A stretch of DNA of 24,000 nt from Actinobacteria bacterium UBA6100. GTDB lineage: Bacteria; Actinomycetota; Coriobacteriia; Anaerosomatales; Anaerosomataceae. The DNA lies in contig DIWS01000015.1 in assembly GCA_002423585.1 (NCBI GenBank), positions 22,743 through 46,742 on the forward strand, written 5' to 3'. Shown piece after piece: positions 1-24,000 of the stretch. Positions within the stretch are counted from its first letter, which is position 1, and the number at the start of each line of letters is the position of its first letter. Position numbers and translations under genes: made by a program. The notes under the pieces are model-generated. The model was not told the origin of the DNA and did no database searches. It saw only the letters and a program-made list of their open reading frames with translations.

Positions 1-1608
1 CCCCGCGTAGCCGATCACGGTGAGGTTGCTCTCGAGCTCGGCCATCTCATGGCCGGCGGGGAGCTCGTCGAGCTTCCGCATGCCGAAGGCGAGTACGCGC
101 AGGCCCTGCTCGGACCACTGCTCGACGAGCGTGGCTGCGGCCGCAGCGTCGAGCGGCACCGGCGTGCCGTCGCCGGCGATCGCCCCGGTGGCTCTCTCGA
201 CGATCGCTTCGGCGGCACCCTTGGTGAACGACACGTAGCCGCCGTCGGGCAGCTTGTGCACGGTGGTCATGAGCTTGCGGTCCGAGTCGAACGGCATCTC
301 GGCTGAGCGCGGCATCTCCGCCTCGAGCCCTGCGCGCATGAAACCGGCCTTCTCAGCGGCCACGTAGAACGCGACCTCGGTCGGGTCGCCCACGAGCGCG
401 TCGGCCTCGCCGCTCACGTCGTTACTGAGCGAGAACGCGTGCGCGAGCCAGTGCCAGCCTTCGGCGGTCGTGCCATTGGCCTCCAGCGCGCCGGGCTTCG
501 TGTCGCCGGCAGCCACGTGTTCAACGGTCATCTTGTTGATGGTGAGCGTGCCGGTCTTGTCGGTGCAGATGTAGGTGACCGAGCCGAGTGTCTCTACGGC
601 GGGCAGTTTGCGCACGAGTACGCTCTGTTTGACGAGCCGGCTTGCGCCGAAGGCGAGCGCGATGGTGGTGATGGCCGGTAGCGCCTCGGGAACAGCGGCC
701 ACGGCGAGCGAGACTGCGGTCATGAACATCGTCATGACGTCCTCGCCGCGCAGCAGGCCGATGGCGAACACGATCGCCGTGAGGCCGATCGCGACGATGC
801 CGAGCGTGCGACCGAAGGAGGCGAGCCGCTTCTGCAGCGGCGTGGTCTGGTCGGTCTTCGCACCGAGCAGGCCGGCGATCTTGCCCAGCTCGGTGCCGAG
901 ACCCACGGCGGTCACCACGCCCACGCCGCGACCGTAGACGACTTGTGTGCCCTTGTACGCCATCGAGGTGCGGTCGCCGATCGGTGCGTCGGTCTCCTCG
1001 ATGGGCCGCGGGTGCTTCTCGGCAGGCAGCGACTCGCCGGTGAGCGCCGCCTCGGCGATCTTGAGCGACGCGGCGTCGACGAGTCGCAGATCTGCGGGCA
1101 CCACGCGCCCGGCATCGAGCAGCACGATGTCGCCCACGGTGAGATCGCTTGCGGGGATCTCGAGCACGCGGCCGCCCCGGCGCACCGAGGCCACGGTGCC
1201 GGCCATCTCGCGCAGCGCCTCCATGGCACGCTCGGCACGGTACTCCTGGAAGACGCCGATGGTGGCGTTCAAGACCACGATCACGAGGATCGCGATCACG
1301 TCGGCCCATTCGGGGTGTTCGCCGAGCAGCATGAAGCCTGGGCCGGAGATGAGTGCGGCGGCGATCAGTAGCAGGATCAAGAAGTCCTTGAACTGCCCCA
1401 CGATCATCTGGAAGATCGTGTGCTTCTCGCCCTCTGGCAGCTGGTTGGGGCCGATCTCGGCTAGACGTTCCGCCGCCTCGGCATCGCTCAGACCGTCCGG
1501 GGAGGTGCCGAGGCAGCTCAGCACATCGTGCGACTCGAGTGTGCACGCATCGTCGACGCGGTACTTCGGGTCGAGTTCTGCGGGGACTACGGGAACGGGC
1601 TTCGCCAT
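1..1608 (-). CDS. Cation-transporting P-type ATPase (P2-type, Ca2+/Mn2+-like). The N-terminal 536 codons are present and the gene continues past the window start.
   Basis: This ORF is missing from the ORF track because it is open to the window edge. My own reverse-complement translation starts at the ATG at 1608-1606, with SD AGGAGGA (plus-strand tcctcct at 1613-1619). It reads MAKPVPVVPAELDPKYRVDDACTLESHDVLSCLGTSPDGLSDAEAAERLAEIGPNQLPEGEKHTIF...TGESLPAEK...VAAVPEALPAITT...ICTDKTGTLTINKM...LTVIGYAG. It carries the TGES actuator motif, a PEGL-like PEAL in TM4, and the DKTGT phosphorylation site. The frame stays open to base 1. Confidence 0.9.
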   Translation of the reverse strand, partial: MAKPVPVVPAELDPKYRVDDACTLESHDVLSCLGTSPDGLSDAEAAERLAEIGPNQLPEGEKHTIFQMIVGQFKDFLILLLIAAALISGPGFMLLGEHPEWADVIAILVIVVLNATIGVFQEYRAERAMEALREMAGTVASVRRGGRVLEIPASDLTVGDIVLLDAGRVVPADLRLVDAASLKIAEAALTGESLPAEKHPRPIEETDAPIGDRTSMAYKGTQVVYGRGVGVVTAVGLGTELGKIAGLLGAKTDQTTPLQKRLASFGRTLGIVAIGLTAIVFAIGLLRGEDVMTMFMTAVSLAVAAVPEALPAITTIALAFGASRLVKQSVLVRKLPAVETLGSVTYICTDKTGTLTINKMTVEHVAAGDTKPGALEANGTTAEGWHWLAHAFSLSNDVSGEADALVGDPTEVAFYVAAEKAGFMRAGLEAEMPRSAEMPFDSDRKLMTTVHKLPDGGYVSFTKGAAEAIVERATGAIAGDGTPVPLDAAAAATLVEQWSEQGLRVLAFGMRKLDELPAGHEMAELESNLTVIGYAG

Positions 1609-1647
1609 GCTTCCTCCTGTGCGTAGCGGGTCAGGACGTGAATCGAT

Positions 1648-1753
1648 CCTGAAGGTCTCGCACGCGAGGTGTCTCGTGGGCAGGGCCGGGGCGGACGCAC
1701 CCGTGATGACGGCCTGCCTCCCGGTACGGAACCGGGCAGCTACTCCCCTTCGG
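1648..1753 (-). promoter_or_regulatory. yybP-ykoY (Mn2+) riboswitch-like aptamer in the 5' leader of the P-type ATPase
   Basis: The minus-strand RNA reads CCGAAGGGGAGUAGCUGCCCGGUUCCGUACCGGGAGGCAGGCCGUCAUCACGGGUGCGUCCGCCCCGGCCCUGCCCACGAGACACCUCGCGUGCGAGACCUUCAGG. It contains the hallmark GGGGAGUAG L1 element and a 3' GCGAGACC element (compare GCAAGACC in the L. lactis yoaB element, recalled from memory). GAAGG and CCUUC can close P1, and internal hairpins are possible (CUGCC..GGCAG, GGCCG..CGGCC). It sits about 40 nt upstream of a P-type ATPase start, a known genomic context for this class. No covariance model was run. Confidence 0.6.
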
Positions 1754-1775
1754 GGGGCAATGATAGCCGAAGGGG
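1745..1775 (-). terminator. GC-rich hairpin 20 nt downstream of the panD stop (candidate terminator without a U-tract). It overlaps the riboswitch 5' strand.
   Basis: The arms are 9 bp and perfectly complementary: ccccttcgg (1745-1753) and ccgaagggg (1767-1775), with a 13-nt loop. No T/U run follows on the minus strand. Confidence 0.35.
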
Positions 1776-1794
1776 GAGGAGGGCGCATCAGGTG

Positions 1795-2175
1795 CTAGTG
1801 CGCGCGGAACGCCTCCTCGGCACGGATCTCAACGGCGCGGTTGGTCGCGTCGACGAAGACGGCGCGGGGCTTCCAGGTGCGGGCCTCGGTGTCATCGAGC
1901 TCAACGAACGATGCGATGATCACGAGATCGCCGGTGCTCACAAGGTGGGCGGCCGCGCCGTTCACGCAGATGGCGCCGCTGCCGCGTGGCGCGGCGATGG
2001 CGTAGGTGGTGAGGCGCTCGGCGTTGGTGACGTCCCAGATGTGGACGGCCTCGCCGGGCAGGATGTTCGCGGCCACGAGCAGGTCTTCGTCGATCGAGAC
2101 GCTACCCTCGTAGTCCACGTTCGCTTCGGTGACGACGGCGCGATGGATCTTGCCGCCGAGCATGGTGCGCTTCAT
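1795..2175 (-). CDS. panD: Aspartate 1-decarboxylase
   Basis: [33 protein letters not shown]... matches the PanD N-terminus, including the self-processing Gly-Ser site (YEGS). I chose the ATG at 2175 (GGGGGAG SD 6 nt upstream) over the GTG at 2196 listed in the ORF track. Confidence 0.92.
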
Positions 2176-2239
2176 CTCGTGCTCCCCCGGGTACACGCCG
2201 CCTGTGCGGTCGCGTCTCGATGCGGGCCCTAGGTGCGGG

Positions 2240-2248
2240 ATTGTAGCA
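2240..2248 (-). promoter_or_regulatory. Candidate extended -10 promoter element (TGCTACAAT) upstream of panD
   Basis: Minus-strand TGcTACAAT (plus-strand attgtagca) lies about 65 nt upstream of the panD ATG. No convincing -35 is present, and the TGn extension could compensate for that. Confidence 0.3.
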
Positions 2249-2385
2249 CGGGAGAATCATGAAGTGCCCGGGAATCGACCTCGCGTGTCTTCACAAGGTA
2301 CCGCGGACGCGGTGTGAGCGGTGGGGTCTTGCCCGTACAGCCCCTGATCGTTCGATCGCCGCGTCCGCACCTCGGATCGCGCGGT

Positions 2386-2559
2386 CTAGTGGTGGGTGGC
2401 CAGCTTCCCGTGGTGGGCCGAGTGGAGGTGGATCTCCTCACGCACTTCCTCTTCGAGGCCGTAGATGCTCTCGAAGAGCCCGAACAGGATGTAGCCCAGA
2501 GCAACGAGTCCGGATGTTCCGACCAGAACCGCCATGACGGCCACGATGATGTCAGTCAT
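2386..2559 (-). CDS. Small single-pass membrane protein with an acidic/His-rich C-terminal tail (57 aa), hypothetical
   Basis: MTDIIVAVMAVLVGTSGLVALGYILFGLFESIYGLEEEVREEIHLHSAHHGKLATHH. A strong SD (AAGGAGG) lies 7 nt upstream of the ATG at 2559. There is one clear hydrophobic helix. The longer form in the ORF track (2604) lacks an SD. Confidence 0.55.
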   Translation of the reverse strand: MTDIIVAVMAVLVGTSGLVALGYILFGLFESIYGLEEEVREEIHLHSAHHGKLATHH

Positions 2560-2743
2560 CGTCTCCGCCTCCTTTCGACCGGGTCCGATGTGCGCTATTC
2601 GCATATTCTTGGACCCAAACTGAGTATTTCATACCCCTTCAGGTTGCGTTCATAACGGGTAATCTTTCTGAGCCTCACGCGAGCCTGTGCACCCTCTGCC
2701 ATAATGGGCGCGTGACGACGCCACGCCACGCGAAAGGGCAGCC

Positions 2744-4084
2744 ATGATCGAGCGCTACACCCGTCCCGAGATGGGCGCCATCTGGGATCTCGAGAACAAG
2801 TTCGAGATCTGGAAGCGGATCGAGGTCCTCGCGTGTGAGGCGCAATCCACCCTCGGCGTGATACCCGCAGACGACGTGGCGGTCATCTCCGAACGCGCGG
2901 CCTTCGAGGTGGAACGCATAAACGAGCTCGAGGCCACGCTCAACCATGACGTGATCGCGTTCCTCACCAACATGGCCGAGCACATCGACGCCGGCTACGG
3001 CGAGAACGACCCCAAGCCCTCGCGCTGGGTGCACTACGGCATGACCTCCAGCGACCTCGGCGACACCGCGCTGTGCTACCAGATGACGCAGGCGCAGGAC
3101 ATCATCATCGAGGACGTACGCCGGCTTGGCCGCATCTGCCAGCGCCGTGCTGCTGAGTTCTCCGACACCCTCTGCGTGGGCCGCACGCACGGCATCCATG
3201 CCGAGCCGATGTACTTCGGCATGAAGTGGGCTGCGTGGGCGCAGGCGCTCAAGCGCGCCGAGAGCCGGCTCATCGCCACGCGCCAGTACTCGTGCGCGTG
3301 GGGCGCGATCTCGGGCGCGGTGGGCAGCTACTCCAACATCGACCCGTTCGTTGAGAGCTACGTCTGCGAGAGGCTCGGCCTCACACCGGACCCGGCGTCC
3401 ACGCAGGTGATCGCCCGCGACCGGCACGCGCACGTGCTCGCGGTGCTCGCCACCGTGGCCGCCACCGCCGAGTGGATCGCCACCGAGATCCGAGCGTTGC
3501 AGAAGAGCGACACCATCGAGGCCGAGGAGCCGTTCGCTGTGGGCCAGAAGGGCTCGAGCGCGATGCCGCACAAGCGCAACCCGATCACCGCCGAGCGCGT
3601 GTGCGGCCTGGCGCGCGTGGTGAAGGCCAACGCGCAGGTGGGCTTCGACAACGTGGCGCTGTGGCACGAGCGCGACATCTCGCACTCATCCGCCGAGCGT
3701 GTGGTGCTTGCCGACAGCTTCATCGCAACCGACTACCTGCTCGCCAAACTCGAGTGGATCCTCGACGGCCTCGTGGTGTACCCGGAGGTCATGCGCGCCA
3801 ATCTCGAGAAGACGCGTGGCCTCATCTACTCGAGCCGCGTGCTGCTCGAGCTCGTGGACACCGGGATGAAGCGCGAGGACGCGTACCTCGTGGTGCAGCG
3901 CAACGCCATGGCCGTGTGGGACGACATCCAGCACGCGCGGGACGGGCTTACCTATCGGCAGCGGCTCGAGGCGGACGCCGAGTGCGTGCTGAGCGCAGCA
4001 CAGCTCGACGCGATCTTCGATCCGCACGCGTTCCTCGCGAGGGCAGGCGTGGTGTTCGAGCGGGCGAAGGGGCTGGAGTTCTAA
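2744..4084 (+). CDS. purB: Adenylosuccinate lyase
   Basis: This 446-aa protein begins MIERYTRPEMGAIWDLENKFEIWKRIEVLACEAQ and contains GSSAMPHKRNP, the fumarate-lyase superfamily signature loop. Its length is typical of the Bacillus-type PurB. Confidence 0.93.
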   Translation: MIERYTRPEMGAIWDLENKFEIWKRIEVLACEAQSTLGVIPADDVAVISERAAFEVERINELEATLNHDVIAFLTNMAEHIDAGYGENDPKPSRWVHYGMTSSDLGDTALCYQMTQAQDIIIEDVRRLGRICQRRAAEFSDTLCVGRTHGIHAEPMYFGMKWAAWAQALKRAESRLIATRQYSCAWGAISGAVGSYSNIDPFVESYVCERLGLTPDPASTQVIARDRHAHVLAVLATVAATAEWIATEIRALQKSDTIEAEEPFAVGQKGSSAMPHKRNPITAERVCGLARVVKANAQVGFDNVALWHERDISHSSAERVVLADSFIATDYLLAKLEWILDGLVVYPEVMRANLEKTRGLIYSSRVLLELVDTGMKREDAYLVVQRNAMAVWDDIQHARDGLTYRQRLEADAECVLSAAQLDAIFDPHAFLARAGVVFERAKGLEF

Positions 4085-4160
4085 GTTCCGCCGCCGCCCG
4101 TCGCCCGTCCTGTCGGACGGCGCACACTCATCTGGCAGACGGCTCTCAATACGCGCACGG

Positions 4161-4183
4161 GGTACTCCGATAGCAGGAGTACC
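4161..4183 (+). terminator. Hairpin downstream of purB (candidate terminator or leader structure of the next gene)
   Basis: ggtactcc (4161-4168) and ggagtacc (4176-4183) form an 8-bp perfect stem with a 7-nt loop. No T-tract follows. Confidence 0.3.
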
Positions 4184-4213
4184 ACGATTCCCGTCCGCCG
4201 AGCCGAGGACATC

Positions 4214-4894
4214 ATGCGCGCCGTCGAGCCGATGCTCACCGAGATCCGTTCCGACTACCGGAGCGAACCTGACCTCACCCGCGTGGTGCTCAATGCCACG
4301 TCATGGTTCGAGGCGAGCCTTGCAATGGGCCTTCTGTCCGAGGCGATGCCGGCACGTACGCTCGTGAAGTTCGCGAACCTGCGTGAGGCTATCAAGGAAC
4401 TCCCGCGCTGCCCGCTCCCGATGCGGATCGACTTCGAGGGTCTCGCACGCACGTGGAGCCTCGAGCGGGACGGCATGGCGTGGGCCAGGCGATTCGACCA
4501 CTCGGCAGGCGAATACTCCATCGCACTGCTCGGCGAGGGCAACTACGTGTACGACATCGTGATCCGCATCGACGGTCGCACGCTGATGCTGATGCCGGAC
4601 AATGCGACCGAGGACTTCATCAACCCGGGTGCGATCGATCTCATGATGGAGCGACCGGACATCTTCGGCAGCGTCATCGACCTCACTCAGGCGATGGGGC
4701 TGCCCTTCTACCCGATGTTCTACATGTCGCTCGAGGACTGGCGGCACGAGTACGCCACCGCGGTCTTCAGCGAGATCATCGAGGACTTCGACCGTTTCCG
4801 TGAGCCGATGACCGTGTCGCAGGGGCCCGAGCTGAAGCCAAAGCACAGGCGCGCGCGGTCACGCAAGAAGAAGACGGCGCGTACGGCGGCGTAG
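4214..4894 (+). CDS. Hypothetical protein with a strongly basic C-terminal tail (226 aa)
   Basis: The ORF shows coding-like composition, with a GAGGA SD 5 nt upstream of the ATG. I recognise no family. The tail is KPKHRRARSRKKKTARTAA. Confidence 0.6.
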   Translation: MRAVEPMLTEIRSDYRSEPDLTRVVLNATSWFEASLAMGLLSEAMPARTLVKFANLREAIKELPRCPLPMRIDFEGLARTWSLERDGMAWARRFDHSAGEYSIALLGEGNYVYDIVIRIDGRTLMLMPDNATEDFINPGAIDLMMERPDIFGSVIDLTQAMGLPFYPMFYMSLEDWRHEYATAVFSEIIEDFDRFREPMTVSQGPELKPKHRRARSRKKKTARTAA

Positions 4895-4962
4895 GGCAGG
4901 TTCCCAGGCGGCGCTCGCTGCCATCCCGATTGCGCTTAACACCGACAGCATCCACTGGTGTG

Positions 4963-5004
4963 TTGACTTATCGGCATGAGGCATATATGCTACGTGCAGA
5001 TAAG
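4963..5004 (+). promoter_or_regulatory. Sigma-70-like promoter overlapped by a palindrome (candidate NrtR autoregulatory operator)
   Basis: The -35 is TTGACT (4963-4968), the spacer is 17 nt, and the -10 is TATGCT (4986-4991). The palindrome has arms CTTATC (4967-4972) and GATAAG (4999-5004) around a perfect core, GCATATATGC (4981-4990). The SD AAGGGAGG lies at 5002-5009. Confidence 0.5.
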
Positions 5005-5015
5005 GGAGGCGCACC

Positions 5016-5738
5016 ATGAGCACAGCATCTGAAGACCGCGAGTTCCTCGAGACCTACGACCCTGCCGAGTTTGACCGGCCGTCAGTTGCGGTGGACGTGG
5101 CGCTGCTCACCGTGTCCGACGGCGTGCTGCGGGTGCTGGTCGTCGAGCGCGAGGAGGCGCCGCAGGCGGGGCGGTGGAGTCTGCCCGGCACGTTCGTGGG
5201 CATGGCCGAATCGCTCGAAGACGCCGCTCGGCGCGCGCTGGCCACCAAGGCGCATGTGGCCGACGTGTTCCTCGAGCAGCTCTACACGTTCGGCGCGCCA
5301 GACCGCGATCCGCGCACCCGCGTCCTGAGCGTCGCGTACTACGCGCTGGTGGACGCGGGCCGGCTGTCGAGCGCCGAGCTGCGCCGCGTGCGCGTCCCGT
5401 GGGAGGGCGAGGAGGGCGGTCCGGTCGAGGTCGTGGCCGCAGACGGCGAGGCGCTCCCCCTCGCGTTCGACCATGCGGAGATCCTCGGCATGGCGGTCAA
5501 GCGGCTTCGCGGCAAGCTCGACTACACGCCCATCGGCTTCCAGCTCCTGCCCGAGCGCTTCACGCTTCGGCAGCTGCAAGACGTGCACGAGACGATCCTC
5601 GGCCGGCCGCTCAACAAAGACTCGTTCCGGCGCCGCATGCTGGCGTCAGGCCAACTTGAGGCCACCGGCGAGCGAGAGGACGAGGTCGAGCATCGGCCGG
5701 CGGAGCTCTTCTGTTTCACACACCGGTCGGCACTCTAG
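5016..5738 (+). CDS. NrtR-like transcriptional regulator (Nudix domain with a degenerate Nudix box plus a C-terminal winged-helix domain)
   Basis: The N-terminal Nudix fold is visible (RPSVAVDVALLTV, GRWSLPG). The Nudix box GMAESLEDAARRALATKAHV keeps G-x5-E but lacks the REUxEE catalytic glutamates. The C-terminus, FTLRQLQDVHETILGRPLNKDSFRRRMLASGQLEATGE, matches the NrtR wHTH signature. Confidence 0.8.
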   Translation: MSTASEDREFLETYDPAEFDRPSVAVDVALLTVSDGVLRVLVVEREEAPQAGRWSLPGTFVGMAESLEDAARRALATKAHVADVFLEQLYTFGAPDRDPRTRVLSVAYYALVDAGRLSSAELRRVRVPWEGEEGGPVEVVAADGEALPLAFDHAEILGMAVKRLRGKLDYTPIGFQLLPERFTLRQLQDVHETILGRPLNKDSFRRRMLASGQLEATGEREDEVEHRPAELFCFTHRSAL

Positions 5739-5819
5739 CGAGCACACCACCGCCGGCGGCGATCAGGCGCCGCTGGCTTCGGCGACCCGCACGGGCCGCC
5801 TCGAGGAGAGGAGCGGACG

Positions 5820-6869
5820 ATGGCAGAGATACGGCACTTCCCCGGCGTGAGGCATCTTCGGGCCGAGCCGTCGATGCATGTGGTGCGGTATCGCAACGGC
5901 GCTGCGGTGGGCAGCGGGCGCGGCCTCGCGTTCTGGTTCCGGCCGCTGTCGGCGGCCGTGGCGGAGATCCCGATGGACGACCGCGAGCTCACCATGCAGA
6001 TCCGCGGCATCACGCTCGACTTCCAGGAGGTCTACGCCCAGGGCGTGGTGACCTGGCGCGTGGCCGATGCCGACGCACTCGCCTCGCGCGTGGACTTCCA
6101 CATCGACCTGGTGAAGGGCCGCTGGGCGAGCGAGCCGCTCGAGCAGGTCTCGGGACTCCTCACGCGCATGGGTCAGGAGATCGCCCTTGCATGGATCGCC
6201 GAGCGTCCGCTCGAGGCGGTGCTCGCCGATGGCGTGGGTGCGCTGCGCACCCGCATCGCGCAGGCGCTCGCAGCCGAGAAGAGCCTCGGCGAGATGGGGC
6301 TCAGCGTCGTCACCGTGCGCATGGCCTCGGTGCGCCCCACTCCCGACGTGGAGAAGGCGCTCCAGACCCCGGTCCGCGAGGCCATCCAGCAGGACTCCGA
6401 CCAGGCGCTCTTCCAGCGTCGCGCGCTCGCCGTGGAGAAGGAGCGCGCGATCGCCGAGGCCGAGCTGCAGAACCGTATCGAGCTCTCGAAGCGCGAGGAG
6501 CAGCTCCTCGGCCAGCAGGGGGCCAACGCGAGGCTGCAGGCGCGTGAGGAAGCGGACGCGATGCGGATCCGCATGGAGGCCGACGCGGAGCGCACCGGGA
6601 TCAGCGCGCGGGCCGAAGCGGAGCGGGTGCGGGTGAGCGCCGAGGCCGAAGCCGAGGGGCTCCGGCTGGTGGAGCTGGCGCGCGCCGAGACCGAGCAGGC
6701 GATGATGGACGTCTACCGCGACCTGCCCGCCGAGGTCATGCGCGGGCTGGCGGCGCGCGAGTTCGCCGGCAAGCTGCAGCGGATCGAGCACCTCAACATC
6801 GCGCCGGACATGCTCGGCCAGCTCGTGGGCGACTTCCTCGGCGCGGCGACCGGGCGGCTGGAGGCGTGA
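5820..6869 (+). CDS. SPFH/band-7 (flotillin/stomatin-like) domain protein with no N-terminal TM segment
   Basis: An SPFH-like core is followed by a long Ala/Glu/Arg-rich coiled region (AIAEAELQNRIELSKREEQLL...EADAMRIRMEADAERTGISARAEAERVRVSAEAEAEGLRL). The SD is GAGGAGAGGAG. No hydrophobic anchor is visible. Confidence 0.75.
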   Translation: MAEIRHFPGVRHLRAEPSMHVVRYRNGAAVGSGRGLAFWFRPLSAAVAEIPMDDRELTMQIRGITLDFQEVYAQGVVTWRVADADALASRVDFHIDLVKGRWASEPLEQVSGLLTRMGQEIALAWIAERPLEAVLADGVGALRTRIAQALAAEKSLGEMGLSVVTVRMASVRPTPDVEKALQTPVREAIQQDSDQALFQRRALAVEKERAIAEAELQNRIELSKREEQLLGQQGANARLQAREEADAMRIRMEADAERTGISARAEAERVRVSAEAEAEGLRLVELARAETEQAMMDVYRDLPAEVMRGLAAREFAGKLQRIEHLNIAPDMLGQLVGDFLGAATGRLEA

Positions 6870-6872
6870 GTC

Positions 6873-7766
6873 ATGAGCGCCTCGCCGAGAGTCGTGCTCA
6901 TCACGCGGCCGACGCCGTACGAGATGCTGCTGGCGCGACACGCCACGCGGGAGCAGGCGCGGTTCTTCCTCGAGATGCGTGGGCAGACGATCGAAGCGCT
7001 CGAGCGCGAGCACGAGCGCTTCGACGCTGCCCGCCGGGGTGTGCTGGGCGCGGTGCCCTCGGCATGGCGCTCCGCACGGGTGGGTCGTGACGATCTGGAC
7101 CGCTTCCTGTTCGAGCCCGAGGACGTCGTGGTGGCGCTCGGCCCGGACGGGCTCGTGGCGAACGTGGCGAAGTACCTCGCGGGTCAGGTGGTGATCGGAC
7201 TCAACCCGGAGCCGGAGGCGTATGCGGGCATCCTCGTGCGGCATGATCCGGCCGATGCCCGGGAGTTGCTCGCAGCCGCCGTCGAACCCGATGCGCCGGT
7301 CGACGCGCGCACCCTCGCCGAGTGCCGCCTCGACGACGGCCAGCGGCTACTCGCCCTCAACGAGGTGTTCGTCGGCCACGCATCGCATCAGACCGCGCGG
7401 TACCGGCTCGACGTGGGCGGCACCAGCGAGCGGCAGATGTCGAGTGGGATGATCGTCACCACCGGCACCGGCGCAACCGGCTGGGCGTCGTCGATCTGCC
7501 GCGGTCTCACGCATCCGCCGGGGCTGCCCGCGCCCGCCGAACCTGCACTCGCCTTCCTCGTGCGGGAACCGTTCGCGAGCCCCACCACGGGCGTGGGCCT
7601 CGATGCGGGAGTGCTCGCGGACAGCGATGCGCTGGCGGTGACCTCGGAGATGGACGCAGACGGCGTGATCTTCGGAGACGGCATCGAGGCCGATCGCATC
7701 GTCTTCGGCTACGGCATGCGTGCCGAGGTGCGCGTGGCCGAGCAGCGGCTGCGTCTGCTCGCGTAG
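6873..7766 (+). CDS. NAD kinase-like protein (ATP-NAD kinase fold, COG3199-type)
   Basis: Three motif positions match the NadK family. LGPDGL replaces GGDGT. ALNEVFVG corresponds to the NE/ND motif. SSGMIVTTGTGATGWASS corresponds to DGxxxSTPTGSTAY. The ATG lies 3 nt after the SPFH stop, with a GGAGG SD inside the SPFH 3' end. Confidence 0.7.
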   Translation: MSASPRVVLITRPTPYEMLLARHATREQARFFLEMRGQTIEALEREHERFDAARRGVLGAVPSAWRSARVGRDDLDRFLFEPEDVVVALGPDGLVANVAKYLAGQVVIGLNPEPEAYAGILVRHDPADARELLAAAVEPDAPVDARTLAECRLDDGQRLLALNEVFVGHASHQTARYRLDVGGTSERQMSSGMIVTTGTGATGWASSICRGLTHPPGLPAPAEPALAFLVREPFASPTTGVGLDAGVLADSDALAVTSEMDADGVIFGDGIEADRIVFGYGMRAEVRVAEQRLRLLA

Positions 7767-7812
7767 CTGCAGCGCAGGGCACCGCGCTACGCGAGCCGGA
7801 TGCCTCGCATCC
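7758..7812 (+). terminator. Two consecutive hairpins at the end of the NadK-like gene (candidate terminator)
   Basis: CTCGCGTAGC (7758-7767) and GCTACGCGAG (7786-7795) form 10-bp arms with an 18-nt loop. GGATGC (7798-7803) and GCATCC (7807-7812) form a second stem, followed by a T-enriched stretch, ctcgttgctctgtgttct. Confidence 0.3.
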
Positions 7813-7816
7813 CTCG

Positions 7817-7852
7817 TTGCTCTGTGTTCTACATTTTTGTAGGATATTCTAC
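7817..7852 (+). promoter_or_regulatory. Toxin-antitoxin promoter with repeated TTCTAC half-sites (candidate RHH operator)
   Basis: This is an AT-rich pocket in GC-rich DNA. The -35 is TTGCTC (7817-7822), the spacer is 17 nt, and the -10 is TAGGAT (7840-7845). The half-sites are TTCTACA (7827-7833), inverted TGTAGGA (7838-7844) and direct TTCTAC (7847-7852). The GGAGG SD is at 7853-7857. Confidence 0.45.
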
Positions 7853-7863
7853 GGAGGTGGGAT

Positions 7864-8139
7864 ATGGCCGACTACATCCAGATATCTGCGCAGATCAGCG
7901 AGGCCACGCGCGCGCGGCTCGACCTGTACTCCCGCGAGACGGGTCTCAAGAAGGGCCGGCTGATCGAGGACGCGCTCGAAGCGCATCTCGACGCGCTCGA
8001 TGAGGTACCCGCCGAGTACCTGATCCCGCACCGCGTGGTGGTGGATGCGGCGACGTGGGAGCGAATCGTGGCGGAGATCGACCGTCCGGCCGAGCCCACC
8101 CCGGTGCTTCGCGAGATCATGCGCGTCGATGCAGATTAG
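7864..8139 (+). CDS. Ribbon-helix-helix antitoxin (DUF1778/TacA-like)
   Basis: This 91-aa protein has an N-terminal RHH pattern (IQISAQISEATRARLDLYSRETGLKKGRLIEDALEAHL). It lies immediately upstream of a GNAT gene and overlaps it by 11 nt. Confidence 0.8.
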   Translation: MADYIQISAQISEATRARLDLYSRETGLKKGRLIEDALEAHLDALDEVPAEYLIPHRVVVDAATWERIVAEIDRPAEPTPVLREIMRVDAD

Positions 8140-8644
8140 GTCGCTCGAGCGCTCGGACGTGCGCCAGGGCTTTCGCTGCGGCGCGCCGCCGCTCGACCTG
8201 TTCCTCGAGCGCTACGCCTGGCAGAACGAGGCCCGCTACCGGCTCGGAGTCACGTATGTGACCGTCGACGATTCCGCGCGTCGCGTCGTTGGCTACTTCA
8301 CGCTCGCGGCTGCGTCGGTGAGCAGCGATGAGTCACCCGTGCGAGCGCCAACCGGGTACGCGGAGGTGCCGTGTATCCGCATCGGTCGGCTGGCGGTCGA
8401 CGAGCGTGTACAGGGTATGGGCCTCGGCACTGAGCTTGTGCGCGCGGCGCTCGTGATCGCTCTCGCCGAGTCGGAGCGCGTGGGCTGCGCGGGTGTGGTA
8501 GTCGATGCCTTGCCCGAGGCGGTCGGCTTCTACGAGCGCTTCGGGTTTCGTTCGATGGGGGTGCGGGCGGGCGCCGGGGCGGCACGCCCTCGACGCATGC
8601 TCATGTGGCTCGGGATGGAGACGATCCGCGTCGCCGCGGAGTAG
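8129..8644 (+). CDS. GNAT-family acetyltransferase toxin (TacT/AtaT/KacT-like)
   Basis: MQIRSLERSDVRQGFRCGAPPLDLFLERYAWQNE...GYFTLAAASV...RIGRLAVDERVQGMGLGTELV...FYERFGF. This is a GNAT acetyl-CoA motif (Q/RxxGxG/A) plus the N-terminal FxCG..LD.FL pattern typical of RHH-paired GNAT toxins. I chose the ATG at 8129; the 8045 start in the ORF track is an in-frame upstream extension inside the antitoxin gene. Confidence 0.8.
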   Translation: MQIRSLERSDVRQGFRCGAPPLDLFLERYAWQNEARYRLGVTYVTVDDSARRVVGYFTLAAASVSSDESPVRAPTGYAEVPCIRIGRLAVDERVQGMGLGTELVRAALVIALAESERVGCAGVVVDALPEAVGFYERFGFRSMGVRAGAGAARPRRMLMWLGMETIRVAAE

Positions 8645-8651
8645 GATCCTG

Positions 8652-10727
8652 CTACCCCTCCGGCCGCCACCGCCGAAGCAGCTGTGCGTTGGCGGCCACG
8701 ATCACCGTGCTCGCGCTCATGAGCACCGCCCCCACGGCGGGGGAGAGCGTGAATCCCTGTGCGGCCAGCACGCCGGCGGCGAGCGGGATGGCGACGATGT
8801 TGTACCCGGCCGCCCACCACAGGTTCTGCACCATCTTGCGGTAGGTCGCCCGCGAGAGCGACACGATCGCCGCCACGTCGCGCGGGTCCGAGCGCACGAG
8901 CACGATGTCACCGGCCTCCACGGCCACCTCGGTGCCTGCGCCGATCGCGATCCCCACGTCCGCGGTCGCGAGCGCGGGCGCGTCGTTCACGCCGTCGCCC
9001 ACCATCGCCACGCGTTTGCCCTCGGCCCGGAGCGCCTCGATCCGGTGTGCCTTGTCGGCGGGGAGCACCTCGGCGAGCACGCGGTCGATGCCGAGCTCGG
9101 CGGCAACCGCGCGCGCCACGGGCTCCGCGTCGCCGGTGAGCATCACCACGTCGATGCCCGCCGCATGAAGCCGCGCCACCGCTTCGGCCGACTCGGGCCG
9201 GATGGCGTCGCCTACTGCGAAGAGCGCGGCCACCGTACCGTCGAGGATCAGGAAGACGACCGTGTGCCCGGCATCGGCCGAGGTGCGGGCGGCGTCAGCG
9301 AGACGAGCGGGGATCTCCAGGCCGAGCGAGCGGAGCAGCGCAGGGCCGCCCACAGCGACCTCGAGGCCGCCAACCTGTGCGCGAACACCCTGCCCGGGCG
9401 TCGACTCGAAGCCGTGCGCCTCCGGCAGCACCAGCCCGGTCTCGCTCGCGGACGCCACGATGGCGCGCGCGATCGGGTGCTCCGAGTCCGCTTCGGCAGC
9501 TGCGGCGAGCGCGTGAGCCTCCTCCGGGCTGACATCGGCTGCGATAGCTGAGCCCACGAACCGCTGCTCGCCGAGGGTGAGCGTGCCGGTCTTGTCGAAC
9601 ACGACCGTGTCGACGAGGCGCGCTTCCTCGAGCCCGCGCCGGTCGCGGACGAGCAGCCCGCTCCGCGCGCCGAGGGTCGTGGAGATGGCCACCACGAGCG
9701 GGATGGCGAGCCCGAGCGCGTGCGGGCACGCGATGACGAGCACGGTGACCACGCGCTCGACCGTGTACGTCCACTCGGCACCAGCAAGCCACCACGCGAG
9801 GGCCGTCACGATTGCCGAGCCGACCGCCACGAACGTGAGGAGCCTGGCCGCGCGGTCCGCGAGGTCCTGCGCGCGGGAGCGTGAGGCCTGCGCGCCCGCC
9901 ACGAGGCGCATGATGCCCGCCAGCGCGGTGTCCTCGCCCGTGCGGGTGATGCGCACACGGAGCGACCCGGCGCCGTTCACGGTGCCCGCGATCACCGCAT
10001 CGCCGTCGACCTTGCTCACCGGTCGCGACTCGCCGGTGATCATCGACTCGTCGAGCGTGCTCTCACCTTCGGCCACTTCGCCGTCGGCAGGCACGCGCGC
10101 ACCGGGCCGCACCAGCACGAGGTCGCCCGTCATGAGTGCGGAAATGGGCACCTGTTCGGCCGATCCGTCACCTGCGAGGCGCTCCGCCTCGTCGGGGAGC
10201 AGCTTCGCGAGCTCGGCCAGCGCACCGCTCGCCTGCGCGATCGAGCGCATCTCGATCCAGTGGCCGAGCAGCATGATGGTCACGAGCGTGGCGAGCTCCC
10301 ACCACAGGTCCATGCCCGGCACGCCGAGTGTCACGGCGAGGCTGAAGCCGAACGCCACGCCGATCGCGAGCGATATGAGCGTCATCATCCCCGGCAGGCG
10401 GTCGGCGAGCTCGTTGCGCGCGCCCTTCAGGAACGGCAGCCCACCGTAGATGAACACGGCGGTGCCGAACACCGCCGGGATGTATTCCGAGCCCGGGAAC
10501 CCGGGCGCCATGTAGCCGAGCAGATGCTGCACGGCCTCCGACCAGACGATCGTGGGCACCGTGAGCGCGAGCGAGAGCCAGAAGCGACTTCGGAAGGCGG
10601 CCACGCTGTGCCCCTCGTGGCGGTCGTGGGCGGCGTGCGCGTCCGTTGGCTGAGCATCGTGCTCGTGTCTCGCCGGCGCGTGTTCGGTGGCGGCTTCGTG
10701 TGCGCTGTGATGCTCATGCTCGGCCAT
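8652..10727 (-). CDS. copB: Copper-translocating P1B-type ATPase, CopB-like (CPH motif, His-rich N-terminus)
   Basis: The N-terminus is His-rich: [43 protein letters not shown] motifs include [11 protein letters not shown] (CPH). Also present are [28 protein letters not shown] and [13 protein letters not shown] chose the ATG at 10727, which has a GGAGGG SD, over the GTG at 10739. Confidence 0.92.
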
Positions 10728-10754
10728 GTCGCCCTCCACGGCGTTGCGCGCGCC

Positions 10755-13394
10755 TCAGTCCTGCTCGCGTCTCACTTCACAGCGATCGGAGACGAACAGC
10801 ACCGCCCGCTGCTCGAGCACGTCGGCCCACAGCCACATCGAGCGGCCGTCCAGGTCCTCGGCATCGATGACGCGGAGCAGGTCGCCCCGGTGCGCCTCCC
10901 CGGGGAGCAGCCGCCCGAGTGCGTTGGGCAGCCCCTGGAGGAGGTCGGCGTTCAGCAACGTGTCCTGCGCGCCGGGCTTGATGCCCATGTACAGGATGTC
11001 CAGGTCCACGAGGTCGTTGAAGAAGTGCGTGCCGAGGGAGAGATCCGGGTTCAGCCCCGCATGCATCTCTGCGATCTCGCACAGCACCGTCGCGTTCTTG
11101 ATCTGTGACAGCGTGGCCGGTACACCCAGTTCGGGCATGCGCGTGCCCCAACGGCCGGGGCCGGCCAGCACGGTGCGGCGATCGTCGCCCGGCCGGTTCA
11201 TCACGCGGCCGACCAGTTCGGCCACGGCGAAGCGCTCCTGGGTGGGAAGCGCGCTGTACTCCTCGGGCACGACGTAGACGATCCGACCGATCTCGAGGGC
11301 CATGCTGTGCCCGATGATGGGGCCGCCTGTCTTGAGCAGCACGGTCGCCACCGGGATGTCCGCGGGCTCGGGAAGGTGCGTGAGCTCGCCCACGAAGTGG
11401 AACGGGCGGCACTGCAGCAGGTTGATGCGGTAGTCGGCGTCGTCGAGGAAGTTCACGGTGAACTCGATGTCCACCGGATGCCGGTACGCCTCGGCGATCG
11501 TCTGCATGATGGCGTGCATCTCGGCAGGGAACGCGGTCTGTGCGAGCAGCTTGTCGAAGGTGAGCACGTGCGAGAACACGTCGCGCATCCCGGCCTCGCG
11601 CGCGCGGCGTTCAAGATCGGCGTCTCGCGAGGCGAGCATCTCGAGCGGCAGGTTGTCCGCGGCCGAGGCGACGCGCTCGAAGCTTCGCGACACGTGCGCG
11701 TTCTCGTTGAGGTCGATGACGTTCACGATGTGCTGGCTGTACTTGCGCACCTCGTCAGACGAACCCTCCGGCCTGAGCGTGGGCGCGCTCAGGGCGACCA
11801 CCCGCGTGTAGTCGTCGTCGTGGCGGTCCACCGCCCGCGTGCCGAGGCCGAAGACCAGTCGGAGCATGCCCTGGGCCGGGTCGATACGCCGGTTCCAGAC
11901 GTAGGGGTTGAACGAGTAGCCCACGCCACCGATGTGTGGGTAGTACAGGTCGTCATGCAGCTCTCCCGAGACACGCTGCACCAGCAGCGCCATCTGCTCG
12001 TCGCGGTGGATGAGCCCGCGGTGGAGGCGGTACGAGAGTGCCTCGTGACTCATAGTGCTCGCGTAGATGGTGCGGACCGCCTCGATGAAATCCGCCAACC
12101 GTTGCTCGGGATCCCCCTGGTTACCGCAGAAGACGCTCTCGTACTTGCCCGAGAACGAGTTGCCGTACGCGTCCTCGAGCAGGCTGGACGAGCGCACGAT
12201 CACCGGCGACTGGCCGAAGTACTCCAGGATCTCCCGGAACTGGTCGGCGATGACCGGCGGCACGTTACCCGTGCGCAGACGCGTTTCGAGGGCCTCGGCA
12301 CGCTCGAAGAGGTCGTCGGCTGTCTTGAGGCGGTATCGCTCCCACCAACAGTCGTTCAGCACCAGGTAGCTGTAGAACACATCGGCGCCGATGTAGAAGG
12401 AGTCGTGCACCTCCAGACGCTCGGCCAGATCGGGCCTCTGGCGCGCGAGGATCTTACGTGCCAGGAGCATCCCCGCCGACTTGCCGCCGATCTGCCCCGT
12501 CCCGATCATCCGCTTGCCGATATCCAGCAGGTCCGAGAGGTCGAGATGCTCGACACACAGGCCGAAGACGTCGTCGGTCTCGTCGCGGCTGATCAGCATC
12601 CGGATCAGGCGGCGGGCATGCGCCGCCACCTCGTCATCGGAGGCCTCGCCCACTTCCAGCCGACGTTGCACGTTGCGCGCGTCGGCGAACGCGTTGGTCC
12701 ACGGGTCGCGCCAGTCGATGCTGGAATCGATCCACGGCTGTGGCATCGCGGCCCGGATCTCGGAGAGCACCACGCTGCGGGTGACCGGCCGCACGTCGTC
12801 GCCGGTCCAGGCGTGCAGCATGTACATCGTGGGTGAGCGGCGCTCCCAGACCTTGATCGGCAGGATGTACAGGTCGCCCTTGCTGCAGAAGATGTCGAGC
12901 ACCACCTGCGCGGTGGTGTGGATCGCACGGGTAGCGAGCGGTGTGTGGACGTCGCGCATCAGCATGAAGAGCGCGACGGTGTCGTAGTCGAAGAGGTACG
13001 GGCACGTGAGCCGGAAGAAGTTGCCCAGCATGCGGTCCGAGAACCAGTCCACCGCCAGTCCGGACAGTGAGTCGAACAGATAGTAGACGGCGTCGTGACC
13101 GTTATGGTCGATCACGGTGAGGATCTCCGAGATGAACTGCTCGAAGCCTGCGGCGGGGTCGAGTGAGTGCACCTCTGCAGGCATGCCGTCGGGCAAGAGC
13201 GGTTCGTGGTCGGCGAAGCGGAAGTACACGAGCTTCCGCCCGGCGTCGCGCGTGTACTCGCAGTACCGGTGCGCGAACGGCAGGAAGTGAGCGATGTCGC
13301 TCACCTGCAAGACGATGTTGTCACCCGCCCACACACCGTCGAGCACCCGGTCGAGGGCGGGGATCCCGCTGCTCAGGTCCTTGCGCTTTGACAT
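10755..13394 (-). CDS. Multidomain protein with an N-terminal KaiC/RecA-like domain lacking a P-loop, a PEP/pyruvate-binding (PPDK_N ATP-grasp) domain, and an uncharacterised C-terminal domain
   Basis: The N-terminus, SGIPALDRVLDGVWAGDNIVLQVSDIAHF...KLVYFRF...YLFDSLSGL, mirrors the KaiC-like layout GIPxLDxxLxGG...GxxGxGKT...IDSLS, but without GxxGxGKT. The central region carries PPDK_N motifs: IGGKSAGMLLA, VRSSSLLEDAYGNSFSGKYESV, MALLVQRV, GVGYSFNP and IEFTVNF..INLLQCRP. I see no canonical GGxTSHAAI swivel-His motif. Confidence 0.75.
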   Translation of the reverse strand: MSKRKDLSSGIPALDRVLDGVWAGDNIVLQVSDIAHFLPFAHRYCEYTRDAGRKLVYFRFADHEPLLPDGMPAEVHSLDPAAGFEQFISEILTVIDHNGHDAVYYLFDSLSGLAVDWFSDRMLGNFFRLTCPYLFDYDTVALFMLMRDVHTPLATRAIHTTAQVVLDIFCSKGDLYILPIKVWERRSPTMYMLHAWTGDDVRPVTRSVVLSEIRAAMPQPWIDSSIDWRDPWTNAFADARNVQRRLEVGEASDDEVAAHARRLIRMLISRDETDDVFGLCVEHLDLSDLLDIGKRMIGTGQIGGKSAGMLLARKILARQRPDLAERLEVHDSFYIGADVFYSYLVLNDCWWERYRLKTADDLFERAEALETRLRTGNVPPVIADQFREILEYFGQSPVIVRSSSLLEDAYGNSFSGKYESVFCGNQGDPEQRLADFIEAVRTIYASTMSHEALSYRLHRGLIHRDEQMALLVQRVSGELHDDLYYPHIGGVGYSFNPYVWNRRIDPAQGMLRLVFGLGTRAVDRHDDDYTRVVALSAPTLRPEGSSDEVRKYSQHIVNVIDLNENAHVSRSFERVASAADNLPLEMLASRDADLERRAREAGMRDVFSHVLTFDKLLAQTAFPAEMHAIMQTIAEAYRHPVDIEFTVNFLDDADYRINLLQCRPFHFVGELTHLPEPADIPVATVLLKTGGPIIGHSMALEIGRIVYVVPEEYSALPTQERFAVAELVGRVMNRPGDDRRTVLAGPGRWGTRMPELGVPATLSQIKNATVLCEIAEMHAGLNPDLSLGTHFFNDLVDLDILYMGIKPGAQDTLLNADLLQGLPNALGRLLPGEAHRGDLLRVIDAEDLDGRSMWLWADVLEQRAVLFVSDRCEVRREQD

Positions 13395-13423
13395 GTTCGT
13401 CGCCCGTCGCTGCCTGGGGGCGT

Positions 13424-13454
13424 GAGCGGTTCACAGCTTCGGCGGGAACCGCTC
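13424..13454 (-). terminator. Hairpin between the dus stop and the start of the KaiC-like/PPDK_N gene (candidate terminator or attenuator)
   Basis: gagcggttc (13424-13432) and gaaccgctc (13446-13454) form 9-bp arms. The 13-nt loop contains cttcgg. There is no U-tract. Confidence 0.3.
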
Positions 13455-13507
13455 GCACCACACGTTGCAAGAGTGTACCCGTTCATGATGGGGCACGGCG
13501 ACGGTCG

Positions 13508-14509
13508 CTACGCTTCACGCCCCTTGAGGAAGCTCGCATACTCGGCCAGTAGCGCATCGAGTTCCGCCGACGAGGTGATGTGGTTCACGCGGTCCCGGAC
13601 CCGGCTTGCGCCCGACATGCCGGTGATGTACCAGCCCACGTGCTTGCGCATGCGCGTGACCGCGTACTCTCCGCTGAACGTCACGAGCGCTCGCGCGTGC
13701 TCCCGGGCCATCTCGACGCGTTCGAGGGCGGTCGGGGGAGCGAGCACCTCGCCACGTTCGATGAGCGCGCGCGCCTCCCGGAATATCCACGGGTTGCCCT
13801 GCGCACCACGAGCGACCATCACCGCGTCACAACCTGTACGCTCGAGCATCGCCTTCGCGTCGGCGGCTGAGAACACATCACCGCTCCCGATCACGGGTAC
13901 GCTCACCGCAGCCTTCACCCGGGCGATGATGTCCCAGTCGGCCGTGCCGCGGTAGAACTGCTGTCGCGTGCGGCCGTGCACGCACACGGCGGCCGTGCCG
14001 GCCGCCTCCATCGCAAGGGCGAACTCGACCGCGTTGACGCTCGCATCGTCCCAGCCCTTGCGGAACTTGATGGTCACCGGGACGGGTACCGCATCGGCCA
14101 CCTGGGAGACTATGGCGGCCGCCACATCCGGCGTGCGCATGAGCCCCGCCCCGTCACCGCGGGCAGCCACCTTCGAGACGGGACAGCCCATGTTGATGTC
14201 GATGCATGCCACGTCGGCGCCGTACTCGGCCATCACGCGCGCTGCCTGCTCGGCCATGATCGCAGGCTCCGAGCCGAAGAGCTGCACCGCGCACGGTGTC
14301 TCGGCGGGATCGAACGTGAGGAGCGATCTGGTCACCGCGGCGTCCGGGTTGTAGTGCAGTCCCTTCGCGCTGATCATCTCCGTGTAGGTGAGCGCCGCGC
14401 CCATCCGCTTGCAGATGCCGCGGAACGGCGCTTCGGTCACACCGGCCATCGGGCCGAGGAGGACTGAGCCGGGTGCGAGGGCGTGTTCCAGCGAGGGGGG
14501 CGGGTTCAT
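13508..14509 (-). CDS. dus: tRNA-dihydrouridine synthase (DusB-like)
   Basis: LLGPMAGVTEAPFRGICKRMGAALTYTEMISAKGL...CAVQLFGS...DINMGCPVSKV...VTIKFRKGWD...VHGRTRQQFYRGTADWD are classic Dus TIM-barrel motifs, including the catalytic Cys in GCP. Confidence 0.92.
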   Translation of the reverse strand: MNPPPSLEHALAPGSVLLGPMAGVTEAPFRGICKRMGAALTYTEMISAKGLHYNPDAAVTRSLLTFDPAETPCAVQLFGSEPAIMAEQAARVMAEYGADVACIDINMGCPVSKVAARGDGAGLMRTPDVAAAIVSQVADAVPVPVTIKFRKGWDDASVNAVEFALAMEAAGTAAVCVHGRTRQQFYRGTADWDIIARVKAAVSVPVIGSGDVFSAADAKAMLERTGCDAVMVARGAQGNPWIFREARALIERGEVLAPPTALERVEMAREHARALVTFSGEYAVTRMRKHVGWYITGMSGASRVRDRVNHITSSAELDALLAEYASFLKGREA

Positions 14510-14558
14510 GCGCCCTATGGTACGACGAGGCCGGGAGTCATGCTTGGCCGCACGCCGA

Positions 14559-15479
14559 CTATCTCAGCGTGAGTGCGGCGATGAGGTAGCCCGAGGCCAG
14601 GAGGGCGTTGAGACCGAGTACGGCCATCACGTTGGCGCCCATGGCCGGGATGATCTCTTCGAATCCGTCGTAGTTGCGCGCGGTTCCGGCGATCGCCTTG
14701 AACGCTGCGATCGCGGCCAGAAGAGCCAGAAGCGCCCAGGGGGTGAGCGCGCCGAGCGCAACGCTGATGATGATGACCACGAATGCCAGGGCTTCGGCCG
14801 TTGCGTACAGCCAGCGGGCCTTCGACTTACCCAGCTTGATCACCAGGTGGCTGCGCCCGCCCCTGATATCGGCATCGGTATCGGGGAACTCGTTGAGCAA
14901 CAGCAGGTTATACGTGAGCAGTCCGGCGGGGATCCCTGAGACCCAGGCCACCGTATCGAGCCGTCCGGTGAGCAGGAAGTAGACGCCCACCACCGGCAGC
15001 GTGCCAAGGCACAGACCCGCGAACAGCTCACCGAGACCGATGCGGGTGAGTATCGGCGTGTACGCGATCACCGAGATGACGCCGATCGCGCCTATGACCA
15101 TCAGCGGCCAACCGGCGGTCCATGCGAGATACAGGCCGATGAGCGTCCCTGCTGCCAGCGTGCCGCTGCCGAGGACCAGTGCTCCGCGGACGCTCATGAC
15201 CCCTGCGGGTATCAGTCCGCTGCCCCCCGAGAACGGCGTCTGCCGAACCTCCTTGTCGATACCGCTTCGCGCGTAGTCGTGCCAGTCGTTGAGCACGTTG
15301 GAACTCGCGTGCAGCAACACAAGCCCGATCATCGCCAGGACGACCAGGTCCCACCGGAACGTGCCGGTACCGGTGACCTGCATCTGCCAGTAGGCGAGCG
15401 CGGCACCGTGGGCGACAAGCAGTACCGAGAGGATCAGGAACTGCGGTCGCGTTTCGAGAAACCACTTGGATGTCGACAC
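14559..15479 (-). CDS. UbiA-family aromatic prenyltransferase (MenA-like)
   Basis: The protein is polytopic and hydrophobic. Asp-rich motif 1 is NVLNDWHDYARSGID (NDxxDxxxGxD, MenA-like). Motif 2 is NEFPDTDADIRGGRSHLV. I chose the GTG at 15479 (VSTSKWFLETRPQF), which follows a G-run. The upstream 64 codons of the ORF-track version are Arg/Pro-rich, and its start falls inside the loop of the hairpin at 15652-15686. Confidence 0.8.
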   Translation of the reverse strand: MSTSKWFLETRPQFLILSVLLVAHGAALAYWQMQVTGTGTFRWDLVVLAMIGLVLLHASSNVLNDWHDYARSGIDKEVRQTPFSGGSGLIPAGVMSVRGALVLGSGTLAAGTLIGLYLAWTAGWPLMVIGAIGVISVIAYTPILTRIGLGELFAGLCLGTLPVVGVYFLLTGRLDTVAWVSGIPAGLLTYNLLLLNEFPDTDADIRGGRSHLVIKLGKSKARWLYATAEALAFVVIIISVALGALTPWALLALLAAIAAFKAIAGTARNYDGFEEIIPAMGANVMAVLGLNALLASGYLIAALTLR

Positions 15480-15651
15480 CAGACCCCCCCAACACGTGAC
15501 TCTTCTCGGCTCAGCGGGCCGCTCTTCGGTCCCGCGTGAGCAGTTCCGCCGAGCGCTGGAGGAGAGTGTAGCGCACCAGCGAGCTCGGTGGGCCTCGCCG
15601 TGGATCGGCGCTCGTGCGGACAAATGTCTTGTGCCAGAACCGCCTTCACGT

Positions 15652-15686
15652 CGAAGGGGGCGGTGCAACACGCACCGCCCCCTTCG
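15652..15686 (-). terminator. Very strong GC hairpin downstream of the heliorhodopsin gene (candidate intrinsic, I-shaped terminator)
   Basis: cgaagggggcggtgc (15652-15666) and gcaccgcccccttcg (15672-15686) form a 15-bp perfect stem with the 5-nt loop aacac. It lies 52 nt after the HeR stop. No U-tract is present on either strand. Confidence 0.5.
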
Positions 15687-15737
15687 GAGGCCTCTATCGT
15701 TGCGCGGGATACGCGGGTCTCGATCGTATGCCGCTGT

Positions 15738-16496
15738 CTACTGCGGGATGAGCACGTTCGCGAACACGAGCCAGGCCAGCAGCGACTTGGCGGCGAGGCT
15801 CAGGAACACATACGAGGACTCGCCGAACAGGTAGTCCTTCCACTTGCCCACCTGCTTGTACTGGAGGACCTGGTTGATGGCGAAGCTGTTGAAGAACACG
15901 AACATCGACGCGAAGATCCAGTACACGAACGTGGGGGTGAGATCGCTCGCGCCCGGTCCCCAGAGGTAGTCCGCGATCGCGAGCCACGGGAAGATCCCCG
16001 CGATGCTGCCGAAGATGAACGCTGTCCAGTCGGGCTTGCCCGGCTGCTCGTACTTCTCCATGAGCCAGCCGAACAGGATCATCGATGCGTTCACGCCGAA
16101 GATGGCTATGAGCGCGGCGATGTCGGTGATGCCCACGAGCGAGGAGATGAGCACGACCATCAGCGATGAGCTGAACGCGTACTCGACCCACCGGTAGTAG
16201 TTGTGGTTCTTCTTGAGCCCCTCGACGTACTTGGCGTAGGCCGGTCCGGCGATGATGAAGTGCGCCGTCGCGGAGAGGAACAGGAACAGCGCCACGCCGA
16301 GGCCGAGATCGTACTCGAAGTAGAGCTGCGGCTGGCTGAAGATCCCCGGACCCGGCCGGGTGTTCATCCACTGCGCCGTCACGGGGACGGCGTAGGCCTC
16401 AGAGAGCGCCACCATGGCCGCCCCCTGGAGCAGATGGAACAGGCCCATCACGATGTTGTAGATCCTGAGTCGTTTGAAGCGGCGATCGTCGTCCAT
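15738..16496 (-). CDS. Heliorhodopsin (retinal-binding 7-TM photoreceptor)
   Basis: The 252-aa protein is collinear with heliorhodopsin 48C12 as I recall it. Matching segments are GLFHLLQ, SATAHFII, NYYRWVEYAFSSSLMVVLI (counterion Glu), IAIFGVNASMILFGWLMEKY, FFNSFA and FLSLAAKSLLAW (Schiff-base Lys). A GGGAGGA SD lies 4 nt upstream of the ATG. Confidence 0.88.
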   Translation of the reverse strand: MDDDRRFKRLRIYNIVMGLFHLLQGAAMVALSEAYAVPVTAQWMNTRPGPGIFSQPQLYFEYDLGLGVALFLFLSATAHFIIAGPAYAKYVEGLKKNHNYYRWVEYAFSSSLMVVLISSLVGITDIAALIAIFGVNASMILFGWLMEKYEQPGKPDWTAFIFGSIAGIFPWLAIADYLWGPGASDLTPTFVYWIFASMFVFFNSFAINQVLQYKQVGKWKDYLFGESSYVFLSLAAKSLLAWLVFANVLIPQ

Positions 16497-16574
16497 GTCA
16501 TCCTCCCTCGGTGCTGTCGGTCGTGTGTCATATACCCCAGCAGGTATGTGGATAACACTCCTTCAGGAACGATC

Positions 16575-16994
16575 TTACGACCTTCTCGGCCAGTTCATCC
16601 AGGTGATCGAGAGTTGTAGGACCGTTGCCGTACTCACCCAGAGGAGATAGGGGAGCAGGGCGAGGCTGGCGAACCACGCGTACGGCCAGAGAGCGACCAT
16701 GCACCACACGATGGTGGCGAGCACCGCCAGGATGTCCGCGGCAGCCAGGCGCAAGCTCCTGAGGCCGAACTGGATCGGCGTGAAGGCGACGTTCGCGACC
16801 ACATTTAGCGTGATCGGGATGAGTACTCCGGCGGGCAGCGTGCCCTGCGCGACGCGGAACACCGAGTAGCCGAACACGACGATGATGATCGGGTACAGCA
16901 GCGACCAGATCGCGCCGATCGTGCTGCCCGCAGGCGTCCAGTCTGGTTTCCTCAGGCTTTCGTACCAGCCCCGCCACTCCCGGCGGTCACTCAT
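16575..16994 (-). CDS. tspO: TspO/MBR-family (tryptophan-rich sensory) protein, apparently lacking TM1
   Basis: WYESLRKPDWTPAGSTIGAIWSLLYP matches the TspO WYxxLxKPxWxPPxxxFxxVWxxLY loop and TM2. The C-terminal LLPYLLWVSTATVLQLSITWMN matches TM5. Only 4 hydrophobic helices are visible. The ATG at 16994 overlaps the upstream stop (ATGAGTGA). An alternative GTG lies at 17003. Confidence 0.75.
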   Translation of the reverse strand: MSDRREWRGWYESLRKPDWTPAGSTIGAIWSLLYPIIIVVFGYSVFRVAQGTLPAGVLIPITLNVVANVAFTPIQFGLRSLRLAAADILAVLATIVWCMVALWPYAWFASLALLPYLLWVSTATVLQLSITWMNWPRRS

Positions 16995-17418
16995 CGTGGC
17001 CACCGGGATCGCTCACGCGGCCGACAAGTAGCACGTATGCCGCCGCCATCACCAGCAGTCCCGAGCCGTCGAAGGCGATGAAGCGAGTGATGCTCCTGGC
17101 CAGGGTGTCATGTCCCGCGGGGAGGGTGCCCAGCAGCCATGCCTCGCCCACAAGGCCGATCGCCTGCTGTGCCAGGACGACCGCGAACAGTGCCCGATAT
17201 CGATCCGGCCGCCAGATCACGAGCGGATACGTGGCATTCCACATCATGAATGCGATGCCGAGTCCTCGCACGGCCGCTATGCCGGGCACGCCGTCGAGCT
17301 CGAAGCCGGTGGCGTACCGCTCGGGGGTCAGCAGGAACGCGAGCGCACACTGCACGTTGATCGCAAAGACCGCGGCTACGGCGATCCTGGCCACCCATCC
17401 GGTGATCTGTCCGCGCAT
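16987..17418 (-). CDS. Hypothetical 4-TM membrane protein (143 aa)
   Basis: Four hydrophobic segments are visible. A GGGAGG SD lies 6 nt upstream of the ATG at 17418. The gene is tightly packed between the TRIC-like and TspO genes. I recognise no family. Confidence 0.6.
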   Translation of the reverse strand: MRGQITGWVARIAVAAVFAINVQCALAFLLTPERYATGFELDGVPGIAAVRGLGIAFMMWNATYPLVIWRPDRYRALFAVVLAQQAIGLVGEAWLLGTLPAGHDTLARSITRFIAFDGSGLLVMAAAYVLLVGRVSDPGGHDE

Positions 17419-17430
17419 ATCGGCCTCCCG

Positions 17431-18249
17431 CTACCTGGTTGGACCGCGGCGGCGGCTGATGCGACGGGCCACGCCGAAGACAGCCGGCGACAGGTCGGGT
17501 GCCGGCTTCGTCTCCCACCTAAGCCATGCGGACAGACCCCGCACGGCGATCGCGAGAGCGACGGCGACCATGCCTGCCCACCCCTTGGTGATGTGCACAT
17601 AGTCGACCAGGAGTACGAAGAACGTCGCTGACGCCATGGCGGCCAGCCCGTAGAGCGTGCCCGGCTTGAGCAGCTTGGGCACGTCGCCGACGAGGATGTC
17701 ACGCAGCATCCCACCGCCCACCGCTGTGATCGTCCCGAGCATGATCGCGGGCAGAACGAGCAGGCCCGCCCTTAGTGCCTTGTCGGCGCCCACGATCGCA
17801 AACAGCCCGAGTGAGACCGCGTCCACCGCGAAGAGCACCGGTTTGAGGCGATGCACCACCTGCGTGAAGAAGTAGGCGAGCGCCGAGGCGAGGAGCGCGG
17901 TGAGCAGGTAGCTGCTCGAGGAGAAGGCTGCTACGCCGTGGTCGAGCAAGATCACGTCGCGGATGATGCCGCCGCCGAGTCCGGTGGTGATCCCGAGCGT
18001 TGCCATCCCCATGATGTCGAGCCTGTGATCGGCCGCGGCGAGACCTCCGAGCACGGCTCCGACGAACACGGCAGCGAGTTCGAGTGACAGGGGGACCGAG
18101 ACCTGCCCGGCGGTGGCGGGCAGCGTTGTGATCGCCGCGGAGGGCAGCATGCCTGCGGCGATGCTCGTGAGCGCCGACTCCACGGCGCCGGTCGTTTCCG
18201 CAGCAGCGGTGGCGGCCGTCGATACCAGTGCGAGCAGCGTGGCGTCCAT
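17431..18249 (-). CDS. TRIC/UPF0126 (YadS-like) trimeric cation channel family membrane protein
   Basis: The duplicated glycine motif TGLGGGIIRDVILL ... TAVGGGMLRDILVG is characteristic of UPF0126/TRIC. The start is uncertain. I chose the ATG at 18249 (MDATLLALV). The 75 upstream codons of the ORF-track version look non-coding. Confidence 0.75.
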   Translation of the reverse strand: MDATLLALVSTAATAAAETTGAVESALTSIAAGMLPSAAITTLPATAGQVSVPLSLELAAVFVGAVLGGLAAADHRLDIMGMATLGITTGLGGGIIRDVILLDHGVAAFSSSSYLLTALLASALAYFFTQVVHRLKPVLFAVDAVSLGLFAIVGADKALRAGLLVLPAIMLGTITAVGGGMLRDILVGDVPKLLKPGTLYGLAAMASATFFVLLVDYVHITKGWAGMVAVALAIAVRGLSAWLRWETKPAPDLSPAVFGVARRISRRRGPTR

Positions 18250-18412
18250 GAGCCGAATCGTAGCACCTGGTGGCCGGTGCCAGCGCACGCTCCGCCCGAG
18301 CTCAAGCGAACCCCCGGTTGTGACGACACTCAGGGTGGAGCACCTGATCATCGGCGCATGGTAGTCTGCGTAGTGCGAATCGACCGCGGGGAACGTTCGG
18401 AGGTCTCTGACT

Positions 18413-19885
18413 GTGAGCAAGATCCTGTTAGTGGTGCCCCCGTACCATTGCTGGGGCGTCCAGATCATCGGCACGTGGCCGCCGCTCCAGCTGGCGTACG
18501 TGGGTTCGTCGGCGGAGAAGGCCGGCTATGAGGCACGGATCTACGATGCGATGAGCAAGGACCGCACGTTCGACGACATCCGCGCCGAGATCGAGCGTTT
18601 CAAGCCTGACGTGGTGATGGCGTTCGACTACCTGCCGGTGACGGGGTCCATCAGTACCGCCAGTGTGCCGGGAGCACTCAAGGCCCTGGCGATCGCCAAG
18701 GAGGTCGACCCCGGCGTGGTGACTATGATCGGGGGCCCGCTGCCGACCTCGCTGCCCGCACAGATCCTCGGCGATCCCGCCAACCGCGTCGACTATGTGC
18801 TTCGAGGTGAGATGGACGAGACCGCCGAGGAGCTTCTGCGCAGGCTTGCGGAGGGTTCGTCTGTCGACGACGTGCAGGGCATCGCGTTCGTGCGCGACGG
18901 GGAGATCGTCATGACCCCGCTTCGGCCGCACATCGCAGACCTCGACCCCATCACGCCCGCGTGGCATCTGCTCGAATGGGATGCGTACCACTACAACATC
19001 GAGCCATGGGGCCGCATGGCCTCGATCCTCGGCTCGCGCGGCTGCATGATGGGCTGTTCGTTCTGCAGTCAGCGCGTCTTCTGGCGCGGCGACTGGCGCG
19101 CTCGGACCCCCGAGCGCGTGATCGAGGAGATCCGCGAACTCGTCGAGAAGTACCAAGTCGAGTTCATCACGATGATCGACCCGTATCCCACATGCGATCG
19201 CGAGCGATGGGAGCATCTGCTCGACCTGCTCATCGCCGAGGCGATGCCGGTGAAGATCCTCATGGAGACGCGCGTGGAGGACATCATCCGGGACGCGGAC
19301 ATCCTGCCGAAGTACCATGCGGCTGGCGTGATCCACCTCTATATGGGCCTTGAGGCGAGTAGCGACGAGATGCTCGACAGCTTCAACAAGGGCACCGATA
19401 TGAACCTGAACAAGCGCGCACTCGACCTCGCGCGCGAGAACGACCTGACCTCGGAGGCATCGTTCATGATCGGTTCTCCCAGCGAGACCTGGGAGTCCGT
19501 CGAACGGACGATCGAGGTGGCGATCCGCCTGAACCCCGACATCGCGGTCTTCCCCGTGATCACGCCGATGCCCGGTACGCCGATCCACGAAGAGTACAAG
19601 GATCGGATCCGCGTGACCGACTGGTCGCAGTACAACCTCGCCACACCGATCGTCGAGCCGCACGAGATGACGATCGACGAGGTGAACCAGGCGCTCGCGA
19701 AGTGCTACATGGAGTTCTACCGCCACAAGGCCAGGGAGGTGCTCGCGCTGCCCGACAGCTTCAAGCGGCGGTACATGCTGAGCGCCTTCAAGGAGATGAT
19801 GACGGGCTACAGCGATCAATTCACCGCGCTCGGCATCACGCTGCCGATGCTGCCCGACGGCATGCTTGCCCCGCACCAGAAGTGA
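18413..19885 (+). CDS. B12-binding-domain radical SAM protein (class B-like)
   Basis: The N-terminus shows a Rossmann-like cobalamin-binding layout (KILLVVPPYH...LQLAYVGSSAEKAGYEARIYD). The radical SAM cluster motif is GCMMGCSFC (CxxxCxxC). The start is a GTG with a GGAGG SD 9 nt upstream. Confidence 0.85.
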   Translation: MSKILLVVPPYHCWGVQIIGTWPPLQLAYVGSSAEKAGYEARIYDAMSKDRTFDDIRAEIERFKPDVVMAFDYLPVTGSISTASVPGALKALAIAKEVDPGVVTMIGGPLPTSLPAQILGDPANRVDYVLRGEMDETAEELLRRLAEGSSVDDVQGIAFVRDGEIVMTPLRPHIADLDPITPAWHLLEWDAYHYNIEPWGRMASILGSRGCMMGCSFCSQRVFWRGDWRARTPERVIEEIRELVEKYQVEFITMIDPYPTCDRERWEHLLDLLIAEAMPVKILMETRVEDIIRDADILPKYHAAGVIHLYMGLEASSDEMLDSFNKGTDMNLNKRALDLARENDLTSEASFMIGSPSETWESVERTIEVAIRLNPDIAVFPVITPMPGTPIHEEYKDRIRVTDWSQYNLATPIVEPHEMTIDEVNQALAKCYMEFYRHKAREVLALPDSFKRRYMLSAFKEMMTGYSDQFTALGITLPMLPDGMLAPHQK

Positions 19886-20706
19886 TGGACGATCGCGAGC
19901 GTATAGCCGCCAACCGCGAACTGTGGCAGCGCTGGACCGCGCTCCACGTACCTTCGGACTTCTACGACGCCGAGGGTTTCATCGCCGATCCTTCCGCGCG
20001 TCCGTTCGACCGTATCGTCGGCGAACTTGTCGGGGATGTGCGCGGCATGCGGGCCCTGCACCTTCAGTGCCACTTCGGCATGGACACGGTGCGCCTGGCG
20101 CTCCGGGGCGCGGAGGCAACCGGGCTCGACTTCTCGAGTGAGGCGATCGCAGCGGCGCGCGAGCTGTCCGCACGGATGGGCGTCCCGGTGACCTTCATCG
20201 AGGGCGATGTCACCGATCCGCCGGCCGAGTTGCCGGAAGGCGTGTTCGACCTGGTCTTCACCTCGTACGGCACCATCTCGTGGTTCCCGGACCTCGGGCC
20301 ATGGGCGCGGACGATCGCGAGCCGGCTGGCGCCGGGCGGGGCCTTCAAGATCGCCGATAGCCATCCGACCACCTGGATCTTCGACGACGAGGCCGAGGAT
20401 CCGACGCTGCGCGTGCGGTACTCGTACTTCATGCGCGAGGCGTTGCCATGGGACGAACACGGCTCGTATGCGGTCCCGCTCGACGAGCACATCGGAACGT
20501 CCCACTCCTGGCAGCACACCTTCGAGGACATCATCGGTGCGCTCACCGGTGCGGGGCTTGTGATCGAGGAGCTCCGTGAGTTCCCGCTTCTGGCCTGGAA
20601 GTACACACCCGGCATGGTCGAGCGTGAGCCCGGGCTCTTCGGCCTGCCGGACGATCAGCCCGAAGTGCCGCTCATGTTCACGCTCACGGCCCGCAAACCG
20701 CGTTAG
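19885..20706 (+). CDS. Class I SAM-dependent methyltransferase
   Basis: MDDRERIAANRELWQRW...ALHLQCHFGMDTVRLA (a motif I variant)...DLVFTSYGTISWFPDL...LAPGGAFKIADSHP. The ATG overlaps the radical SAM stop (TGATG). The ORF-track start at 19702 lies inside the upstream gene. Confidence 0.8.
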   Translation: MDDRERIAANRELWQRWTALHVPSDFYDAEGFIADPSARPFDRIVGELVGDVRGMRALHLQCHFGMDTVRLALRGAEATGLDFSSEAIAAARELSARMGVPVTFIEGDVTDPPAELPEGVFDLVFTSYGTISWFPDLGPWARTIASRLAPGGAFKIADSHPTTWIFDDEAEDPTLRVRYSYFMREALPWDEHGSYAVPLDEHIGTSHSWQHTFEDIIGALTGAGLVIEELREFPLLAWKYTPGMVEREPGLFGLPDDQPEVPLMFTLTARKPR

Positions 20707-20713
20707 CCCTCGG

Positions 20714-20893
20714 TCAGATCCACCAGCGCTGCGTCGCGTTCTTCATCACCGATGCGATGCCGTTCTCCATCGTCGTAGTGGATGCGCAGATCTGGCCGCG
20801 ACCGATCTCCTGGCCGTTGCTCGCGTTCAGCACGAAGCACGGGCGACCGTCCTCGGCAAGTGGTGCTGCTTCTTCACATACCCCGAGGATGCT
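20714..20893 (-). pseudogene. YegP/DUF1508-like single-domain ORF without a canonical in-frame start codon (possible pseudogene or sequence error)
   Basis: The stop-to-stop frame translates SILGVCEEAAPLAEDGRPCFVLNASNGQEIGRGQICASTTTMENGIASVMKNATQRWWI*. The F-VL-A-NGQ-I...GIASV-KNA pattern matches the YegP repeat (E. coli: FRFVLKAGNGETILTSELYTSKTSAEKGIASVRSN, recalled from memory). The only nearby ATG (plus 20878-20880) is out of frame by one base (ATG-TGA). A GTG at 20875-20877 is also out of frame. Confidence 0.4.
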
Positions 20894-20921
20894 TCAAGCA
20901 CAAGCGTCGATCACCGATTGG

Positions 20922-20952
20922 ATATCGGCAGCACGGCATCTTGTGCCGATAT
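20922..20952. promoter_or_regulatory. Inverted repeat in the divergent intergenic region between the YegP-like ORF and the PhnD-like gene (candidate operator)
   Basis: atatcggca (20922-20930) and tgccgatat (20944-20952) form 9-bp perfect arms separated by 13 nt, inside a relatively AT-rich stretch. Confidence 0.3.
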
Positions 20953-20992
20953 GTAACAATGAAGATACCGTTCGGTCTGGGCGGGGGGCTTC

Positions 20993-21937
20993 GTGAATCG
21001 GCGCGTGCTGCTCATCATCGCTGTACTCATCCTCACGGCGGCAGCTGCCGCTTCTTCTTCGGTGATATGTGACCGGCAGGACGTTCTTGAGGTCTCGCTT
21101 GCGGAGCCCGGGGGGGTGCCGGCACAGACGACTCCCGAAGCAGAGCCGCTGAGAATCGCCGTGGCAGCTATGACATCGCCGAAGAGCACCTTCGAGCACT
21201 ACCGGGACATCCTCAACTACATCGGCCACCAGACCGGCAGATCGGTCGAACTCGTTCAGCGGGAGACCTCCCTGGAGATCAACGACCTTATCGAGCAAGG
21301 CCAGATCGACATGGCCTTTGTAAGCGCCGGGGCGTATATCGAGGGTCACGACGAGTTCGGTATGGAGATCCTGGCCGCTCCTGTGGTCTACGGGGAGCCG
21401 GTCTTCTACTCGTACACGATCGTTGATGCGGACAGCACCGCGACCAGCCTCGCCGACCTCAGGGGAGCGGCATTCGCCTTCACGGACCCGATTTCCAACA
21501 CCGGGACGCTCGTCCCGACCTATGAGCTCGGCCAGATGAATGAGACGCCGGACACGTTCTTCAGCGATTACATCTATACGTACAGTCACGACTGGTCGAT
21601 CGAGGCGGTGGCAGACGGTCTCGTGGACGGCGCGGCGGTGGACAGCCTGGTCTACGACTACATGGAAGCCACCGGCGATCCGGTGATCGAGAAGACTCGC
21701 GTGTTGACGAAGTCGGGGCCTTACGGGATCCGTCCGGTCGTCGTGAACCCGGACATCGATCCGGAGTTGAAGCGGCAGCTGCGCTCGATACTGCTTGAGA
21801 TGCACGAGGATCCGGAGGGGCGAGCCATCCTTGCCGCGATCAAGATCGACCGTTTCGAAGTCATAGGCGACAGCGCGTACGACGCGATTCGTGAGATGCA
21901 GGCGTGGATGGATGAACATGTCGCTGTCAACGACTAG
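20993..21937 (+). CDS. PhnD-like (phosphate/phosphonate ABC-type) periplasmic substrate-binding protein, probably a sensor accessory
   Basis: The N-terminal signal or anchor is MNRRVLLIIAVLILTAAAAA. LRIAVAAMTSPKSTFEHYRDILNYI, IDMAFVSAGAYI, FAFTDPISNTGTLVP and HDWSIEAVADGLVDGAAVDS fit the PhnD/PBP type-2 pattern. The start is GTG. Confidence 0.7.
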   Translation: MNRRVLLIIAVLILTAAAAASSSVICDRQDVLEVSLAEPGGVPAQTTPEAEPLRIAVAAMTSPKSTFEHYRDILNYIGHQTGRSVELVQRETSLEINDLIEQGQIDMAFVSAGAYIEGHDEFGMEILAAPVVYGEPVFYSYTIVDADSTATSLADLRGAAFAFTDPISNTGTLVPTYELGQMNETPDTFFSDYIYTYSHDWSIEAVADGLVDGAAVDSLVYDYMEATGDPVIEKTRVLTKSGPYGIRPVVVNPDIDPELKRQLRSILLEMHEDPEGRAILAAIKIDRFEVIGDSAYDAIREMQAWMDEHVAVND

Positions 21938-21953
21938 GCCTTCCCGGGGCCCG

Positions 21954-23594
21954 ATGTCCCTCCGCCGGCAGATCTGGCTGGTTGTGGTCACAGCGGTCCT
22001 ATCGCTCGCGTTGCTGAGTGGCGCCGTGATACAGGCCATCATGCAGAGAGCGCTTGAGGAGTCCACCGCCTCACAGGGCATCTCGATCGCCAGTGCGTTC
22101 GCCGCCACGGCAACGGACCATGTGCTTCTCGATGATCGTCTCCAACTGATGGATCACGTACGTCTCACCGTGGAGTCACAGTCTGATGTGGTCTACATCT
22201 TCGTGATCGATCGCCATGGTGACGTGATCGCATCCACCTTCGGCAAGGCGGTTCCTCCCGGGCTGCTTGATCTTGCCAGCCCATCCGAAGGCGAGGAGTA
22301 CTCGCTCCAGAGCCTGTCCACCGAGGAGGGCCGGGTGCTCGACATCGCGGTACCCATCATGGCCGGGGAGGCGGGCTTCGCCCATGTGGGGCTGTCGGAG
22401 GCGCGCTCGCAGGCAGCGATGAGACGGACGGCACTCACATTGCTCGTCGCGATGCTCGGCATGCTCGGCATCGCGCTGATGATCTCGCTCGGCGGGGGTC
22501 GCATGATCGCGAAGCCGCTTGAGCAGTTGGCCGAGGTCGCGTCGAGGGTGGGGACGGGCGACCTGACGGTGCGGGCCCCCGTGGAGGGCGAGAAGGAGAT
22601 CGTGCTGGTCGCCACCGCGTTCAACAAGATGCTCGGTGCGCTCGAGGAGGACATCGCGCGCCGCGAGGCCGTCGAGGACGATCTCGAGCGGGCACGCGAC
22701 GAGCTCGAGGCGCGGGTCATCGCCCGGACCGCCGACCTCGCCGACGCCAACGAGGAACTCACCTCGATGAACGAGGAGATGGCGGTCGCCAACGAGGAGC
22801 TCACAGCGATGAATGAGGAGTTGATCTCGCTCAACGAGGATCTCGAGCATGCGAACAGTGATCTGGAAGCGGCGAACCGTGCGGTCGTGGAGGCCACCCG
22901 AGCCAAGGCGGACTTCCTTGCGGCGATGAGTCACGAGCTCCGGACGCCGCTCAACTCGGTCATCGGGTTCTCGGACATCATGTTGCGCGAGATGTCGGGA
23001 CCGCTCACCGGCGAGCAGCGACGCCAGCTTGAGATGGTCCGCTCGTCGGGTTCGTATCTCCTCACGCTCATCAACGACGTACTGGATATCGCCCGGATGG
23101 ACCGCGGTCAGCTGCTTCCCGATCTGTCGCTCGTGGACCTCCGCGAGGTGGTGGAACATGCGTTCACGGCGTTCCACGCCATCGGAGCCGAAAAGGGTCT
23201 CGAGATGCGACTCGTTCTGCCCGACACGGATTGCCGGATCATGACCGACCCGACCCGGTTCGAGCAGATACTCGTGAACCTGCTCGGCAACGCGGTGAAG
23301 TTCACCGCGGAGGGCTGGATCGAGTCGCGGGTCGTACGGTCGGATGGGATGATCGAGATCACGGTGGCGGACAGCGGTCACGGAATCGCCGCCGAGGACA
23401 TCCCGCGCGTCTTCGAGGAGTTCTACCAGGTACACACCGAGGCGGGAACACACATAGGAGGCACGGGGCTGGGCCTTGCCATCTCCCGGCGGCTTGCAGC
23501 AGCACTGGGCGGCACGCTCACACTCGAAAGTGAGCTCGGCCGGGGTTCAATGTTCACGCTGCGGCTGCCGGCCGAAGACCCCGCTGGCGACTGA
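21954..23594 (+). CDS. Sensor histidine kinase (2 TM with an extracytoplasmic domain, HAMP, a NEEL-heptad coiled coil, HisKA and HATPase_c)
   Basis: TM1 is IWLVVVTAVLSLALLSGAVIQAI and TM2 is LTLLVAMLGMLGIALMISLGG. The HAMP region includes PLEQLAEVASRVGTGDLTV. The H-box is FLAAMSHELRTPLNSVIGFSD, the N-box is LVNLLGNAVKFT, and the G-boxes are DSGHGI and GTGLGLAISRRLA. The start is ambiguous: ATG 21954 (chosen), ATG 21918 or 21912, or GTG 21891, the last three overlapping the upstream gene. Confidence 0.85.
   Translation: MSLRRQIWLVVVTAVLSLALLSGAVIQAIMQRALEESTASQGISIASAFAATATDHVLLDDRLQLMDHVRLTVESQSDVVYIFVIDRHGDVIASTFGKAVPPGLLDLASPSEGEEYSLQSLSTEEGRVLDIAVPIMAGEAGFAHVGLSEARSQAAMRRTALTLLVAMLGMLGIALMISLGGGRMIAKPLEQLAEVASRVGTGDLTVRAPVEGEKEIVLVATAFNKMLGALEEDIARREAVEDDLERARDELEARVIARTADLADANEELTSMNEEMAVANEELTAMNEELISLNEDLEHANSDLEAANRAVVEATRAKADFLAAMSHELRTPLNSVIGFSDIMLREMSGPLTGEQRRQLEMVRSSGSYLLTLINDVLDIARMDRGQLLPDLSLVDLREVVEHAFTAFHAIGAEKGLEMRLVLPDTDCRIMTDPTRFEQILVNLLGNAVKFTAEGWIESRVVRSDGMIEITVADSGHGIAAEDIPRVFEEFYQVHTEAGTHIGGTGLGLAISRRLAAALGGTLTLESELGRGSMFTLRLPAEDPAGD
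22749..22874 (+). repeat. Six tandem 21-nt (heptad) repeats inside the kinase gene
   Basis: NEELTSM NEEMAVA NEELTAM NEELISL NEDLEHA NSDLEAA. At DNA level these are imperfect AACGAGGAGCTCAC-type 21-mers, in frame. Confidence 0.7.
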
Positions 23595-23617
23595 GGCCCC
23601 TTCGGGTTCCCGCGAGC

Positions 23618-24000
23618 CTACTGCACCTGCATGAGCGAGTCGGTGGGGGCGTGCGAGTCGGTCAGCAGCGGCACGTCCGCGACCTCCACCGGTGCGGTGT
23701 AGAGGTCTTCGGCCATCCCGGCGAACCCGTCGATCGACACGGTGCCGTCGACGCGCGACGCGATCGCCTCGCGGAGTGCATCCTCGGTCACGCGTGTGTC
23801 CGTGGCCAGCACGATGATGTTGCGGCGCGTCTCCTCCGAGCCATCGCTGCCGATGCCGATCGGGAAGACCCAGAGGTCGTCCCACACGCCGAGCGCCGTG
23901 CGGTACATGCTGTGGAACAGGTTGCTGCCGCTCCCCTCGGTGGAGGAGATCACGTTGTACGCGAGCACGCCATCGGGTGACATCACCGCCTTCACCTCGC
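23618..24000 (-). CDS. C-terminal part of a spermidine synthase-like (polyamine aminopropyltransferase family) protein; the gene continues past the window end
   Basis: The C-terminus, ...NIIVLATD...PLLTDSHAPTDSLMQVQ, resembles the LTDDxAPVDxL ending of spermidine-synthase-like proteins. The frame is open to the window edge, so the GTG at 23995 is probably internal. Confidence 0.45.
   Translation of the reverse strand, partial: EVKAVMSPDGVLAYNVISSTEGSGSNLFHSMYRTALGVWDDLWVFPIGIGSDGSEETRRNIIVLATDTRVTEDALREAIASRVDGTVSIDGFAGMAEDLYTAPVEVADVPLLTDSHAPTDSLMQVQ

Follow-up and report, generated by a model that had tools for sequence, protein, structure and literature searches.

An intact heliorhodopsin in a variable slot of a Coriobacteriia gene block, adjoining TspO and TRIC-like genes in one small lineage

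Genes and Elements of the Locus

The window (the whole stretch of 24,000 nucleotides analyzed here) carries a heliorhodopsin gene (HeR), which is preceded on the same strand by three genes for other membrane proteins and lies among the following features:

13508-14509 (-): tRNA dihydrouridine synthase DusB, the conserved downstream anchor (TIGR00737, 379 bits, cut-off 293)
14559-15479 (-): UbiA-family (MenA-like) prenyltransferase, 306 aa, with a GTG start after a G-rich stretch (PF01040, 114.7 bits)
15652-15686 (-): GC-rich hairpin with a perfect 15-bp stem, a 5-nt loop, and no U-tract (repeat search, 100% complementary; folding)
15738-16496 (-): HeR, 252 aa (PF18761, NF038020, alignment to 48C12/6SU3, dN/dS)
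16501-16507 (-): Shine-Dalgarno (SD) sequence GGGAGGA of HeR, 4 nt 5' of its ATG
16530-16556 (-), palindrome 16532-16547: conserved block GTTA-N5-ATACC-N6-GGTAT-AT, candidate HeR promoter/operator (upstream alignment)
16575-16994 (-): short TspO/MBR protein of 139 aa that lacks TM1 and has four long helices (PF03073, 93.5 bits)
16987-17418 (-): TM4, an uncharacterized four-helix membrane protein, 143 aa (AF2 model, pLDDT 91)
17431-18249 (-): UPF0126/TRIC-like channel (Pfam "Gly_transporter" twice), 272 aa from the ATG at 18249, start uncertain (PF03458)
18413-20706 (+): divergent pair of a B12-binding radical-SAM protein (BchE-like, 18413-19885) and a SAM methyltransferase (19885-20706), the conserved upstream anchor (rSAM-MT)

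The four genes of the (-) string had been called correctly in an earlier, sequence-only reading of this DNA, and they also appear in an independent JGI gene call for the source contig, where UPF0126 likewise has 272 aa. The spacings given there also hold when read from the sequence, with 12 nt between the TRIC-like gene and TM4, an 8-nt overlap of the TspO ATG with the TM4 stop, and 78 nt between TspO and HeR, which has its own SD. Profile searches bore out the family assignments of HeR, TspO, and UPF0126.

The Heliorhodopsin

HeR matches the Pfam profile PF18761 over its full length (1-242 of 242) with 319 bits (cut-off 26.7) and the NCBIfam HeR equivalog NF038020 with 331 bits (cut-off 100), and it is therefore a member of an already known family by a full-length match that exceeds both curated cut-offs. 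It is homologous over its full length to the solved heliorhodopsins 48C12 (6SU3/6SU4, 6UH3; E 6.5e-76 for 6SU3) and TaHeR (6IS6; E 8.7e-60). In a residue-by-residue alignment to 6SU3, H21, H79, E105, and K237 of the window HeR correspond to H23, H80, E107, and K241 of 48C12, so that the Schiff-base Lys of helix 7 (K237), the single Glu counterion of helix 3 (E105), and both His are present, and the FGVNASMILFGW and FFNSFA motifs are common to all three proteins; every motif quoted for HeR in the sequence-only reading was found in the open reading frame. What sets the window HeR apart from 48C12 and TaHeR is its origin in an uncultured Coriobacteriia lineage. Coriobacteriia and Thermoleophilia HeRs, mainly sediment-derived, were placed in cluster C5 by Bulzu et al.

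Selection on the gene was assessed against L089, a relative that shares no more than 70-80% identity with the window in the flanking genes. HeR is 94% identical at the amino acid level in this comparison, with a dN/dS of 0.07, as against 0.19 for Dus (80% identity), 0.26 for TspO (71%), and 0.37 for TM4 (67%). HeR is thus a genuine, intact heliorhodopsin that is selectively maintained under strong purifying selection, and the suggestion that it looks like a functional photoreceptor gains from both the intact key residues and a dN/dS well below that of its neighbors. The dS of HeR in the same comparison (0.39) is lower than that of the flanks (0.57-0.88), and a recent horizontal exchange was considered on this ground, together with the 97.7% identity of an HeR fragment in the relative L097. 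It was set aside, as this fragment spans the motif with the highest conservation, and as genomes with HeR at this locus form coherent groups in the HeR tree.

By homology to 48C12, the window HeR would bind retinal and undergo a photocycle, and the solved HeRs suggest an inverted topology, with a cytoplasmic N-terminus, and a long photocycle without ion pumping. By analogy with published HeR systems it may signal by protein-protein contact, and it would best be described as a sensory or regulatory rhodopsin that is intact, binds retinal, and belongs to the known family. Among the window ORFs scanned with Pfam and NCBIfam, none matched a family of carotenoid or retinal biosynthesis, in agreement with what had been read from the letters.

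Upstream Neighbors: TspO, TM4, and the TRIC-like Channel

The product of the gene directly upstream of HeR belongs to the TspO/MBR family by its PF03073 score (gathering score 24), its match covering only profile positions 15-145, and scores 69 bits against the alphaproteobacterial equivalog NF047825, below the cut-off of 180. It shares with BcTSPO (4RYI) and RsTspO (4UC1) the WY..L.KP.WTP loop motif, a Trp (PY(L/F)LW) in the final helix, and the predicted fold, the AF2 model (pLDDT 89.6) giving a TMq of 0.80 in Foldseek comparisons; the TMt is about 0.72 because TM1 of the targets is left unmatched. It differs from them in that it begins at the TM1-TM2 loop, the alignment to 4UC1 and 2MGY starting at residue ~28-30 of the solved chains, and in having four long helices (residues 23-50, 55-77, 81-102, and 107-133 of the model) instead of the five-helix TM1-TM5 bundle that encloses the ligand pocket. 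The Coriobacteriia orthologues are all similarly short (128-148 aa). Tetrapyrrole binding and light-dependent degradation are known from work on BcTSPO and RsTspO. Since the window protein is without TM1, one of the five pocket helices in solved TSPO structures, this chemistry is not to be assumed for it.

TM4 gave no Pfam or NCBIfam match, and its predicted fold found no match in the PDB better than E 0.1. It has 503 homologues, and 310 cluster representatives among 1.84 billion; the taxon-labeled ones among the 120 homologues listed are all from Coriobacteriia or Actinobacteria and include gut Gordonibacter and Adlercreutzia. Invariant residues are N21, W60, N61, Y64, P65, Q84, E92, H103, and D117.

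The UPF0126 protein, whose family Pfam now names "Glycine transporter", contains two PF03458 repeats (107 bits), each with a glycine-rich GGG motif (GLGGGIIRD and VGGGMLRD in the translation). It resembles the solved prokaryotic TRIC channels 5WUF, 5WUC, and 5H36 (E from 5e-23, for 5WUF, to 2e-17) and also matches 5H35, and these repeats, motifs, and likenesses place it in the TRIC/UPF0126 family. Should translation start at the ATG at 18249, it would differ from the solved channels in an N-terminal extension of ~55 residues. A glycine riboswitch 5' of this gene was considered; Rfam detects none, with nothing at the gathering score in the whole window or at E up to 1 in 15400-18500.

Downstream and Divergent Genes

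The prenyltransferase gene lies 258 nt 3' of HeR and is called identically (306 aa) by JGI. Its product belongs to the UbiA superfamily by its PF01040 score and stays below the MenA equivalog cut-offs (best 123.5 bits vs 277; TIGR00751 90 vs 102); the gene occupies the same position in L097, a relative without HeR. DusB, further downstream, is found 3' of HeR or TM4 in seven relatives (L001, L006, L089, L095, L097, L107, and L111).

On the opposite strand, the radical-SAM protein has PF02310 and PF04055 domains and scores 369.6 bits against the BchE model TIGR02026, below its cut-off of 481. L095 and L097 also carry the rSAM-MT pair, and L001 and L006 the methyltransferase alone. A link of the BchE-like protein to TspO via tetrapyrroles was considered and rejected because L095 and L097 keep the pair without having TspO.

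Elements Flanking HeR

Upstream regions of HeR from five loci (the window, L089, L099, L100, and L001) are diverged, and the sole invariant block in their alignment is GTTA-N5-ATACC-N6-GGTAT-AT, which is present 5' of HeR irrespective of the upstream gene; a GGGAGG/GGAGG motif is kept as well. With one mismatch allowed, 0.12 occurrences of the block would be expected per window. It has a single exact match in the window, 5' of HeR, and one unrelated one-mismatch match inside the UbiA gene, and it was found 5' of HeR in six distinct related sequences. Its position and conservation suggest that this palindromic element is a promoter or operator of HeR. A scan of 13300-18700 for sigma-70 consensus promoters gave no sites.

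On the other side of the gene, the 15-bp GC hairpin lies 51 nt 3' of the HeR stop codon. The region folds with z = -4.24, none of 200 shuffled sequences folding as well, and the hairpin may act as a factor-independent terminator, of the "I-shaped" type of actinobacteria. It occurs solely in the window lineage, by which a repeated mobile element was ruled out. A T-run terminator scan of 13300-18700 missed this hairpin and returned only two weak intragenic matches, no more than in shuffled sequences. The view that HeR ends its same-strand cluster is therefore upheld in part: the hairpin, and it alone, marks an end to the unit, while the UbiA-like gene and DusB continue on the same strand. In the 78-nt gap between TspO and HeR no terminator was predicted, which makes read-through cotranscription possible. 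With its own SD, the promoter/operator-like palindrome in that gap, and the strong hairpin past its stop, expression of HeR may be largely autonomous.

The Same Locus in Related Genomes

The genes listed above belong to a syntenic block confined to one group of uncultured Coriobacteriia, in which rSAM-MT is divergent from TRIC-TM4-[TspO]-[HeR]-[UbiA]-DusB-PPDK-like, the bracketed genes being variable. The window arrangement is approached most closely by L089 (TRIC-TM4-TspO-HeR-Dus) and L099 (TM4-TspO-HeR). HeR occurs without TspO at the same chromosomal locus in L107 and L111 (TM4-HeR-Dus-PPDK), in L001 (the methyltransferase gene, then a 73-aa ORF, HeR, and Dus), and in L006 (the methyltransferase gene, then HeR, Dus, and PPDK). 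In L095, where rSAM is followed by TRIC-TM4-Dus, HeR and TspO are cleanly absent and TRIC-TM4 stands without them. L097 has rSAM, TM4, a relic, UbiA, and Dus, the relic consisting of TspO codons ~1-28 fused to an 86-nt HeR fragment (97.7% identical). The fusion point is a GGCGCG microhomology, and a second deletion then extends to the UbiA leader; these breakpoints were taken from blastn, the global MAFFT alignment being poor across the deletion. A further relative, L100, has an HeR 93% identical to that of the window, with an upstream region of the L001 type and not TspO.

TspO, HeR, and UbiA have thus each had a separate history of gain and loss within this block. HeR would accordingly occupy a variable slot in it, and the independent gain and loss of the bracketed genes implies that the adjacency of HeR, TspO, and TRIC is the history of one small lineage.

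Census of HeR Neighborhoods

The neighborhoods of 160 HeR loci, of more than 880 detected, were inspected; the species-representative genome collection by itself contains 577 HeR loci. At the species level the census covered 80 loci of GTDB species representatives (985 kb of flank; 69 loci with at least 1 kb upstream), which were searched with phmmer down to E 5 and with profile HMMs built from 120 homologues of each protein, the window serving as a positive control. None of the 80 has TspO, TRIC, TM4, UbiA, or rSAM within 10 kb of HeR. Among 80 metagenome HeR contigs, TspO was found only in L099. In the close clade (HeR at least 78% identical), TspO lies upstream in three of ~25 lineages, all in a single sub-clade of which L100, without TspO, is the fourth member. 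Three TspO orthologues from other Coriobacteriia (69-71% identity) adjoin flavodoxin-like, MFS, and GyrI-like genes and never HeR, TM4, or TRIC. Recurrence of one neighbor class in phylogenetically independent lineages was not found for TspO, TM4, or TRIC. The commonest context in the close clade is a MarR-HeR pair adjoining DUF1295.

What the Neighborhood Says about HeR Function

The sequence-only reading had proposed that HeR is part of a light- or photo-oxidative-stress-responsive membrane module, in which it acts on the channel or on TspO. Spelled out, such a module would have HeR coexpressed with the TRIC-like channel, TM4, and TspO, one of which it would modulate by direct contact through its slow photocycle, with effects on cation flux or on the binding and photodegradation of tetrapyrroles. 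Such a model has some attraction, as the genes share a strand and short gaps, as none of the predicted terminators falls between TspO and HeR, and as TM4 lies directly 5' of HeR in L107 and L111 too. L089 and L099 keep the order TM4-TspO-HeR, and order and spacing (gaps of 78 nt and 70 nt) have persisted between organisms with no more than 70-80% identity in their flanking proteins, so that the arrangement has withstood a degree of divergence. There is also a precedent in the OcHeR-OmrDE system, in which the effectors of HeR are the membrane proteins of an ABC transporter encoded upstream, as they would be in the window, with binding shown experimentally (PMC11109279), and an oxidative-stress role has been proposed for HeRs (PMC8612252). 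In both OcHeR-OmrDE and the other experimentally demonstrated partnership, that of AbHeR with glutamine synthetase (PMC9529153), HeR is on the same strand as the candidate effector genes, as in the window. The neighbor class of those two systems, however, recurs at many HeR loci, whereas the window neighbors are confined to one small lineage; published surveys of HeR neighbors give other partners, and TspO, TM4, and TRIC-like genes are in neither list (PMC8612252, PMC11109279). The module is further weakened by its absence from all 80 species-level loci inspected, by the single origin of the TspO adjacency in a sub-clade with one member lacking it, by the separate occurrence of HeR, TspO, TM4, and TRIC at this locus or elsewhere, by the conserved upstream element that HeR retains for itself, and by a TspO without TM1. 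The lack of TspO or UPF0126 enrichment in related HeR neighborhoods is the very outcome that the sequence-only reading had named as speaking against its proposal. With the TspO and TRIC adjacency restricted to a single small lineage of Coriobacteriia, the module has no good support, and we regard it as unlikely. It has to be noted that the HeR partners described in the literature are lineage-specific too (PMC8612252, PMC11109279) and include upstream membrane proteins, so that a real partnership may have a narrow distribution. The narrower possibility that HeR in this Coriobacteriia lineage recruited the TM1-less TspO, TM4, or both as light-regulated effectors appears quite improbable; if true, it would constitute a new class of HeR partner, connecting retinal photoreception to tetrapyrrole handling or a cation channel. 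A literature search found no paper with both "heliorhodopsin" and "TspO".

A functional coupling of HeR to the flavin-dependent DusB, the most persistent same-strand neighbor in the group, is suggested by the presence of Dus 3' of HeR in six lineages from three HeR sub-clades (the window, L089, L001, L006, L107, and L111), with a gap of ~10 nt in L089. Dus, however, stays in place in L095 and L097, where HeR is absent, which makes it a syntenic anchor and not an HeR-dependent gene; in the window the hairpin, the 258-nt gap, and the UbiA gene intervene, at least eight other lineages of the close clade have MarR-HeR with DUF1295 and no Dus, and no paper was found with both "heliorhodopsin" and "dihydrouridine". 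This coupling is accordingly judged very unlikely. Hardly to be credited is the idea that HeR is dispensable or decaying, in a setting of little light and no nearby retinal pathway, which would render its neighborhood meaningless: the closest flank relative, L097, has indeed deleted HeR and TspO, L095 is cleanly without them, and the window ORFs scanned hold no retinal or carotenoid genes, but the low dN/dS (0.06-0.07), the intact catalytic residues, and the conserved SD and upstream element all oppose decay, and most HeR-only genomes keep HeR without de novo retinal synthesis (preprint of PMC8612252).

We therefore consider it probable that HeR is a largely autonomous unit in a variable slot, and that its place beside TspO and the TRIC-like gene reflects the history of one small lineage and not a conserved functional module. 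The effector of the window HeR cannot be read from its neighborhood.

Implications

Heliorhodopsin function has mostly been inferred from gene neighborhoods, so that a "module" that is not real leads astray and a real one provides a testable partner. The present locus, in which HeR, TspO, TM4, TRIC, and UbiA vary independently, is a worked example for telling the two apart, and the deletion scar in L097 documents loss within the same syntenic block. Several leads follow from it: the HeR-specific palindromic element could identify a regulator of HeR expression, the MarR-HeR pairing recurs in the same HeR clade, the TM1-less TspO is conserved, and natural relatives with and without HeR are suited to comparison.

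Gene Content of the Locus and Identity of the Heliorhodopsin

The heliorhodopsin (HeR) of this locus is real and functional-looking, it belongs to an already known family, and the gene calls around it are right. The "module" that it appears to form with its neighbors is a juxtaposition of single origin, in a locus with membrane-protein genes shuffled in and out. The genes concerned are as follows.

18413-20706 (+): BchE-like B12-binding radical-SAM (rSAM) and SAM methyltransferase (MT) genes, divergent from the TRIC-like gene
17431-18249 (-): UPF0126/TRIC-like protein, two PF03458 repeats above threshold; first of the minus-strand series
16987-17418 (-): TM4, 143-aa unannotated membrane protein
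16575-16994 (-): TspO, 139 aa, TspO_MBR above threshold
15738-16496 (-): HeR, PF18761 at 319 bits and NCBIfam HeR equivalog at 331 bits
14559-15479 (-): UbiA/MenA-like prenyltransferase, 3' of HeR in gene order
13508-14509 (-): DusB (Dus), after UbiA in gene order
10755-13394 (-): PPDK_N-domain protein, 879 aa, after DusB in gene order
(-): P-type ATPase, after the PPDK_N-domain protein and last of the series

The HeR call of the sequence-only reading was confirmed by these two profile scores and by alignment with the structurally solved heliorhodopsin 48C12, in which H21 and H79 correspond to H23 and H80, E105 to E107 as the counterion, and K237 to K241 as the Schiff-base lysine. Its other gene assignments held as well: the Pfam search returned TspO_MBR and UPF0126, the latter matching solved prokaryotic TRIC channels (E 5e-23), and the 12-nt gap, 8-nt overlap, 78-nt gap, and GGGAGGA Shine-Dalgarno (SD) were recovered from the sequence, as was the absence of retinal and carotenoid genes from the window in family searches of its ORFs.

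The G+C content across the window is 62-74%, and part of the 181.8-kb contig TOLCLC_10000798 from JGI metagenome 3300002498 is identical to it, with runs SRR943314 and SRR943315 providing independent assemblies of the locus. In this non-phototroph, the rSAM gene, which abuts the MT gene, most resembles BchE, at 370 bits and thus under the 481-bit cut-off; the pair is kept in two relatives, L095 and L097. In the 879-aa protein, the match to PPDK_N, an ATP-grasp-like nucleotide-binding domain, is confined to residues 301-667, the first ~300 residues being without any family match.

A Shuffled Gene Slot in Close Relatives

HeRs at least 78% identical to that of the window occur in ~25 distinct lineages, the closest named relatives being MAGs labelled Coriobacteriia. 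The locus is anchored upstream by MT, with or without rSAM, and downstream by Dus, and the arrangements found at this shared chromosomal position show that TRIC, TspO, HeR, and UbiA each occur with and without the others.

Arrangement of the locus in the window and in relatives (L numbers denote fetched loci)
Window: rSAM-MT, divergent from TRIC-TM4-TspO-HeR-UbiA-Dus-PPDK
L089: TRIC-TM4-TspO-HeR-Dus
L099: TM4-TspO-HeR
L107, L111: TM4-HeR-Dus-PPDK
L001: MT, then 73-aa ORF, HeR, Dus
L006: MT, then HeR, Dus, PPDK
L095: rSAM, then TRIC-TM4-Dus; junction clean, TM4-Dus gap of only 20 nt
L097: rSAM, then TM4, relic, UbiA, Dus

TspO lies directly upstream of HeR in only three of the ~25 lineages, the window, L099 (HeR 96% identical), and L089 (94%), which form one HeR sub-clade; its fourth member, L100 (93%), carries an L001-type upstream region with the 73-aa ORF instead. 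The commonest context in the window's HeR clade is a MarR-family regulator directly upstream on the same strand (L007, L008, L009, L012, L091, L101, L104), found also in one distant Actinomycetes MAG (L065), and a DUF1295 membrane protein lies divergently in eight lineages of this clade; neither is present in the window. The PPDK_N-domain protein is kept 3' of Dus in L006, L107, and L111.

Judged by the flanking genes, no relative is closer to the window than L097 (GCA_011640815.1; UbiA 90%, rSAM and MT 86% identical). It carries a deletion scar at 5922-6712, the breakpoints of which were placed by blastn. There, the TRIC leader runs straight into TM4, and TM4 with the first ~28 TspO codons (window 17431-16910) continues, across a GGCGCG microhomology, into an internal HeR fragment of 86 nt (window 15953-15868, 97.7% identical); beyond it, a second deletion reaches as far as the UbiA leader (window 15572). 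The resulting fusion ORF has matches to HeR (E 3e-13) as well as to TspO (E 3e-9), so that the order TM4-TspO-HeR-UbiA is older than the divergence of the window and L097 lineages, with L097 having later lost TRIC, TspO, and HeR.

Distant Heliorhodopsin Loci and Published Neighbors

With each GTDB species represented by a single genome, 577 HeR-encoding stretches were detected; the best 80 were taken together with flanks of up to 10 kb per side, which sum to 985 kb and reach 1 kb or more upstream in 69 loci and 5 kb or more in 47. Homologues of TspO, TM4, the TRIC-like protein, UbiA, and rSAM were found in none of these 80 by phmmer down to E 5, nor were TspO and TM4 found by profile HMMs built from 120 homologues each, with the window, as positive control, scoring as expected. 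Near HeR, neither TspO nor UPF0126 is enriched at these loci. Of 80 contigs retrieved from metagenomes with the HeR protein as query, L099 alone has TspO. In four freshwater actinobacterial Nanopelagicales/Planktophila MAGs (L047, L053, L059, L070), a Dus homologue lies 6-7 kb 3' of HeR, which probably stems from synteny at the order level rather than from a functional connection.

Bulzu et al. (PMC8612252), who placed Coriobacteriia HeRs in the sediment-rich cluster C5, reported glutaredoxin, GSHPx, glyoxalase, catalase, and histidine kinases in the vicinity of HeRs. Kim et al. (PMC11109279) distinguished ten neighbor groups (GS, NAD+ synthetase, photolyase, MerR, TerC, ABC transporter, SDR, alpha/beta hydrolase, DUF2177, and DUF2238), with light modulation shown for an upstream-encoded ABC transporter. 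TspO, UPF0126, Dus, and UbiA are in neither list, and a literature search returned no paper combining "heliorhodopsin" and "TspO"; MarR is likewise not among the published neighbor classes compared. A PhnD-like periplasmic binding protein and an sCache-HAMP histidine kinase are encoded at 20993-23594 (+), 4.5-7 kb upstream of HeR; kinases near HeRs were stressed by Bulzu et al., yet this pair is kept in the HeR-less L097.

The TspO and TM4 Proteins

The TspO match to Pfam begins only at profile position 15, and the alignment to 4UC1 and 2MGY at about residue 28-30. The AF2 model (pLDDT 89.6) superposes on BcTSPO and RsTSPO with a TMq of 0.80 but, in contrast to them, has four long helices and is missing TM1, which in solved TSPOs contributes to the ligand pocket; tetrapyrrole chemistry can thus not simply be assumed. 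Every orthologue found in Coriobacteriia is just as short (128-148 aa), so that the TM1-less form is conserved rather than truncated. Three orthologues from elsewhere in the class that are as close as that of L089 (69-71% identical) have a flavodoxin-like gene, a GyrI-like gene, or an MFS fragment as neighbor, with no HeR, TM4, or TRIC nearby.

TM4 represents a small protein family that is absent from Pfam; it is confidently predicted as a four-helix bundle (AF2 pLDDT 91), for which the PDB offered no matching fold. Its invariant polar residues (N21, N61, Q84, E92, H103, D117) are buried, and a FxMWNxTYP motif is invariant. Its homologues number 503, the taxon-labelled ones among the 120 listed being from Coriobacteriia or Actinobacteria; in a set of 1.84 billion proteins, the family has only 310 cluster representatives. 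Gut Eggerthellaceae, including Gordonibacter and Adlercreutzia, carry homologues as well, and the 6 kb around these contain no HeR.

Expression Signals around the Heliorhodopsin Gene

In the otherwise diverged region 5' of HeR, the sole block besides the SD that is invariant among the window, L089 (1223-1238), L099 (1000-1015), L100 (382-397), and L001 (7946-7961) is GTTA-N5-ATACC-N6-GGTAT-AT, at 16530-16556 (-), 33 nt from the start codon, and it is kept with either TspO or the 73-aa ORF as the upstream gene. With up to one mismatch allowed, the expected number of occurrences of the palindrome per window is 0.12; its sole exact match is at 16532-16547, with one single-mismatch match inside the UbiA gene. 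Because its arms are invariant and its spacer variable, these data suggest a putative protein-binding operator, overlapping a -10-like TATAT; a sigma-70 consensus scan of 13300-18700 gave no site. Past the HeR stop by 51 nt starts a perfect 15-bp GC hairpin (15652-15686; fold z of the region = -4.2), which lacks a U-tract and in this resembles terminators common in Actinobacteria. HeR could accordingly be driven by its own promoter, with read-through from TspO possible, and transcription from it would stop ahead of UbiA. Between the Dus stop and the next gene's start, an imperfect 14-nt inverted repeat (13419-13459) is a possible terminator of a UbiA-Dus unit. No Rfam family was found anywhere in the window.

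Probable Autonomy of the Heliorhodopsin

The sequence-only reading had proposed a light- or photo-oxidative-stress membrane module, with HeR acting on the channel or on TspO, which the restriction of the TspO adjacency to one sub-clade does not bear out. HeR is probably autonomous, its adjacency to TspO, TM4, and TRIC being historical. Because lineage-specific partners are the rule for HeRs, a narrow distribution does not disprove a true partnership with these proteins; the comparative argument for one is nonetheless gone, and with none of the genes at the 80 species-level loci and the 73-aa ORF in the place of TspO in L100, we consider it unlikely. Coupling of HeR to its steady downstream neighbor DusB is still less probable, as Dus stays at the locus without an intact HeR in L095 and L097.

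That HeR is an unused gene is scarcely credible: besides its intact key residues, it is 94% identical to that of L089 with a dN/dS of 0.07, compared with 0.19-0.37 for its neighbors (Dus 80%, TRIC 79%, TspO 71%, and TM4 67% identical), and is therefore in use. Its synonymous divergence from L089 is also low (dS 0.39; adjacent genes 0.57-0.88), which could reflect codon constraint or a more recent exchange of HeR alleles among related lineages. L097, as the closest relative, represents a natural knockout of HeR, TspO, and TRIC.
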